Assembly: GCA_050015395.1 (NCBI GenBank)
Contig: JBEKBM010000019.1
Coordinates: forward strand, 1 to 60,265
Source of the DNA: Candidatus Bathyarchaeia archaeon
GTDB lineage: Archaea; Thermoproteota; Bathyarchaeia; Bathyarchaeales; Bathycorpusculaceae
Direction of reading: 5' to 3'
DNA: 60,265 nt
Positions within the stretch are counted from its first letter, which is position 1, and each line of letters opens with the position of its first letter. Under the pieces are notes generated by a model. It saw only the letters and a program-made list of their open reading frames with translations, was not told the origin of the DNA and did no database searches. Shown piece after piece: positions 1 to 60,265 of the stretch. The translations under genes and the position numbers were made by a program.

Positions 1-141
1 CCCATTTAACGTCGGTCATGGCGCTGGTCAGACACCAAACCAATGGTACAATCGGGCGTAACCCCAGACTGCTCACCAAATAGTTCAGCGAACGAACTAT
101 AAAAATTTTAATTGTGCACACCCCTCGACTAACTAGTAAAT

Positions 142-228
142 TGGCGCCGGGGAAGGGATTCGAACCCGTGCGGGCACAGTGGTCCACTGGCTGGCTTGCC
201 CACTTTTGTGCAATTTTTGAATCTCGAG
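142..228 (-). pseudogene. 3' half of a tRNA-Ser(CGA)-like gene with putative intron; 5' half not found
   Basis: Minus strand reads CTCGAGA (anticodon loop, CGA), ~30 nt insert, GCCAG, long variable arm, GGGTTCGAATCCC, CCCCGGC-G-CCA; no matching 5' acceptor or D-arm upstream; T-stem has a mismatch. Confidence 0.7.
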
Positions 229-701
229 ATCAACGGGTTAACCATTTTGCCCCTTGATGTTGCAATAAAATCGTCGCGTCAGCGGTGTAAAAACGTTTTT
301 CTAGTCCAAACCACCCCATTCTGAAAGTTCACAACCGCGGAAAGCCTCAAGCCTTCCAGTGGGAATCCCAGAATCTAGGTAACCGCGAACCCACCCACCC
401 GCCGAGAAACCCCATCGTGCCCATAACTGACGATGCTGTCAACATGGTGTCATCATGGAAAGTCGCAATCCGCCCATCCGAAAGTCGCATCCAACCAAGC
501 CCTTCAAACCCCAAACCAAAAAGGCAACAAGAAATACAAACGCCCAGGGCGGAAAGTCTCAACTTTCCCGTAGCAAAAGTCTCAACTAAAAAAACACAAA
601 AACCCAAAGAACTCAAAAACGCTTCATTTTCGAAAGCACTTTTTTAGCTGAAAAGCGAAAAGGTATAAGAATGCGTATGTTTCTTTTATGCAAAGCTGGT
701 A

Positions 702-986
702 GTGAACAAGGTGAACGTTCCTAAGGAAGTTAAAACTTACTGTCCGAAATGTAAAACTCATCAAATTCACAGTGTAACCCTCTACAAGCCTGGAAAGCGC
801 AGAGCCTTAGCTCATGGCGAACGCCACCACGAAAGAGAAAAGCATGGTTACGGTGGACAAAAATATCCACTTCAAAGAGAATTCGCGAAAACAACCAAAA
901 AACAAACTCTGCGGTTAAAATGTAAAGTTTGCAATTACATGAGGCATAAAGACGGTATACGCCTCAGAAAACTAATTATACAATAA
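702..986 (+). CDS. rpl44e: 50S ribosomal protein L44e
   Basis: VPKEVKTYCPKC..H, GYGGQKYP, KTTKK.LRLKC..C; first gene of the conserved rpl44e-rps27e-aIF2a-nop10 operon. Confidence 0.97.
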   Translation: MNKVNVPKEVKTYCPKCKTHQIHSVTLYKPGKRRALAHGERHHEREKHGYGGQKYPLQREFAKTTKKQTLRLKCKVCNYMRHKDGIRLRKLIIQ

Positions 987-1004
987 TAATGGAGAAAAAA
1001 AGTC

Positions 1005-1202
1005 ATGTCTGAATGGAGCAAACTTATCCCAAAACCAAGAAGCGTCTTCCTTAGAGTCAAATGCTCAAAATGCGGCAACGAACAATTACTCTTCAGCAAT
1101 GCTGTCAACAAGATAACCTGCAATGTATGCGGAGAAACACTAGCTGAACCATCTGGCGGAAGAGCAAAAATTAAAGGCGAAGTACAAGCGGTTCTTGAAT
1201 AA
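1005..1202 (+). CDS. rps27e: 30S ribosomal protein S27e
   Basis: IPKPRSVFLRVKCSKCGNEQ...C..CGETLAEPSGGRA. Confidence 0.97.
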   Translation: MSEWSKLIPKPRSVFLRVKCSKCGNEQLLFSNAVNKITCNVCGETLAEPSGGRAKIKGEVQAVLE

Positions 1203-1217
1203 GGGATGACGTAATGA

Positions 1218-1434
1218 ATGGCTGAGCGTAAGCCCGAATGGCCAGAAGCCGGTAACCTAGTGATCGCCACCATAGAAACCGTTACGGATTATGGCGCTTA
1301 CGCTAAACTTGATGAATACGACAAGAGAGGTTTACTTCATGTCTCAGAAATCTCGTCTGCAAAAATCAGCAGAAAACGTCATCTCAAACGTCACAGCTGC
1401 AGGCGGGCAAGGGACTTTTAGAAGGGAAAAATAG
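1218..1434 (+). pseudogene. eif2a: Translation initiation factor aIF-2 alpha with large internal deletion and frameshift
   Basis: S1-domain start (PEAGNLVIAT..DYGAYAKLDEY..GLLHVSEISS) joined at ~1357 to a +1-frame C-terminus LQKSAENVISNVTAAGGQGTFRREK* ending at 1434, directly before nop10. Confidence 0.9.
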
Positions 1435-1602
1435 TTGGTTTGGCAATTACGCAAATGCGTAAACTGCGAAAAATATACACTTAACAAAAAAAGTTGCCCT
1501 TACTGTGGTGGACCCGTCAGAATTCCACATCCACCCAAATTCTCGCCTGATGATAAATACCTAAAATACCGAATGGCAATGAAAAGGAGTAGCACAACAT
1601 AA
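1435..1602 (+). CDS. nop10: H/ACA RNP protein Nop10 (not in ORF track)
   Basis: TTG start; MVWQLRKCVNCEKYTL...CPYCGG....PHPPKFSPDDKYLKYR; canonical operon position. Confidence 0.95.
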   Translation: MVWQLRKCVNCEKYTLNKKSCPYCGGPVRIPHPPKFSPDDKYLKYRMAMKRSSTT

Positions 1603-2375
1603 TGAAAGAAACCTACATCAAAGAATTCATCCAAATTGAACCAAACAATCCTATTCTTATCGAGGGTCTTCCAGGTTTAGGGCTTGTTGGTAAAATCGCC
1701 CTTCGCTACATGATCAAACAGTTAAAAGCCAAAAAGATTGCTTATCTCTACTCACCTCATTTCCCATATTTTGTCCTCGTCAACAAAAAAGGTAACGTCC
1801 GCCTTTTAAGAGGTGCATTCTACTACTACCAAAATCCAAACGGACCAAACGATCTGATTCTATTTACCGGCGATAGCCAATCGCAAACAATCGAAGGGCA
1901 ATACGAAATCGCTGACCGATTGCTTGACTTCTCAGAAAAGTACAAAGTTAAAACAATCGCAACAATCGGCGGTTACCGAATGGAGCCAAAAGAAAAACCT
2001 AAAGTCTTCATAGCTGCAACTTCACAGGAAATCTTAAACAAAGCACTGCAAGCAGGCGCAACTCTAAGCACTTCAGGAAGCCCAATTGTTGGAACAGCAG
2101 GATTAATACTTGGCCTAGCAAAATTCAAAAAAATAAGCGCTCTTTGCCTGCTTGGTGAAACACGCGGTTACCTTCCTGATCCTCTTGCGGCAAAAAGCGT
2201 TTTGGAAGTTTTAAAATCCACTTTCAACTTCGACTTAGACTTGGCAGGATTGGATGAGGAAATTGCCCGTGCAGAAATAATGGTGACTCGCCTGCAGCAA
2301 ATTGAAGAAAAACGAGCCTTGCAAGCTGAACAAACACGTAAAGAAGAAGATAAAAAAACCACTTACATATCTTAA
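1602..2375 (+). CDS. Proteasome assembly chaperone (PAC2) family protein
   Basis: LIEGLPGLGLVGKIA, GDSQ, GTAGLILG, CLLGET.GYLPDP.AA; follows nop10. Confidence 0.93.
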   Translation: MKETYIKEFIQIEPNNPILIEGLPGLGLVGKIALRYMIKQLKAKKIAYLYSPHFPYFVLVNKKGNVRLLRGAFYYYQNPNGPNDLILFTGDSQSQTIEGQYEIADRLLDFSEKYKVKTIATIGGYRMEPKEKPKVFIAATSQEILNKALQAGATLSTSGSPIVGTAGLILGLAKFKKISALCLLGETRGYLPDPLAAKSVLEVLKSTFNFDLDLAGLDEEIARAEIMVTRLQQIEEKRALQAEQTRKEEDKKTTYIS

Positions 2376-3460
2376 GCAAAGCTTTTCTTTATTATATCAA
2401 CGGTTTTTTGGGCTGCTGTGCCGTCGCCGAAAGGTGAAGCATAGGGCAACTCAACTTCATTTTTAACCGCTTCTTTCATAGCTGCCAAAATATTTTTCCC
2501 ATCTGTTCCAACCACTTTGGCGAATCCTGCTTCCACTGCTTCTGGCCTTTCAGTTGACAAACGCATTACCAGTACAGGCTTTCTTATGCTTGGGGCAGTG
2601 GCTTCCTCTTGAATACCGCCTGAATCAGTAATTATCAATTTACAGTTTTTCATCAAAATTAAAAAGTCCAAGTATCCCAAAGGCGGAAGAATTAACACGT
2701 TCCTCAATGCTTCTATTTGAGCAAGCATCTTATTTTCTTGAAGTCTCTTTTTTGTGCGTGGATGCATCGGATAAACTATTGGAATTGGGGATTTTGAGAA
2801 AACATCCATAAAGGACTCAAGAACCGACACGTTATCAACATTTTCTGCTCTGTGGGCAGTTGCTAAAGCGAACTTTTCAAAAGGGATTTTTTCCATTATG
2901 GTTGATTTTTTTTCAGCAATTGGCAAATGCTGGATTACCGCGTCTATAGCCGTGTTCCCGGTCAGGTAGATTTTGCCCCAAACATTTTCTTTCAAGAGAT
3001 TTGCCTTTGCTCTCTGTGTTGGCGTGAACAAGTATTCAGATATGTGGTCGGTTAAACGTCGGTTATGTTCTTCAGGCATGCGCAGGTCAAAGCTTCTCAA
3101 ACCAGCTTCTACATGCCCAATAGAAATCACCCGTTTATTAGCTGCTAAAGCTGCGGCTAAAACGCTGTTTGTGTCGCCTTCAACTAAAACAATTGAAGGC
3201 TCAATTTTCTCTAGCAGCTGGTCCATCTTCATCATTATTTCTGCTGTTTGCGCTCCAGGCGAAGAAGCTTCAATTTTAAAGGAGTAGTCAGGTGTTAGCA
3301 ACTCGAGGTTTTCAATGAATTGCTGAGCCATATTGTAGTCGTAGTGTTGGCCGCAATGGACAAATACTGATGGGATTTTGGTTTTGTTTAAGGCTCTGAT
3401 TATTGGAGCCATCTTGATTATTTCAGGTCTAGTTCCAGCAACAACTACTACTGGCTTCAT
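2372..3460 (-). CDS. wecB: UDP-N-acetylglucosamine 2-epimerase (non-hydrolysing)
   Basis: GTRPEIIKMAP, GQHYD, GDTNS, HVEAGLRS...PEE.NR, TDSGGIQEEA, TERPE. Confidence 0.96.
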   Translation of the reverse strand: MKPVVVVAGTRPEIIKMAPIIRALNKTKIPSVFVHCGQHYDYNMAQQFIENLELLTPDYSFKIEASSPGAQTAEIMMKMDQLLEKIEPSIVLVEGDTNSVLAAALAANKRVISIGHVEAGLRSFDLRMPEEHNRRLTDHISEYLFTPTQRAKANLLKENVWGKIYLTGNTAIDAVIQHLPIAEKKSTIMEKIPFEKFALATAHRAENVDNVSVLESFMDVFSKSPIPIVYPMHPRTKKRLQENKMLAQIEALRNVLILPPLGYLDFLILMKNCKLIITDSGGIQEEATAPSIRKPVLVMRLSTERPEAVEAGFAKVVGTDGKNILAAMKEAVKNEVELPYASPFGDGTAAQKTVDIIKKSFA

Positions 3461-3478
3461 CGTTTTGTCTCGCTTTTT

Positions 3479-5515
3479 TTAGGTTTTCTTTAGGCATCCT
3501 TCTCTGGGTTCATAAATTGTTCCTTCACGCAGCAATTGGCTTATCATGCGTTCAATTTCGCCTCTGGGTATCTTATGCTTTGTTTCCAGTTCGTTGACAA
3601 GTGCGTCCTTCTCAACTATCCCTGTCACTTTCTCCATGTCCATCAGCGTTGAAAGTACAATGGACAATCTATCCCGTAAAGTTTTAGGTCGTCCAGTCAT
3701 TATTAAATCAATATCCATTTTGTATGAGGACAAGTCAATTCCAACTTCTTCCAGAGACCTCTTCATAATGACTACAGCCGCCTCTGCATCTTCACCAGTC
3801 ACTTCCTCTCGTAATGCAACGCGTGCCCTGGCTTCTGAGATACGAACAAGCGATTCCAACTGGCGTGCGGTTATTGCCACTGGTGAACCTTCAGTTTCGC
3901 TTGCCGCGCGCATGGCTAAGTAAAAGTCGCTTAGCCGCTTTAACGCTTCAGTACCAAGTACAGGCTTAATCCCTTTAGCATAACCAACATATTTCCGCAG
4001 CAATTCCGCATCTACCGGTGCTTCTACAGGGCTTACTCCTCTACGATGAATTTCCAAGATGTGATGAGACATTTTTTCATCCGCTTCCTTGTTGGGCACA
4101 TCACGTAGCACGAAAATTAAGTCAAAACGCGAAAGAATAGTTACTGGTAGTGAAATGTTTTCGGCAACTGTCCTGTTTGGTTCATACCTGCCTAAAGACG
4201 GGTTGGCCGCTGCTAGCACTGCTGTTCTGGCGTTCAGTGTGGCGACAATTCCGCCTTTTGCAACTGAAACCGTATGCTGCTCCATCGCTTCGTGAATGGC
4301 GACTCGGTCTTCAGGCCGCATTTTGTCCATCTCATCAATGCATGCAATTCCTTTGTCAGCTAGCACGAGTGCACCTGCTTCAAGGCTCATGCTTCCACCT
4401 TTTTCTCTTACTACCGCAGCGGTTAAGCCTGCGGCGGTTGTTCCTCTTCCCGAAGTGTATAATCCCCTTGGAGCTATTCTGGCCACGTACTGGAGAAGTT
4501 GCGATTTTGCAGTGCCAGGATCACCGATTAAGAGTGCGTTCATTTCTCCTCTTATGTTTATGTCTGGCAGGCTTTTTGCAACTCCGCCGAAGAGTAAATA
4601 CATTATTGCTTCTTTGATGTGCTCGTAGCCGAAGATTGATGGTGCTATGGAACTCATGATTTTCCTGTGCACCCATGGGTCTTTTGAGAGTGCACGGATT
4701 TTTTTTTCTTCTTCAGGTGTAGGCGGTGACGTTTCTGGCTCTTTGCCAAGCACTTCTGCTGAGTTAGCATCAAGTTGAAGAATGAATGTTCGAAGTTTTC
4801 CCATTCCTATCAATGAAGGCGCAAAAGCACGAACGATGCCGACTATGGAAACGTGGTCTCCTGGTCTTGCAACGTCAACTATGTCATCACCGACAAGTTT
4901 CACGGCTAATGCACGTGGTAATTGCCCTGGAGGTAAATCTTCAGGCTTTTCCTGCAACCGGAGATCTTGGGAATCTATAAAGGTTGATTCTTCTTGGACA
5001 AACTCGAATGGTCCATCTCTTCCGCAGTCTGGAGCTTGGCATATGGCTGGTGCCTTTAGGAATTGTCCTGTTTGTTCTTCCATGTTCATGGTTCCACAGC
5101 GTTTGCATTTGAAGGCTGCTTGCAAGACCATCGGTCGGACTGACGTGGCTCTGACTACTATGCCTTCAACCATTACTAGTTTAGCCATTTGTCTTGAGCC
5201 GAGTTTTCTTAGCTGTTCTTTTCCGAGAAGCTTCACGATTCTGGCATTAATTTTTTCTATTTTTTCAGCGTATTCTGCATCTTCTATGCGGAGTTGTTCG
5301 TAGGCTCCTTTTCCTGCATGCTGCAGGTATTCTCCTGGTTTGTTGAGTAATTGTTCAGCTAGTGCTTGGTCAAATCCATAAAGTTCTTCGAAATCGATTG
5401 TTACTGATCCTTTTCCAGTGATGGCTAACTGCGCGATTCTTTGGCGGTACTTCTCTTTCTTAAAGAACTCTTGAAAGCGCTGCTGCGGGTCTACTGTTAC
5501 CTGTTCGTTAGCCAT
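3479..5515 (-). CDS. mcm: MCM replicative helicase (no intein)
   Basis: Zn finger, GDPGTAKSQ Walker A, CIDEMDKM Walker B, SRFD arginine finger, ITARQLE, C-terminal winged helix. Confidence 0.98.
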   Translation of the reverse strand: MANEQVTVDPQQRFQEFFKKEKYRQRIAQLAITGKGSVTIDFEELYGFDQALAEQLLNKPGEYLQHAGKGAYEQLRIEDAEYAEKIEKINARIVKLLGKEQLRKLGSRQMAKLVMVEGIVVRATSVRPMVLQAAFKCKRCGTMNMEEQTGQFLKAPAICQAPDCGRDGPFEFVQEESTFIDSQDLRLQEKPEDLPPGQLPRALAVKLVGDDIVDVARPGDHVSIVGIVRAFAPSLIGMGKLRTFILQLDANSAEVLGKEPETSPPTPEEEKKIRALSKDPWVHRKIMSSIAPSIFGYEHIKEAIMYLLFGGVAKSLPDINIRGEMNALLIGDPGTAKSQLLQYVARIAPRGLYTSGRGTTAAGLTAAVVREKGGSMSLEAGALVLADKGIACIDEMDKMRPEDRVAIHEAMEQHTVSVAKGGIVATLNARTAVLAAANPSLGRYEPNRTVAENISLPVTILSRFDLIFVLRDVPNKEADEKMSHHILEIHRRGVSPVEAPVDAELLRKYVGYAKGIKPVLGTEALKRLSDFYLAMRAASETEGSPVAITARQLESLVRISEARARVALREEVTGEDAEAAVVIMKRSLEEVGIDLSSYKMDIDLIMTGRPKTLRDRLSIVLSTLMDMEKVTGIVEKDALVNELETKHKIPRGEIERMISQLLREGTIYEPREGCLKKT

Positions 5516-5517
5516 CT

Positions 5518-6090
5518 TTACTTTTCTCCTTCACTTTCTAGAATCTTTGTTTTCCACTGAGAAATTATTTTCACTAGTTGTTCATATAGGATTTTTTCCT
5601 CGCTTGTAAACTTTTTTAGAACCTGCTCACTTTGGGTTGGAGCAGAAGATAGGGCGACTATTTTTTTTAGCCTAGAATTTACGATGTCGCGTGCTAATTG
5701 CTTTGCTCTATCGTATTCTTGGTATTTCTCCGATTGCCTTGAGGCTTGATCTTTCAAGTCGGAGATAAACCTGCGAAGTTTAGGATAAAAATCATCTGAA
5801 AGCTCGGAGATTTGTCCCGGGATTTGTACGCCTTCCTTCCATTGCACCTTAAACAGTTTAGTTGCATCCAAAACATCGTCCTCTCGAAAATGAACCATTC
5901 CCGAGTTCGCTAACTCTTTCGCCACCCAAAAATAAACTTCATACTCGTTTCCTTCATCAAAGGGACCAACAGTTAATCCAGCAAGCTTAATTTCCGGGCA
6001 GTTCCTGTTTGCCACAATTTTAACCAGCGAGTTCTCATAACAGAAATCTAAGGTGCAAATTTTTGCTGCCAAATCCCTTTTCCCTCTCAA
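5518..6090 (-). CDS. GINS complex subunit (Gins23-type)
   Basis: Immediately upstream of mcm; N-terminal beta domain (VGPF..G.EYEVYFWVAKEL) then helical domain (L..DFY...DIVNSRLKKI...T.EE..LY). Confidence 0.85.
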   Translation of the reverse strand: MRGKRDLAAKICTLDFCYENSLVKIVANRNCPEIKLAGLTVGPFDEGNEYEVYFWVAKELANSGMVHFREDDVLDATKLFKVQWKEGVQIPGQISELSDDFYPKLRRFISDLKDQASRQSEKYQEYDRAKQLARDIVNSRLKKIVALSSAPTQSEQVLKKFTSEEKILYEQLVKIISQWKTKILESEGEK

Positions 6091-6247
6091 GTCCGATTGT
6101 TTTCCCCTTTGTGGGGTTCAACAGATATAGCAAGAACAGTTTTAAGCGTTTGCACTAGAAACAAATAATACTAAAGAAAGTTTGCCCTCTACTGCTCGGA
6201 GGCACTATACCTTTCTTTTAACTCATCTCCATGCTCTGTTTCCGTGT

Positions 6248-7498
6248 TTATGGCCAAAGTCCTAGTGTTTTTATGGCATTAGCCACTCTTCCTACACCCA
6301 GCATTAACGCGCCCGTGCGCATGTCGCTCTCTTCCTTCTCCGCGATAGCGACTACGTCGTTGAATGCTTTGGTCATTTTGGCTTCAAGTTTCCTGTTGAC
6401 TTTTTCCAGTGGCCATTGCTCGCGGGTTAAGTTTTGTACCCATTCAAAGTAGCTTACGGTTACACCGCCAGCATTTGCGAGTATGTCTGGAATCAGACAG
6501 ATGTCTTTTTCGTATAATGCCTTGTCAGCTTCAGGTGTAGTTGGTCCGTTTGCTGCTTCAGCGACCATTTTTGCTTTTATTTTGTCGGCGTTGTTGCGGG
6601 TGATTTGGTTCTCTAGCGCTGCAGGAATAAGCACGTCGCAGGGCAATTCAAGCAGTTCCTCGTTGGTTATGTTTTTGCAGTCCTTGTAGTTCTGGACAGA
6701 GCGTGTTTTTTCTTTATGCACAAGAACATCCGGTGGGTTTAAGCCATCTGCGCAATAGATTCCTCCTGTGGAGTCGCTTACGGCTATTATTTTGCAGCCT
6801 ACTTCTTGCGCGGCCACTGCTGCATGGTAGCCGACGTTGCCGAAGCCTTGGATGGCCACGGTGGCGTTTTTTAGTTTTAGGCTGTTGTTTTCTGCCGATT
6901 GCTTTACGCAATGGATTACTCCTCTGCCCGTGGCTTCCGTTCTGCCCCATGAGCCTCCGATTTCAACGGGTTTTCCGGTGACGCTTTCGGGTATGCTGTA
7001 GCCTTTCATTTGGCTGTAGGTGTCCATTATCCAAGCCATGGTTTGCGCGTCAGTGTACATGTCTGGCGCAGGAATGTCACGGTGTGGTCCCAAATATTCG
7101 AAGATTAGACTGACGTATCTTCTTGTTAATCTTTCAAGCTCATGTTTGCTCATTTTTTTAGTGTCAACACAAACGCCGCCTTTTGCTCCACCAAATGGTA
7201 TGTCAGCGATGGCGCATTTCCAAGTCATCAACATTGCCAGCGCGGTAATTTCATCAAGGGTAATGTTTGGGTAGTAGCGGATTCCGCCTTTGAATGGTCC
7301 GCGTGCATCCCAATGTTGAACTCGGATGCCGTTGAATACGCCGACGCCGCCGTTATCCATTCGGATGTCGATGCTGACGCTGATGGAGCGTTTTGGCGAG
7401 CTGAGCATCTTATGCATCCCCGAATCCAACTGTAACTTTTTGCAAGCCAGTTTGAGCTGGGAAAGTGCGACGGTTAATGGTGTGTGTTCTTCAGCCAT
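6248..7498 (-). CDS. gdhA: Glutamate dehydrogenase (Glu/Leu/Phe/Val family)
   Basis: RGPFKGGIRY, FGGAKGG, DIPAPD, ATGRG, QGFGNVG, EAANGP, NAGGVTVSYFEWVQN; start taken at ATG 7498. Confidence 0.95.
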   Translation of the reverse strand: MAEEHTPLTVALSQLKLACKKLQLDSGMHKMLSSPKRSISVSIDIRMDNGGVGVFNGIRVQHWDARGPFKGGIRYYPNITLDEITALAMLMTWKCAIADIPFGGAKGGVCVDTKKMSKHELERLTRRYVSLIFEYLGPHRDIPAPDMYTDAQTMAWIMDTYSQMKGYSIPESVTGKPVEIGGSWGRTEATGRGVIHCVKQSAENNSLKLKNATVAIQGFGNVGYHAAVAAQEVGCKIIAVSDSTGGIYCADGLNPPDVLVHKEKTRSVQNYKDCKNITNEELLELPCDVLIPAALENQITRNNADKIKAKMVAEAANGPTTPEADKALYEKDICLIPDILANAGGVTVSYFEWVQNLTREQWPLEKVNRKLEAKMTKAFNDVVAIAEKEESDMRTGALMLGVGRVANAIKTLGLWP

Positions 7499-7753
7499 AA
7501 ATCGAGCCTTCTGCAATAACTGTTAATTATAAAATGGCTAGATAAGACTTGCCTTCGCCAGTTTTTTGTGTGTTTGGTTGATGCTTTTGTATACCGTCGT
7601 TTTGGCCTTTACCATTCAAGGGTCATCTTAGTGACTGTGACTGTTTAGCTCTGTCTTTTTAACTGTTAATTGTTGTGCGTGCAAAGCCTACCTACCCGGT
7701 CGAAAAATATATACGTTTTATCAGTACGTTTGTATATACGGAGACGCGGGCAT

Positions 7754-8092
7754 ATGGCTAAAGCGATTAAGTCGTTCAAGTTTAAGCCTCAAGTTTATGA
7801 GAGTTTCAAGCAGTTAGCATCCAAGAACGGTTACACTGTGACCGGTGCCTTTGAGAAGTTCATGGAGTCTGCTATTGATCACGGTCTTGTTTTTCCTTCA
7901 GCCGTAAAAAAGGAAAATGCTGAAGCTGAGGCTCGTATCATGCTGGCTTGGCTTAAAGAAGGCAAGTACTGGGTTAATCTTGGTGGCGGAGAAGAGACGA
8001 GCACTAGAGGTCGTCTTCTGCAGCTTTTGCCGAATGTTGAAAAGGCTGATTTGAGATTGGATATTGAAGAAACCTTGAAGAAGAAGCCTTAG
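7754..8092 (+). CDS. Small putative ribbon-helix-helix DNA-binding protein
   Basis: N-terminal KSFKFKPQVYESFKQLASKNGYTVTGAFEKFM fits a beta-helix-helix pattern; repeated motifs upstream; ATG 7754. Confidence 0.6.
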   Translation: MAKAIKSFKFKPQVYESFKQLASKNGYTVTGAFEKFMESAIDHGLVFPSAVKKENAEAEARIMLAWLKEGKYWVNLGGGEETSTRGRLLQLLPNVEKADLRLDIEETLKKKP

Positions 8093-8100
8093 CCTGAAGC

Positions 8101-8142
8101 CACTTCTCTTTTGAGTTTAGTGCTGACTTCTCAGCAGAAGTG
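8101..8142. terminator. Stem-loop between convergent ORFs
   Basis: CACTTCT...AGAAGTG outer stem enclosing TGCTGA-CTTC-TCAGCA. Confidence 0.45.
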
Positions 8143-8152
8143 AAAGAGCTGA

Positions 8153-8446
8153 TTAATGTGGGAGCATAAATGCGCCTGTGCCAGGTGGTGGTGCTTGGGC
8201 GGCTGCTCGGCATGCTAGTGCTAAAGCCATCAGTTGATCGTCGTGTTTTCCTTGTGGATGCCAGAACTTGAGGTGAATGCGTTCTTGGGCTGTTTTGGGC
8301 TGCAGATACTCGTATTGTTGTTCGTTCATCTGTGCGATTAGTGTTTTGTCGTCTAGCCTGTTTTCTTTTTCTGTTTCAGTGTCCGCAGATAGCGCGCCAG
8401 CTTGTTGCAAAATTATGAAAGTTGTGGCGAATAACGCGTCAATCAT
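8153..8446 (-). pseudogene. C-terminal fragment of a viral terminase large subunit (nuclease domain)
   Basis: LIAQMNEQQYEY...FWHPQGKHDDQLMALALA matches the HDD-x3-ALALA motif of TerL nuclease C-termini; no ATPase domain. Confidence 0.7.
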
Positions 8447-8466
8447 ACAGCTTTAAACATGCCCAC

Positions 8467-8778
8467 TTACTTGCAGTACTTTGCTGCTTCTTCAATGTAG
8501 TTTTTGACCTCTTGATGTAATGCAGGCGAATAAAACTGAAGACGAATCTCCGCTTTCTGTCTTCCCTTGAAATGTGCGGTCAAGGTTTCGTCTTTTATTT
8601 CGGCTTTCTCAAGGTCGCGTAAAAGATACATTTCAGGGTCTTGCCTCTCCACGATGTTAAAGCGTGGGTTATGCGTCTCTTGTTGGATGATGAGGCGATG
8701 AGTGGTTAACCAGCCTACACCATTTGCCAACTTGTAGGATAAGATTGTCTTTTCTCCCGGAAAGCCGTCAAATTTCAT
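8467..8778 (-). CDS. Hypothetical protein, possible PH-like fold
   Basis: Clean ATG ORF; GE.IL....G.GWLTTHRLII resembles PH-like domain starts. Confidence 0.55.
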   Translation of the reverse strand: MKFDGFPGEKTILSYKLANGVGWLTTHRLIIQQETHNPRFNIVERQDPEMYLLRDLEKAEIKDETLTAHFKGRQKAEIRLQFYSPALHQEVKNYIEEAAKYCK

Positions 8779-9241
8779 AATGCTTTTTTAGTAGCTTAGT
8801 ATTATTTTGATTTTTCCTATTTTAGCGGAAATATTCACTTTCTTTTTAAGCAATCTGAACCATGAGCACGAGCCCCAAGTGAACGCATATGAAAAAGAAA
8901 ACAGCGCTATTAGCCACGCCGAAAAGTGCAAAACTGCTTAAAATTGTTGGAATGCCTTTGCAAACAAAAATTACCTGTTTTGGAATCAACGTTGGGGTCT
9001 TCTTGCGAAACGTTGACTAGATTTATGTCAAATGGCTAACTATGAATCGGTTAAATTGCCGCATGCTGATTAATTATGGAGTAAATTTAATGAAAAAACT
9101 GTTATGAACTAAACAGCGCAAAGCATCAAACGACCCCTCTTTCTTTTTATATTTATCTTGAATGCAAAGTCCATCTATCCGTTTTTGCCGCAACCCCCCC
9201 GCACAAGCTTTATATGCAAAATCGCTAACAAAGAGAGGTTA

Positions 9242-9272
9242 TTGAGCGAGAGCACTTACGCTTTTCGTTCAA
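9242..9272 (+). promoter_or_regulatory. Conserved 5'-leader hairpin, copy 1 (TATA box TTTATAT at 9209-9215)
   Basis: TTGAGCGAGAGC-ACTTAC-GCTTTTCGTTCAA; homologous to 13394-13424. Confidence 0.75.
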
Positions 9273-9297
9273 ATAAAATTATAGGAAAAGAAAAAAC

Positions 9298-11940
9298 ATG
9301 AAATTTGCTAAAAACAAAACAACAATTTGCGCAATTACTATAATTACGATATTAGCTCTTAGTAGCTTCGCAGTTCTAGTACCAAAAGTTAACGCACAAG
9401 CAGCTGCAGGCAAACTAGATGTTCCAACTTGGTGCTTCATTAATGCTTTCCCAAGTCCCGTTGGCGTTGGTCAAACAATCAGCCTCTTTGCTTGGCTTGA
9501 CATTCAACCACCAACCGCGATGGGAGCATACGGTGACCGATGGTATAATCTAACTATAATCGAAACGAAGCCAGACGGCACCACAGTAACATTGGGACCC
9601 TACACGTCAGACCCCGTTGGCACGATTTTCACAACCGTCATTCCAGCAACAACAGGTAATTATACATTCAAATTTGTCTTCCCTGGACAACTTCTCGCAG
9701 GCAATAACTTAGAGCCAGTAGTGCAGCCGGTTGCTGCCTACCCTCAGATAGGCAACTATTACGAGCCCGCAACATCCACCCCAGTTACAGTCAACGTGCA
9801 ATCGACGCCTATTCCAACCGCACCAGCTTATCCGTTACCAACTCAATACTGGAGCAATCCGGTCAGTCAAAGTGGACACCAGAACTGGGCATATATAACT
9901 GGCGATTGGCTAGCTACCGGCGTGGCTGGCTCAAAAATCAATGACTACACACAACCGCCAACAACCGCCCATATCGCATGGACTATACCCTTAACTTACG
10001 GAGGCGTTGCAGGTCTGCCATCGGCTATTAGTACTGGTGGTGACAACTACTACACAGGTCTTACATATGAAGGACTGTTCTCCAATCCAATAATCATGGG
10101 TGGGCAACTCTACTACAACATCGGTAGGCCACCACAGTACGGCTTCGCTGACGTCAATTTACAGACTGGACAACAAGTCTGGTATCAAAACGGTACAGGT
10201 CCCCAGCAATCATTTATGGGCTATGGTTATCCGCAGCTTACTATGGGGCAGGAACTTGACTACGAATCACCTAATCAACACGGTACAGTCGAGTACCTCT
10301 GGAGCGTTTACACAGCCGCCAACGGATCGAACGTCTGGGCAATGTATGACCCAGTCACCGGCAATTGGATATGCAATCTCTGGAATGTGCCAGCAAGCTC
10401 AGAAATGTTCGGGGCCTCAATGATGATTACTGACCCAAGCGGTAGTTTCATAATCTACACCCCCGACTTCGCCAACAAAATCTTCAGCGTCTGGAACAGC
10501 ACCGCCACAATCCAAGATACATATCCTTTTATGGGAATGCAATATGGCAACTCATCAAACAGTTACTGGGAGTGGAGACCTCCAACGGGTGCACAAGTAG
10601 ACGCAACAGTCGGCACAACTAATTACGCTATCACTGGTAATCTACCTGCAAATGCAGCATCCGCAACACTTATGGGCATTGATACAGCAGACCAACTCGC
10701 CGTATACAGCACAGCCCCAGCAATGATAGGTATGGCAAGTTATCCTACACCCGATAGCTACACACAATTCGCCATCAGCACCAACCCCGCTACCATAGGC
10801 CAAGTGACGTGGTCTCGTACATACCCATGGCCAACAGGTAACGTAACCCTCGAATATGGTTGTCCCATAAGCAACGGCGTATTTACATTATTCGAAAAAG
10901 AACCAAGGCTTTGGATGGGCTTTAGCGCAACCACAGGAGCACAAATCTGGACATCAACAACACCTGAAGTTAGTAACCATCTATACTTGCAAGGCTACTC
11001 AGCATACACCTATGACGGCGTGTTCTACAGCTCCGACTCAATTGGCGAAGGCGGAAGCGTATACGCCTACAACGTTACGACTGGAGCGCTATTGTGGAGC
11101 TACACAGCGCCTTCTATGGGCTATACTGGCTACTGGGACAACATACCCACAACCGTCGGAGCTTTCGCATCAGGCAATATATACTGGAGTGGATCCGAAC
11201 ACAGCCCAGGACCAAACCTTGAACCCGGATTCATGTTAGGCGATATGAATGCAACAACCGGAGTACCAATCTGGAACATCACCTTCTGGGATGAAGGTAC
11301 TGGAACTGGCAATATCGGTGCAATTGCAGACGGCTACCTGGTAGCCTTAAACAGTTACGACATGCAAATCTACAGCTTCGGCATGGGACCAACCCAGACA
11401 ACAGTAGGAACAGATTGGAGTAATAGGGGACAAAACTTAGTGATACAAGGCTCAGTACTGGACATTTCTGCTGGCACTACGCAGTCTAATATAGCGGCGC
11501 GCTTTCCACAAGGTGTTGCAGCCGTTTCTGACGCAAGCATGACCCCATACATGGAATACGTGTACATGCAGAATCCTATCCCAGCAAACACTACCGGTGT
11601 ACTAGTTCAAGTAACCCTTATTGACCCGAACGGCAACACCATTAACCTACCCACTGTCACAAGCGACGCGAGCGGCCACTACGGCCTTGATTATAAGGTT
11701 CCTAATGTACCAGGAACGTACACAGCCATCGCTACATTCAGCGGAACTGACGCTTACTGGCCATCATACTCAGAAACCACCTTCCAAGTTGACCCCGCAC
11801 CTGCAGCTACTCCCGCACCAACAGCTACTCCCACATCTGTCGCTAACATGTACTTTGTTCCGATGAGTATTGGCATAATTGTTTTAATCATCATAGTCCT
11901 CGCCGTAGTAGTACTCTCGATGCTTAGGAAGCGACCATAA
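9298..11940 (+). CDS. Large membrane-anchored PQQ-like beta-propeller surface protein, paralogue 1
   Basis: Signal peptide, Ig-like N-terminus (P.PVGVGQT, KPDGT..LGPYTSDPVG), YA.N.TTG..LW blades, many NxT sequons, P/T linker, C-terminal TM helix + RKRP. Confidence 0.88.
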   Translation: MKFAKNKTTICAITIITILALSSFAVLVPKVNAQAAAGKLDVPTWCFINAFPSPVGVGQTISLFAWLDIQPPTAMGAYGDRWYNLTIIETKPDGTTVTLGPYTSDPVGTIFTTVIPATTGNYTFKFVFPGQLLAGNNLEPVVQPVAAYPQIGNYYEPATSTPVTVNVQSTPIPTAPAYPLPTQYWSNPVSQSGHQNWAYITGDWLATGVAGSKINDYTQPPTTAHIAWTIPLTYGGVAGLPSAISTGGDNYYTGLTYEGLFSNPIIMGGQLYYNIGRPPQYGFADVNLQTGQQVWYQNGTGPQQSFMGYGYPQLTMGQELDYESPNQHGTVEYLWSVYTAANGSNVWAMYDPVTGNWICNLWNVPASSEMFGASMMITDPSGSFIIYTPDFANKIFSVWNSTATIQDTYPFMGMQYGNSSNSYWEWRPPTGAQVDATVGTTNYAITGNLPANAASATLMGIDTADQLAVYSTAPAMIGMASYPTPDSYTQFAISTNPATIGQVTWSRTYPWPTGNVTLEYGCPISNGVFTLFEKEPRLWMGFSATTGAQIWTSTTPEVSNHLYLQGYSAYTYDGVFYSSDSIGEGGSVYAYNVTTGALLWSYTAPSMGYTGYWDNIPTTVGAFASGNIYWSGSEHSPGPNLEPGFMLGDMNATTGVPIWNITFWDEGTGTGNIGAIADGYLVALNSYDMQIYSFGMGPTQTTVGTDWSNRGQNLVIQGSVLDISAGTTQSNIAARFPQGVAAVSDASMTPYMEYVYMQNPIPANTTGVLVQVTLIDPNGNTINLPTVTSDASGHYGLDYKVPNVPGTYTAIATFSGTDAYWPSYSETTFQVDPAPAATPAPTATPTSVANMYFVPMSIGIIVLIIIVLAVVVLSMLRKRP

Positions 11941-11964
11941 AAAATGCTAAACAAAAAACATCAC

Positions 11965-12258
11965 TTTCCCCTTTTTTGGTCTTAAAAACCAATGGATAAA
12001 AGAATAAGGGCTGAGAAGGCTCTGGTTGAATTCACGATGGCGTATGTAGTTATCATCATTAGCATTTGTATTCTTTTTTCTCCTAAAAGTTGTTCCAGAG
12101 CCTCAGCAAACCCTAAATGCTCTATTGTCTTTTTTTTAGAAAATATGGCTTAGTCTTTCCAAGTGGCGCCGGGGGGGATTCGAACACCAATTTACTATTA
12201 AATGACCGCAAACAGTTTAGCTTCAAAAACTGCCCAAGGCGAAGAGCATTTTGATTTT
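11965..12258 (+). repeat. Direct repeat copy 1, including T-rich terminator and tRNA 3'-end fragment (12164-12185)
   Basis: Near-identical to 16021-16335 apart from a 19 bp indel and a few substitutions. Confidence 0.95.
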
Positions 12259-12474
12259 TCCTGTCGTTTGCTTTCTCAACAATCCACGGAGCAGTACTTA
12301 TCTCGCGACAATATATGACTCATAAGCTACAAAGGGGATGCTGAAATCAAGCAACAGGTAACAAATATCGCTGAGAAACATAACTTCGCAATGAAAGAAG
12401 AGAAAGGCCCAAATCTTTCCGCAAGTTTTATATTTGCCGTTACAATTTGGCTTCCCTATTTTTTTTGCAAAGTT

Positions 12475-13308
12475 TTATAAGGAAGTTGGCGACAAACAGC
12501 CTGCGCGCTTCGATGTTTGAGAGTCTGTCCACTGTTTTTCAAAGTATACTTTGGCTATCGCCGTTAGATGAGAGTTATTTGTCATTAAATAGGCGGCTTT
12601 AGAAAAATCGCTTGATTCCGACGTAATAATCCCGATTTTTTTCTCGTCCAAGATTACAAGTGGCACAATTGCTTGGTTAAACGAAACTCTTGCTTCAAAA
12701 AAAGGATTTATCATCGAATCTTCTAAATTGAACTGAAAGCTACTTCTTTCGGGCTTTCCTATAATCATTCTTATCTTAACTTCTTTTTTCAATGCTCCGT
12801 CTAATTCTTCCTTTGCTAACTCAAGATTTCTTTCTAAAGTAACTATGTCGATACTTGTCTTGCAATTAGAAAAATTCTCTTTTCGCCTTCTGGCGCGCGC
12901 AGATGCGTTGGGAACAAAAAAGGTTATTTCCTCTTCTGACTCAGTGCGTTTCATTTTGTTTGCTGCTTCACATCGTTCAAGCAACTGCTTTGCTGCTGCC
13001 TTAATTTTTATCTCCATGTCTGAAAATTCCTGCTGTTTCCGCTGAAGCATAATGGAAATAGCATCTGCTATTGGGATAGCTGAGTACTCATAAGGTGTCG
13101 CCACTATTTTTTCAATGATTCCAATGTCTAGTAGATCGTTAACCACTTGGTAAATGTGTTGACGTGCTAAATCTGTTCTTTTGGATAGGACTTTTATGGT
13201 CGCTCTTTCCGTCCGGGTGAGCGTGATGTAGACTCTGGCTTCAAGAGAAGAAAGCCCCATTTGTGTCAGTGCCTGCACGTCTTGGCTTGAAACCGTTAAA
13301 TCACTCAT
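12475..13308 (-). CDS. TrmB-family transcriptional regulator
   Basis: L..MGLSSLEARVYITL...IYQVVNDL...GIIEK....PYEY.A wHTH plus effector domain (VILDEKK...Y.MTNN..L..AKVYFEKQW); start taken at ATG 13308. Confidence 0.9.
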   Translation of the reverse strand: MSDLTVSSQDVQALTQMGLSSLEARVYITLTRTERATIKVLSKRTDLARQHIYQVVNDLLDIGIIEKIVATPYEYSAIPIADAISIMLQRKQQEFSDMEIKIKAAAKQLLERCEAANKMKRTESEEEITFFVPNASARARRRKENFSNCKTSIDIVTLERNLELAKEELDGALKKEVKIRMIIGKPERSSFQFNLEDSMINPFFEARVSFNQAIVPLVILDEKKIGIITSESSDFSKAAYLMTNNSHLTAIAKVYFEKQWTDSQTSKRAGCLSPTSL

Positions 13309-13335
13309 TAGAATACCTACGAAGATGATTATGCA

Positions 13336-13362
13336 TTGAACAGAACTCTGTTGTTCTTTCAA
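13336..13362. promoter_or_regulatory. Imperfect inverted repeat, candidate TrmB operator
   Basis: TTGAACAGAAC-TCTGTT-GTTCTTTCAA just upstream of TATA box TTTAAAA (13366-13372), between divergent genes. Confidence 0.5.
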
Positions 13363-13393
13363 GGATTTAAAACCTTTCATAAAGCATACTCTC

Positions 13394-13424
13394 TTGAGCG
13401 AGAGCATTTACGCTTCTTGCTCAA
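13394..13424 (+). promoter_or_regulatory. Conserved 5'-leader hairpin, copy 2
   Basis: TTGAGCGAGAGC-ATTTAC-GCTTCTTGCTCAA; differences from copy 1 keep pairing (G-U versus G-C). Confidence 0.75.
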
Positions 13425-13450
13425 TGCAAAATAAAATTGAGGAAAGAAAA

Positions 13451-15997
13451 ATGCAAATCAAAAAAACCAAAACACTTTCTAGTATCGCTTTGATTCTACT
13501 GTTAACTTTTTCTGTACTTATGGTAAGCATGCCGACCTCTAAAGCTCAAGGTATGCCTCTCACTAACATTCCTACCTACGCCTTCCTTACTGTTGAACCT
13601 AACCCTGTAGGGGTCAGTCAGACAGTGTCGGTTGGTTTTTGGCTTGATAAGGTCCCGCCAACAGCAGCGGGTCCATCTGGTGCTAGGTGGCAGGGTTTAA
13701 AAGTAACAATCACAAAGCCCGACGGAACCACCCAAATCATGGGGCCGTACACTTCCGATCCGGTCGGAATGTCAAACTTCAATTACGTGCCCGACGCGGT
13801 TGGCAACTATACTTTGCAGTGTAGCTTCCCTGGACAAAATGTAACTGGCATTGGGGCGGTCATTCCGGTGCCGATTAACGACTATTATGAGCCAAGCACA
13901 AGCTCGGTAGTAACACTTAGTGTACAGCAAAGCCCAATAGCGTCTTATCCGACGACTCCGCTTCCAACTGGTTACTGGCAGAGCCCCATTGACGCACAGA
14001 ACAGAGGATGGTACACGATATCAGGAAATTGGCTGGCACAAGGGACAGGAGGCCTGTTATTTGGACAGAGGGCGTACAATTCTACTGGGAATTTCAATGC
14101 TTACACCACAGCGCCTAATTCGGCTCACATAGAGTGGACGAAGTCAATAGCTATCGGCGGTCTCATGGGAGGCGAGTTTGGGGGTGGTGGCACTAGCGCC
14201 TACAATTGGGGGAACACATACACACCGATGTTTGTACCACCGGTAATACTGAATGGAGTACTCTACTACAATTCTCCTGTCGAGCCCAGAGAAGGATTCT
14301 ATGCCGTAGACCTACGCACCGGACAAACGCTATGGTATCAAAATAGTACTGGTCCGGTAACGATGCTTGGAGCAGTTGGCCTAAATGGTTATTATGGCTA
14401 CGCGGGTATAACACTGGGTCAAATATACAACTACATCTCACCCAACCTATATGGAGGCGACCCATACCTATGGTTTACTCAGGGCACTACATGGTACATG
14501 TATGACGCGAGCACAGGAAACTTGATACTGAGCATGGCGAACGCAACTAACCTTGGGAACCCAGAGACTCCAGGCACTGTTGTTGAGCGTCCGAACGGCG
14601 AGTTGGATGTTTATATGCTTAACGGATTCACAAACACGTTGTCTATGTGGAACTCGAGTCTGGCTATTCCAACGCTGGGAACAGAAAGCACGGCCGCTTG
14701 GTGTTGGAGGCCCCCCGTAGGAGCGACGCTTAACTGGCTAAACGGAATACAATGGACCGTAACAGCAGCCCCATATCCGGGACAAGCCATTTCTACGATT
14801 AGTTCTAATGTAATACTTGCTACTACAGGGAGCTTGTTCCTGCCGCAGAATTACCAAATGGAAATAGGTTACAGCGCAACAACAGGGCAACAGTTGTGGG
14901 TTCAAAACCGAACGACTCCTCCAGGGGCCACGTCCTTTAATCTCATGGGTCCTGCCGCTGACGGGGTCTACACTGAATTCCATGAAAGTACGATGGAATG
15001 GTACGGCTACAGCCTCGCTACAGGAGCACAAATATGGGGCCCAACTGTCCCCTACACCAGTGGTTGGGGTTTCTATGATAGCACTTCGGGTAGCGCTTAC
15101 GGCATACTTTACGCAACGGGCTACGACGGAACGGTGCACGCTTATAATATTACGTCAGGGCAGCACTTGTGGGACTGGTACGCTGGAAGCAGCGGGTACG
15201 AAACTGCCTATGGTACATGGCCTTTGTCCACTTTTGGCCCCATAACTATTGCCGACGGAAAGATCTACGTAGGCACGTGTCACGGTCTCGTTCCACCTAT
15301 GTTCAGAGGCGCACAGCTATATTGTCTCAACGCTACGACGGGAAAAGAACTATGGAGCATAGACCAATGGTGCGGAAATACTATAGCTATCGCAGACGGC
15401 TCCCTCGTAACACTCAACGGGTATGACAATCAAATATACTGCTTCGGACCGGGCCAAAGCGCCACTACAGTGACAACTTCACCTGGCATAAATACCAACA
15501 CTCAAGTATTGATAAAAGGCACCGTCACTGATCAATCGCCAGGCCAAACATGCCTAGGGATACCCGCCGCAGGCACACCCGCAATCTCAGACGCAAGCAT
15601 GACCCAATGGATGGAATACTTGTACATGCAGCAGCCAGAACCTATGAATGCAACGGGCGTTCCAGTAACGTTGACGGATATTGACCCGAACGGCAACACC
15701 TACACCATAGGCACAACCACAAGCAACATAGCAGGACAATACTCATACGCCTTCACTCCCACCGTACCCGGAACATACACAATCATTGCAACATTCGGCG
15801 GATCCAACTCGTACTACAGCTCAACAGCGCAAACTACCATGCTATGGAATACACCTGCAGCTGCTACTGCCGCACCTACAGCTACTCCGACATCTGTCGC
15901 TAACCTGTACTTTGTTCCTGCTGTCATTGCCATAATTGTTGTAATAATCATAGGCTTTGCTTTACTAGCAATCTTATCACTTAGAAAACGACCATAA
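13451..15997 (+). CDS. Large membrane-anchored PQQ-like beta-propeller surface protein, paralogue 2
   Basis: Start taken at ATG 13451 (MQIKKTK signal peptide); same architecture as 9298-11940, ending PTATPTSVANLYFVP...RKRP. Confidence 0.88.
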   Translation: MQIKKTKTLSSIALILLLTFSVLMVSMPTSKAQGMPLTNIPTYAFLTVEPNPVGVSQTVSVGFWLDKVPPTAAGPSGARWQGLKVTITKPDGTTQIMGPYTSDPVGMSNFNYVPDAVGNYTLQCSFPGQNVTGIGAVIPVPINDYYEPSTSSVVTLSVQQSPIASYPTTPLPTGYWQSPIDAQNRGWYTISGNWLAQGTGGLLFGQRAYNSTGNFNAYTTAPNSAHIEWTKSIAIGGLMGGEFGGGGTSAYNWGNTYTPMFVPPVILNGVLYYNSPVEPREGFYAVDLRTGQTLWYQNSTGPVTMLGAVGLNGYYGYAGITLGQIYNYISPNLYGGDPYLWFTQGTTWYMYDASTGNLILSMANATNLGNPETPGTVVERPNGELDVYMLNGFTNTLSMWNSSLAIPTLGTESTAAWCWRPPVGATLNWLNGIQWTVTAAPYPGQAISTISSNVILATTGSLFLPQNYQMEIGYSATTGQQLWVQNRTTPPGATSFNLMGPAADGVYTEFHESTMEWYGYSLATGAQIWGPTVPYTSGWGFYDSTSGSAYGILYATGYDGTVHAYNITSGQHLWDWYAGSSGYETAYGTWPLSTFGPITIADGKIYVGTCHGLVPPMFRGAQLYCLNATTGKELWSIDQWCGNTIAIADGSLVTLNGYDNQIYCFGPGQSATTVTTSPGINTNTQVLIKGTVTDQSPGQTCLGIPAAGTPAISDASMTQWMEYLYMQQPEPMNATGVPVTLTDIDPNGNTYTIGTTTSNIAGQYSYAFTPTVPGTYTIIATFGGSNSYYSSTAQTTMLWNTPAAATAAPTATPTSVANLYFVPAVIAIIVVIIIGFALLAILSLRKRP

Positions 15998-16020
15998 AAA
16001 CTCGCAACCCAAAAATCCAT

Positions 16021-16335
16021 TTTCCCCTTTTTTAGTCTTAAAAAGCAATGGAGAAGAGATAAGGGCTGAGAAGGCTCTGGTTGAATTCACGATGGCGTAT
16101 GTAGTTATCATCATTAGCATTTGTATTCTTTTTTCTCCTAAAAGTTGTTCCAGAGCCTCAGCAAACCCTAAATGCTCTAAGATGTCACCAATCACTCGTT
16201 GTCTTTTTTTTAGAAAACATGGCTTAGTCTTTCCAAGTGACGCCGGGAAGGGGGATTCGAACACCAATTTACTATTAAATGACCGCAAACAGTTTAGCTT
16301 CAAAAACTGCCCAAGGCGAAGAGCATTTTGATTTT
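16021..16335 (+). repeat. Direct repeat copy 2 with tRNA 3'-end fragment (16238-16262)
   Basis: Near-identical to 11965-12258. Confidence 0.95.
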
Positions 16336-16425
16336 CTTTTTGCCATTTGGTTGATCCTCAATCAGCATTCCGCTTCTCCTGTTTAGCTGGAATAGCATCT
16401 CTCTCTTGGGCTAACAAGGTTAGCA

Positions 16426-16563
16426 TTAGAATTTTTCGAGATATTCTTCAAACTGCTTTTTATCCCTCAAACACTGAGGGTAAACACAACTGAACGGGAG
16501 ATCTTTGGTGGGGCATAACTCATTGTATTTTTTTGCCGTCTGAGCCTGGGGCGTTTTTTCCAG
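16426..16563 (-). pseudogene. Degraded copy of the 3' end of the Cys-rich gene at 17489-17827
   Basis: Translates KYNELCPTKDLPFSCVYPQCLRDKKQFEEYLEKF* versus intact KYNESCATKDLPFSCVCPQCLMDRKQFEQCLEKF*; upstream part frameshifted or lost. Confidence 0.9.
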
Positions 16564-16654
16564 CATAATAAAGGTAATTCATTCCAGAAATGCACTAGCA
16601 TTTTCAAAGGGTTTCTTTTGTTTTAGCCGTTGGTATTAACTTGTCCTTATTCCG

Positions 16655-17089
16655 TTATAGGTCCTTCGGATGTACTCTTTGGATTAATTCTGTTTTGTCG
16701 TAATCTTTGTCTTCGCTGATTATTTTTTGTATCCCAAGTTCAAGCATGCTGGCAACATTTATTGCGTCTTTTGGGTGTTTGAGCGGAGTAATCTCCATGA
16801 TTTCCAAGGCGTGTTCAAAAACAACTCTGCTCATCTCAACCTTCTTGATCTTGCTCATTTTCATATAGTCGCGAGCCACGCGGATGGCAGTAGATGCGGA
16901 AGTGAGCTTGGACAAAATAAAAAGGGTCTCCTCTAGGGTTTCCAAGCTTGTTGCCGCATTTATTTCTCCCTTTGCAGCTTTGCCTATGACGTTTAGGCAT
17001 TCTTTGTGGTATGCTGCATTTTTGTCTGCGGCATGGATGAGCGTTGTGGAATCCAAGAAGTAAGTAGGTTTAGTTGTAATCAGATTCAA
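16655..17089 (-). CDS. vapC: VapC-like PIN-domain toxin
   Basis: YFLDSTTLI, TLEE, DAINVASML..GI.KIISEDKDYD. Confidence 0.92.
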   Translation of the reverse strand: MNLITTKPTYFLDSTTLIHAADKNAAYHKECLNVIGKAAKGEINAATSLETLEETLFILSKLTSASTAIRVARDYMKMSKIKKVEMSRVVFEHALEIMEITPLKHPKDAINVASMLELGIQKIISEDKDYDKTELIQRVHPKDL

Positions 17090-17101
17090 GCGTAAACCAG
17101 C

Positions 17102-17368
17102 TTATGTTTCGAGAAAATGCTTTAGTCGTTCTTCAGCAGTTTTCTTTTTCAGTTCTTCTGCGGATAACCCTATTGATATTTCTTTTGACAGTTCAGTTAG
17201 ATCCTGCAGTGGATCTTCAGAAACCTTGTGCAGGTGTATACTTATTTTATTGCCTACGGCAACTATTACGGCTTCGTCGCCTGTGTTCACTCCGTAGACT
17301 TCACGTAGTTCTTTTGGCAATACGATTCGCCCCTGCCTGCCAACTCTTACCTTGAAAAATGATGCCAA
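17102..17368 (-). CDS. vapB: AbrB/MazE/SpoVT-type antitoxin
   Basis: KVRVGRQGRIVLPKELREVYGV..GDE; directly upstream of the PIN gene; AGTGGCA repeats at 17399 and 17417 flank the TATA box. Confidence 0.9.
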   Translation of the reverse strand: MASFFKVRVGRQGRIVLPKELREVYGVNTGDEAVIVAVGNKISIHLHKVSEDPLQDLTELSKEISIGLSAEELKKKTAEERLKHFLET

Positions 17369-17488
17369 AGTAACATCTCACTGTCATTATTAAAACTAAG
17401 TGGCATATTTAAAATTAGTGGCACTCTGCTGTCCTTCAGTAAGCCGTCGTTTGCTACATATGGATGCGTAAAAACAGTCAAACAAACA

Positions 17489-17827
17489 TTAGAATTTCTC
17501 TAGACACTGTTCAAACTGCTTTCTGTCCATTAAACATTGAGGGCAAACACAACTGAATGGCAGATCTTTGGTGGCGCATGACTCGTTATATTTGCAGTCT
17601 GAGCATGGGAAGTCTTTTCCACAGCGCGTACAGCTTTGGAGAAATACGACTTCACTGTTTAAAATGCCGGCGATTGTGTCCATAAGCTTTTCAATATTAT
17701 TGCAGCTTTTAATGGAAAAGACGCCTTGCTCACGATTATAGTTCAAGCCTAAATGTATCAAGAGAATAAATTTTTCTTTTTCAACCCTCGGAAGCTTGAA
17801 CGCCTTCTTATTTAAAACTGCCACCAT
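17489..17827 (-). CDS. Cys-rich (Zn-binding) hypothetical protein downstream of rfcL
   Basis: CxxC, CxxC, C, CxCxxC motifs; GGAGG-like RBS. Confidence 0.8.
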   Translation of the reverse strand: MVAVLNKKAFKLPRVEKEKFILLIHLGLNYNREQGVFSIKSCNNIEKLMDTIAGILNSEVVFLQSCTRCGKDFPCSDCKYNESCATKDLPFSCVCPQCLMDRKQFEQCLEKF

Positions 17828-17842
17828 TTTCCGCTTCCTCCA

Positions 17843-19072
17843 CTAATACCTGTTCATTTTCGTTAGGAAATCAACTTCTTCAGGCGTGAATTTAAACCAA
17901 GAAGCTAGAGGGCTTGATTTTTGGTTTTGCAGTATGCTCTTGATGAATGGGACGAAATCATGTTTGGCTATTTCATGGGAAACATGGCATTGGGCTCCAA
18001 TTTTTCCGCAGATAGTGTCAAGCATTGTTCTTTTGCTTTTGGTCCAGAACAAAGTAATAATCCTGATAGGCGGCGAAATAAATTCAAAGGGCTTGTATGA
18101 TTTAGGCGCAACCGAGGCTGCTTTAGATAACGCGTTATAGAAGTACTTTAAAAGATGCCAGTGCTCAGTTCCGATCCTTCCTCGGAAAACATCAGCTTGA
18201 GAAACATAATCGTAGGCGGCAGCAAGCTCTGCTGGGTCAGTGTATCGTCTGGGGAGATTGTCGCTTACTGAAAGTAGAAAATCATCATAGTCAACGCTTG
18301 AGCGGCTAAGTAAACTTGATGCTTCCGCAATTGATTTTGCTGAGAAAAATCCTCTTAGTGTTTCGTCCATGCTTATGTCTTTGTTTCTTGAACTAAGCAT
18401 CATGGTGTCTTGAAGCGTGAGGACCTGGTTTTCTTCGCTTATGCTTTGCAGGTCGTTTATGGCTGACCGTACATCGCCTTTGCTGTTTTGGGCGATTCTC
18501 TCAAGCGCCTCAAACTCCGCTTTCACATGCTCAAGCAAACAAATCTTCTGCAATAATGCAATGATAAGCGGTATCCGGATTTGCTGGAAACGTATCAGTA
18601 AGCATACTTTCTTTAGCGGTCTTAGCTTGTCTATGTCAGGATCGTTTGCTGCCATTATAACTGGTACTCGGGAGTCTTCAACGATTTTTATTATGGCGCT
18701 TACTCCGCCTCTGTCCTCGTTGCCTGCGATGCCGTCAACCTCGTCGAGGAAGAGAAGGTTGCCTTTGCTTTCAGCTGAGAAAGTGTCTAAAGCAACAAAG
18801 GAAGTGGCTGGTTTAGCAATTTCATTGATCGCTTTTTCGGATCTTGTGTCGCTTGCGTTCATTTCAATAGTGATAAACCCAAACTCTTTTGCGGCAGCAT
18901 TGGCAAGTGCTGTTTTACCAACTCCAGGTGGTCCATAAAGTAAAACTGCCTTTTTACTTCGCCGCTTGCTTTTCAGCCACTCGATAAAGGCGGCTTTCGC
19001 TTCTTCGTTACCGATTATGTCTTCTATTTTTTTTGGGCGGTACTTTTCAACCCATAAAAGATCATTTCTCAA
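17843..19072 (-). CDS. rfcL: Replication factor C large subunit
   Basis: WVEKYRPK, GPPGVGKT, EMNASD.R, LDEVDG, GDVRSAINDLQ. Confidence 0.96.
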   Translation of the reverse strand: MRNDLLWVEKYRPKKIEDIIGNEEAKAAFIEWLKSKRRSKKAVLLYGPPGVGKTALANAAAKEFGFITIEMNASDTRSEKAINEIAKPATSFVALDTFSAESKGNLLFLDEVDGIAGNEDRGGVSAIIKIVEDSRVPVIMAANDPDIDKLRPLKKVCLLIRFQQIRIPLIIALLQKICLLEHVKAEFEALERIAQNSKGDVRSAINDLQSISEENQVLTLQDTMMLSSRNKDISMDETLRGFFSAKSIAEASSLLSRSSVDYDDFLLSVSDNLPRRYTDPAELAAAYDYVSQADVFRGRIGTEHWHLLKYFYNALSKAASVAPKSYKPFEFISPPIRIITLFWTKSKRTMLDTICGKIGAQCHVSHEIAKHDFVPFIKSILQNQKSSPLASWFKFTPEEVDFLTKMNRY

Positions 19073-20067
19073 TAAGTTTCCCCTATGGCTTTACCAAATT
19101 TTGCGAATTGCGCTAGCAACGCGCTTAACTGGATGTCGCTGTTGGCGCCTTGCGTTAAGCGGTAATCGTACTCGCCGATGGTGTTTGATAGGTCGGCTTT
19201 TTGTTCAGGCGTAAGATCTGACATTTTGAATATCTCGCGCTGTATTTGGCGCACTATTTCAGAGCCTGAAAAGCCGTAGGACCCCATTATTTCATACATT
19301 GTTTTCCTTGCTTCAATAAAGTCGCCGAATAATGCTTTCCTAATCATTTTTTGAACTTGCATTGGGCTGGCTTCCCCGATGACCAGCAAGACTGTCTTCT
19401 CGTCTACCACCCCTTCCTTGTACGCTGAAGCTGTCTGCAAAGCGTTTATGGCGTGTCTAAGGTCGCCTTCTGAATAATCAACTATTCTTTCAGCTGCTTC
19501 AGGCAACAGGTTAACTTTTTCTTTTTTGGCTATGCACTGTAGCTGCTCTTTCATCGCTTGCTTATCTAGCCTTGAAAATCTGAATATTGCGCAACGGCTC
19601 TGTATTGGTTCAATTATTTTGCTTGATTGGTTACATATCAGAATGAACCTGGATGTGCGAGAGCTGGTTTCCATTATTCTTCTCAGCGCTGTCTGCGCAG
19701 GGCCAGTCATTTGGTCACACTCATCCAGAATAATCAGCGCAAACGGCACATTGCCAAAACCTGAACGGCTGTAACGTGAAAAATCCTTGACTCTTTCACG
19801 TACAGTGTCTATGCCTCTTTCATCAGATGCATTGAGCTCAAGTGTAAAGCTTTTCCAGTTTGGACCAAAAAGTTCATGCGCAATGCAAAGAGCAAGCGTC
19901 GTTTTCCCAGTGCCCGGTATCCCCGCGAACATCAGGTGAGGCATCGTTTTTGGTTTTCGCATGAAGGATTTAAGGCTTTCAACGATGTCGTGTAAGTCTA
20001 CAACCTCGTTTAGGTTTTTCGGGCGATACTTTTCCACCCACATAAGCGCTTCTTCATTAACTGCCAT
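19069..20067 (-). CDS. rfcS: Replication factor C small subunit
   Basis: WVEKYRP, ELNASDERGIDTVR, LDECD, IIEPIQSRC; start taken at ATG 20067. Confidence 0.97.
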   Translation of the reverse strand: MAVNEEALMWVEKYRPKNLNEVVDLHDIVESLKSFMRKPKTMPHLMFAGIPGTGKTTLALCIAHELFGPNWKSFTLELNASDERGIDTVRERVKDFSRYSRSGFGNVPFALIILDECDQMTGPAQTALRRIMETSSRTSRFILICNQSSKIIEPIQSRCAIFRFSRLDKQAMKEQLQCIAKKEKVNLLPEAAERIVDYSEGDLRHAINALQTASAYKEGVVDEKTVLLVIGEASPMQVQKMIRKALFGDFIEARKTMYEIMGSYGFSGSEIVRQIQREIFKMSDLTPEQKADLSNTIGEYDYRLTQGANSDIQLSALLAQFAKFGKAIGETY

Positions 20068-20171
20068 CAAGGTAACCTTCAACACAAATACACAATAACG
20101 TGCTTTAATTTAGTAATTTAACTTTTCCCTAGCAATCTAACTTTAATCTGGCAAATATACTGAATCGTTAG

Positions 20172-20513
20172 TCAGCCGATTTTGCTTCCTTCAGCAATAT
20201 CCTTCTCAGGCACAAGCACCACAACGTTTCCTTCACTATCTTCAGCTGCTAAAATCATGCATTGCGATTCCACACCCGCCAACAGGCGCCTTTGAAGATT
20301 CAAAAGGAAAACGCATTTTTTGCCAACCAATTCCTCAGGCGTATACCACTTAAGTAGACCTGCAACCGCCTGCCTTTTCTCTGAACCAAACTCAACAATT
20401 ATTTTGATTAGTTTTTTTGAATTGGGAACTGGGGTTGCTTCAATTATTTTTCCTATCCGCAAGTCAAGTCTTTCGAACTCAGCGAATGATATTTCTTCAG
20501 CCAAACAATTCAC
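20172..20513 (-). CDS. Stand-alone tRNA-binding OB-fold protein (MetRS C-terminal/Trbp111/CsaA-like)
   Basis: ISFAEFERLDLRIGKI, SKKL, RQAVAGL, GVESQCMILAA. Confidence 0.92.
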   Translation of the reverse strand: MNCLAEEISFAEFERLDLRIGKIIEATPVPNSKKLIKIIVEFGSEKRQAVAGLLKWYTPEELVGKKCVFLLNLQRRLLAGVESQCMILAAEDSEGNVVVLVPEKDIAEGSKIG

Positions 20514-20527
20514 GCTCTAGCGATAGT

Positions 20528-21217
20528 TTAGTTTTCAGTGATATTTACTTTGCTTTCCTTTGCAAGCCTGATTCTTTCTTTAGTCGCTAACTTGTGAGCT
20601 TGCAGCAGCGGCTCAGGAATTCGGCTTTTGGCACAGTGCTTAACGATTTTGATTGCTGTTTCAAGGGACACCATGTGACCAATGCTCACGTAAATGGGTT
20701 TGGCACCCTGCTTTGTAGTCACGACGGCACCGATGACTTCGCCCTTATCAACCAAAAAGATTTCCCCATCTCCCTCGACTGGCGTACCTATCAACCTGCT
20801 TTTTGCAGCGCCAACAGTCGGTTTTCCAATTGCAAGTCCAAGATGACTGGCAAATCCGCACCTATACGGATGCGCTAGTCCCTGTGCATCAACAAGGAAA
20901 ACATCGGGCTGAACCTTCAACTTATTTATTGCTGCCATCGCAGGAGGAATTTCCCTAAAAGACAGCAAAGTTGGAATATAGGGCATCCTAACTTGGCAGG
21001 TTGCAACTTGAGTTTCCAAAAGCTCCAACGAGTCATAATCCAAAACCGTTAATGCGCCGATGCCGATGTTGCCAACGTATGAAACATCAACGCCCGCAAC
21101 AGTTTTAATTTTTGATGGTAACCTATCATCTAAAATAATTTTCCGCGATAAACAAAGCTGGGTCTTGTGTGCCTTTTGTACGGAAAAATTTTCCATTAAC
21201 TTGCGTGGTTTACTCAA
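20528..21217 (-). CDS. nfi: Endonuclease V
   Basis: VAGVDVSY, PYIPTLLSFRE, VDAQGLAHP, ASHLG, YVSIGH, RIPEP. Confidence 0.95.
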   Translation of the reverse strand: MSKPRKLMENFSVQKAHKTQLCLSRKIILDDRLPSKIKTVAGVDVSYVGNIGIGALTVLDYDSLELLETQVATCQVRMPYIPTLLSFREIPPAMAAINKLKVQPDVFLVDAQGLAHPYRCGFASHLGLAIGKPTVGAAKSRLIGTPVEGDGEIFLVDKGEVIGAVVTTKQGAKPIYVSIGHMVSLETAIKIVKHCAKSRIPEPLLQAHKLATKERIRLAKESKVNITEN

Positions 21218-21885
21218 ATGTTAACCTTTTTTGCTCTGCGTTTAGTGCCTTGTTTTATCGGCTGAAATTTCTTTAAGTAATCTTCAAGGGATTTTCTGCG
21301 AATTTCCAACGTCACATCGCCGCGTGTGGCTTCAATTATTCTTCTTGCAATGTCAGATTTGTGCCTGAGTCCTGGAACAAGCATGTAAGCCTCATCAAGA
21401 GCCAATAACTGAATGAACACTTGGTCCATGACTTCTAGGCATTCTTCTCCTTTTTTAACCTCGCCTTCGCGTAAATTGTCAAGTGCTAAGCGCCTGTATT
21501 CACCTATAACATCTGCTAAACCAAGCACATAATCAACCGAAGGCACATTAATCTCAGCAGGCGTTACAAAACGCGATTCCTTAACTAATATTAAAAATAT
21601 GCGTGCTTCTGAATATTCCTGAAGCGCTGCACTAAACATGCCACCGTAAATAATCTCAGGATACTCCTTAGATAAAACCTGAAGGCTTGAAATTTTCTCT
21701 TTAGCGTTCTCAATAAATTTTTCAGCCTCAGCATATTTTTTCTGGTGAATTAGCAATATCGCTTGTTTGGATAGGCTTGTTGCTTTCCGCATGCTTTCCT
21801 GTGTTTCTTCGCGAATTTTATTTTTTTGCATAAGCTCCGTTTTTACTTCTTGTAGAATAGTTTCTAAAGAGGACAAACTTATCAT
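21214..21885 (-). CDS. Translin/Trax (C3PO) family protein
   Basis: ALQEYSEA, DYVLGLADVIGEYRR, LRHKSDIAR. Confidence 0.9.
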   Translation of the reverse strand: MISLSSLETILQEVKTELMQKNKIREETQESMRKATSLSKQAILLIHQKKYAEAEKFIENAKEKISSLQVLSKEYPEIIYGGMFSAALQEYSEARIFLILVKESRFVTPAEINVPSVDYVLGLADVIGEYRRLALDNLREGEVKKGEECLEVMDQVFIQLLALDEAYMLVPGLRHKSDIARRIIEATRGDVTLEIRRKSLEDYLKKFQPIKQGTKRRAKKVNI

Positions 21886-21923
21886 CTACTTAGACTGATT
21901 GCTTGGTTATTTATTTCAATTTC

Positions 21924-22197
21924 GTGACATGCTCCCACCCTTGAAAGGATGTGGGCTTCCTGCTTCAGCGAATACCCGATGAATTCTCCGACATGCTTTC
22001 AATCGCCCTTGTCCAGGGTTACTCCGCATCTGCACCAATCCAGCTTCGGCTTTACGTGTAGCAGGAGTATGCAGAAGCTCGCTATCACGACCAGTTGCCT
22101 ACGGGTCTGCCGGTTAGAAACAGTGTGATGAGACCCGCTTTTAAACTGTTCACTTTCATCCCACCCATAAATGGTGTGGGGATTCCCGCTCACCTTG
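21924..22197 (-). mobile_element. Non-autonomous IS200/IS605-family mini-element, possibly encoding an omegaRNA scaffold
   Basis: Two related subterminal imperfect palindromes (22158-22183, 21934-21955); left end CAAG follows TTAG; right end GAAGCCC...GGGAGCATGTCAC; no tnpA or tnpB ORF. Confidence 0.8.
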
Positions 22198-22236
22198 CTA
22201 AAAATTTTAACGTTTACTTGCCTTTGTTTATGGCTG

Positions 22237-22419
22237 TTAGGAGCCAGTCCATTTCTCAATTAGGACTTTACTGTCGCCTAGGGCGAAGCTTACTTTGACG
22301 AATATTGAGTCTGTTACTTTAAATGGAAACATGCTGTCTTCCGCTAGGTCTTTAGGAAGGTAGACAAGGTATTTGCCATCCTTTCTTCTAAACAAGCGCC
22401 CTCTTCCTTCGCTCACCAT
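22237..22419 (-). CDS. Small AbrB-like hypothetical protein
   Basis: MVSEGRGRLFRRKDGKYLVYLPKDLAEDSMFPF; ATG 22419. Confidence 0.75.
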   Translation of the reverse strand: MVSEGRGRLFRRKDGKYLVYLPKDLAEDSMFPFKVTDSIFVKVSFALGDSKVLIEKWTGS

Positions 22420-22695
22420 AGTAACAACCGCTTGGCAGTTAAGCATAAGGCAAAAAATAAGTATTTAAATTTATCCAACCTCTCGTCTGAAGAACGCATT
22501 AATCTGGTGCAAAACCCACTTGACGTATATCAATGGACATGGGTGACAAGTAACAATGTACATGCGTGACGTGAAAGAACAGTTAAAAACAAGCTCTGTT
22601 CGCTAAAAGGCGCTGAAAACAAACGCTAAATATATCTAAAAAATATTATGTTTTATTTCGATGAACTTCAAACACTCAAATTTTCAAAATCCGAC

Positions 22696-23658
22696 TTAGT
22701 TGTTTCCAACCTGAATAGGCTTCTCTAGTCTGCTTAATAGTACGACTCTGCTTTCTTGTGCTTCATTAATAACTTTGTACCCAGTCTTCTCAGCTAACTG
22801 CCCAGCAAAATCCTTAACTTCGCTGTGCAAAGGCATGTTTTCAAAGCCCAAGCGAAGATTTGAAAAACCAATATGCATATACGCTTTTGCTTCAATGTAC
22901 GTGGGATTGGCTTTTTCAACAATTTTAGCATATTCATCTATATGGTTCATGTTGTGGTCTTTAACCAGTGTCATGCGAATTACTGTGGGGCAATGGAAAC
23001 TCTGCAATAAACCAAGCGTTTCGTTTAATTTTGTCCAAGCGCTGGGAAATTGAGGGCGGCAAACCTGCTTGTATACCTGCTCGTTTGGTGCGCATACTGA
23101 AATGTAGAGTTGGGTCGGTTCTTGGCTTAGTTTTGAAAGTTTAGTTGGCAAAGTGCCGTTGGAAACAAGAAAAGTGGTGAAACCTTTTTGATGAAATGCC
23201 TGAATCAACTCTCCAAGCGGCTCGTAAAGCGTCGGTTCACCAGTTAAACTTATCGCCACATGCTTAGGCGTTAGGGCTTCTTGGAATTTGCGCCAGTTTG
23301 TTTTTGGGTTTCCCTTGTATCCAGTTAAAATTTTTTCTTGTGCCTTAAGGCTTCCCTGAATAATTTCTTCTGGTGAGTCTACCCTTGGAATTTTCAATTC
23401 GTCCCAAGTAACCTGCAAGTCTCCGCTTTGGGCTCTCCAACAGAACAAGCATTGTTGTGTGCAATAGTAAAGGGAAGGTGACATTTGAATGCACCTGTGC
23501 GATTTTATGCCGTAAAACTTCTGTTTATAACACGGTCTATCATTAACTATGGATTCATAAAGCCACTTACACCTTTTAACCGCTGAATGACTGCCTACCA
23601 AATGGTATTTTTGCTTCTTTAAAGCGCCTAAAAGCGTGGCGGCAGTGTTTTTTTCCAA
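22696..23658 (-). CDS. taw1: 4-demethylwyosine synthase Taw1/Tyw1 (radical SAM)
   Basis: HSAVKRCKW, CYKQKFYGIKSHRCIQM, CTQQCLFCWR, SLTGEPTLY. Confidence 0.96.
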   Translation of the reverse strand: MEKNTAATLLGALKKQKYHLVGSHSAVKRCKWLYESIVNDRPCYKQKFYGIKSHRCIQMSPSLYYCTQQCLFCWRAQSGDLQVTWDELKIPRVDSPEEIIQGSLKAQEKILTGYKGNPKTNWRKFQEALTPKHVAISLTGEPTLYEPLGELIQAFHQKGFTTFLVSNGTLPTKLSKLSQEPTQLYISVCAPNEQVYKQVCRPQFPSAWTKLNETLGLLQSFHCPTVIRMTLVKDHNMNHIDEYAKIVEKANPTYIEAKAYMHIGFSNLRLGFENMPLHSEVKDFAGQLAEKTGYKVINEAQESRVVLLSRLEKPIQVGNN

Positions 23659-23873
23659 GGTTTCACCGAATTCTATTCATACTTTGAATCTTCTGTCCCT
23701 TAAAAATCCCGTTGATTAAAAGAATTTTTGGCTTGAAATCAGATTTTTTCAGGTTGCTTTAGCTTGTTCAGTCTTTCTATCCAACCATTTAATGGCAAAG
23801 TTTAAAATCAACTCTTAGTTAAATCATCAGTCATTAAAGATATGGATGACTATTATCGGGAGAGCCGAGTGGT

Positions 23874-25997
23874 TTGAATAAAAAAATTGGTGCAGTTACC
23901 CTCTTAGTCTTAATGTCCTTAGCCGTTGCACTTACACCCATCGCTATAGTCTTTGGGCAAAGCCTTGGTGTAGGAATTATACAGGTAGCTCCGATAGCTC
24001 CGGCAGGCTCCTCAACTATAGTTACCGGACAAAGCCAATATAATGGGACTGTAGGTCAAGCTTTTAATCTTAAAGGAACTATTTACACAACTAACGGTTC
24101 CTACCAAGTAATATTAGACCAAAATGTTATTGCATCTGGCATTTCTGATGGATATTACGTTAATGCAAACTTTACTGTACCTGCGTTTCCAAGCGGCAGT
24201 TATGATTTAATTCTTAGAGACGTCGCAGCTAACATAAATTCCACTGGCACTACGCCTGAATCATTCCAAGTTTTAACTGGTTACCACATAAGCGCAGTCC
24301 CTTCAAAAACACAGGAAGGAAGCAGTATAGCATTGAGTGTCACTGTCAATGGAGGGGTTCCAAACACCGTCTATGTTGCGAATGTTTCCGTTGTACTTCC
24401 AAGCCCACTTAACACAGAATATTCAGAAATAGTGCCAATGGGAACCTCTAACCAAGATGGAATTGCAACTGCGCAAGTCACTTATCCAGACAGTAGCTTC
24501 CAACCGAATGGTAATACCACCGATTATGTAGGTACATACAATGTTTACTTTAACCAGTCTATCCCTTTGGCGCAAAACCAATTTTCCATTGGCTTCCTTG
24601 ATTCAACCACATATCATAGAGGGGACACAGTAACAATAGGAGCGACAGGTTACACACCGAATCAGGCTGCGACACTGAGCATCACCAACGATGCAACCGG
24701 TGCAACTCTCGGCTCGCCTGAACCAGAAACAGCTTCAGCTGATGGCGTAATCAATGCAACATGGGTGGTTCCCTCAAACGCTGTAATTGGAAAATATAAT
24801 GTAACAATAACTCCTACAGGCACTCAGAAAGCGATACAAGACGTAGAGACCTTTTCGGTTCCAGGATACTCTATTCAAGTTAAAACAGTAAACCTGGCCA
24901 GTGCAGTTGTTCCTCAAATAAAAGTTCAAGCCTTAGATCAAGCAAGCGGCACAGTTTATAACGGTACAAGCGGATCAGATGGCATAGTCGACTTGAAGCT
25001 TGAAACAGGCATTTGTTCTTTGACTGCGTTTTGGAACGGCGTTAACGTTGGAGAAACCACCATAACTGTCACAGGCAACGGCACTTTCACTATGATATGC
25101 CAATTAACTGATCTTAAAATACTAGTTCAAAACGAAAATGGAATTACACTGCCGTTTGTGAATTTAGCCATTACATACCAATATCAACAGTCAAATGGTA
25201 CCACTCAAACAGGAAATGTTTCAGGTCAAACAGACCCTTCAGGAACCTACACATTAAACTCGACCCTAACTGGAATAAGCTATACTATAAACGCTTCATT
25301 ATACAATCAAGTTTTCAACTCTGGCAACAATACCGTTAACAATCTTCCGGCACAGGCACTCTCAGAAGTAGTGATTATATGTCCAAACGAAGCATTAACA
25401 ATCAATGTAGTTGGTTATAATAAAGCTGCAATCCCTGGTGCCAGCATAAACCTCGTTGAATTAACAAGTGGCTTATTCTATACTGCTACAACCGATAGCT
25501 CAGGCTCAGCTACCAGCCAAGTTACTTTTGGAATGTACAGGTTACAAATTTATAAAGACAGCATTCTAATCAACGAAACAAACATCGACGCTTTCAATGA
25601 CAGTCAACAACAAATAGTTTGCACACTTTACGGCATTCAAGTATCAGTATCAGTCGTTGACTTCTTCGGTACGCCGATTTCAAACGCTAACGTCACATTA
25701 AATGGGCCAGCAACAGAGCAACTCTCAGCTATAACTCCAGGCGACGGAACTGCAACTTTCAATAATGTTATTGGTGGTGACATGCAGATAGTAGCGTTTG
25801 CTCAAGGAGCACAGAATAGTTATCAAGCTGTAACTCTAACCGTTGATAAGCCAACTTCAGTTAAGATACAAATGGATGGGTATATTGTTCTCGGATCACT
25901 CTTGATACCAGTAAGCTCATTTATCGCCATAGTCATAATATTGGTAGCCATCATCCTGTTGGCTATCGTTGAAGTTTATAGGCGAAAAAAGAGTTAA
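23874..25997 (+). CDS. Membrane-anchored surface glycoprotein with repeated beta-sandwich (carboxypeptidase-regulatory-like) domains
   Basis: Signal peptide, repeated TD..G.A motifs, many NxT sites, C-terminal TM + RRKK. Confidence 0.8.
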   Translation: MNKKIGAVTLLVLMSLAVALTPIAIVFGQSLGVGIIQVAPIAPAGSSTIVTGQSQYNGTVGQAFNLKGTIYTTNGSYQVILDQNVIASGISDGYYVNANFTVPAFPSGSYDLILRDVAANINSTGTTPESFQVLTGYHISAVPSKTQEGSSIALSVTVNGGVPNTVYVANVSVVLPSPLNTEYSEIVPMGTSNQDGIATAQVTYPDSSFQPNGNTTDYVGTYNVYFNQSIPLAQNQFSIGFLDSTTYHRGDTVTIGATGYTPNQAATLSITNDATGATLGSPEPETASADGVINATWVVPSNAVIGKYNVTITPTGTQKAIQDVETFSVPGYSIQVKTVNLASAVVPQIKVQALDQASGTVYNGTSGSDGIVDLKLETGICSLTAFWNGVNVGETTITVTGNGTFTMICQLTDLKILVQNENGITLPFVNLAITYQYQQSNGTTQTGNVSGQTDPSGTYTLNSTLTGISYTINASLYNQVFNSGNNTVNNLPAQALSEVVIICPNEALTINVVGYNKAAIPGASINLVELTSGLFYTATTDSSGSATSQVTFGMYRLQIYKDSILINETNIDAFNDSQQQIVCTLYGIQVSVSVVDFFGTPISNANVTLNGPATEQLSAITPGDGTATFNNVIGGDMQIVAFAQGAQNSYQAVTLTVDKPTSVKIQMDGYIVLGSLLIPVSSFIAIVIILVAIILLAIVEVYRRKKS

Positions 25998-26130
25998 ACA
26001 ATCCCGTGGAAGCTAAATATGCAATTTTATCCCTGATAAGAAAAAAGTTTATATGGCTTCCAAATAACATTAAGAAACTATAAAGACAAAACATCACAAC
26101 ATATTTTGATTTGACAATGAGGTGTATCTA

Positions 26131-26421
26131 TTGGCTCAACCAAAAGCTTGTTCTCCAACATGCCCTTCTTTTAAGTGCAGCCAAAACTCTGCCTTCTACC
26201 GACGAGACTCTATTTGGTGTAAATGGACCGAAGAAATGTGCAATGTCGCAAACTGCACATATTCTATGTGCTTAAAAAGGCGGTTGTTGCCAAAAGGAGT
26301 ATGCGGCGAAACCGTCAAACGCCAAACCGTTGAAAAAGACATTGACGACGATTTCCTGGGTGAATCAATAAAACTTAAAGGAAAAGCTTTGCGCAAACTC
26401 GGAGACAAAGAAATCTATTAA
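26131..26421 (+). CDS. Cys-rich small protein
   Basis: Eight Cys (CSPTCPSFKC..CKW...C...C...C...C); GAGGTG RBS before TTG 26131. Confidence 0.75.
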   Translation: MAQPKACSPTCPSFKCSQNSAFYRRDSIWCKWTEEMCNVANCTYSMCLKRRLLPKGVCGETVKRQTVEKDIDDDFLGESIKLKGKALRKLGDKEIY

Positions 26422-26447
26422 TGTAAACTAAAAACTAAAAACTGAGT

Positions 26448-26470
26448 TACTCGTGCTAAAAATACGAGTA
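26448..26470. terminator. Hairpin between convergent genes
   Basis: TACTCGTG-CTAAAAA-TACGAGTA. Confidence 0.5.
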
Positions 26471-26478
26471 TCCCCTTC

Positions 26479-26640
26479 TTATTTTGATTGAACACGTTTA
26501 ACTACTGGGGGTTTAACTTTTTTCAGAATCCTATAGCCACAGATGATACATTTGGTCTCTCCGCCACGCAGTTCTAATTCTTCGGATGGCACTCTTGCCC
26601 CGCATCTCATGCATTCATAAACAATTCCTGACTTTTCCAT
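26479..26640 (-). CDS. rpoP: RNA polymerase subunit Rpo12/RpoP (not in ORF track)
   Basis: MEKSGIVYECMRCGARVPSEELELRGGETKCIICGYRILKKVKPPVVKRVQSK*. Confidence 0.95.
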   Translation of the reverse strand: MEKSGIVYECMRCGARVPSEELELRGGETKCIICGYRILKKVKPPVVKRVQSK

Positions 26641-26719
26641 TAGAAACGCCTCTTGCTACAAAGAAAAGTATTTTGCTTTTAAATGTTTCCAATGCCTTGC
26701 TATTAATGAGGATATAACG

Positions 26720-27586
26720 TTGAGAAAAAGGCTTCGGGAAAAACTTTCCACCGCCTTATCTTCGGCAGAGTTAAACCTAATTTACAACTCTTTTGACGTA
26801 ATAGGCGACATAGCAATCATTAAGGTGCCAAACGGCAATATCCTCAACGCTGAAAAAGTAGCAAACCAAATAATGGCTGTCCACAGAAACGTGAAAACAG
26901 TTTTTGCCCAAACTAGTCCCGTCCTGGGTGATTTTAGGGTTAGGGAACTAAGATTGTTGGCAGGCGAAGACAAAACAAGCACCAAATATAAAGAATCAGG
27001 TTGCGTGTTTGCGGTTGATGTTGAAAAATGTTATTTTTCACCCAGGCTTTCGCATGAGAGATTACGGATCGCAAGCCTAGTTAAGGGTGGCGAGACGGTT
27101 GTTAACATGTTTTCAGGCGTCGGCTGTTTTAGCATAGTAATCGCTAAAACCGTGAGCCAAACTAAAGTGTTCTCGATTGATGTTAACCCAATCGCAGTTC
27201 AATACATGGAGGAGAACGTTAGAATCAATAGGGTTTACGGTAAAGTAATTCCTTTGCTTGGCGACTCAAAAGACATTATTAATGCTCAACTGCAAGGGAA
27301 GGCTGACCGTGTCTTGATGCCTTTGCCTGAAAAAGCCCTCGAATACCTGCCCTATGCAGTTTCAGCCCTCAAAAAACATGGCGGTTGGATCCACTACTAT
27401 GATTTTCAACATGCAGCGGGCAACGAAAAACCAGTTGAGAAAACCAAGTTGAAGGTAGCCCAAAAACTTGATAGTCTCGGCATAGGTTACATTTTTGCTT
27501 TTTCTCGTGTGGTTCGAAGCACGGGTCCTAACTGGTACCAAACCGTTCTCGATATACAGGTCACTTCGTTGCCAAGCAAGTTTTAA
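26720..27586 (+). CDS. Trm5/Taw2 (Met-10+-like) SAM-dependent tRNA modification enzyme
   Basis: FDVIGDIAII, YFSPRLSHER.RI, VVNMFSGVG.FSI, DVNP.A, ADRVLMPLP. Confidence 0.92.
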   Translation: MRKRLREKLSTALSSAELNLIYNSFDVIGDIAIIKVPNGNILNAEKVANQIMAVHRNVKTVFAQTSPVLGDFRVRELRLLAGEDKTSTKYKESGCVFAVDVEKCYFSPRLSHERLRIASLVKGGETVVNMFSGVGCFSIVIAKTVSQTKVFSIDVNPIAVQYMEENVRINRVYGKVIPLLGDSKDIINAQLQGKADRVLMPLPEKALEYLPYAVSALKKHGGWIHYYDFQHAAGNEKPVEKTKLKVAQKLDSLGIGYIFAFSRVVRSTGPNWYQTVLDIQVTSLPSKF

Positions 27587-27622
27587 TAGCTTAATAGTTA
27601 ACTATCTATTTCGTGAAGAAAA

Positions 27623-27892
27623 ATGAAGCGAAAATTAATGGAAATCTTGGCTTGCCCCATAGACAAGTACCATCCCCTTGAACTTCACGTTTTCGAAGAA
27701 AAAGACGAGATAGTGGAAGGCTTAATCGTTTGCCCCAAATGTTTACGATGGTATCCTATACGCGATGAAATTCCAGAAATGCTCCCTGATGAGCTGCGGA
27801 AAGAATCTGAAGACCTGCCTTTCTTGAAGAAATGGAAGGAAAAAATTCCTGAAAAAATAGTTTCTGAAGGAAAACCCTTCAACTTAAAGTAA
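27623..27892 (+). CDS. Trm112-family methyltransferase activator
   Basis: LMEILACPIDK...GLIVCPKC.RWYPIRDEIPEMLP. Confidence 0.92.
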   Translation: MKRKLMEILACPIDKYHPLELHVFEEKDEIVEGLIVCPKCLRWYPIRDEIPEMLPDELRKESEDLPFLKKWKEKIPEKIVSEGKPFNLK

Positions 27893-27951
27893 AATGTTAT
27901 AAGTAAATTTCAATAAATCAGTAACTCCTTACTTCATAAGGAGAGGTAAGC

Positions 27952-29349
27952 TTGAAGAGAACATTAGCCATTGCATTCATTGCCATTTTGTGTTTATCAA
28001 TGTTCTCAGCGTATGCGCCAAAGGTGATAGCTCAACAGTCTTCCGCTGACTGGCCTATGTTCCTTAATGACTCAGCACATACAGGCGCCACAACAAACAC
28101 TGGACCAACGAAACCTGTTAAGCTGTGGAGCTACGTTGAAGGACATTTTGACGGTAGCGCTATCGGTTCTTCCGCCGCCATTGTTAACGGTGTAGTTTAT
28201 GTTGGGACAAATTGGAATAACAGCTTATATCCACTTTATAATAATGGCAATAGCGGCAACATTTACGCTTTTAACGCCTATACAGGCGCCAAAATATGGA
28301 ATTACTCAACCGATAGCGCTGTATATTCGTCTCCCGCTGTATCTGGAAACATGCTGTTTATCGGTGTAGATGATAATGTTTGTGCCTTTAACGCTTCAAC
28401 AGGCGTTAAAATATGGAGCTACGCAACTGGTGGTCAGATAAATTCTTCGCCTGATGTGGTCAACGGCGTAGTTTACATAGGCTCAAAGGATAACAATGCT
28501 TATGCCCTCAACGCTTCAACGGGCGCTAAAATATGGAACTACACAACTCGAGGCGCGGTGGAATCTTCACCTGCAGTTGTAAACGAGGTTGTTTATGTAG
28601 GCTCAGATGACGGCAACGTTTATGCTCTTAACGCTTTAACAGGCGCCAAAATTTGGAACTACACAACGAGCAACCAACCCCTCTGGTCATTTAGCAACCA
28701 AGTGACATCTTCGCCTGCTGTTAGCGGTGGCATTGTTTACGTAGGCTCAGTGGGCGGCAACGTTTATGCCCTCAACGCTTCAACAGGCGCTAAAATATGG
28801 AACTGCTTCACCAACCCTAGCTCCTTCGATGGAGGAGGCTACTTGCATGGAGTACAAGCTTCTCCCACAGTTACCAACGGAGTAGTTTACGTAGGCACAG
28901 TGGATGGCAACATGTATGCCCTCAACGCTTCAACTGGCAAGCAAATATGGGAAGACAACATTTTCCGCGTTTTGTCCTCTGCCGCTGTTACTGACGGGGT
29001 GGTTTATGTGGGAGGTTATGATGATGTTTATGCCCTTAACGCCACAACAGGGTCCCAAATATGGGATTTTCCTACTCAAAATCAGATAATCTCTTCGCCA
29101 GCTGTCTTTAATGGCGTCGTCTATATTGGGTCACAAGACGGTAATTTCTATGCAATTGGCAAACCTTCGCCTAACGTATTTATCATAGTCGGGGCGATAG
29201 CTGCCGTCGTAATTGTCGTTGCTGCAGTGGTTTTCTTAATGTTTCAAAAGAGATTGAAAACTAAGCCGATAAGCCCAGCACCTACACCGCAGAACTATAC
29301 TGCAGTTTCCTCTGTTCAACCACTCAAAAGTTATCGGAATAAAGATTAA
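27952..29349 (+). CDS. PQQ-repeat (BamB-like) beta-propeller surface protein
   Basis: WPMF.ND.AHTG start; ~8 repeats of SSPAV.NGVVYVGS.DGNVYALNASTGAKIW; signal peptide and C-terminal TM. Confidence 0.92.
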   Translation: MKRTLAIAFIAILCLSMFSAYAPKVIAQQSSADWPMFLNDSAHTGATTNTGPTKPVKLWSYVEGHFDGSAIGSSAAIVNGVVYVGTNWNNSLYPLYNNGNSGNIYAFNAYTGAKIWNYSTDSAVYSSPAVSGNMLFIGVDDNVCAFNASTGVKIWSYATGGQINSSPDVVNGVVYIGSKDNNAYALNASTGAKIWNYTTRGAVESSPAVVNEVVYVGSDDGNVYALNALTGAKIWNYTTSNQPLWSFSNQVTSSPAVSGGIVYVGSVGGNVYALNASTGAKIWNCFTNPSSFDGGGYLHGVQASPTVTNGVVYVGTVDGNMYALNASTGKQIWEDNIFRVLSSAAVTDGVVYVGGYDDVYALNATTGSQIWDFPTQNQIISSPAVFNGVVYIGSQDGNFYAIGKPSPNVFIIVGAIAAVVIVVAAVVFLMFQKRLKTKPISPAPTPQNYTAVSSVQPLKSYRNKD

Positions 29350-29424
29350 AAGGAAGCTTCGGCAACTTAATTTTGAGGTTAAACAACTTGCAAAAACGTT
29401 TAAAACGTCCTTCCAAAGCAATAT

Positions 29425-30375
29425 TTAACTTTTTAATTTTATTGCTCTGTTTTTAATCGAGGACTGCATTGCGGCTTGAGCTATTTCTAGGGCTTTTACG
29501 CCGTCCTCTCCTGTTATGAGGGGCTTTTTCTTTTCAAGCACGCATTCTGCAAAGTGTTGTAGTTCACATTTCAGTGGTTCTTGGAAGGGGTATCTTGGTT
29601 GCACCGTCTCTTTTTGCTGTTCAATCCATAGGTCTTGAGTTATGTAATCTAGTCTCATTATGGCATCGCTTCCCGTGACCGTTAATGTTCGTGTTTTATA
29701 GGGTGTTAGCCAGTTGGATTCTATGAAGGCGCTTTCTCCGCTCTTGTATGTGAGCATTATGTGGGCGTAGTCTTCGAATTTTAGATGTCTCATGCTTCCC
29801 ATTTTCGCGTAAACGGTAATAGGGTCCTGTTTGGATATGAACCGCATGACATCTATGTCATGTATCGCCGTGTCTTTAACTACTCCGATATCACCTATTC
29901 TTTCAGGCCATTGGGAAACGCGTTTTGCGGTTGCGCAGACCAATTCGCCGATTTTTTTGCTCTCAACCGCCTCACGGATGCTCTGTAATCCAGGAATGAA
30001 CCTCATCAAAAAACCTACGGTTAAGATAAGACCGTTTTGCTCTGCAGTTTCACAAAGCTTTTCCGCTTGCTTTGTGTTGGTGGCCATGGGCTTCTCAACC
30101 AGAACATGCTTTCCTGCTCTGAGTGCTTTGAGTGCTTCCTTTGCAAGGTGTGTTGACCATGTGCAAACGCTTACAGCTTCTATTTCTTTGTTTTTCAGCA
30201 TTCGCGTGCTGTTAGTGTATGCTTTCACGCCGTATTGGTTAGCCATGGTTTTAGCTCTTTCAGCATTTACATCGCAAATTGCAATTAGTTCAGTTGAGGG
30301 AAGCTCTTTGTAGACTCTTGCATGGTTTTTTCCCCAAGAGCCTGTGCCTATTACTGCCACTCCAACTTTCTTCAT
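29425..30375 (-). CDS. Gfo/Idh/MocA oxidoreductase (nucleotide-sugar 3-dehydrogenase-like)
   Basis: VIGTGSWGKNH, GKHVLVEKP, DTAIHDID, SNWLTPYK.R. Confidence 0.9.
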   Translation of the reverse strand: MKKVGVAVIGTGSWGKNHARVYKELPSTELIAICDVNAERAKTMANQYGVKAYTNSTRMLKNKEIEAVSVCTWSTHLAKEALKALRAGKHVLVEKPMATNTKQAEKLCETAEQNGLILTVGFLMRFIPGLQSIREAVESKKIGELVCATAKRVSQWPERIGDIGVVKDTAIHDIDVMRFISKQDPITVYAKMGSMRHLKFEDYAHIMLTYKSGESAFIESNWLTPYKTRTLTVTGSDAIMRLDYITQDLWIEQQKETVQPRYPFQEPLKCELQHFAECVLEKKKPLITGEDGVKALEIAQAAMQSSIKNRAIKLKS

Positions 30376-30378
30376 TTT

Positions 30379-31713
30379 TTATTCCTTTCCTCTTCCAAGT
30401 CCACAGTATATGAAGCCTTCTGTTTCCACTTTTTGAGGCTCAAAGGCACCTGCCAAATCTACGATTACTGAGGGTGTCTTCGTTAATGGTTTAAGTTTCC
30501 GCAGGTTTAAGTGTTTAAACTGCTCCTCCCCGGTGAGTATCACTATGCAGTCTGCGCCTTCCACTGCCTCATTTAAGCTAGTCTTTACAACTCCCGAATC
30601 TAGTGCATCTCTTTTTGATGCGGGGTCATAAAGGCTGGCTTTAGCGCCTTTTAACTCTAACATTTTAACAAAAACGACCGTAGCAGTACTTGGGTTAACT
30701 GTGCCTAAAACGGCAATCCTTGCTCTTCTCAACGTTTTGCCGCATCTCCGCAGTGCATCTTGGGTTAAATTAACCGCGTGTTTAACCATGTCTTCGTTTA
30801 TTTGCCTAGCCAACGTTGGGAGCCTAAGTTTAACATTCAGGTTTTCCGCGCTTTCAAGCAGAAGATATGCTACGTTTTTGTTTTCTTCCTCAACAGTTGT
30901 GGGCCAAAAACTAGGGTCATTAAACTCCAACAATTTTAAAACTTCAAAGTAGTCTATGTTTGCGCTTTCACAGAAAACCGCCAACTCACTTGCTAACGCC
31001 GTGTTTGCCTCCTGTTTTGCCGCCTTAAAAAGTGCTGCTATTTCTGCTGTTTTCACGTCGCTTATTTGTTTAACGTTTTTTGTTATAGTTTTTAGAACGT
31101 TCATAGCTGCATCTTGACTGGCTTTACCAATTGCAGCAACCTTTAACTCCAAGTTGGCTATCGGCTCAATGGGCTTGGCACCTAAGTTATGGATCGGAAT
31201 GTAGGCTAAACCGAAATCCTGCCCAACCTTTAGCCCTGATGTGTTCTCCAATGTTTCCTTCATTATTCCTTCAGTAAAACCCAAACCCGCAACATCACCA
31301 TAAATAACCAGCGTGCCAGAATGGAGTGCTGATCCAACTTGCTTGCAAGCGTTTAATGCTTCTGAATAATCAATTTTTTTCTTATCGTCAACTTTTGCCG
31401 GTACAGTTATGATAATTATATCGCTTCGAGAAACAGCCTTTTTCGGCTCGCTAGTAACGCTTAATTGACCTGCGTTGATAAAGCCTTTCAATTTACCTTC
31501 AATTTCTTGTTCAGCGAAGAGTGTTTTTCCTTTTGCCAATTTTTTTATCACGCTTGGGTCAGAGTCTGAGCATGCAACTTTAAAGCCGGCATCAGCGAAA
31601 GCGTTAGCATAAAGGATTCCTTTTTGTCCGCATCCTACAACGCTAACCAGATATGTTGAGCGTTTTTCTTTTGTATCAATTTCGTCTGGTTTTAAGTTTA
31701 GAACATTGGGCAT
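30379..31713 (-). CDS. UDP-glucose/GDP-mannose dehydrogenase-family protein lacking catalytic motifs
   Basis: Three-domain layout (VVGCG..G, LENTSGLKVGQDFGLAY, KTAEIA, ARQINEDM, YDP, ADCIVILT); PER, catalytic Lys and GGHC motifs absent. Confidence 0.85.
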   Translation of the reverse strand: MPNVLNLKPDEIDTKEKRSTYLVSVVGCGQKGILYANAFADAGFKVACSDSDPSVIKKLAKGKTLFAEQEIEGKLKGFINAGQLSVTSEPKKAVSRSDIIIITVPAKVDDKKKIDYSEALNACKQVGSALHSGTLVIYGDVAGLGFTEGIMKETLENTSGLKVGQDFGLAYIPIHNLGAKPIEPIANLELKVAAIGKASQDAAMNVLKTITKNVKQISDVKTAEIAALFKAAKQEANTALASELAVFCESANIDYFEVLKLLEFNDPSFWPTTVEEENKNVAYLLLESAENLNVKLRLPTLARQINEDMVKHAVNLTQDALRRCGKTLRRARIAVLGTVNPSTATVVFVKMLELKGAKASLYDPASKRDALDSGVVKTSLNEAVEGADCIVILTGEEQFKHLNLRKLKPLTKTPSVIVDLAGAFEPQKVETEGFIYCGLGRGKE

Positions 31714-31746
31714 TTGCAGGTTTTCTCCAAAGCGCCATAAGGTTTG

Positions 31747-33114
31747 CTATATCGTTTCGAGGATTTTTTTAAGCCGTGAACTGTAGTCTTCAACTAGCTT
31801 TAATGCTTTTTCTTGGTTTTTCGCCTCAGCATATAACCTGAACACGGGTTCTGTCCCGCTTGGTCTAATCAGGATGGCGCTGTTGTCGCTGAACCAAATT
31901 TTTACCCCATCAATTGTGCTGATATTTTCGCCTTTTACCTCCTCGTACAATTTTTGAAGCAATATTTCTTTTTTCTCGTCTGGGCAATCGATTTTTCCTT
32001 TTTCGATAAAGTATTGTGGTTGCTCAGCCACGAGTTTAGACAGTTTCTCTCCAGTTTCAGCCATTATGTTAAGTATCAGAGCCGTTGTCATTGCTCCATC
32101 ACGGACTGCTTGGTGTGGACCATAGAAAACTCCGCCGTTTTCTTCTCCACCCAGTTTAGCGTTTAACTCTTTCATTTTCTGGGAAACCGTTACGCTTCCA
32201 ACTTTAGTCCAGATTAACTCTCCCTTGTAAGCTTCTACTGTGTCTTTGATTAATGTAGAGGAGCTTACAGGTGTAATTATTTTTGCTCCTGGATTTTTGA
32301 TTAGGAACTGTTTTATTATTACTGCAAAGGTTTTGTCTCCCCAGTAAATCACGCCATTCTCGTCAACGAAAATGGACCGGTCAGCATCGCCGTCAAAAGC
32401 TACACCTAAGTCTGCACCAATTGCTTTAACAGTTGAAGATAAATCGGTGAGGCTCTCGGGTCTCGGTTCTGGTAATCGTCCTGGGAAAGTACCGTCAATG
32501 TTAGCGTTGATAGTGGTTACTTTGCAGCCAAGTTCCCTTAACAATGGCGGTGCTGTGAGACCACCGACGCTGTTAGCCGCGTCTACAACAACGTGAAAGT
32601 GCTTTTGCGCTATTTTTTGAGGGTCAACGTGATTTTTTATGGCTTGGACGTATTCGTCGTTGATTCCAGGCAGTTCCTGCAATGCTCCCAGTTTGTCCCA
32701 TTCTGCGAATACTATTTTGTTGTCAAAGTAAATGTTCTCTATTTCGACTTCTTGCTCATGTGAAGTTTCTATACCGTCGCTCCAGATGACTTTAATACCG
32801 TTGTATTCAGGCGGATTATGTGAAGCAGTAATTATCACGCCGCCATCCATCTTATGGTTTTTAACAGCATATTGCAGCGCGGGCGTTGGAGCCATCCCAG
32901 CGAAAAACACATGGCATCCAGTTGCGGTTAAACCAGAAATCACTGCTTTAGCAAGCATGGGTCCGCTGGTTCTAGCATCATATCCTAAAAGTAAATTTTT
33001 TCTTCCAAAAAAAGTTCCGATTGCGCAGCCGACTTTTATGGCCATTTCAGGCGTCAATTCTACGTTGACTAGGCCTCTGATACCGTTTGTTCCAAAAAGT
33101 TTTCTTTCGCTCAT
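31747..33114 (-). CDS. glmM: Phosphoglucosamine mutase / phosphohexomutase
   Basis: LFGTNGIRG, TASHNP, FDGDADR, GGEENGG, RPSGTEP. Confidence 0.93.
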   Translation of the reverse strand: MSERKLFGTNGIRGLVNVELTPEMAIKVGCAIGTFFGRKNLLLGYDARTSGPMLAKAVISGLTATGCHVFFAGMAPTPALQYAVKNHKMDGGVIITASHNPPEYNGIKVIWSDGIETSHEQEVEIENIYFDNKIVFAEWDKLGALQELPGINDEYVQAIKNHVDPQKIAQKHFHVVVDAANSVGGLTAPPLLRELGCKVTTINANIDGTFPGRLPEPRPESLTDLSSTVKAIGADLGVAFDGDADRSIFVDENGVIYWGDKTFAVIIKQFLIKNPGAKIITPVSSSTLIKDTVEAYKGELIWTKVGSVTVSQKMKELNAKLGGEENGGVFYGPHQAVRDGAMTTALILNIMAETGEKLSKLVAEQPQYFIEKGKIDCPDEKKEILLQKLYEEVKGENISTIDGVKIWFSDNSAILIRPSGTEPVFRLYAEAKNQEKALKLVEDYSSRLKKILETI

Positions 33115-33166
33115 AAATTTCAACTCATTGTTTACTTAACAGTTAGTCTTGGGTTTTAAAATGTTT

Positions 33167-34234
33167 TCACGAGACTTCTTTTGCTGGACAGACAATATGT
33201 GCATCTGATAGGTGTAGGTTATCTTTGATTTTTGCATGGTCGCCGATTATACAACCGTTGCTGATTTTAACATGTTTTCCAATTTGTGCTCCTTCGCCGA
33301 TTAATGCTCCATTTATCGACACAAAATCGTCAATTTCAACATTAGGAAAAATTACTGAATTACTTATTTGCGCGTTTTTGCCAACTGTAACATTTTTTCC
33401 CAAAATGGCGTATGGACCAATAACTGACTTTTCCGCTATTGAGACGCCCTTGTCGAAGGCAACAGGATTCTTTAACTCAAAGTTTTTTGCGCCTTCCTGT
33501 TTGAAATTTTTAGATAAGTAATCAAGTATTATTTTGTTTGTTTCCAAGTACTCTTCTGGTTTGCCTATATCCATCCATAAGCCATTAACTAAATGACCGT
33601 AAAGTTTTCCTTCTTCGGCTAGTTTGGGGAAAACCTCTCGCTCCATGGAAACTGCTCTTCCTGAGGGAATATACTCGAAGATTTTGGGGCTTAGAACGTA
33701 GACTCCTGCGTTTATGAGGTTGCTCGGAGCTTTATCTTTGGGGGGCTTTTCAATGAACCTTTTTATGCAGTTGCCATTTACTATTTCCGCCACACCGTAC
33801 CTACATGGGTCTTCAACTTTGCAAAGTGCAATTGTTGCTAAAGCCTTCGTTTTAACGTGTGTATCCAGCAGTTCTCTGTAGCTTAAATCCGCAAAAATGT
33901 CACCGTTCAAAACAATAAACGGCTCATCATGGCCTAAGAGTTTTTCGGCTTTTTTTACTGGTCCTGCGGTTCCCAGTGGCATTTTCGGCGGGTCAATTGA
34001 AAACTTTATTTTCAAACCATGTCTATGCGGTCGCTGCTGTTTAACATAAAATTGTGTTAGCGCATTAACTGCCAGTATGGCTTCTTCAACGCCGTTGTTA
34101 GATAATCTTTCAAAAATCCATTCAAGTAATGGCTTGTTAACTATTGGAAAAAGAGTTTTAGGCCTAGAGCAACTTAGTGGTCGTAGCCTTGTTGCGAAGC
34201 CACCTGCTAAGATTAACGCTTTCAGGAGTGTCAC
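33167..34234 (-). CDS. NDP-sugar pyrophosphorylase with C-terminal left-handed beta-helix
   Basis: LAGGFATRLRPL...PK, NGDI, WMDIG.PEEY, hexapeptide repeats. Confidence 0.92.
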   Translation of the reverse strand: MTLLKALILAGGFATRLRPLSCSRPKTLFPIVNKPLLEWIFERLSNNGVEEAILAVNALTQFYVKQQRPHRHGLKIKFSIDPPKMPLGTAGPVKKAEKLLGHDEPFIVLNGDIFADLSYRELLDTHVKTKALATIALCKVEDPCRYGVAEIVNGNCIKRFIEKPPKDKAPSNLINAGVYVLSPKIFEYIPSGRAVSMEREVFPKLAEEGKLYGHLVNGLWMDIGKPEEYLETNKIILDYLSKNFKQEGAKNFELKNPVAFDKGVSIAEKSVIGPYAILGKNVTVGKNAQISNSVIFPNVEIDDFVSINGALIGEGAQIGKHVKISNGCIIGDHAKIKDNLHLSDAHIVCPAKEVS

Positions 34235-34288
34235 CTTTACTGAGAAGTAAACTATTGATTCGTTTTTATATAAACAGTTATTGGAGTT

Positions 34289-35839
34289 TTACTCCCACTC
34301 TATAGTTGCAGGCGGCTTATGAGTAATATCATAAACCACTCGGGTAACCTGCGGAATCTCATTTGTGATTCTGGTTGAAATTTTTTCAAGGACGGGGTAT
34401 GGGATTTGGGCAAAGTTTGCAGTCATGGCTTCTCGGCTTTCTGCAGCTCGAATCGCCACTACGTATCCGTACGCTCTTGAGTCTCCTTTTACGCCTGTTG
34501 CTTTTGTATCAGTTAACACGGCAAAGTATTGCCACAGATTTTCATCCAACCCGTTTTTCTCAATTTCTTCTCGGACGATAGCGTCGGCTTTTTTGGCAAC
34601 GCTCACTTTTTCTGGAGTTAATTCGCCTATTATTCGGACTGCCAAGCCTGGTCCTGGAAACGGTTGCCGGTTGACTAGTTCCTTTGGTAATTCGAGCATT
34701 TTGGCTACTTTGCGTACTTCGTCTTTGTAGAGGTCGCGCAGGGGTTCAACTATTTTTTTGAATTTTATGTTTGTTGGTAGTCCAGCAACATTGTGGTGAG
34801 ATTTTATTACATCTGAGTTCTTTCGGATGCCTGATTCAATTCGGTCTGGATAGATGGTGCCTTGGAGCAGGTATTGTGCACCTGGCTTCTCGGCGATTTC
34901 CTCAAAAACCCGAATAAACTCTTCCCCAATTACCTTACGTTTCCTTTCAGGGTCAGCTACGCCTTTGAGTTTTTGCATGAAGCGGTCCTGCGCGTTTGCC
35001 ATAACAAAATTTATCGGGAATTTTTTGAATGTTTCACGGATGGCTTCAGGTTCCCCTTCACGCATGAACCCATGATCGACGAAGACGGCTGTGAGTTTGT
35101 CGCCTAACGCTTTGGCTGCTAGTGCGGTTGCGACGCTTGAGTCTATGCCTCCGCTTAAGCCTATAATGGCGTTGGCTGAGCCAACTTCGGTCTTTATTTC
35201 TTTGACCATTTTTTCGATGATGTCTTCTACTTTCCAGTTAGCTTCACACTTGCAGACTTTAAAAATGAAGTTGCGCAACATGGCGGCGCCGTTTTCCGTG
35301 TGAATAACTTCAGGATGCCACTGTAAACCGTAGATTGGTTTTTGCTTATGCCTAAACGCGGCAACTGGGCAGTTTTCCGTGTGAGCTAACACTTCAAACT
35401 CTTGTGGCAGTGCAAAAACTGTGTCGCCGTGGCTCATCCAAACTTTTTCTTTCTCGTTTAAGCCTTCCAGTACACCTACTGGCTTGTCGATGGATACTTG
35501 TGCGGTTCCGTATTCTTTGCAGGCTGCGGGCTCAACTTTGCCATTGGCTAACTGAGCTAACAGCTGGTGTCCATAGCATAAACCTAGAATCGGTAAATTC
35601 ACCTCTAAAATGCGGGGGTTAAGCTTGGGCGCATTTGGTTCGTAGACGCTTGAGGGTCCGCCTGAAAGAATTAAGCCTTTAACATTGAATTTTTCGTTTA
35701 GAGCCTTAACCTCTTCGGGTGATATGTCGTGGGCAACAATTTCTGAATAAACGCCATTTTCTCTAATTCTTCTGCCTATAAGATGGCAGTATTGCCCCCC
35801 AAAGTCCAGTACCAGTATTGTATCGTATTTTACTTGCAT
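34289..35839 (-). CDS. guaA: GMP synthase (fused GATase and ATP-PPase)
   Basis: GLCYGHQ, WHPEV, LSGGIDS, KSHHNV, PFPGPGL, KPPATIEWE. Confidence 0.97.
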   Translation of the reverse strand: MQVKYDTILVLDFGGQYCHLIGRRIRENGVYSEIVAHDISPEEVKALNEKFNVKGLILSGGPSSVYEPNAPKLNPRILEVNLPILGLCYGHQLLAQLANGKVEPAACKEYGTAQVSIDKPVGVLEGLNEKEKVWMSHGDTVFALPQEFEVLAHTENCPVAAFRHKQKPIYGLQWHPEVIHTENGAAMLRNFIFKVCKCEANWKVEDIIEKMVKEIKTEVGSANAIIGLSGGIDSSVATALAAKALGDKLTAVFVDHGFMREGEPEAIRETFKKFPINFVMANAQDRFMQKLKGVADPERKRKVIGEEFIRVFEEIAEKPGAQYLLQGTIYPDRIESGIRKNSDVIKSHHNVAGLPTNIKFKKIVEPLRDLYKDEVRKVAKMLELPKELVNRQPFPGPGLAVRIIGELTPEKVSVAKKADAIVREEIEKNGLDENLWQYFAVLTDTKATGVKGDSRAYGYVVAIRAAESREAMTANFAQIPYPVLEKISTRITNEIPQVTRVVYDITHKPPATIEWE

Positions 35840-36054
35840 TGCAGTGGCTCAAATTATTGAGTTTAAGCTGGTAATTTAAGATTACTATCCGTTCACGTCA
35901 AAGTCAAAGCAGTTTTTGAAGCTTAAAATGGTTTTCCTTTAACTTTAGCATCTTTTGGTTGATAGTGAAAACTAAACTTTTATTAATATAATCATATGAT
36001 AATTAAAATAATGTTTCGAAAAAGTGGGTTTAATTGAAAGAACGTGCAGGGGGT

Positions 36055-36504
36055 ATGTTTACGAATTTAAATGAAACTGATTTAAAAATTCTCAAAGGTC
36101 TTTTAGAGGATGCAAGGTTTTCAAGCAGGCAAATAGCCAAGAACGTCGGTGTATCAGTTGGAACAGTTTTGTCTAGAATTAAAAAGATGGAAGATGAGGG
36201 TCTCATCAAGGGCTATTCTGTTCTGCTAAATCATGAAAAGCTTGGTTATCAATTGACAGTTGTAACTGAGATTACGGTTTCTAAGGGCAAGCTTGTGGAA
36301 ACTGAAAATGAAATAGCTAAAATTCCCAACGTTTGCAGTGTCTATGACGTGACAGGCTTGACGGATGCTATTATTGTTGCTAAGTTTCAGAGTCGAGAGG
36401 ACCTTGGGCAGTTCACTAAGCGATTGTTATCTTTGCCGTTTATTGAGCGAACAAACACTCATGTAGTTTTGGCTACGGTGAAGGAAAACTTCCGCTTGCT
36501 ATAG
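36055..36504 (+). CDS. Lrp/AsnC regulator
   Basis: D.KILK.L..DAR.S.RQIA HTH, VYDVTG..D; ATCATATGAT palindrome at 35991-36000. Confidence 0.93.
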   Translation: MFTNLNETDLKILKGLLEDARFSSRQIAKNVGVSVGTVLSRIKKMEDEGLIKGYSVLLNHEKLGYQLTVVTEITVSKGKLVETENEIAKIPNVCSVYDVTGLTDAIIVAKFQSREDLGQFTKRLLSLPFIERTNTHVVLATVKENFRLL

Positions 36505-36505
36505 T

Positions 36506-37570
36506 TCAAGTTTTTTCTGTATGGTTTTCTTTTTTATAGTTTTGTTCTGGTGCCGCAATGGTTATTGTTGTTCCTGAGGCAATTGGTGAGGTTATCCAGA
36601 CATTTCCGCCTATGACCACGTTATCACCGATTATTGCCTCTGGTCCCAGAAGAGTTGCGCCTGAATAGATAACTACATTGCTTCCCACTGTCGGGTGTCT
36701 CTTTCTTCCTTTGATAATGTTTCCTTTCTCGTCTTTCGGAAAACTCAGCGCGCCTAAGGTTACGCCTTGGTAAAGCTTGACGTTGTCGCCTATTTCTGTG
36801 GTCTCTCCAATGACTACCCCGGTGCCATGGTCGATGAAGAAGTTTTTGCCAATTTTTGCGCCCGGATGAATATCTATGCCGGTTAAGGAATGAACGTGTT
36901 CGCTCATTATTCTCGGAATCAAGGGGATTCCTCTCAGGTAAAGTTCGTGGGCTATCCTGTAAGTCGTTATCGCCAATACACATGGGTAGCTTAGAATGAC
37001 TTCTTCTATGCTTATGGCTGCTGGATCTCCTGCGTAAGCAGCTTGGATGTCTCCGCTTAACATTGATCTTATTTCAGGCAACTTTTCCAGAAGTTCTTTA
37101 ACTACGACGCGGGCTCTTTGTTGGCATACGTCCTGTGGGCACTCGCTGACTTTTCTGCAGATATATTTTAGGCTTTTTTCAACTTCATCTGTGAGTCTTG
37201 TATAAACTGAAGTTAGAGTGTTGCCTAAATGATATTTTATGTTGGCTTTTGTGATTTCCTCTTTGCCTAAGTAGCCTGGGAAAAGAATTGTGAATAAATC
37301 TTCTAACACTTCGATAACTACTTTTTTTGATGGAAGGTCGCGTCCTTCAAGGTGGTCCATGCCGCCGAAGGCTTGGTAATTAGCCATGATGTCGTCTACT
37401 AATTTTGGTAAGCCTTTTTCAACCCAGTTCTGCTCCACTTTATCATGGTTGCGCATGAGTGCATCTAGCATTCTCTCTGGGTTCCAGCAGTCAGTTTCCA
37501 TGTTCTTGTCTGTGCATTCTTTCGGGCGGGGCTGGTTAGCTTTTGCTGTCATTTTTTCTTCCCTTTTCAT
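36506..37570 (-). CDS. cysE: Serine O-acetyltransferase (long N-terminus type)
   Basis: [41 protein letters not shown]. Confidence 0.93.
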
Positions 37571-37620
37571 TCATTATGTAGATATGGTGAATATAAGAGA
37601 AGCGTCTTGTGGACGGCGAC

Positions 37621-38574
37621 TTAGATGTTCGAGTTTGTGCTTGTTGGTGGTTCTTGGAATAATACTGTGCTGAGATAGCGTTCGCCTGTGTCTGGGAGAA
37701 TAACGACTATTAGTTTGCCTTTGTTTTCTGGCCGTTTAGCTATTTCTAAGGCTGCGAAGGTTGCTGCTCCTGAGGATATGCCTACGAGTAATCCCTCTTT
37801 TAGGACAAGTTGCCGTGCGGTTTGTATAGCGTCATCGTCTTTTACTTTGAATATTTCATCCACTAAATCAAGTTTTAACACGTCTGGTTTGAAGCCTGCG
37901 CCTATTCCTTGGATTTTGTGTGGTCCTTTCTGGCCGCCGCTTAGGACTGGCGAAGCTGCTGGTTCAACTGCTACAGCTTTAAACTCGGGTTTAAGCGGTT
38001 TTATGTATTCTGCTATGCCTGTTATCGTTCCGCCTGTTCCGACTCCTGAGACCACGATATCTACTTTGCCGTCTGTCGCAGTCCAAATTTCTGGTCCAGT
38101 GGTTTCTCTGTGAACCTTTGGGTTTGCTAGATTTTTGAATTGTTGTGGCACGAAGCTGTTGGGTGTGTTTTTGGCGAGTTCTTCTGCTTTTTTGATGGCT
38201 CCTCCCATGCCGTCTGGTCCTGGTGTGAGGACGAGTTGTGCGCCGTAGGCTTTGAGTAGGCTGCGGCGTTCGATGCTCATGGCTTCTGGCATGGTGAGTA
38301 TTAGTTTGTAGCCTTTTACGGCTGCTACCATGGCTAAGCCGATGCCTGTGTTGCCGCTTGTCGGCTCTATGATGGTGGTGTCTGGTTTGATTAAGCCTTG
38401 TTTTTCTGCTTCAACTATCATGCTTAGGCATATGCGATCTTTGACGCTTCCGCCTGGGTTTCTGGATTCAAGTTTGGCTACCACAGTGGCATTTGTGCTT
38501 TGGGTTAGCCGGTTTAGTTTTATTAATGGTGTTTCTCCTATGGTTTCAAGAACGTTGTTGTATATTTTTGTCAT
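37621..38574 (-). CDS. cysK: Cysteine synthase A
   Basis: [40 protein letters not shown]. Confidence 0.97.
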
Positions 38575-38770
38575 AATTAATTCGCCTGTTATTATAACGC
38601 TGTTATATTTATCGGGGAAATAAATCTATCCCCTATCCCGAAACTATTCAGAACTTTCACAGTTATAAACAAATCTAACACTTAACACGCCAACCCGCAA
38701 AGTAAAGTCTTTAAATGCCATGACTAATTCTATATTTCGCACCAGCCTCAAACAAGCAAAAAGCATGCTC

Positions 38771-38858
38771 GCGGAGGTCGCCCAGCATGGCCAAAGGCGT
38801 AGGACTGAGGCTCCTATCCCGCAGGGGTTCGTGGGTTCAAATCCCACCCTCCGCACCA
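38771..38858 (+). tRNA. tRNA-Leu(GAG), CCA encoded
   Basis: GCGGAGG acceptor, TAGGA-CTGAGGC-TCCTA anticodon arm, long variable arm, GGTTCAAATCC, CCTCCGC-A-CCA. Confidence 0.97.
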
Positions 38859-39137
38859 CCTTCGAACCATCAGATTCGCTCATTTTTCGCTTGTTTTAAG
38901 CGCGGGACAGTGGAAAAACCACTTCAAGTTCGGCGCAGCTTTTGATTTCACTTTTCCGTTTAAACTGTCATTCTTGATATTGTTAAGTTACCCATAACTC
39001 GCAGATTTTATCGCCGCATAAAATGTCAAGATAGAACTTTGCCCACTTTTTCAGTGTTTTTAGGGTTGCTTATTTTAGGCAAAAGTGGTAAGAATCTCCA
39101 AAAGGGACCGGAAAAAGCACAGACTTTTCTTTAAAGT

Positions 39138-40016
39138 TTACATCGACAAGTCTTTGCCCTTCCAAACCTTTAGCATCAGATAAGATAGTATAAACCCTAC
39201 TATCATTGAAATTAGTGCATACATCCAAAAGGTCAGGTTAGGTAAACTAGGCTGGAACATTCCTAACCAGCCTCCGAAGGCGAAAACGACTAGACCTGCA
39301 ATTAATACTGAAAGAACAAACCAGTTTACACTTTCAGGCTCTTTTTGCTGGAGCTTAAGCTTATAGAGTCGCTTTCTGTAGAGCTCACCTACTATATAGA
39401 ATATGGCTATTCCGGCAAAAGAAAGTGCTACCAATGGTTTTAAATCGGCAACCGAAAAGAAGGAAGCGCCTGCTCCAAAAAACATAATGATTAGGAAGCC
39501 TATGGAAGCAAAGAATATTCCCCAGTCAACGATTCTGCTATTTCTGAATGGTCCGTAAGACCTCCGCCACGGTTGTTGTGTTGGCTCTTGCAAATCTCTA
39601 TCGGTTGTAACCTTAAGCAGTGTCCATGGGTCTTCGACCCACCAAACAGTTCTCTTTGAGGTATCTACTTCGTTTCCGTCGATACTGTATTTGTAACCTT
39701 TAACGATTCTAGTTATTGGATATAGGAGTTCTACGCCTCTGTCGGTGGCAGACGTGAAGCTATCTAATAGTGAGTGACTTAGAGCGCCTAAAGCAAGGAA
39801 TGGGTTGATAAAATACAAAACTCCAATGAAGAAAATGTTGTGAAACAGGCAACGATGTAGCTGATGTCGCGCAATGAAATCTTTAGCTACAAAGAAGTAT
39901 TCTCTGTCCAGGTCTGGAATCATTGCCCCGATTGTAATAATGAACGCTATTCCAACGTTATGGAAAAAGGTTATTCCTACGGCAAAAGCTAAAATCATGT
40001 GAGTGGTGAGATTCAT
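39138..40016 (-). CDS. Membrane metal-dependent hydrolase (YdjM/LexA-binding family)
   Basis: TH, GAMIPDLD, HR.LFHN, SHSLLD..T...RGV.LLYP; several TM helices. Confidence 0.82.
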   Translation of the reverse strand: MNLTTHMILAFAVGITFFHNVGIAFIITIGAMIPDLDREYFFVAKDFIARHQLHRCLFHNIFFIGVLYFINPFLALGALSHSLLDSFTSATDRGVELLYPITRIVKGYKYSIDGNEVDTSKRTVWWVEDPWTLLKVTTDRDLQEPTQQPWRRSYGPFRNSRIVDWGIFFASIGFLIIMFFGAGASFFSVADLKPLVALSFAGIAIFYIVGELYRKRLYKLKLQQKEPESVNWFVLSVLIAGLVVFAFGGWLGMFQPSLPNLTFWMYALISMIVGFILSYLMLKVWKGKDLSM

Positions 40017-40239
40017 TGTTCAGGCGCGCCCTTGTTTCCAACAAGTTTTAATGTCTTTTTTTGAATAATAGCTTTTTGGGTTGTTGCAGGATGCTGTTAA
40101 GTTATTGACCCGACAAGAAAAGCCACTTTTCCAGCCGCTTCAGCATGTCAGTTAAGCGCTTATAATAGTAATGTATTGTTGCAAGTAAACGGAAACTGCT
40201 GTCAGAGATATCAAAAAGATATCAATTTTGTTTCTTTCA

Positions 40240-40468
40240 CCCAAATAAATAAAATCCTCCTTGAACACTTCGCGCAAACAGAAAGTATGTTCGGTACCAT
40301 GAAACAAACAGACACAGCAGACCTGAGGGACCATAAGGATTGCTGCTTATGAAATATGTTATCGGCTCTTATACTTGGATTGAATATTTCATGGGGACAA
40401 AAGCAGGCGAGAAAGCCGCGTCTATAATTGAAAATTCAGAAGAAAAAATTACCCTACGATATGTCTAG
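40240..40468 (+). pseudogene. Decayed vapBC pair
   Basis: Antitoxin-like tail ILLEHFAQTESMFGTMKQTDTADLRDHKD, then MKYVIGSYTWIEYFMGTKAGEKA (40349); PIN Asp replaced by Gly; one-base loss in ITPTICLA gives an early TAG. Confidence 0.75.
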
Positions 40469-40706
40469 CGGTTTGAAAGTGTTCACGCTAACATCAGGCA
40501 ACCCTTTCTAAAGTGAAAGGTTAAAACTACCTTTGAACATTGCCCTTTCCTGAACACCCTACAAGGTAGTAGTAGTATTAACAGCATATAAGTCGCAAAT
40601 CATTTGCAGAGCAACTTTTTCATCAAAAAATCATTTTTCATAAGTAACGGTTAAAAGCCAATAATGCACACAATATTCAAACAACAAAAAAGGTTTGTTA
40701 CAAAAA

Positions 40707-41324
40707 ATGCAATCCGCTAAATCTGAACAAAGAAAATTCGTATTTGTTGACCCAGGCAAGTGTACTGGTTGCGGAATCTGCGAGTACGCTTGCACGCTAG
40801 AAAAGGGCGAAGCTATCTGGAACCCAATCAGGTCCAGAATCCGCGTTATCCGCATGACACCCCTCTTCAACTTCGCCCTTGCATGTCGAGCATGCAAAGA
40901 CGCTAAATGCGTAAAAGCATGCCCAGAAAAAGCAATTGCACAAGCAGAAAACACAGGCTTACTAATAATCGATGAAAAGAAATGTAAAGGCTGCGATTGG
41001 TGCGTTCAAGCCTGCGAATACGGCGGAATCACCATCCACTCCGACACGGGAAAAGCCATCGCCTGTGACCTTTGCCAAGGTGAACCCAAATGCATCGAAG
41101 CATGCCCAGAAGAAGCACTAGAACTTGTTGATTCTGACGAAGCAGCAGAAAAACGTTTCAGCGACGCACTAGAAAAGTTGCCGGCGCAAACCGAGCAGTT
41201 AACCACCGAAGTCAAGAACAAGGATTGGAAGCCACTGCTAGCCATTGCAGAGAAGCGATCCGAAAAGGTTACAGAGAAGCTTGAAGCGTTAAACAAGAAG
41301 GCAGTTGCACAAAAACACAAGTAA
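40707..41324 (+). CDS. 4Fe-4S dicluster (DmsB/HycB-like) electron-transfer protein
   Basis: Four Cys clusters: CTGCGICEYAC, CRAC...C...CP, CKGCDWCVQAC, CDLC..EP.C...CP. Confidence 0.92.
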   Translation: MQSAKSEQRKFVFVDPGKCTGCGICEYACTLEKGEAIWNPIRSRIRVIRMTPLFNFALACRACKDAKCVKACPEKAIAQAENTGLLIIDEKKCKGCDWCVQACEYGGITIHSDTGKAIACDLCQGEPKCIEACPEEALELVDSDEAAEKRFSDALEKLPAQTEQLTTEVKNKDWKPLLAIAEKRSEKVTEKLEALNKKAVAQKHK

Positions 41325-41337
41325 CTCTTTTTCTGAA

Positions 41338-42186
41338 TTATGGGCTTTCTTCATATCCCCTCAAAAACATGTCAATATCCAATCCAACCTTTTCACCCAT
41401 GTAACCACCTTCCAAAACAAAAAACACAGGCTTTTTCAGCAGCGCAACTCTTTTGCCAATCTCCCAGTAATCCTTCTCAATCAAGCCTAAAGACGCTAAA
41501 TCACCCAGATGCGTATCGAAACCAGCGGAAACCGCAATCACCTCAAACCTGCCCAAATCAACCATTCCCAAGGCTTTGTCAAGCGTCTCCAAATATTGTT
41601 TTCCACCACAATCTGCTGGCAAAGCAAAATTAACACAATTACCCTTAGTGAAAGACCCAGTTCCAGGATAATTGGGCGATTGATGCAGCGAAACGTAAAG
41701 GATTTTCTCGTCGCCTTGAAAAATCTCTTGCGTCCCATTGCCGTGGTGTCCGTCAATATCCAGAATCAGCGTTCTTTTGCCTAACTCTTTAACAGCTATC
41801 GCAATGTTGTTGAGGTAGCAGAACCCACGCGTGTAAACACCTAACGCAGCACCGCTTCTGCCAACATGATGTCCTGGTGGACGCATAAGCGAAAAACCAT
41901 TAATTCTTGAGGCTAAAAGTGCACCACCAACCGAAAGCCTCGCAAACTCATAGATTTTGTCGTAGGCAGGTGTATCTGAATCTTCAACTAAGCCTTTCTT
42001 TAGATTCCAAAGGTAATCAGCATCATGAACAGTTAACAAGTCTTCTTCACTTGCAGGCGTTGGCTCCAAAAACTCGTAACCTTTCGCTTTCAAAATTTCA
42101 GATGCGATTTTTACTCGTTGTGGTCCTTCAATGTGCCATGTGCCGTAGCCTAAACATTTTTCTGAGTAAACCACCTTTGTCTTCAT
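41338..42186 (-). CDS. Histone deacetylase / acetylpolyamine amidohydrolase family protein
   Basis: RPPGHH, GFCYLNN, DIDGHHGNGTQ, YPGTG, SAGFD, LEGGY. Confidence 0.93.
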   Translation of the reverse strand: MKTKVVYSEKCLGYGTWHIEGPQRVKIASEILKAKGYEFLEPTPASEEDLLTVHDADYLWNLKKGLVEDSDTPAYDKIYEFARLSVGGALLASRINGFSLMRPPGHHVGRSGAALGVYTRGFCYLNNIAIAVKELGKRTLILDIDGHHGNGTQEIFQGDEKILYVSLHQSPNYPGTGSFTKGNCVNFALPADCGGKQYLETLDKALGMVDLGRFEVIAVSAGFDTHLGDLASLGLIEKDYWEIGKRVALLKKPVFFVLEGGYMGEKVGLDIDMFLRGYEESP

Positions 42187-42275
42187 CGTTAACTCCATTA
42201 AACAGATAAGAGACGCTTTCATTTAAAATATCACCTGCCTCAGTTAGCCTCCAAAGCAATCGGAGACAAAGTTTA

Positions 42276-44225
42276 ATGATTTCAGAAAATCCATTCGATC
42301 AATTTCGTCAAGAATGCCAAACAGCATTGGCAAACGCGTTGAAGAAGGCTTTGCCAGAAATAAAAACGCCAAGTATAACGCTAAGTAAGACACCAAACAT
42401 TGAATATGGCCAGTTAGCTTCGTCACTATGTTTTGAGTTGGCAAAGAAACTAAACCAAAAACCACTAGACCTTGCGGGGCATCTAGTCGCTGCAATCGAC
42501 AAATCCAGCTTTAAACTGATTGAGAAGGTTTCATGTGCAGGTGCAGGATACATAAATTTTCATGTTAACTTCGCCAAGTTTTCAGTTTTAACTTTGGAAT
42601 CGGTTAAGCAGTTAAAGTTTGATTACGGCTTTGTTAAGACTGATGAGCCAACTAAAATTATCGTTGAGCACACAAGCGTTAATCCGCTTCATCCAATCCA
42701 TATCGGACAAGCCAGAAATCCCATGCTAGGTGACGCTTTAGCACGCATTCTAGAGTGCAGGGGAAATAAGGTTTCACGCCATTACTACATTGATGATGTT
42801 GGCAGGCAATCATCTGTTGTCGCTTATGGTTACGAAAAGCTCGGCAGACCAAAACCAACAGAGAAACCGGACCTTTTCGTTGGCAAAATCTACACCGTTA
42901 CCAGTTGTCTTGTTGAAATTAATCGTTTGAAAAAAACGCGTGAACTTGCTATTGCAATCCATTCAAGTGACGATTTAGTTAAGGCAAATAAGGAAATTGA
43001 CGAGTGGATGTCAATTGCCGCTGAACTTAAAGAAAAATATCCAGTGCTCTTTGAAGCATTGATGGCTAAAATCGGTGAAGACCAAAATCCAGAGGAAGAA
43101 ATAAACCGACTGAACCGAGCTTACGAGGATGGAGACCCCCGAGCTAAACAGCTTATCCGTGAAGTCAGCGACCTATGTCTTGAAGGTTTCAGAGAAACCA
43201 TGAAACGAGTTGAAGTCACTTATGACTCATGGGATTGGGAAAGCGACTTCGTGTGGAGCACGCAAGTTAGTGAGGTCTTGCAGAAGCTGAAGACTTCACC
43301 GTTTGTTTACAGCGAAAAAGGTGTGCTGGAGTTTAATGCTGACAAAGTTGTAGAAGTCTTCAAGTTGAAGCCCAAGTTGGGTTTGAGTGAGAATAATGAG
43401 GTTCCACCTTTAACGCTTGTGCGTGCTGACGGCACCACATTGTACACTACTCGTGACATAGCTTATACGCTTTGGAAGTTCAAGCATGCACAAAAAGTGA
43501 TAAACGTTATTGGTGTGGAGCAGTCGCTGGCACAGCTTCAGTTAAAACTTGCACTATACACATTAGGTTACAGTGAATACGCTGAGAACTTAGTTCATTT
43601 CGCTTACAATTTAGTTACTTTGCCGGGTTACAAGATGAGCAGCCGCAGAGGACACTACATTACTTTGGACGAAGTTCTCGACGAAGCGGTTCAACGAGCC
43701 TACGAAGAAGTTTCGAAGCGTTCACCACAGCTTTCTGAGGAAGAAAAACGCAAAATTGCCAGCTTTGTCGGTTTAGGTGCTGTGCGTTACGCGCTTGTCG
43801 ATGTTGATTCTTCAAAGCCAGTCATATTTACTTGGGAGCGCGTGCTTAACTTCGAAACCAACAGTGCACCATACGTACAATACACTCATGCAAGGGCATG
43901 CAGTATTTTGCGCAAAGCGGCAAGAGAACCAGAAAAACCAGCATACGAGCTTCTCACCGAAAAGCTTGAGCACGAGCTCATCTTAAACATTGCAAGCTTC
44001 CCAGACACCTTCATCGAAGCCACAGAATACCTAAAACCGAACTTAATTGCCGATTACACGAACACGTTAGCAGATAAATTCAACACCTTCTACAACGCAC
44101 TCCCAGTCATTAAAGCAGAAACACAGGAGCTCAGCGACGCACGCATCACATTAACACAAGCCATACAAATCGTAATGCATAACGCTTTGACGCTGATTGG
44201 TGTTGTTGCGCCAGAAAAAATGTAG
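42276..44225 (+). CDS. argS: Arginine-tRNA ligase
   Basis: EHTSVNP.HPIHIGQARN (HIGH-like), RADGT.LY.TRD, KMSSRRG, YVQY.HAR..SI. Confidence 0.97.
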   Translation: MISENPFDQFRQECQTALANALKKALPEIKTPSITLSKTPNIEYGQLASSLCFELAKKLNQKPLDLAGHLVAAIDKSSFKLIEKVSCAGAGYINFHVNFAKFSVLTLESVKQLKFDYGFVKTDEPTKIIVEHTSVNPLHPIHIGQARNPMLGDALARILECRGNKVSRHYYIDDVGRQSSVVAYGYEKLGRPKPTEKPDLFVGKIYTVTSCLVEINRLKKTRELAIAIHSSDDLVKANKEIDEWMSIAAELKEKYPVLFEALMAKIGEDQNPEEEINRLNRAYEDGDPRAKQLIREVSDLCLEGFRETMKRVEVTYDSWDWESDFVWSTQVSEVLQKLKTSPFVYSEKGVLEFNADKVVEVFKLKPKLGLSENNEVPPLTLVRADGTTLYTTRDIAYTLWKFKHAQKVINVIGVEQSLAQLQLKLALYTLGYSEYAENLVHFAYNLVTLPGYKMSSRRGHYITLDEVLDEAVQRAYEEVSKRSPQLSEEEKRKIASFVGLGAVRYALVDVDSSKPVIFTWERVLNFETNSAPYVQYTHARACSILRKAAREPEKPAYELLTEKLEHELILNIASFPDTFIEATEYLKPNLIADYTNTLADKFNTFYNALPVIKAETQELSDARITLTQAIQIVMHNALTLIGVVAPEKM

Positions 44226-44456
44226 TGTAAATTAGGAAGTGCCATTTTTGTTGGTGAATTTCGGTTTAAAAATTAGGGTATAGATATAGGTAGCCGAATT
44301 TTGCTTTATCTTTTTTAGAAGGGTGGTTAATAGCTTATTTTGGATTTAGCTGTCACTAATTCAGCCACTTTTTGGTTATTGAGTGCATTGTTGGTTGATT
44401 TTTGCAATGGCAAATTTCATATACGTCCCCATTAATTTAAAACGGGGTGCACATTA

Positions 44457-45521
44457 ATGAGCAATCCATATTTCAAAAAGAAACTTGAACCCATCCAAGT
44501 CAAACAAAAAAGTATTTCACAACTTTTAGCTGAAATGAGCAAAACCGCTTATCAGGGAAGAAAGCTTGGTGAAGCCGTTGATGTTTGGGAAAACATGCTT
44601 AAAGAAAAAGATTTGACCATAGCCATGGGCTTTGCAGGTTCAATGAGCACAGCGGGGCAGTGGACAATAATTAATTGGCTTATAGAAAACCGCTTCATCG
44701 ACGTGCTGGTTTCTACGGGCGCTAATGTTTCAGAGGATATTGTTGATGCTATGGGTTTGGGTTACTGGCAGGGAAGCCACATGGTTGACGACGAAGCGTT
44801 GCTGAAAGCGGACGTTAACAGGTACTACGATGTTTTCGGAAAAGAGACTGATTACCGCAAGATGGAAGAAGTAGTCACCGACTTCGTTATGACCCTGAAA
44901 ACCGATTACAATTATACATCTGCAGAATTCCTATACTTGCTCGGCAAATACCTAGGCAAGAAAAAGATTCCAGCAATCTCCGCTGTTGCAGCGGCAAACG
45001 GCGTTCCAATCTTCAGCCCAGCCATGGTTGACAGCGCCTACGGCGAAACCTTCCTTATGGCTAAAAACCAAGGCCACAACATCATGATTGACTCCGTTAA
45101 GGAATTTGACCAGTTCATAAGCATAGGCACAAAAACCAAGGATGTCGGCGTGGTCTACATCGGCGGGGGCGTTCCTAAAGACCTAACACAACTCATCGCC
45201 ATATCAGTTTCACCAATGACTTGCGATCAAGGCGTAAAAGGCAGAAAAGGCGGCTTACGCAAAGGCTTACAAGAATACTATTACCCCCACAAATACGCCA
45301 TACAAATAACCACCGACTCACCCCAATGGGGAGGCTTATCAGGCTGCACACTGGAAGAAGCAATTAGCTGGGGCAAAATCAACAGCCAAGAAGGAACACG
45401 CGCCGTATGCTACTGCGACGCCACAATCGCCCTGCCACTAATAGCTCACGCACTCTGCGAGCGTGTTCCAGAAAAACGTAAAGGGCCAGACATGAGCTGG
45501 CTATTCAAAGGCGTCCAATAA
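44457..45521 (+). CDS. Deoxyhypusine-synthase-like paralogue (divergent clade)
   Basis: VSTGAN, GGGVPKD.TQ, ITTD.PQWGGLSG.T..EAISWGK (catalytic Lys present). Confidence 0.88.
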   Translation: MSNPYFKKKLEPIQVKQKSISQLLAEMSKTAYQGRKLGEAVDVWENMLKEKDLTIAMGFAGSMSTAGQWTIINWLIENRFIDVLVSTGANVSEDIVDAMGLGYWQGSHMVDDEALLKADVNRYYDVFGKETDYRKMEEVVTDFVMTLKTDYNYTSAEFLYLLGKYLGKKKIPAISAVAAANGVPIFSPAMVDSAYGETFLMAKNQGHNIMIDSVKEFDQFISIGTKTKDVGVVYIGGGVPKDLTQLIAISVSPMTCDQGVKGRKGGLRKGLQEYYYPHKYAIQITTDSPQWGGLSGCTLEEAISWGKINSQEGTRAVCYCDATIALPLIAHALCERVPEKRKGPDMSWLFKGVQ

Positions 45522-45528
45522 ACGCCCT

Positions 45529-46683
45529 TTAACTTTTTTCACTAAATTTTTTCGGTTTTTTTACTGCCAATGCAACCGCGCTCAAGGTCACTACCACTAC
45601 TGCTGCCACCACTACAATGAGACTTGCACTACTGAACTCAGGTACCGTTGGGCTTGGCAGAGTAGACGTCGTTGAACTGGGAGACACGGACGGAAGAGAG
45701 GCATCTGACAGGACTGATACCGTCTTGCCACCAGCATTGGATATGAATATTTCGCCTTTACCAGAATCATAAACTAAGCCTGTAGGACCAATTCCCACGG
45801 GAACGGTTGCAACCACGGCGTTAGTGCTGTCTGATATTACCGAGGTTGTGTTGTCATCCTCATTGGTTACGAAGATTACGCCTTTGTCAGGATCATAAGC
45901 TACGAAGCCGGCAAGGTTTCCCACGGGCACAGTTGCAACCACAGTATTGTTGCTGTCTGATATGACTGAAACCGTGTTAGATTCACCATCGGCTACGAAT
46001 ATCTCTCCCTTTCCGGAATCATAAGCTACGCCCATAGGGTAGGTTCTCAGAGGAATGGTGGCAACGACGGTGTTGTTGCTGTCCGATATGACTGAGACAG
46101 AGTTGGAGGCATAGCCTGACTGGATATTTGTTACGAAGATTTCGCCTTTGCCCGAATCATAAGCTATGCCATTAGGGCCAGTTCCCACGGTCACGGTTGC
46201 AACCACGGTGTTACTGCTGTCCGATATGACCGAAACCGCGTTGTCGCTAGTTACGAATATTTCACCCTTCCCAGAATCATAAGCTACGCCTATCGCGCCA
46301 GGTACAGTCACGGTAGCAACGACGGTGTTGTTGCTGTCCGATATAACCGAGATAACCGAGACTGAAGCCTCACTGGCTACGAATATCTCTCCTTTATCGG
46401 AGTCATAGGCTACGCCAAATGCGCCTTCCGCCACGGGAATGGTTGCCACTACAGCATTAGTGCTGTCCGATATGACCGAGACCGCGCTGCTATAATTATC
46501 TTGGTTAAATGTAGCCACGAATATTTCGCTTTTACCTGAATCGTAAGCTATTCCTTCGGGAATTGTTCCCAACGGTATCGTGGCGGTTACCTCAACGGCG
46601 TGAACCGCGTTAACCGCTGACATGGCAAAAATCATAATGAAAAAGAGACCTAAAATCTTCCAAACTTTGGGTTTCATAAACAT
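45529..46683 (-). CDS. YncE/YVTN beta-propeller surface protein with PEF-CTERM-like sorting signal
   Basis: Seven ~42 aa repeats YDSGKGEIFV...VSVISDSNNTVVAT.PVG; signal peptide; VPEF + TM + KKPKK. Confidence 0.92.
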   Translation of the reverse strand: MFMKPKVWKILGLFFIMIFAMSAVNAVHAVEVTATIPLGTIPEGIAYDSGKSEIFVATFNQDNYSSAVSVISDSTNAVVATIPVAEGAFGVAYDSDKGEIFVASEASVSVISVISDSNNTVVATVTVPGAIGVAYDSGKGEIFVTSDNAVSVISDSSNTVVATVTVGTGPNGIAYDSGKGEIFVTNIQSGYASNSVSVISDSNNTVVATIPLRTYPMGVAYDSGKGEIFVADGESNTVSVISDSNNTVVATVPVGNLAGFVAYDPDKGVIFVTNEDDNTTSVISDSTNAVVATVPVGIGPTGLVYDSGKGEIFISNAGGKTVSVLSDASLPSVSPSSTTSTLPSPTVPEFSSASLIVVVAAVVVVTLSAVALAVKKPKKFSEKS

Positions 46684-46886
46684 TCCTCAGTTTTTCCATC
46701 TAAAGCGAGCGAGTTAACCTGTTTTTTTCACCCAATTTCAACTCCGCCCCTCTTAATAGCATGTCATCGATAGCACATAAAAGCATTGGCACATAGCAAC
46801 TTCAAGACAAAAGTCTGAAGTTTGCAGTATGAATGCTCTTCTGGAGGGATTCCTTTTGGTTGTGCTATCAGTTAGCGTTAATCGCT

Positions 46887-47852
46887 CTATTGGGCGGTTT
46901 TATTTTTGCTTAACCTAGTTAAGAGCGAGCTTGTCATTATCGGCATGATTACTGTAGCGTCGCCTTCAATCATGATGCGCCTTGCTTTTTCGCTTATTTT
47001 TCCCCATGAAACCGCTTCGCGTGGCCTTGCGCCGCTGAGGCTGCCATCCCACTCGTCTGCTGTGCTGATGTAAACAACGAAGTCTAAGCCGTCTTTGAAC
47101 TGGTTCCACCAAATCGTGTGGTGCTTGCTGATTCCGCCGCCGACAATTAGGGCGCCGCTCTTCTTAGCGTCAAAAATGATGTTGTTTAGTTCACCTTCGT
47201 CTTTAAGCACATTAAGCCTGAAATCACGATGGTCTTGGCTGAAGAACCAGGCTTGATAGCCTACTGCGCCGTCGGTTATGCCTGGCACAAAGATTGGAAT
47301 GTTGTTTTTGGCTGCCCAATAAAGAATCGATGTCTCATTGCAGCAGCGTAAGCCGATTTCCCGTGAAAGTTCGCTGGTTGAAAGCTCATGTTTGCCTTCT
47401 TTGTACAAATCCTGAAGCAGCCCTTGGATTTTCTGCTCTATGATTATGCCGTAGCTGTCATTTGGGACAAGCACGTTTCCCAGGCGGTTTACTCCTTCTT
47501 GGTGCAGTTTAGAATCATTCATTATGAAGCTGCCTTTGTAGTAGTCTTTCCAGCAGCGCGCCACATCATGATCCAATGTCCCACAAGTCGTGATAATGAC
47601 GTCGACAAGTTTGCGTTTAACAAGCTCTCTGATTACGCCGCGTGTGCCTGTGGCGACTAGGTTGGCTGTGAATGAGAGGAACTTTACGCAGCCTTTTGTG
47701 TTAATCATGGATTCCATTATGTTGACGCCTACAGCAAGCTTCCCGGCGGTGAAACCCCACGCTTTACCCATTTGGTTAACAAGCTCATCTACAGACATTT
47801 CTTCAGTAAAATCGTAATCTTTCACTGCTTCCTTATGCGCTTCCTTATGCAT
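46887..47852 (-). CDS. dys: Deoxyhypusine synthase (canonical archaeal type)
   Basis: TTCGTLDHD, NRLGNVLVPN, PGITDG, GGGISKHH, DGSLSGARPREAVSWGK. Confidence 0.95.
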   Translation of the reverse strand: MHKEAHKEAVKDYDFTEEMSVDELVNQMGKAWGFTAGKLAVGVNIMESMINTKGCVKFLSFTANLVATGTRGVIRELVKRKLVDVIITTCGTLDHDVARCWKDYYKGSFIMNDSKLHQEGVNRLGNVLVPNDSYGIIIEQKIQGLLQDLYKEGKHELSTSELSREIGLRCCNETSILYWAAKNNIPIFVPGITDGAVGYQAWFFSQDHRDFRLNVLKDEGELNNIIFDAKKSGALIVGGGISKHHTIWWNQFKDGLDFVVYISTADEWDGSLSGARPREAVSWGKISEKARRIMIEGDATVIMPIMTSSLLTRLSKNKTAQ

Positions 47853-47921
47853 GACGCAATTCTCCTATATGCACTGGATAAATGAACGTTATAATAAATA
47901 GGTGTCGAAAACACGTGATGG

Positions 47922-48812
47922 CTATTCTGATAGGTAAGCGATGATTCTTTGGTAAATATCCTTGTCCATCGAGTCTTCGTAGCCAGCGTAAATGCTCGGG
48001 TTATCGTTAACTTCTACCACAACGTAATCGCCGTCAACCTCTTTGATGTCCACGCCATAGAGCCCTTTCCCAACAACACTGCACGCCTTCAATGCTACTT
48101 CCCTAAGTCTAGCTGGCAACTCTTGCTTCTTCATGCTTACAGTTCTGCCCCAAATAACGGTTGGTTTGCCTCGGAGTTTGGCGCCATGCTTCCATTTACC
48201 CTTAGGAATCATATACTTACACACGTACAATACATCGTTGTTTAGTACGCCGACTCTCCAGTCGAAAGATGTGGGCGTAAACTTTTGAATCGCTAAAACG
48301 TCAGATTTCTTAAAGAACCGTTTAGCAACATCTCTAAAGCTTGTTTCACAAGCAGCCTTCTCCACATAACGCGAGAAACTTGTGTAAGGCGCTTTTATGA
48401 CAACCGGTTTTCCGAGTGCGTCGAATATGTCGCTGATTTTTTTATGGTGCAGTTCATCTTTGTTAAGGAAAATGGTCGGTATGTATGGCACATTATATTT
48501 CTCAAATAATGCGTATTGATGGATTTTGTTACCGCAAATAGTTATAGATTCAGGGTCATCAATAACTTTCAAGCCCAGTTCCCATGCTGTTTTAGACACA
48601 ACGTATGCAGTATTCAAGGGGTCGGTTGTTGCCCTAATGAAGACAGCATCATATTTTGCGACGTCTGAAATGTCTTCACGGAACAGAAAATGAAATTCTT
48701 GCCCTTGGTTTTCTGCGGCTAACTTGAAGTTTTGAAGCGCGCCTTCCTCTCTGGGATCAGTAAAGTTATATTTCTCAACAAAGCAGGCGATTTTAGACAC
48801 CGAAGGGTTCAC
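47922..48812 (-). CDS. RimK-like ATP-grasp ligase
   Basis: DAVFIRATT, VIDDP.SI..C.NK, FDWRVGVL, LYGVDIK, VEVNDNPSI. Confidence 0.92.
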   Translation of the reverse strand: MNPSVSKIACFVEKYNFTDPREEGALQNFKLAAENQGQEFHFLFREDISDVAKYDAVFIRATTDPLNTAYVVSKTAWELGLKVIDDPESITICGNKIHQYALFEKYNVPYIPTIFLNKDELHHKKISDIFDALGKPVVIKAPYTSFSRYVEKAACETSFRDVAKRFFKKSDVLAIQKFTPTSFDWRVGVLNNDVLYVCKYMIPKGKWKHGAKLRGKPTVIWGRTVSMKKQELPARLREVALKACSVVGKGLYGVDIKEVDGDYVVVEVNDNPSIYAGYEDSMDKDIYQRIIAYLSE

Positions 48813-49494
48813 CCTGCTCAGAAATGAGCGAGACCTCTTTTGAAATTATTTGCAAATCTTGTTCGGAAAGCTCCTTTCTGTTTACGGGTTGCAGTCCACA
48901 AAGATAAGCTTTGTCTAGTGTTTTTTGAATGTGGAGTTTGCAAAGTGGGATTTTGAAGGTTTTGTAAACTTTTTCTGCGATCTTTTGTAATTGAAGGTCT
49001 GTGTTGGTTGTTTTGCCGAAGAAGGTTTTGACGGCGAAGAGTTCGCCTTTGATGGGTTGGGCACAGACGGCGAATTTGTAGTTCATGCCTAGGCTTTTCA
49101 TGGCGCGGTAGAGCGCGCTTTTGTTGTGGGCGACTTTGTAGCCGTCGTAAATGAAAGGATTTACTGCAAAGAGAATGACTGGGAAGCCGAGTTCGTTGGT
49201 TATTTTTTTAACGGAGTCTGTGACGAGGAAGGGTAAGGTGGGCACCCCAGCTTTGGCTGCTCTAAGAAGGAGAATCGGGGTCCTGCTTGAGTCAATAATG
49301 TTTTCGCATGATGGAATAACGCGGTTGCCGAGAATTTCAGCGTGCATCGAAACATAATAGCCTGTTTTGAGGTATCGGTATTCGTTGTTGATGTTGAGGG
49401 TGGCTTCTTTGATTTTGGAATCTAGAAACGTAGCGGGCTTCATTACTTGCGAATTAGTGGTTAGGTCGATATTTGAGACGACCAACACGGTCAT
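48793..49494 (-). CDS. RLAN (RimK-like ATP-grasp N-terminal) domain protein
   Basis: N....YRYLKTGYYVSMHAE..G.RVIPS motif; overlaps the ATP-grasp gene. Confidence 0.85.
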   Translation of the reverse strand: MTVLVVSNIDLTTNSQVMKPATFLDSKIKEATLNINNEYRYLKTGYYVSMHAEILGNRVIPSCENIIDSSRTPILLLRAAKAGVPTLPFLVTDSVKKITNELGFPVILFAVNPFIYDGYKVAHNKSALYRAMKSLGMNYKFAVCAQPIKGELFAVKTFFGKTTNTDLQLQKIAEKVYKTFKIPLCKLHIQKTLDKAYLCGLQPVNRKELSEQDLQIISKEVSLISEQGEPFGV

Positions 49495-49618
49495 GAGACA
49501 CCAGGTTAATTAAAAGGCGTTATTACCGCAGTTATATTTAAGATTAACTATCATTATATTCGCATCCAGAATTAACGCTAAACAAAAAGAGGCATAGCCT
49601 ACGTATAAACCGCTTGAA

Positions 49619-50788
49619 GTGCTTGGGCCAGAACATGAGTTTTCATTGGTAAACCAAGAACTAAAAGTTCTACCAGTCGCTGACAAAATCATAAAGGATT
49701 ACTGTGGAAAAATCATTAACTTCGTGGAGTTGCCCGCCTTCACCTTTGGGAAAGAGATGCAACTTCACGTAATGGAAGTAAAAGCGAACTCTCCCTTCAA
49801 ATCGCCTGCAGAATTTGAAGAGACAATGCAGAACGCTGTCTCAACCCTAAGCCAAATCGTGAACAAACAAGGTGCCCTGCTTCTTGGAACAGGCATGCAT
49901 CCTCTGCTTAAGCTAGAAGACACTGCTATCTGGCCCCACTATCACAGAAAAATCTATCAGGAATACGCCAAGATCTTCAACCTAAACCAGCATGGCTGGC
50001 TAAACATACAAAGCTTCCACTTAAACCTCCCATATCAAAAAGAAGCCGACGGCATACAAACGCATAATTTGCTTGCTAACTTGTGCGCTTACCTTCCGGC
50101 AATCAGTGCTTCCTCGCCAATCTATGAAGGCAAAACCGGTCCAGATGTCGACAACCGACTGCAATTCTACAAGATAAATCAGAGAGAAATCTCATCCGTA
50201 GCGGGTGAGGTCATCCCTGAATATGCTGACTCGTTTAGCCAGTATAAGCATGGTGTTATTGGGAGGTATTCCGAGGATTTAGCTAAAGCTGGCGCAGGCA
50301 AAACCCTGCTGTCAAGGGAATGGGTTAATTCAAGAGGCGTAATTTTCCGCTTTGACCGCTCAGCCCTTGAAATCCGTGTGATGGATGAGCAGGAATGCGT
50401 TAAATCCGATGTGGCTTTGAGCTGTTTCATACGTGCCACCCTCAGAGGCTTAATTGCCTTAAAGGCTGAGCTTTTACCGCATGACCTGTTAGTCAAAGAC
50501 TTCAACGCGGTAGTTAAGGAAGGGTTAAACGCTCAAGTCTCAAACCCTAACGGTAAAACAGCACGGCAAGTGTGCCAACGCTACTTTAACTTGGCTCATG
50601 AATATGCGGATGAAGACGAGAAAAGGTACCTGTGGATTATTAAGAAACGGCTAGAAAATGGCAGCCTATCTGAACTCTTACGGGACAGAGTCTTGAGGCG
50701 CGCGGAAAAAACCGATTTCCATCAAGCAGTCATAAACGTTTATTCAACGCTTATTAAGTGCCTCTCTGATAATGAACCATACTTCTAA
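49619..50788 (+). CDS. Glutamate-cysteine ligase family 2 (GCS2) carboxylate-amine ligase
   Basis: GPEHEF, EMQLHVME, GTGMHP, HGWLNIQSFHLNLP, SASSP, WVNSRG..RFDR.ALEIRVMDEQEC. Confidence 0.9.
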   Translation: MLGPEHEFSLVNQELKVLPVADKIIKDYCGKIINFVELPAFTFGKEMQLHVMEVKANSPFKSPAEFEETMQNAVSTLSQIVNKQGALLLGTGMHPLLKLEDTAIWPHYHRKIYQEYAKIFNLNQHGWLNIQSFHLNLPYQKEADGIQTHNLLANLCAYLPAISASSPIYEGKTGPDVDNRLQFYKINQREISSVAGEVIPEYADSFSQYKHGVIGRYSEDLAKAGAGKTLLSREWVNSRGVIFRFDRSALEIRVMDEQECVKSDVALSCFIRATLRGLIALKAELLPHDLLVKDFNAVVKEGLNAQVSNPNGKTARQVCQRYFNLAHEYADEDEKRYLWIIKKRLENGSLSELLRDRVLRRAEKTDFHQAVINVYSTLIKCLSDNEPYF

Positions 50789-50805
50789 AAAATGGTGCCA
50801 CCTTA

Positions 50806-51351
50806 ATGCCAAAAGACAACAATGGAGCAACTTATTCGTTTGATGTTTGTAGCCAATGCAAAATTATCTGCTGCCAAGACGCCAAACCGCCACTAAGCGA
50901 AAAACGAAAAAAAATAATAAAAGAATACCTGGAAAAGCAGAAGATTAACATTGAAAAACCATTCGCTAAAGAACACTATTCTTATCCCGCAGTTGACGAA
51001 CTTGTTTTCTGCAGGCTTTTCAGCAAGGAAACAGGAAAATGCTCGGTACACCCAGTCAAGCCTGAAACATGCAGGGCTGGACCCGTAACATTTGACATTA
51101 ACTTTTCCACCAAAAAAGTTGAATGGTTCCTAAAAAAACCTGAAATCTGCGCTTTCGCGGGCGTATTATACAGCAACAAAGTTGCCTTCAAGGACCATTT
51201 TGAGGTAGCTAAAAAGGAATTAACCCATCTTATCCGAGAATTAGATCCCGAAGATCTACGGGTAATCTTGAAGATTGAAGAACCACACGCCTTCAAAATC
51301 GGTGAGGACGACTTGCCTTCAGAAGTTGTAAGAAAACTTGGCTTGAAATAA
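50806..51351 (+). CDS. YkgJ-family cysteine-cluster protein
   Basis: CSQC..ICC ... C.LF.....CSVHPVKPETCRAGP. Confidence 0.88.
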   Translation: MPKDNNGATYSFDVCSQCKIICCQDAKPPLSEKRKKIIKEYLEKQKINIEKPFAKEHYSYPAVDELVFCRLFSKETGKCSVHPVKPETCRAGPVTFDINFSTKKVEWFLKKPEICAFAGVLYSNKVAFKDHFEVAKKELTHLIRELDPEDLRVILKIEEPHAFKIGEDDLPSEVVRKLGLK

Positions 51352-51353
51352 TC

Positions 51354-51692
51354 TCAAAGAAAGCCTGCATCCCTTAATTTTAACGCCAAACTCAGGTTTC
51401 CTTCAAAATGAATTTTACCCGTGAAAAAAGCTTTTGCTGTACTTAATTTTCCGTTTACAATGTGCATGAAATCGTTTTCTGCCATCTCCAACGTCAACGT
51501 GGGCGAAGGAGTGGTTCCTTCTCTAACCTGCACTTTTTGATCTTTTATAATGACCACCCAGTCGCCTCCTTTTGCACCAGTTAAGTTTAATTGAGCTACA
51601 ACATCGATGCCCGCTGCTTTTTCAGGTTTGAATCTGACTGGTAACATTTTTTCGAAGAATTCCTTAGGAGTTTTAGCTTCCATCATTTTCAA
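51354..51692 (-). CDS. SCP2 sterol/lipid-carrier domain protein
   Basis: GGDW.V.IKD, DF..IVNGKL....AFFTGKI..EGNL.LA.KL. Confidence 0.88.
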   Translation of the reverse strand: MKMMEAKTPKEFFEKMLPVRFKPEKAAGIDVVAQLNLTGAKGGDWVVIIKDQKVQVREGTTPSPTLTLEMAENDFMHIVNGKLSTAKAFFTGKIHFEGNLSLALKLRDAGFL

Positions 51693-51746
51693 CTCATGTA
51701 TCTCGTATTTTACAAGAGGTTAGGTTATTGAACCTTATTGAATGAC

Positions 51747-52505
51747 TTATCTGAAGAGGTCTTTTTCTTTTGGTCTAGTGAGTTCGGTTGCTGAGGCGTT
51801 TTCAGTTGTTTGGTAATTGTACCCTCGGATAATGGCGGCTGGTACTCCTTCATTCGCTTGGCCAATCACAAGTTCCGCTGCAGAGGACAACTCGTCGGCG
51901 ATGGCGGTTTGTTTTATTCGAAGAACATACCCAAACAGGTCTTTTTCGCCTCGTCTATCTCTAATAGGCTTGATTCCTGCGATGCCAACTGCCACGTTTA
52001 TTTCCCCCATGCGGAAGGGTCTTCCATGCGTATCAGAAACGATTACTGCAACGTTGGCTCCTGTTAACCGTTTTATTTCTTGTCTTATGGTTTGTGCGGA
52101 CGCGTTTGGGTTTTTTGGCAGTGGCACAACGTTTCTGTCGCCTGAAACGTTAGATCTGTCTACTCCGGCATTAGCACAAATTATTCCGCTTTTGGTTTCT
52201 GTTATGATGCTGTTTTGGCCTATTCGAACTATTTCTTTGGTTTCTTTGAGGATAACCTCAACTAATGCAGGGTCTTTGTTTGTTTGTTGCGCTATTTCTT
52301 TTGCTTTTTCTGAAGGTGTGATTTCGTCAAGGTTGATTATGTTTCCCTCGGCTTTTGAAACGGCTACGTGAGTGACAACGATTACGTCCTTATCTTGTAT
52401 GGGTGTTTTCTGCTTTTTTGCAGCATTAACTATTAGTTCAGCTATATTGTTCCCTTTCTGTATTAACGGTAAACCTTCAACTGCAATTACTTTTACCGGT
52501 TCCAT
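51747..52505 (-). CDS. cofE: Coenzyme F420-0:L-glutamate ligase
   Basis: VSKAEG, CANAGVDRSN, DTHGRPFR.G, D.RG..D.FG, ADEL.SAA.L..G. Confidence 0.96.
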   Translation of the reverse strand: MEPVKVIAVEGLPLIQKGNNIAELIVNAAKKQKTPIQDKDVIVVTHVAVSKAEGNIINLDEITPSEKAKEIAQQTNKDPALVEVILKETKEIVRIGQNSIITETKSGIICANAGVDRSNVSGDRNVVPLPKNPNASAQTIRQEIKRLTGANVAVIVSDTHGRPFRMGEINVAVGIAGIKPIRDRRGEKDLFGYVLRIKQTAIADELSSAAELVIGQANEGVPAAIIRGYNYQTTENASATELTRPKEKDLFR

Positions 52506-52881
52506 GCTTATGTCCTCATGAATAATAGGTGGCTACTTATGCACATTCACTTTAAAGTTTATCTGCATTTAAAGTCAAAAGCGGCGTGCAAGCCAGCTTT
52601 TTGAAAATATTTTACGACATGCTTTTTCAAGCCATCAAGTAATTTCTGTTCGTTTAGGAGTGAACCAAGGATAGATTATCCTAAATTAGTTGAGTTGGTT
52701 CCCGCTGAGAAGTTGGAACCATTATCTGATCAACTAATAATCTTTCGTTCTGCTTAAAAGAAAATGAGGCTGCCATCACCTTAAACGATAAAGCTTAAGC
52801 ATCATGAAAAAACGAAAAAAGAATTAGAAAGAAACAAGATGAAAAGACAGTTAAGGATGCATTTTTGCATTGATTAGCTGT

Positions 52882-53607
52882 TTAGCTCCTGAACTTTTGG
52901 AGCTTTCGTAGCATCTCTTTGTCGCCTTCGGCGTCTCCGGCACAGGTTGCAATTATGCCGTCTACGAGGCCATTGAGCCTTGCTGCTTTTTCTTCAACCG
53001 TATCCATGGTTGCGGCGGTTGGCCACCCGATCATTTTAACTGTTTCTACGTTTTTGGCTGTTCCCACTAGGAAGTATGCGTAGATTGGCTTGTTTAGTTT
53101 CTTGCATTCTGCTGCTACTTGCTCTAGGATTGGGAAGGATTTGTCTTCTAGCCTCATGAAGTAGATAAAGTCCCATGGCTCTCTCACACGGGCAAGGGTT
53201 TCCTCTACAGATCGCCGTGCTGTCAGTAAACAGCCTAGCTTTAGGTTCTTAGTTTTCACCGTGTTACGTATGAAGTCTCGGGCTTCCTCAGAGGACGCCA
53301 ACATTTTTATGGGCTCTCCGTACTTGGGTTTGTCGCCCATGGTAACTGCCAAACCGTCGAGACCTATAACGTCTGCAGCCAATGCTAAACCTCCTACTTC
53401 GACCGGTCCTTTGTAGTGCAGTATAAATATTGGTACAATTATTTTCTCAGGATATTTAGATTTGAGGACGCAACTTACAACTGTACCGCTTGGAGCTGGA
53501 AAACCAGCGGCGCTATCAGTAACGTTCCATCCATCAACTAGATCTTTGATTTCATCTGCAAGCTTTAAAAATTTGCGTGTGGGAACAAACTCATTTAGTA
53601 TTTTCAC
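52882..53607 (-). CDS. Short methylenetetrahydrofolate-reductase-like protein
   Basis: E..P, NVTDS..G, ...G....AVTMGD.PKYG resemble MetF N-terminal motifs; C-terminus divergent. Confidence 0.65.
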   Translation of the reverse strand: MKILNEFVPTRKFLKLADEIKDLVDGWNVTDSAAGFPAPSGTVVSCVLKSKYPEKIIVPIFILHYKGPVEVGGLALAADVIGLDGLAVTMGDKPKYGEPIKMLASSEEARDFIRNTVKTKNLKLGCLLTARRSVEETLARVREPWDFIYFMRLEDKSFPILEQVAAECKKLNKPIYAYFLVGTAKNVETVKMIGWPTAATMDTVEEKAARLNGLVDGIIATCAGDAEGDKEMLRKLQKFRS

Positions 53608-53823
53608 AGAGATGTCATCTCGGCTAAAGCTTAACTAGGTTTGGATTAAAAAATCTTTTGCATACCCTGCTGTTTTGCTCTAAATAAATGAAGGCAAATT
53701 ATTTTTGTGTTAACATAAATGTTGACTTTGAGCCTTTAAGGTGTACATCTAAAAATTTTTAGGCTACAACAAACAATTCAATAATACCAGTTTCGTTGTC
53801 CACGATGCAGCGTATCTGGCGGC

Positions 53824-54504
53824 TTGGACATGTTTGTTTACGCGGTTGTAGTCGTCAAGGGCTTAGGCACCTCAAAGAAGCGTCTTTCTTCAGTTCTAAG
53901 TCCGCAGGAACGTAGACAATTGACGCTGGCTATGCTGGAAGACGTTTTAAGTGCACTGCAGACCTCGACTGTTAACGAAATTGTCGTCGTCAGCAACGAT
54001 TTTTCACTGAGGAATTTTACAAACAAATATCGTGCTACACACCTTGTCCAGAAAACCAGTGGTCTGAACCCCGCGGTCGAAGAGGCGACTGAATGGTGCA
54101 TGCAGAATGGGGCAGAAGCCGTGCTCATACTGCCCGCCGACATCCCGCTGCTGTCTTCCATGGATGTGGACAAGATTGTTGAGTTGGGAAATTGTGAAGA
54201 GCAAACCGTTGTGTTGTCTCCTTCCTACGATGGTGGTACGAATGCTCTTTTCCAGAGTCCGCCAAACCTGATTCATGTGTGTTTTGGACCAAGAAGCTTC
54301 ACGGAGCACATCAAAGAGGCACAAAGCAAAGGCGTCTGCGTGAGACTTCATTACTCAACAAGTGTGGCTGCGGACATCGATTCTGCCGAAGACCTGAGCA
54401 AGTTGCTCAAAACAGAAAGCAACACTGTGTGCCGGCGGGTTTTGGGCCAGTTCAACATGGAAAGTCGTGTAGGTGAAGTAGTTTCGCGGTCAAAACTGCC
54501 ATAG
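53824..54504 (+). CDS. cofC: 2-phospho-L-lactate guanylyltransferase
   Basis: K.L..SK.RLS.VLSP.ER..L..AML.DV, GLNPA, ADIPL, DGGTNAL, DIDSAEDL. Confidence 0.93.
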   Translation: MDMFVYAVVVVKGLGTSKKRLSSVLSPQERRQLTLAMLEDVLSALQTSTVNEIVVVSNDFSLRNFTNKYRATHLVQKTSGLNPAVEEATEWCMQNGAEAVLILPADIPLLSSMDVDKIVELGNCEEQTVVLSPSYDGGTNALFQSPPNLIHVCFGPRSFTEHIKEAQSKGVCVRLHYSTSVAADIDSAEDLSKLLKTESNTVCRRVLGQFNMESRVGEVVSRSKLP

Positions 54505-54590
54505 AATTTGCGAAAGATGATGTAGTGCGGGACTGGAAAAAGTGTCTCACAAAATGTGAGGAAAAGGGGATTCCTAGGTTTTTCTGCGTT

Positions 54591-55652
54591 TTACTGTTTT
54601 GGCTGAGCTTGGGCGGCTGCGGCTGCATCGTGTTTTTTCTTCGATAGCTTAAGCAGTAGCCCCTTCGAGAAGGCTCCTTCCTCCAGCGGCTTTGATTCTA
54701 GGAATCCTGTTTTTTCGGCGTTTGTAAATAGTTCTTCGCCTTTTTCTGTGCGAATAATCGTAAACGTCCAGCCGTCAAGTCCCAGTCCGCCGACTGAGAT
54801 GTCTGCGAGTTCGGAGCTGAAGTCTTCGCATACGCTGCAGCTTTTTCTGACATACTGTTTTATGTCTGCAAGGGGAATAGCTGTGGTTCCTGAAGGCGTA
54901 GTTACAAGCATTTTCCCTTTAATGTTCATTTTTGTAATGTCGTTCAGGTTGATGCCGAGTTTGCCTTTAATGTGGGTTTCCATGAGCCCTTCGTAATCAA
55001 AGCATTCCGAGCACATAAGCCCAACAAGATACTTGATTGGAGCGCTATACCTTTTAACGCCGTTCACCTGCATTTTTCTGACAGCCTGAATCTGGCATGG
55101 TGTGCCTACGAACGCAATTTGAGTCTTTTTCTGCTTAATCACTTCTGGCAAAGCAAGAAGCGCAGAGGAACACGAGTACTTTGTCCCTGCTGACTCAATA
55201 ATTTTCTCAGGCGACGTGGCAAGAATCGGGACAGGAAGGAAGGGTCTTTCTTGGCTTTTCCCCGAAACAACGGCTCCATCGATTAGTCCGCTCTGTAAAG
55301 CAGCTACCAACATTGCGGTGGCGGCTCCCCCATCTTGACGAGCTTTCTGGATATCCGTCGGTTTTGCTTGAGCGATGGCTATTCGGCGGAAAACTCCGAA
55401 TTCCTCTTCAGGTTTTCTTACCCTGCCGAAAACGAAGTCCTCGGCTTTTGCCATTGCCCAGTTGTATCGCGGGCAGGCTTGGGCGCATATGCCGCAGACC
55501 TTGCATTCTTTCACCACATTGGGTTTTCCCTTGGCAAGTTCAAGGCTGCCGAAGGGGCAGACGACGACACATGTGCCGCAGCTTGCGCATTTTCCGGTTT
55601 CAACAACTTCAGTTAACAAGGAGTTCTCAAAGCCAATCTTTTTGGAGCTCAT
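54591..55652 (-). CDS. F420-binding FrhB/FpoF-family subunit with N-terminal ferredoxin domain
   Basis: CASCGTC..CP, C..CGIC...CP, QDGG..T, GTKY, VGTPCQ, GLMC, C..C.DF..ELADISVG. Confidence 0.92.
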   Translation of the reverse strand: MSSKKIGFENSLLTEVVETGKCASCGTCVVVCPFGSLELAKGKPNVVKECKVCGICAQACPRYNWAMAKAEDFVFGRVRKPEEEFGVFRRIAIAQAKPTDIQKARQDGGAATAMLVAALQSGLIDGAVVSGKSQERPFLPVPILATSPEKIIESAGTKYSCSSALLALPEVIKQKKTQIAFVGTPCQIQAVRKMQVNGVKRYSAPIKYLVGLMCSECFDYEGLMETHIKGKLGINLNDITKMNIKGKMLVTTPSGTTAIPLADIKQYVRKSCSVCEDFSSELADISVGGLGLDGWTFTIIRTEKGEELFTNAEKTGFLESKPLEEGAFSKGLLLKLSKKKHDAAAAAQAQPKQ

Positions 55653-55851
55653 AATGATAGCATATAGAATTGATTCTATTTAAATTTTAAACGTTTATCC
55701 CTTCAGCCGCTGATTTTTGCCTTCGACTTGTGTTGGCACAGCCTATCACTCAGTCTACTATATGAGCGAAATAGGCTCCAGGTATGCTTCTATCTTTGAT
55801 AAGCGTAAAGTGAATGTTAGGGTTAGTTAGTGCATCTTGTAAGATCTGTCA

Positions 55852-56842
55852 TTAGAAGGTATAGAGGTTGCCTACGCTGTTAAAGACAAAGGCATCTGGT
55901 AATGCATTAGCGATGGCAAACAATCCTCTCCAACCAGTGCAGTGCGATGGGACTATCCGCTTGGGATTTATCTGTTTCAGCTCTATGACCGTTTGCTCAA
56001 TCTTGCTCTCATTTTCTTTTCCAGCCAAATGGAAACCGCCCAACACAGCGTATACATCTGTGACTCCGCTAATTTTCTGTATGTACCGTATTGTATTGAT
56101 GATACCAGCATGAGCGCACCCAGAAACCACAACTAACCCTTTTCCCTTAACGTGAATGGCTATAGCACGATCATCCAAAATCCAAGGATCAGGCTTCCAT
56201 GATTGATCTTCGAGGGCTTTATGTTGTATGATGTTGTATGTATCCTTTTTCAAAGCTTGTTTCCCGCGGGATTTCTCCTGTCACAAGTAGCATATCGTTA
56301 ACGAATAGTTGAGGCTGCTTTGTGTTAATTAGCTGAGCAGTGCTCAGTTCTTCTTTTGTTGGGAATGCTGGGTAAACGTGAATTGCATCTTTGTTCGCTG
56401 TTCTTCTTGTCTTGAACATGTCTTCATGAACAATTACAGGTAAGTTATTTTTTCCAATTGCTTTCAAGACATATAGCAATCCACCGAAATGGTCATAATG
56501 TCCGTGAGACAAGACAATGCGCTCTATTTCGGCTAGGTTCAAGCCTAAGCGGTTTGCGTTTTCAATAACTCCATCAGGACTGCACCCTGTGTCAAACAGG
56601 ATGCAAGTGGATTTTCCTTCATAAAAGAGGCGTACCAACATCGAAAATCCGTGTTCGGCTTCGGGCAGTTTGGAATGCGTTTGTGCCCATTCTTCGCCAT
56701 AACGCGTCTTAGTCCATTGCTTGAAAGAGTGTGCGTCTTTCTGGTTGATGCTGGAGAGAAGGTCTATAGAGTTATCCACTAGGCTGATTATTTCAACGCC
56801 GTCGGCTTGCTTAAATTTTGCATATTTAAACCCAGCGTTCAT
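55852..56842 (-). pseudogene. MBL-fold metallohydrolase frameshifted by a 10 bp tandem duplication
   Basis: AEHGFS, FDTG, SHGHYDHFGG in the 5' part; DD, SGCAHAG, GGFHL, HCTG in the 3' part; ATGTTGTATG twice at 56221-56240. Confidence 0.9.
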
Positions 56843-56855
56843 ACAGGCTTCCCTG

Positions 56856-57425
56856 CTATAGTGTGCCTTTATATTTGTTGGTTGTTGGGCAACCGACGCA
56901 TTTTTGTTGTTCATATCGGATGCATGGGTTGCAGTCTACACTGCAAGGGGTGACTGGGGTTCCTTTGTGCGCCAAGTTTTCTCTTATTTGCAGGTAAGGC
57001 GAGAAATAGGTGTTGCTTATGGGGTAAAACTCTGACCTGCGTATTCCAGGGCCACTTCGCATTGAACATTTTTCCATCGATATGCTTTCAAGAGTTTCTG
57101 AGTTTTCTGCAAAAACTATGGCGATTAGGTTGTAACCGCCTACTGTTTTGAAGATTTGGATTACTCGGGGGCAGTCTTTGAATCTTTCGAGCAGGTTTTT
57201 CATTGCTTCAGCATTTTCCATTTCCAGCATTACGATTGCTGGGTGTAGTCCAAGCGCAGTTGGGTTTAGCAGAGCTGATACTTTGATTGTGCCCTTTTTT
57301 ACTAGTTTTTCAAGCCTTTTCTTGGTTCCCATGCTTGTGAATCCTGTATTTTTGGCTAATTCTTGCAGTGTCGTTCTGCCGTCAGTTTGTAGTTGCGCTA
57401 TTATTTTTCTATCAATTTCGTCCAA
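56856..57425 (-). CDS. Lrp/AsnC regulator with C-terminal Cys cluster
   Basis: DEIDRKII..LQ.DGR HTH; PCSVDCNPC.RY....CVGCP tail. Confidence 0.9.
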   Translation of the reverse strand: MDEIDRKIIAQLQTDGRTTLQELAKNTGFTSMGTKKRLEKLVKKGTIKVSALLNPTALGLHPAIVMLEMENAEAMKNLLERFKDCPRVIQIFKTVGGYNLIAIVFAENSETLESISMEKCSMRSGPGIRRSEFYPISNTYFSPYLQIRENLAHKGTPVTPCSVDCNPCIRYEQQKCVGCPTTNKYKGTL

Positions 57426-57434
57426 GTTAGCTCA

Positions 57435-57486
57435 CGAGTTTATTTTATAAACGATATGTATTAATATTGTTTACGGAATAAACTTG
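57435..57486. promoter_or_regulatory. Long imperfect inverted repeat in a divergent promoter
   Basis: AGTTTATT..TAAACGATAT-GTATTA-ATATTGTTTA..AATAAACT. Confidence 0.55.
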
Positions 57487-57518
57487 CTTAGAGAAAAACA
57501 AACTGAGGGTTCAAGAAC

Positions 57519-57902
57519 TTGGTTAAAAGGATTGTAATTCCAGTAGAGGATAAATTAGGTTTGGAAGGGCATGTTGCACAGCACTTCGGAAGAACGCCCT
57601 ATTTTGCCGTGGTTGATCTTGATGAAAAAGGTCAAGTTCTAAGCGTTAAAACAGAGCCTAACACGGGAGAGCACATGGGTGGCACTGGTCATCCGCACGA
57701 TAGCTTACTTGCGTTGAAGCCAGATGTTATAATAGCTTGTGGTATGGGTCCAGTAGGTCTGCGTAGTTTTCAGAATTCCGGCGTTACGGTGCTCAAAGCC
57801 GTTGATGCTACGGTTAAGGGAACGATTAATTCTTTCAAAGAAGGTAAGCTCACGGAACTTGCAGGCGGATGTGAACATGCGCATCATCACCATGAAGAAT
57901 GA
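57519..57902 (+). CDS. NifB/NifX-family protein with His-rich tail
   Basis: HFGRTPYFAVVD, DVII..GMG, CEHAHHHHEE. Confidence 0.9.
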   Translation: MVKRIVIPVEDKLGLEGHVAQHFGRTPYFAVVDLDEKGQVLSVKTEPNTGEHMGGTGHPHDSLLALKPDVIIACGMGPVGLRSFQNSGVTVLKAVDATVKGTINSFKEGKLTELAGGCEHAHHHHEE

Positions 57903-57952
57903 TAGTCAATTTTATTTTATGAAAGTAAGAAAAAGGGTTAAGAGGTGAAAAA

Positions 57953-58369
57953 ATGCCCAAAATCAAGGCTAAAGCAACTTGGGTTGAAAACGTCCGCTCA
58001 ATAGTTGATAACCAAAGAACACATAGTGTAGTCTGCGATATGTCTACAACTGCAGGAGGAACAGACATGGGTCCAACAGCGCTGGAACTAAGTATGATGG
58101 CTCTAGCCGACTGCGGTGTCACAATCTTCGCTGATGTCTGCAAGAAAAGTAACATCCAGCCCAGCAAGGTCGAGGTAACCGTTGAAGCCGATAAGGCACC
58201 TGACTCGCCGGCTGTAACAGGCCTAACCATGAAAGTTAACGTTGTTTCAAAAGCCAGAAAAGAACTCGTAGAGGCCGCATGGAGACGCACAGAAGCAAAC
58301 TGTCCTGTCCTGATTATCTTCAAAGACCCAACTCCAGTCAAAGTCGAATTCGAAAGCACAACCGAATAA
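57953..58369 (+). CDS. OsmC/YhfA-family protein
   Basis: D.....GGTD.GPTALEL...ALADC ... CPV. Confidence 0.88.
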   Translation: MPKIKAKATWVENVRSIVDNQRTHSVVCDMSTTAGGTDMGPTALELSMMALADCGVTIFADVCKKSNIQPSKVEVTVEADKAPDSPAVTGLTMKVNVVSKARKELVEAAWRRTEANCPVLIIFKDPTPVKVEFESTTE

Positions 58370-58449
58370 ACTAACCTGCACTGGGAAGCCTGCGAGAAGT
58401 CGCAGCCTCCTCGGTTATACGCCGTTAGTGCCTTTCTAATCAATTGTTT

Positions 58450-58734
58450 CTATAATTTTTTTGCTACCTCGCTTAAGGGTTGTACCGGTCTGATTTCTAC
58501 TTTCATAGGACCAAAGAATTTGGCGATTTTTTCATCATCGGCTGCATCTATTGTGAAGAAGCCTTTGTGGTCTACTGATGTATCTGCGGGGCAGCTCATA
58601 TAAGCTGCGACTAAATTGACGCCTGATTTTTTGATGTTTTCGTTGAAGAACAGGTGCTTAACCATGGCTTTACCTTCCATGCTCAACAGGGGACATTGAG
58701 CAGCAGGATGAGTATGAGTTGCTTCATATAACAA
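58450..58734 (-). CDS. Small hypothetical protein with HTH..QCP motif (possible metal binding)
   Basis: ATHTHPAAQCP ... DHKGFFTIDA; AGGAGAGG RBS upstream. Confidence 0.65.
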   Translation of the reverse strand: MLYEATHTHPAAQCPLLSMEGKAMVKHLFFNENIKKSGVNLVAAYMSCPADTSVDHKGFFTIDAADDEKIAKFFGPMKVEIRPVQPLSEVAKKL

Positions 58735-58909
58735 CTAAATCCTCTCCTACATTTTTAAGACTTAAAAAACAGTTTTTGTTTGGTTTAGTACCATTATCTC
58801 TTTTGGCGTCCAGAGATTTAAAATTTCTCTAAAGGTTCAGGTTGAATTATTTTTTTCTGAAGAAATGTAAATTAATGTTTACTTAACTGTATTTGTATGT
58901 GTGAATTGA

Positions 58910-59689
58910 ATGAAGGTAGCGGTTTCTGGTAAAGGTGGCGTCGGCAAAACCCTGATTGCAGGCGGCTTAGCCCGTGGTTTTGTGGAACGTGGGTTAAAAA
59001 CTATTGCGATTGATGCAGATTCGTCTCCAAACCTCGGTTTAACTTTAGGCTTATCCACAGAGGAAACTCGCAAAATCGTTCCTATTTCAGAGAACAAAGC
59101 TCTTGTTGAATCTAAAACAAGCACGGGTTACTCGGGCGTTTACCGCTTACAATTCACCGTTGAAGACATAGTCCGCGATTACTCGGTTAGCACTCCGCTT
59201 GGCGTGAATTTGATTGTTATGGGGACGGTTCAGTCGATGGGTGCAGGATGCATGTGCGCGCCAAACGCTGTCATACGCGCTTTGCTTAGGCACCTAGTTG
59301 TGGAACGTGACGAGGTGGTTGTTTTGGATTTGGAGGCTGGCGTTGAGCATATTGGCAGAGGAACTGCCAGGCAAGTTGATGCATTACTTATTGTTGCAGA
59401 TTCCAATCTAAAATCTTTGGAAATTGCCAAGCACATACATGATATGGCTAAAGCCGCTGGGATGCAGCAGCTCTATCTCGTGGGAAACAGGGTTATGAAC
59501 GAGGTTCAGAGGGAAGCAATTAGCAGTTTTGCTGAAAAGAACGGTTTGTCCTTGCTGACTTTTGTGCCTTTTGACCAGAAAATTGTCGAAGCTGATATGG
59601 TTGGTGAAACGCCGCTTAAAAACAAGGAAATTGAAGCCGTTAAAACCATAGATGATATATGCGAGCTTTTGCTTAAGAAAACCGCATAA
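58910..59689 (+). CDS. cooC: CooC/AcsF nickel-insertion ATPase
   Basis: GKGGVGKT, IDAD..PNL, GCMC, DLEAG.EH..RGT. Confidence 0.93.
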   Translation: MKVAVSGKGGVGKTLIAGGLARGFVERGLKTIAIDADSSPNLGLTLGLSTEETRKIVPISENKALVESKTSTGYSGVYRLQFTVEDIVRDYSVSTPLGVNLIVMGTVQSMGAGCMCAPNAVIRALLRHLVVERDEVVVLDLEAGVEHIGRGTARQVDALLIVADSNLKSLEIAKHIHDMAKAAGMQQLYLVGNRVMNEVQREAISSFAEKNGLSLLTFVPFDQKIVEADMVGETPLKNKEIEAVKTIDDICELLLKKTA

Positions 59690-59708
59690 CAGTTTGAGGT
59701 TTATAAAA

Positions 59709-60265
59709 ATGAAAACTCTGGTAACGATTGGTCGTGGCGGGACAGGAAAATCCAGTTTCACTGCTCTAATGACTAAAGGCTTCATTGAGTCTGGGCAAGC
59801 GCCGTTGTTACTGGTTGATGCTGACCCTGACCAGAACCTTGCTGAAATGCTTGGAATAGACCTCAAAGAGGCTGGAAAATCAACCATTGCCGAGTTGCTT
59901 GTGAGCACGTTCATTGAGCAAGGAGGCACCACAGTCGGCGTTCCTCCAACGGAACGCATCGAAAGTAGGATTTGGGAAAATGGCTTGTTCGAAAGCAAAA
60001 ATTTCGACTTTCTTGCAGTCGGCACTAAGTGGGTTGAAGGCTGCTATTGTATGCCGAACTCTGCATTAAAAGGCGCGTTAGAATCGTTAACTAAGAATTA
60101 CAAGTATGTGCTTATTGACTCTCCAGCGGGGCTTGAAAACTTGAACAGGCGCATCGCGTCAAAGGTGAATGACGTTTTCGACATTCTTGACCACTCAAAG
60201 AAGAGCTTTGAACATGTCAAACGAGCGTACCGCATCGCCAAAGAAGTCAACATGGAATTTAACAA
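59709..60265 (+). CDS. cooC: Second CooC/AcsF ATPase, runs off the window end (not in ORF track)
   Basis: MKTLVTIGRGGTGKSSF, VDADPDQNL, EGCYC, DSPAGLENLNRR. Confidence 0.9.
   Translation, partial: MKTLVTIGRGGTGKSSFTALMTKGFIESGQAPLLLVDADPDQNLAEMLGIDLKEAGKSTIAELLVSTFIEQGGTTVGVPPTERIESRIWENGLFESKNFDFLAVGTKWVEGCYCMPNSALKGALESLTKNYKYVLIDSPAGLENLNRRIASKVNDVFDILDHSKKSFEHVKRAYRIAKEVNMEFN

Follow-up and report, generated by a model that had tools for sequence, protein, structure and literature searches.

Variable surface-protein genes of a Bathyarchaeia archaeon share conserved ends that may serve as portable homology for recombination

Introduction

Bathyarchaeia are abundant and uncultured, and to our knowledge almost nothing is known about the bathyarchaeal cell surface or its encounters with viruses and substrates. 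The DNA considered here, a stretch of 60,265 nucleotides (the window) on contig C19 of the genome of a Candidatus Bathyarchaeia archaeon (G000), raises a question in this respect. Two neighbouring genes for predicted surface proteins, PQQ1 and PQQ2, have diverged strongly from one another, and behind each of them stands a non-coding repeat that is nearly identical in its two copies. An earlier note on this DNA took such conservation of non-coding sequence as the mark of a recombination site, at which surface genes together with a regulator would be exchanged as cassettes. Is the repeat a device for moving genes, or is it conserved on account of some other function, and by what route did the second gene and its regulator come to lie behind the first?

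Architecture of the locus

The features of the site and its borders are given in Table 1. PQQ1 runs from a signal-like N-terminus through a PQQ-type propeller and an Ig-like part to a C-terminal hydrophobic anchor ending in RKRP, and the Pfam model PQQ_2 matches both proteins (E 1.1e-6 in PQQ1 and 1.2e-15 in PQQ2). The observation that the two genes have diverged and yet keep a common leader hairpin and C-terminal anchor is borne out: the proteins are 40% identical, whereas a 55-nt block around the hairpin is 73% identical and a 59-nt block coding for the anchor (...SVAN(M/L)YFVP...LRKRP) 92%. The hairpin motif also precedes PQQ-family genes in two relatives, G038 and G003. The nearest relative of PQQ1 is a paralogue in the same genome, on contig C1, with 71% amino-acid identity and a mosaic of 67-99% at the nucleotide level; the best match of PQQ2 within the closest relatives reaches 55%. 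No NCBIfam model of an archaeosortase-type sorting signal (PGF-CTERM and relatives) matches the C-termini of PQQ1 and PQQ2 at E up to 0.01.

Table 1. Features of the variable site and of the genes that border it (window coordinates)
Feature	Position	Strand	Remarks
Glutamate dehydrogenase (GDH) gene and conserved flank	6248-7625	-	Borders the variable site on the left
5' leader hairpin of PQQ1	9242-9272	+	UUGAGCGA-N15-UCGUUCAA; 31 nt
PQQ1	9298-11940	+	880 aa (ORF and Pfam); predicted surface protein of a peat archaeon
PQQ1 terminator region	11941-12003	+	Oligo-T at 11968-11977; 78% identical to 15997-16058
BHB module, copy 1	12008-12112	+	
Trailer and 3' fragment of tRNA gene, copy 1	12125-12185	-	Preceding 19 nt of copy 2 missing here
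Duplicate of native flank of the 112-aa gene	12175-12258	+	Repeat positions 257-340, ~84 nt
X, remnant upstream sequence of a further family gene	12259-12474	+	Similarity to G003
TrmB-family regulator	12475-13407	-	310-aa ORF, Pfam
5' leader hairpin of PQQ2	13394-13424	+	31 nt
PQQ2	13451-15997 (ORF open from 13394)	+	848 aa; predicted surface protein
BHB module, copy 2	16063-16167	+	Identical to copy 1
19-nt segment, trailer, tRNA 3' fragment (16239-16262, - strand) and native flank, copy 2	16180-16335	+	
Native spacer and displaced 3' fragment (16426-16566) of the 112-aa gene	16336-16566	-	
VapC (PIN) and VapB (AbrB/MazE-like) pair	16655-17368	-	Insertion
Conserved 112-aa gene	17489-17827	-	Right border of the variable site
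RFC large subunit gene	17843-19072		Next after the 112-aa gene

The regulator has the N-terminal winged helix of the TrmB family (PF01978, 53.1 bits where the cut-off is 25.6, E 2.9e-14). Regulator_TrmB, the domain at its C-terminus, scores under the cut-off (18.6 vs 22.2), and all NCBIfam equivalogs lie far under theirs. Its true start is probably M34, at 13308. Paralogues of this regulator adjoin surface-family genes on contigs C23, C10, C1 and C32. In the segment X, 207 nt are 93% identical to a stretch of G003 (L027:14876-15082) that has a 103-aa gene on one side and a PQQ gene with its leader hairpin on the other.

Anatomy of the repeat

Counted from the stop codon, the repeats occupy 11940-12258 and 15996-16335 and measure 319 and 340 nt, and the near-identical tract within them measures 255 nt in the first copy (12004-12258) and 277 nt in the second (16059-16335). 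These lengths replace the ~290-315 bp of the earlier note, whose 19-nt indel and few substitutions stand: the tracts differ by two substitutions and two indels, one of 19 nt (present in copy 2, 16180-16198) and one of 3 nt. The alignment contains two blocks at 100% identity, 121 nt and 86 nt long, and one of 49 nt at 96%, whereas identity over the first 64 nt is only 78%. The right edge of the tract is sharp, and its left edge grades into similarity at the level of paralogues.

Four parts make up the repeat, namely an oligo-T terminator, a non-coding module of ~100 nt in the shape of a bulge-helix-bulge (BHB), the trailer and 3' fragment of a tRNA gene, and the native flank of the 112-aa gene. 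The tRNA fragment of copy 1 (12165-12185) comprises the acceptor 3' strand and part of the T arm and is cut within the T loop; on contig C46 of G004 an intact convergent tRNA-Ala(UGC) gene (L040:8891-8965) stands at the equivalent place behind the element. Scans of the repeat for tRNAs and Rfam families gave no match. A retroelement primer-binding site, with TGG on the plus strand followed by the complement of a tRNA end, was considered as a separate candidate and rejected, since the apparent CCA is the acceptor end, discriminator base and trailer of a genomic tRNA gene (compare the intact tRNA-Ala of L040). The native-flank stretch overlaps the tRNA-like fragment by ~11 nt; it also adjoins the 112-aa gene in G031, at a site with no PQQ gene, and G031 keeps part of the fragment, so that this border is not sharp.

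A module of probable RNA character

In copy 1 of the module, the central helix GCUG/CAGC (12010-12013 pairing with 12104-12107) is preceded by an outer GG/CC helix and followed by the bulges AGA (12014-12016) and AAA (12108-12110) and by an inner helix of 9 bp (12017-12025 pairing with 12095-12103), which encloses an interior of 69 nt. Among the features by which a BHB is defined (PMC7714728), the central helix of exactly 4 bp and the two 3-nt bulges on opposite strands are present. All pairs of the central helix are intact in 46 of 47 distinct copies, and RNAalifold predicts the same helix from 48 copies; the bulge of the 3' strand is AAA in 45 of the 47, and as many keep at least eight of the nine inner pairs. 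Among 134 copies the bulge of the 5' strand reads AGA in 80 and AGU in 54. The definition also calls for a flanking helix on either side; the outer one mostly has 2-3 G-C pairs, with at least two contiguous in 112 of the 134, and a shifted-partner control is nearly equal (320 vs 331 of 402). The first inner-helix pair covaries (A-U in 71 of the 134 copies, G-C in 51, G-U in 11 and A-C in one), and the covariation of the module is of the RNA type and on the sense strand. Two genes for tRNA_int_endo, the splicing endonuclease, are found on contig C4 of this genome (regions 10840-11076 and 65742-65996).

The copies share no conserved reading frame, which led to the rejection of a small minus-strand protein: minus-strand ATG frames that cross the conserved arm in 39 copies use all three frames (14, 7 and 4, with none in 15), and frames on the plus strand likewise vary from copy to copy. 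Duplexes between the interior of copy 2 and eight start regions of the family were not better in energy than those with 975 control ORFs (control fraction as low or lower 0.11-0.98), in a comparison that is biased against an antisense role, since each control was scored by the most favourable among many possible starts.

The repeat is not confined to these two genes; its element occurs behind many genes of the family. BLAST with the repeat finds matches in 13 of 18 genomes of the same genus and in none of 12 genomes from other families of the order. A strict two-arm pattern is present in 20 of 251 genomes of the order, all from one family (19 of 97, four genera), and in none of the 154 genomes of the other 11 families, and the reversed pattern is found in none. 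Across all species genomes the module pattern detects at least 121 stretches, and 78 of 80 among the matches listed are labelled Bathyarchaeota or Bathyarchaeia. The surface-protein family itself has 10-30 members per genome, with the module behind many of them in one family of Bathyarchaeia; in the closed genome G003, compared by hand, 12 of 14 matches lie directly behind a family gene and, conversely, 12 of the 16 family genes are followed by one. Viral contigs gave no match to the element, and a search of the literature on Bathyarchaeia for bulge-helix-bulge motifs, integrons and surface families found no description of this element or gene family.

Most of the repeat is thus a family-wide element, spread over at least four genera and with RNA-type covariation on the sense strand. 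Its conservation is therefore explained by selection on a function, and the reasoning that such conservation is the mark of a recombination site is not supported.

A variable site with footprints of probable gain and loss

The site was compared in 19 relatives, anchored on the RFC gene, with flanking proteins 72-98% identical. The gap between the GDH gene and the 112-aa gene is empty (205-271 bp) in six of them, holds 0.8-3.9 kb of unrelated cargo and no family gene in eight, and holds non-orthologous family genes in four; one is ambiguous. Conserved flanks thus enclose differing content at one chromosomal site in close relatives, as in a flexible island, and the interval between GDH and RFC is an insertion hot spot. 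The family genes that occupy it in G004, G048 and G016 show 51-66% identity among themselves and 33-43% to PQQ1 and PQQ2. No orthologue exceeds 55% even where the flanking genes of the genomes are ~96% identical, a divergence so extreme that rapid change in place cannot be told fully from replacement.

Several footprints point to the gain and loss of whole units. Direct repeats bracket the surface-gene unit of this genome, as the earlier note described; they duplicate the right flank, and G004 shows the same type of layout independently, with a separate duplication of that flank around a regulator and PQQ unit. In G003 an array of PQQ gene, element, TrmB gene, PQQ gene and element lies between two genes that are adjacent on contig C36 of this genome, while G031 carries a TrmB and PQQ2-like unit where contig C7 is empty. 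The paralogues of the family are mosaics. The VapBC pair, which is unrelated, is bracketed in the same manner by 107-nt direct repeats (16424-16530 and 17487-17593, 84% identical) with no element at its borders, and this speaks for general homologous recombination over a dedicated cassette system.

The joint of ~12260 to ~16336, which had been predicted for a loss of the unit, was found in one metagenome contig. This contig, L113 (3193 nt), corresponds to window positions 10997-12003, followed by one repeat and then by 16336-18243, and lacks X, the TrmB gene and PQQ2. Its repeat is a hybrid, with the left part of copy 1 and the right part of copy 2. Compared with the window, its flanks show one difference in 944 positions and five in 1908 (99.7-99.9% identical), and the six substitutions and one indel that it holds and the window does not indicate that it derives from another strain. 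It is the one contig that suggests presence/absence variation within the population, and it could be an assembly chimera, given that a core of 121 nt is identical in both copies and that phasing needs words of ~126 nt or more. Logan unitigs from four peat and wetland runs (X3, X4, X9 and X7) break at the repeats; none yields a trustworthy deletion joint, every candidate having sides under 30 nt, and the candidates near 11943 to 16011/16018 and near 12034 to 16148, which measure 22-25 nt per side, contain inserted letters and are compatible with other paralogues. Unit and flanks have similar unitig depth in these runs, so that the occupied form dominates there.

Routes to the present arrangement

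It is considered probable, on these grounds, that a composite 3' flank is present twice, as the near-identical stretches, and that the unit of X, TrmB and PQQ2 was likely added, and is likely losable, by ordinary homologous recombination between shared flanks. The conserved ends of the units (the anchor-coding end, the terminator and the module) would act as portable homology, and crossovers at these shared ends would add, delete or replace an entire unit of regulator and gene, while the module itself would be maintained by selection on an RNA function. The addition, excision or swapping of units, as first proposed, is in keeping with the differing content among close relatives, the mosaic paralogues and L113; the dedicated system that was to perform it is not supported: the window holds no recombinase gene, and a circular form of the unit was not seen.

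A rather unlikely alternative is that PQQ1 and PQQ2 are old neighbours whose downstream regions were recently homogenised by local gene conversion, with no insertion or deletion at all and with L113 as a chimera. The copies are just 4 kb apart, identity climbs gradually from the anchor-coding ends into the repeat, G048 and G003 show the same order of PQQ gene, element, TrmB gene, PQQ gene and element, and unit and flanks are equal in unitig depth in the four runs. However, the identical tract includes sequence foreign to the element, the native flank of the 112-aa gene, and ends sharply at 12258 with no homology beyond; as a conversion tract needs homology on both sides, this end speaks against conversion. 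Moreover, the paired elements in G003 and G048 are not homogenised, and L113, with substitutions and an indel of its own, derives from another strain.

The locus might instead be what is left of an integrative element with a tRNA gene as its target, with the 3' fragment as the old attachment site and the integrase since lost, a reading that appears improbable. The island is indeed bounded on its right by a tRNA 3' fragment, which G031 retains as well, and on contig C7 a paralogous fragment borders the unit site. Against this, a scan of the 20 syntenic loci with ARAGORN detects no intact tRNA, only the 3' fragment being present, and the window has no integrase. The fragment is, in addition, accompanied by the trailer of the convergent tRNA gene, as beside the element in G004, where the tRNA-Ala is intact, and so has the look of neighbouring DNA that was duplicated along with the rest.

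Still less probable is a site-specific cassette system of the integron type, in which the inverted repeat with its extra-helical bases would be the recombination site and units would move as circles. As in the attC arrays of integrons, which are also reported from Archaea (10.1101/2022.02.06.479319), each gene is followed by an inverted repeat that is imperfect and variable in its centre, and genes occur in tandem. Unlike in integrons, neither an integrase nor an attI accompanies the units, which have promoters and regulators of their own; the window contains no tyrosine recombinase (PF00589), and the five matches in this genome lie on contigs C8 (two), C4, C12 and C34. Copies of the element are scattered over many loci, and both arms are near-invariant across genera. 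The observed junctions lie outside the inverted repeat, for the crossover of L113 and the duplications in G000 and G004 run past it into local flank, and VapBC shows the same footprint with no element at its borders. The tolerance of G-U in 11 copies against A-C in one fits pairing of a sense-strand RNA.

That the repeat pair is an assembly artefact of this genome is scarcely credible: four family genes are cut by contig ends, so that the family does break assemblies, but the unique segments 11458-12027, 12435-13912, 13910-15568 and 16306-17741 are reproduced without a difference in unitigs from four other runs, the copies differ by indels and substitutions, and the duplicated-flank layout recurs in G004.

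What the module might do

The BHB shape suggests a function for the module itself. The tRNA-splicing endonuclease is predicted to cut it at its two bulges, and such cleavage would release an RNA of ~100 nt whose interior would be antisense to a ribosome-binding site and start codon. Substrates of this kind outside tRNA and rRNA are described in PMC7714728, namely the intron in the 5' UTR of HVO_1309 and the cbf5 mRNA intron, and with these the module shares the 4-bp helix, the two 3-nt bulges on opposite strands, an mRNA context and, by prediction, an excisable interior. In contrast to them, the module is present in many copies, lies behind the stop codon and oligo-T of surface genes, and has an interior that is antisense to a translation start, with its cleavage as yet a prediction.

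A bolder view, which we regard as unlikely on present evidence, would make the locus a two-layer counterpart of antigenic variation. The tRNA-splicing endonuclease would cut the module from the 3' end of whichever family gene is transcribed, and the excised, perhaps circular, RNA, antisense to the ribosome-binding site and start codon of sister genes, would silence them; the same module would provide portable homology for swapping, adding and deleting units between strains. Like bacterial surface antigens that vary by gene conversion, such as Msp2 of Anaplasma (PMC2789410), the family has conserved ends, a variable middle and mosaic paralogues; unlike in those, all copies are complete genes with their own start regions, and no single expression site with silent cassettes to supply it is seen.

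Relation to other archaeal surface loci and significance

Ordinary recombination between shared flanks, the reading preferred here, has a parallel in the flexible cell-wall genomic island of Haloquadratum walsbyi, the diversity of which is attributed to homologous recombination and mobile elements, with virus evasion proposed as a driver (PMC4535781). In both cases a fixed site carries differing content, which in H. walsbyi encodes cell-surface glycoproteins and varies between lineages of one archaeal population. Set against the island as described there, the present case concerns one paralogous family of 10-30 genes per genome over many loci, its units have conserved 5' and 3' non-coding ends and often a TrmB or Lrp-type regulator of their own, and one apparent indel variant involves a single unit. 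The VARTIG proteins of Thermococcales (PMC8416519) are likewise large archaeal Ig-domain proteins, hypervariable through recombination between genomes. In VARTIG it is the C-terminal Ig domain and the downstream genes that vary, whereas the present proteins vary in the middle and are conserved at both ends, and a conserved RNA-like module stands behind the gene.

Each genome of this group encodes 10-30 large surface proteins for which even sister species have no recognisable orthologue, and yet these genes have ends that are conserved at the level of DNA. With the module behind them, a candidate substrate of the splicing endonuclease other than tRNA and rRNA is given a clear biological context. 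A presence/absence variant of the size of one unit appears to exist in at least one population, which provides a concrete and testable locus for surface variation in archaea.

The locus and its two repeats

The contig under study (C19, of the 42 contigs that make up the 2.59 Mb genome G000) is the whole window, and 23 peat and wetland metagenome runs carry the stretch almost word for word. PQQ1 and PQQ2, two large predicted surface-protein genes, encode proteins that are 40% identical. Comparison confirmed what the earlier note had described for both genes, namely a leader hairpin upstream, a common anchor-coding 3' end and a genuine downstream repeat (copy 1 after PQQ1, copy 2 after PQQ2), the near-identical tracts of which differ by two substitutions, a 19-nt indel and a 3-nt indel. 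Identity is just 78% across the first 64 nt past the two stop codons, and the right edge is sharp, with similarity ending at the last position of each tract.

Features of the locus in window coordinates
Feature	Position	Strand	Remark
140-aa ORF	7670-8092	+	inside the variable interval
103-aa ORF	8467-8778	-
Leader hairpins	9242-9272 and 13394-13424		before PQQ1 and PQQ2
PQQ1	9298-11940		ORF
Copy 1, near-identical tract	12004-12258
X	12259-12474		between copy 1 and the TrmB-like gene
TrmB-like gene	12475-13407	-	ORF
PQQ2	13451-15997		ORF
Copy 2, near-identical tract	16059-16335
VapBC insert	16424-17593
112-aa gene, displaced 3' fragment	16426-16566
465-aa ORF	27952-29349	+

The locus is a patchwork of pieces of units, a unit being a regulator, a surface-protein family gene and a 3' repeat. 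Positions ~199-290 of copy 2 are, on the other strand, the trailer and 3' portion of a tRNA gene that is truncated in the T loop. On contig C46 of the relative G004, an intact convergent tRNA-Ala(UGC) that shares this trailer (L040:8891-8965) lies behind the conserved element of the repeat, and trailer and acceptor strand recur in many element copies of G003 and G004. Repeat positions 257-340 and a further 90 nt form the native flank of a gene for a 112-aa protein; the stretch adjoins this gene in G004, in G016 and in G031, a genome with no family gene here. Past copy 2 stand, in order, the displaced fragment of the 112-aa gene, a VapBC pair and the complete 112-aa gene, and X matches the region upstream of a G003 family gene at 93% identity.

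The VapC (PIN) and VapB genes are inserted in the 3' end of the conserved 112-aa gene and flanked by 107-nt direct repeats, 84% identical, that duplicate the end of that gene. G004 is without the insert at the corresponding place, and G016 (L011) has a VapBC pair, 64-69% identical, right behind another element copy. The 103-aa ORF has no Pfam or NCBIfam match; it has six further copies in G000 (C29, C15, C12, C17, C35 and C4; 60-87% amino-acid identity), occurs upstream of family genes in G003 (L027, L030, L035) and may belong to some units. The 140-aa ORF belongs to no known family; its paralogues lie on C25 (72%), C1 (58%) and C7 (50-57%). The 465-aa ORF, with a weak PQQ-repeat match to PQQ2 (26% over 205 aa), encodes a shorter propeller protein and lies outside the family units.

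A predicted bulge-helix-bulge module in the repeat

The earlier note had taken the conservation of this non-coding DNA as the mark of a recombination site, and this reasoning fails: what is conserved is a selected RNA-like module. Downstream of the stop codon it comprises, in order, an oligo-T run, a short purine stretch, GG, GCUG, a 3-nt bulge (AGA or AGU), AGGCUCUGG, a variable interior of 51-84 nt, CCAGAGCCU, CAGC, AAA and CC. RNAalifold predicts from 48 copies a 4-bp helix, a 3-nt bulge and a 9-bp helix. By direct count over 47 distinct copies, 46 have an intact 4-bp helix, 45 have AAA as the 3' bulge and 45 keep at least eight of the nine inner-helix pairs. Further, the first inner pair covaries, being A-U in 71, G-C in 51, G-U in 11 and A-C in one of 134 distinct copies from many species, collected with a search pattern that permitted all four combinations. 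That G-U is tolerated and A-C is not indicates RNA pairing on the surface-gene strand.

The predicted geometry matches the canonical bulge-helix-bulge motif as defined in PMC7714728. The weak point of the module is its outer helix, which mostly has two or three G-C pairs. The element holds no conserved reading frame on either strand, and G000 has two splicing-endonuclease genes. Whether the module would be a real endonuclease substrate appears evenly balanced.

Taken as its reverse complement, the interior spells a ribosome-binding site followed by a spacer and AUG, in a form that differs by genus (AGGAGAAAAGAA..AAAUGCAAAUG in g1, AGGAGAGAGAAAAUGAAAAC in g17 and AUAGGAGAAAGAGAAUGAAAAAU in g35). 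CAU-N3-16-CUCC is present in 102 of 134 interiors as against 5 of 134 shuffled ones. Three of eight family genes in G000 start with AUGCAAA, and in g17 AUGAA(A/G/C) is often found at the first candidate start of the six fetched family ORFs. A fuzzy search of G000 for the sense form gave 11 matches, three of which fall on the antisense strand of elements and one on the C23 paralogue's genuine start region, and an energy test, the design of which was biased for the controls, did not single out the family start regions. The interior thus keeps its anti-start-region character, and we infer that it may act on start regions.

Distribution of the element

The repeat, described in the earlier note for the PQQ1/PQQ2 pair, is not confined to it and has relatives elsewhere in G000 and in same-genus genomes. 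Those in G000 lie on C10, directly past a paralogue's stop codon, on C8 with no family gene before it (a copy 153 nt from the contig end), on C32 and, as a short piece, on C7. Among the eight G000 family genes with a 3' end on a contig, a BLAST-detectable element stands behind three (both C19 genes and that of C10), the C23 gene has a diverged version, as judged by eye, and those on C1, C6, C27 and C24 have no element behind them. Family members occur on ten contigs of G000, and four members are truncated by the ends of C22, C33, C27 and C24. The family is a main cause of assembly breaks, and the true gene count is therefore above the one made here.

Five close relatives have 13-33 family matches each. 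By BLAST, 13 of 18 same-genus genomes have the repeat and none of 12 from other families of the order does. A strict two-arm pattern matched 20 of the order's 251 genomes, every one of them in a single family; the tally within that family is 19 of 97 (g1 14/37, g14 1/4, g17 3/11, g35 1/1), the other eleven families have none (0/154), and the reversed pattern found no match in the 251 genomes. Across all species genomes, at least 121 stretches match the element pattern, and 78 of 80 among the matches listed bear Bathyarchaeota or Bathyarchaeia titles. Two contigs with a perfect copy each, L137 (titled Methanoregulaceae) and L192 (titled Nanoarchaeia), most likely represent mis-binned Bathyarchaeia DNA. 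In the closed genome G003, by hand comparison of two tables, 12 of 14 BLAST places lie directly 3' of a family gene and 12 of 16 family genes bear the element.

Probable turnover of units in relatives

Nineteen relatives were anchored on the RFC gene, and the interval from the GDH gene to the 112-aa gene was compared; all relatives are metagenome-assembled genomes, G004 being just 71% complete. The interval measures 205-271 bp in six (G013, G010, G002, G011, G012, G001), holds 0.8-3.9 kb of other genes in eight (G031, G038, G003, G051, G041, G046, G014, G039) and is occupied by family genes in four, namely G004 (at least three), G048 (two), G016 (one) and G050 (one, inverted); in G042 the layout is ambiguous. 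The flanking proteins are 72-98% identical, and the interval is an insertion hot spot. The order in G048 is PQQ-element-TrmB-PQQ-element, and in G004 an Lrp-type regulator and a family gene are enclosed by an independent right-flank duplication that extends into the 112-aa gene. Lrp/AsnC-like regulators, recognised from N-terminal sequences, replace TrmB beside the site's family genes in G004 and G048 (L037:1609-2580, L037:9798-10823, L078:9069-10055), so that regulator type varies between units.

The site's genes in G004, G048 and G016 form one subfamily (51-66% mutual identity versus 33-43% to PQQ1/PQQ2), with best matches anywhere in G000 of 35-47%. The best match to PQQ2 in the closest relatives is 55%, and to PQQ1 42-44%. 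Elsewhere, two genes that are neighbours on C36 of G000 are separated in G003 by PQQ-element-TrmB-PQQ-element. G031 (L094) has TrmB, a PQQ2-like gene and the element where C7 of G000 is without the unit and retains at the border (C7:20718-20800) a lone trailer and tRNA 3' fragment, 86-89% identical to repeat positions 209-286; either a lost unit has left this scar or the site is unoccupied. Moreover, the family paralogues are mosaics: per 30-codon window, nucleotide identity ranges from 67 to 99% between PQQ1 and the C1 gene and from 42 to 90% between PQQ2 and the C23 gene.

The predicted junction and the probable mode of exchange

The junction predicted in the earlier note, copy 1 joined to the right flank of copy 2, was sought in metagenome contigs with a probe of the copy-1 terminator and the copy-2 flank, 290-320 nt apart, and was found in one, Ga0187858_10045452 (L113, 3193 nt). 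This contig consists of window 10997-12003, one repeat and 16336-18243, and so lacks 4077 nt of the window, made up of X, TrmB, PQQ2 and one copy of the repeat. The single repeat that it has is a hybrid, with the terminator variants of copy 1 and the 19-nt segment, both substitutions and the 3-nt insertion of copy 2. The contig fits a crossover product formed within a 121-nt identical core, and it also fits the look of a pre-insertion state. The contig comes from a near-identical but distinct strain: compared with the window it has 1 mismatch in 944 positions of one flank and 5 in 1908 of the other, and one additional C. It could also be a chimera made by an assembler at the 121-nt core; in four other runs unit depth is about equal to flank depth, and the unitigs are short and not decisive for L113.

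The comparative data agree with the central claim of the earlier note, that regulator-plus-gene units are added, lost or replaced at conserved flanks, and so do the independent flank duplications, the mosaic paralogues and this one contig. Nothing indicates special machinery for the exchange: the window holds no recombinase, no element copy was found in viral contigs, and an unrelated VapBC pair has the same direct-repeat footprint as the units. A combined model, in which the module is cut by the splicing endonuclease, the released RNA silences sister genes and the module also serves as portable homology for unit swaps, is improbable. For this family of surface proteins, it is reasonably likely that units turn over by general homologous recombination at their shared ends.

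Follow-up and report, generated by a model that had tools for sequence, protein, structure and literature searches.

Two motifs resembling the end of a tRNA, each carried by one of two direct repeats on contig C19 (JBEKBM010000019.1) of a Candidatus Bathyarchaeia archaeon, are probably decaying relics of an attachment-site junction, copied together with the duplicated flank of a surface-protein gene. The window is the whole stretch of DNA analysed (60,265 nucleotides). Attachment-site (att) junctions arise when an element that uses a tyrosine integrase inserts itself by recombination at a tRNA gene's 3' end: integration rebuilds the tRNA at one end of the insert, while the other end has a partial 3' copy preceded by DNA of the element. 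The relic would pair a conserved near-palindromic arm with some 27 nt copied from the tRNA-Ser(CGA) 3' end. One such junction probably entered the convergent spacer downstream of a surface-protein gene before this genome (G000) and its relatives G004, G016 and G019 split. It would have been copied in G000 when the gene and its 3' flank duplicated, and the two copies would then have been kept alike in blocks, probably via gene conversion.

The window contains three copies of the motif, at 142–165, 12164–12185 and 16238–16262, all on one strand and antisense on the + strand. The gapped pattern CGCCGGGN{1,4}GGGATTCGAAC has three matches in the window, compared to a mean of 0.00 in 100 dinucleotide-preserving shuffles, none of which contained any match. 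Read on the minus strand, each motif runs from the T loop through the 3' strands of the T stem and the acceptor stem to the discriminator G and CCA. Each copy matches the 26–27 nt at the 3' terminus of the lineage's tRNA-Ser(CGA) (GGGGTTCGAATCCCTTCCCCGGCGCCA in the relatives), not that of the UGA isoacceptor; the genome's own tRNA-Ser(UGA) (C7:60575–60662) is a poorer match. The copy at 142–165 is exact over the last 26 nt (26/26 over 142–167). Read by eye, the copy at 12164 differs by one substitution and a 2-nt deletion, and the copy at 16238 by two substitutions and about three indel bases. The original prediction that the strings are reverse complements of a tRNA T loop and acceptor end, and that the two repeat copies resemble 142–165 in the same orientation, is thus confirmed, with three matches where none was expected and cores that correspond to the tRNA-Ser(CGA) end of the relatives; the proposed tRNA-Ser origin also stands, with CGA now specified as the source. 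By these comparisons, the motifs are genuinely copied from a serine tRNA's 3' end. ARAGORN (introns allowed) and Rfam RF00005 found no tRNA at 142–253, 12164–12189 or 16238–16266. In both repeat copies the palindrome occupies the place of the tRNA body, and these copies are not working tRNAs.

The motif at 142–165 belongs to a tRNA-Ser(CGA) locus (142–253, minus strand) delimited by alignment with six relatives. The 3' exon (191–142) includes the motif, and is preceded by an intron (about 221–192) and the anticodon loop CTCGAGA (228–222). ARAGORN calls tRNA-Ser(cga) in five of the six orthologues, that of G019 being miscalled; the introns are 35–39 nt long in four relatives, and 38 nt in G013. 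Conservation with the relatives extends over the region upstream and over the final 26 nt at the 3' end. In G000, the acceptor 5' strand GCCGGGG and the 5' strand of the anticodon stem are missing at the aligned place and the 5' exon is degenerate, so that the 3' strand CCCCGGC has no complementary 5' acceptor strand at the locus. A genome-wide search found no other 5' half of the GCCGGGG form with a CGA anticodon. The motif is the tail of the native tRNA-Ser(CGA) gene, broken in G000 and probably a pseudogene. A reading of 142–165 as an att fragment was rejected, because the alignment places it at the 3' end of this native gene.

The contig is broken at this locus by the end of an insertion sequence (1–127, minus strand), made of the C-terminal part of a DDE-type transposase frame and a terminal repeat ending in TTGTGCACACCCCTCG. 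Positions 1–127 are 98–100% identical to C1:173276–173402, C31:26868–26994 and C26:45318–45444. The terminal repeat CGAGGGGTGTGCA(C/T)AATT is common to at least eight ends in the genome, and in C26 a transposase-like frame runs into the insertion-sequence end. C18:1–141 is the other end of the insertion sequence, and the flanks on C19 and C18 both have TTAGT, which is likely its target duplication. The assignment was made from these features (several copies, terminal inverted repeats, a transposase frame and a target duplication). The 3' neighbour of the tRNA end (128–141; ATTTACTAGTTAGT on the minus strand) is the remaining half of a palindrome cut by the insertion sequence. This palindrome follows occupied tRNA-Ser genes in relatives: compare CCATTTTACCAGTT after tRNA-Ser(GGA) in G013 and G016, and CCATTTTACCATTT after tRNA-Ser(CGA) in G045. 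Degenerate in G000, the native tRNA-Ser(CGA) gene is also an occupied integration site.

The two other copies lie in duplicated units. Surface-protein gene 1 (9298–11940, plus strand) encodes PQQ-like beta-propeller and Ig-like domains with a C-terminal membrane anchor, and gene 2 (13394–15997, plus strand) is its paralogue. Between the two units lies a gene for a TrmB-family regulator (12475–13407, minus strand), of a type that also accompanies a surface-protein cassette at tRNA-Ala in G004:C46. Downstream of each surface-protein gene, module D (12004–12124 and 16059–16179, 100% identical) is an inverted-repeat element with arms GCTGAGAAGGCTCTGG and CCAGAGCCTCAGC. It is a repeat found genus-wide downstream of surface-protein genes, and its fold is not unusually stable (z −0.91). 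Module C (12125–12163 and 16180–16237, minus strand, CTTGGAAAGACTAAGCC..TTTTCTAAAAAAAAGAC) always begins directly after the CCA of a tRNA-like end, which in G004:C46 is that of an intact tRNA-Ala. Its second copy has an extra 19–22 nt or so, also present in C8 and in most relatives and absent from the first. The decayed tRNA-Ser(CGA) cores follow (TGGTGTTCGAATCCCCCCCGGCGCCA at 12164–12189 and TGGTGTTCGAATCCCCCTTCCCGGCGTCA at 16238–16266, both minus strand), then the near-palindrome ATTTACTATTAAAT (12190–12203 and 16267–16280), the conserved arm that precedes the core when read in the tRNA sense, and module A (12204–12258, minus strand; in the second copy palindrome and module A cover 16267–16335). 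Module A holds GGGCAGTTTTTGAAGCTA, which resembles the sequence after the palindrome-plus-core composites of G016. Altogether, the shared 3' flank is about 340 nt long (359 aligned columns) and 89% identical, with fully identical blocks of 121 and 86 nt, the latter pairing 12173–12258 with 16250–16335. The two copies are direct repeats 4.07 kb apart, located between convergent genes and adjoined by no intact tRNA, and the similarity between them exceeds the cores.

The composite of palindrome and core is widespread in the genus. The pattern TTTACTRGTAAAWTGGKG, with at most one mismatch, has 104 matches in 30 of 61 genomes, compared to three for a reversed control; G000:C19:12185–12202 matches with one mismatch. 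A T-arm-like hairpin follows 27 of 31 copies inspected by eye, and in most of the 27 it is succeeded by an acceptor-like end. An independent search that did not use the palindrome, with the 17-nt 3' end of tRNA-Ser(GGA) as the query, gave 69 rows. Of these, 56 are true tRNA genes; the other 13 are additional copies, and the palindrome stands directly upstream of 12 of them. In ten genomes (G004, G009, G012, G013, G016, G020, G052, G062, G063 and G076) a composite shares the strand of tRNA-Ser(GGA) and lies 0.4–10 kb downstream of it; G016 has six composites within 51 kb. Similarly, when a composite and tRNA-Ser(CGA) are on the same contig, the composite is downstream and on the same strand in 12 of 13 pairs, the exception being G044. 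A second palindrome half often follows the CCA of the composites. This distribution has the appearance of attR-type junctions, and supports the idea that the motifs and the adjoining palindrome are members of a family of att-type junctions, spread through the genus at tRNA-Ser genes.

Integrases neighbour some of these sites. An intact tRNA-Ser(CGA) in G013:C19 has, 40 nt beyond it, a tyrosine recombinase of at least 292 aa in convergent orientation (PF00589, 72 bits). In G045, two composites are each followed, about 40–150 nt later, by integrase pseudogenes that are 50% identical to a G000 fragment at C12:77502. The lineage thus has tyrosine integrases located at tRNA-Ser(CGA), as one gene (G013:C19) and two pseudogenes (G045); an intact tRNA-Ser with an adjacent tyrosine recombinase, for which the original prediction proposed to search the genome, exists in the relative G013 and is absent at the window copies. 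None of the six PF00589 matches of G000 is on C19, in keeping with the earlier statement that the window encodes no integrase. Around 30 composites of the relatives, the 90 ORFs lying no more than 1.5 kb away include a DDE transposase but no match to an integrase family at E ≤ 1e-5.

Modules A, palindrome, core, C, D and E are present at the same locus in G016, G004:C35 and G019, with no cassette in G019, one in G016, two in G000 and three in G004:C35. One cassette of G004:C35 has a perfect core (no mismatch), and G019 a truncated one. Since the site occupies the same place in G016, G004 and G019, the two window copies appear to derive from one inherited site by segmental duplication, and not from separate insertions. 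The possibility that the cores bound the repeated units was rejected, because the similarity extends past them on both sides, by about 75 nt in one direction and throughout the gene in the other, and in G004 the repeated unit continues for a further 200–290 nt. In G019, the closest relative, similarity to G000 resumes at 16252, inside the second core, but G019 has another insert of 1.3 kb at this breakpoint. The window copies have decayed. They differ by indels in the C run and by substitutions, the T-arm hairpin no longer forms, and the first core has no stable hairpin (z +1.53). The contigs of four runs, which cannot reveal rare forms, show no junction at the motifs. The window sites are probably no longer used as recombination sites.

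Several observations speak against an att-junction scar. Neither an intact tRNA-Ser nor an integrase adjoins the window copies. These lie upstream of the tRNA-Ser(CGA) locus, at 12 and 16 kb on the same strand, whereas in the canonical arrays of the relatives the copies are downstream of tRNA-Ser. Most composites occur among ordinary or accessory genes with no recombinase, which fits old scars but also a dispersed small repeat. Blocks A and D are 100% identical, compared to 70–92% for the neighbouring coding sequence; selection on the flank, instead of gene conversion, could account for this. The palindrome is far better kept than neutral decay predicts, which is partly an effect of searching with the palindrome.

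The composites could alternatively be recombination sites for a tyrosine recombinase acting in trans, which would bound integrase-free cassettes at tRNA-Ser arrays in the manner of attC; the 4-kb stretch between the motifs (surface-protein gene 2 and the TrmB regulator) would then be one cassette. The segments between successive composites in relatives are indeed 0.7–33 kb long, mostly 1–5 kb, and those annotated hold one to a few accessory genes and no integrase (MFS and MarR, and PIN, in G013; a PAS kinase in G016; Imm5-like and Pirin, and SnoaL, in G010; a Zn transporter, a PAS kinase and a hybrid-cluster protein in G045). The interval from 16237 to 12190 formally reads as core, cargo, palindrome-plus-core. 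The number of units varies (0, 1, 2 and 3 in G019, G016, G000 and G004) and the breakpoint between G019 and G000 falls inside the core, at 16252. In G004:C46, a similar cassette (TrmB, surface protein, E-D-C) directly adjoins the CCA end of an intact tRNA-Ala; the island that contains it has this tRNA at one boundary and a degenerate tRNA-Ala 3' fragment at the other, and in G000:C13 both boundaries are present with different cargo. However, the repeated units of G000 and G004 exceed the core on both sides, as expected from unequal crossing-over and not from site-specific recombination, and the window cores are decayed. No integrase is found in the 60 ORFs of four arrays or in the 8 ORFs beside the G013 and G016 arrays, no cassette is seen at two different composites with identical ends, and at least one array is explained by tandem duplication, two copies in G045 having upstream flanks identical over 45 nt. 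A live system of this kind is doubtful. The original prediction had offered both mobilisation by an integrase encoded elsewhere and a scar; the scar is supported, while a mobile cassette is a minority possibility.

A broader proposal, rather unlikely, is that the unit of about 45–60 bp (near-palindrome, tRNA-Ser 3'-end copy and, in many cases, a further palindrome half) is the cassette recombination site of an integron-like platform, in which a tRNA mimic replaces attC. If so, integrase-free arrays of one-to-few-gene cassettes would build up downstream of tRNA-Ser(GGA) and tRNA-Ser(CGA) and at ectopic copies, of which the window has two. A tyrosine recombinase encoded elsewhere would shuffle the cassettes, whose cargo would include defence genes, toxins, sensors, transporters and surface proteins. 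Integrons have an IntI-type integrase and attI at the head of the array, and attC with R''/L''/L'/R' sites. The resemblance lies in arrays of short cassettes split by a repeated, inverted-repeat site-like element, with uniform orientation and accessory cargo. In contrast to integrons, there is no IntI-type integrase beside the arrays (no PF00589 match beside those examined), a copied tRNA 3' end stands in place of an attC, and each array is anchored to a tRNA gene.

A function of the composite for the host, as a cis-element dispersed in the form of a small repeat, is improbable; it would be a protein-binding palindrome beside a tRNA-like minihelix, or would terminate or insulate convergent genes, and its likeness to tRNA-Ser would be a by-product. 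The composites do occur in intergenic spacers by many unrelated housekeeping genes (e.g., dnaJ, citrate synthase, L3 and NADH dehydrogenase), the window copies are between convergent genes, and the palindrome is well kept, with a second palindrome half often present after the CCA. Yet the core is identical to real tRNA-Ser(GGA) or tRNA-Ser(CGA) 3' ends, and it is downstream of these very genes, on their strand, that the copies are concentrated. Some copies adjoin integrase genes or pseudogenes, the window copies do not fold, and the acceptor part decays freely. Finally, a chance likeness in a G+C-rich run beside TTCGAA, which the shortness of the motifs (22–25 nt) and the indels of the two repeat copies might suggest, is refuted by three matches against none in the 100 shuffles, by 104 composites in the genus against three for the control, and by the perfect 27-nt core at the orthologous site in G004:C35.

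Junctions of tyrosine-integrase elements in the 3' parts of tRNA genes are known from archaeal and bacterial genomic islands, including tandem arrays at one tRNA, and it is well known that integrating elements leave incomplete tRNA 3' copies behind. The composite family shares features with the attL/attR of such islands: downstream of an intact tRNA, and on its strand, lies a direct repeat of the tRNA 3' end, some copies have an integrase that converges on the tRNA, and several elements stack at one tRNA. It differs in that most segments between junctions are only 1–5 kb and integrase-free, that the window copies are ectopic, decayed and inside a duplicated gene flank with no adjoining tRNA, and that a conserved 14-nt near-palindrome always abuts the core. 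The motifs also resemble the partial non-canonical tRNA fragments of prokaryotes, which are 3' fragments of tRNA genes and not functional genes; PMC9897764 includes a warning that such fragments get listed as tRNA genes. Here they differ from these in being uncalled by tRNA finders, and the native tRNA-Ser(CGA) gene is itself degenerate.

The finding is ordinary in itself, the repeat copies being explained by the duplication of one old scar. Since many of the segments between units are small and integrase-free, a mechanism of cassette exchange is worth testing. In a poorly studied lineage, the motifs are landmarks for annotation: they flag the broken tRNA-Ser(CGA) gene as well as a hot spot at which zero to three surface-protein cassettes come and go between species. 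The palindrome-plus-core provides a searchable signature for tRNA-Ser integration sites and islands across a genus of uncultured peat and soil archaea.

Three short strings that resemble the 3' end of a serine tRNA are present at 142–165, 12164–12185 and 16238–16262, as the original prediction had claimed, all of them antisense on the plus strand. A gapped pattern which covers the three (CGCCGGGN{1,4}GGGATTCGAAC) matches three times in the window and in none of 100 dinucleotide-preserving shuffles of it. The window, which is the complete contig C19 of an assembly of 2.59 Mb in 42 contigs, carries archaeal genes including those of MCM, GINS, RFC and ribosomal protein L44e. Its only tRNA according to ARAGORN is a tRNA-Leu (38771–38858), the same single one being found by Rfam at gathering score, and the Rfam/Infernal search gives no RNA family at the motifs.

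The tRNA-Ser(UGA) of this genome, G000 (C7:60575–60662), resembles the motifs (84% over 56 nt with 142–197) but was rejected as their source, the tRNA-Ser(CGA) of related genomes being a better match. An integrase candidate 557 nt upstream of the 5' end of tRNA-Ser(UGA) (C7:58918–60018) was set aside: its PF00589 score (17.5 bits) is below the cut-off, it lies on the wrong side of the tRNA, and no flanking repeat was found. When the 3' end at 142–165 is used as a query against 61 genomes of the genus, nearly all have one conserved match, of the form ...GGCAAGATAGCTGGTGGGCTTCGTGCTCGCAGGGGTTCGAATCCCTTCCCCGGCGCC; six of these loci were fetched and five are tRNA-Ser(cga) genes with an intron of 35–39 nt according to ARAGORN. 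A split, trans-spliced tRNA half was rejected, as there is no matching 5' half and the copies are too numerous and too decayed. ARAGORN also reports a tRNA-Ser(cga) at C30:6980–7100, which, from its acceptor stem, its discriminator A and its loop CTCAAGA, looks like a tRNA-Leu(CAA) with an intron, and another with a 1014-nt intron (C22:17380–18481), which is probably a Leu-type 3' fragment paired with unrelated sequence.

Alignment shows that window 142–330 (minus strand) is the same locus as the tRNA-Ser(CGA) of six relatives. The upstream region (GGAAA..GTTTTTACAC), the intron end (GGCAAG..AGC) and the last 26 nt are kept. In G000, however, the 5' exon is wrecked: it lacks the acceptor strand GCCGGGG, the D stem is altered, and the 5' strand of the anticodon stem is TTGAT, which is unable to pair with GCCAG. 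There is also a C/T mismatch in the T stem. Infernal detects no tRNA at this locus, even at E ≤ 10, and the assembly has just one other copy of the tRNA-Ser(CGA) 3' end, a fragment (C18:3473–3535). The motif at 142–165 is thus the 3' end of the genome's own tRNA-Ser(CGA) gene and not an orphan att fragment. The gene itself (142–253, minus strand) appears to be dead, a pseudogene, in G000. The assembly, which is 98.9% complete, contains no other tRNA-Ser(CGA) copy, and tRNA-Ser(UGA) would have to read UCG codons. Upstream of the locus, a short motif (TTGCGACTTTC, or GAAAGTCGCA on the other strand) is repeated at 417–616, and it is also repeated upstream of tRNA-Ser(CGA) in two other genomes, G016 and G045.

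The two other motifs lie in a common stretch (11923–12258 and 15980–16335) which is 89% identical over 359 aligned columns, with blocks of 121 and 86 nt at 100% identity, and which flanks two paralogous surface-protein genes (9298–11940 and 13394–15997) on their 3' side. On the minus strand this flank is composed of a module A, the near-palindrome ATTTAATAGTAAAT, the tRNA-like core, a module C that starts directly after the CCA of the core, a module D, which is an inverted-repeat element, and a module E with the gene end. The similarity extends well beyond the core both ways, so the cores are not the termini of the repeated units.

Between the same flanking genes, G016 has one surface-protein cassette and G004 has three (on contig C35). 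No cassette is present in G019, which by MCM identity is the closest relative and which carries a different 1.3-kb insert there; its similarity to the window restarts at 16252, inside the core. Module A, the palindrome and the core are at the same place in all three relatives, so the site predates the split of these species. One copy in G004 has a perfect core (C35:9324–9386, no mismatches), and the tandem unit of G004 reaches 200–290 nt past A. The two copies in G000 stem from a duplication in which the site was carried along. They differ by indels in the C-run and by substitutions, and the copy at 12164–12185 has no T-arm hairpin, its composite (near-palindrome plus core) folding no better than shuffles (z +1.53). 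The differences and the lost hairpin look like decay.

Two coding explanations of the flank were rejected: a decayed transposase N-terminus (minus-strand ORF 15977–16303), with no Pfam match, indels that are not in threes and a variable middle, and a small ORF in module A, which is frameshifted in G004 and has no start codon in the first window copy. The D element (12004–12124 and 16059–16179) is roughly 120 nt long; its arms are conserved and its middle is variable. It follows surface-protein genes and folds no better than shuffles (z −0.91). Further copies occur in G000 (C10:84568–84691, C32:6565–6690 and C8:~96950–97090) and after a TrmB gene in G004 (C46), and a 281-nt query containing it has matches in 24 of 41 genomes, up to 20 per genome, mostly to the D element alone. 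Next to the second flank, a PIN-MazE toxin–antitoxin pair (16655–17089 and 17102–17368) lies between direct repeats of 107 nt (16424–16530 and 17487–17593, 84% identical); G004, G016 and G019 have a single copy of the repeat, without the pair.

The association of palindrome and core is widespread in the genus. The 18-nt pattern TTTACTRGTAAAWTGGKG, with at most one mismatch, has 104 matches in 30 of 61 genomes, compared to 3 for the reversed control. Judged by eye, a short hairpin with a loop of 7 nt comes after 27 of 31 printed copies and, in most of those, an acceptor-like end comes next. A search that does not use the palindrome, with the 17-nt 3' end of tRNA-Ser(GGA), gives 69 rows; 56 of these are genuine tRNA genes and the other 13 are extra copies, 12 of which have the palindrome just upstream. 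In ten genomes the strand of tRNA-Ser(GGA) also carries a composite, 0.4–10 kb downstream of the gene, and G016 has six composites in a stretch of 51 kb. Where tRNA-Ser(CGA) and a composite are on the same contig, the composite is co-oriented and downstream in 12 of 13 pairs, the exception being G044. Such an order, with a tRNA, then an insert, then a partial 3' copy that has element DNA before it, is what elements integrating at the 3' end of tRNA genes are expected to give, and several inserts are stacked at one tRNA gene. According to passages of PMC6563490, the site used by archaeal elements is mostly the 3'-distal part of a tRNA gene, and arrays are formed by elements with tyrosine recombinases.

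Directly 3' of 142–165 come ATTTACTAGT and then an insertion sequence (1–127) that ends the contig. Contig C18 opens (1–141) with the opposite end of this IS family, and TTAGT is common to both flanks, so the starts of C19 and C18 are probably joined through one IS. If so, the composites at C18:203 and C18:3496 would be downstream of tRNA-Ser(CGA), on the same strand. A PycTM-like (Pycsar effector) ORF lies between these two composites.

In about ten rows of the genus search (e.g., G043:C15:453457, G011:C2:287466 and G059:C22:6206), the tRNA-Ser(CGA) core comes after a different recurrent arm (...GA.ATC.CC.CTTTC.CTGG), which points to a second element family using this core as target; it is the P' side of this family, CAACTTACTTTTGGACAAA, that adjoins the integrase in G013 and G045. 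G000 has many further orphan 3' fragments of tRNAs, of Ser-GCT, Leu-like, Arg-CCT, Pro-CGG and Ala types (e.g., C2:138835, C3:84625/87700, C16:43208, C22:22589, C25:43826, C26:39375, C39:12155 and C13:~770), several of them 1.7–2.8 kb downstream of their intact counterpart. G000 is rich in integration scars.

None of the six PF00589 matches of G000 is on C19, in agreement with the earlier statement that the window has no integrase. In G013 (contig C19 of that genome), a convergent tyrosine recombinase of at least 292 aa, truncated where the contig ends and scoring 72 bits to PF00589, lies 40 nt after an intact tRNA-Ser(CGA), and G045 has integrase pseudogenes after each of two composites, 50% identical to a fragment in G000 (C12:77502). 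The lineage therefore has integrases sitting at tRNA-Ser(CGA). Within 1.5 kb of 30 other composites, none of 90 ORFs matches an integrase family.

The annotated segments between successive composites are short (~0.7–5 kb) and have no integrase; their cargo includes MFS and MarR, PIN, PAS kinases, Imm5-like and Pirin, SnoaL, a hybrid-cluster protein and a Zn transporter. Such segments are consistent with insertions that are old and eroded. They are also compatible with a cassette system worked in trans, which is unlikely, even if the part of the window from one core to the other is arranged as core, cargo and palindrome-plus-core and the number of cassettes at the locus varies from 0 to 3 between species. 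Moreover, in G004 (C46) a cassette of the same kind, with a TrmB regulator, a surface protein and modules E-D-C, abuts the CCA of an intact tRNA-Ala, the island terminating at a degenerate tRNA-Ala fragment, and contig C13 of G000 has the same two boundaries with other cargo. However, the repeat units reach past the cores, the cores in the window have decayed, one array at least is no more than a tandem duplication, and no mobile form was seen in the contigs of four runs, which cannot show rare forms. In all 24 listed runs (22 studies of peat and wetland metagenomes), at least 94% of the sampled words of 9000–17500 are present; the contigs of four of these, which unlike reads are blind to rare excision forms, have no joint at either repeat motif. 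A weak joint in one X4 contig lies away from the motifs, between 11943 and 16018; 16 other letters separate its two parts, the shorter of which has only 25 letters, and it probably comes from a paralogue or another strain.

Of the two readings offered in the original prediction, the scar of an integrated element is thus supported, whereas mobilisation of the cassettes by an integrase encoded elsewhere is not borne out and looks improbable. The motifs in the repeats belong to a known kind, the att junctions of tRNA-targeting integrative elements. For Bathyarchaeia, the full-text literature search returned no publication that deals with att sites or with tRNA-anchored cassette arrays and, as far as it shows, such junctions are apparently new for this lineage.
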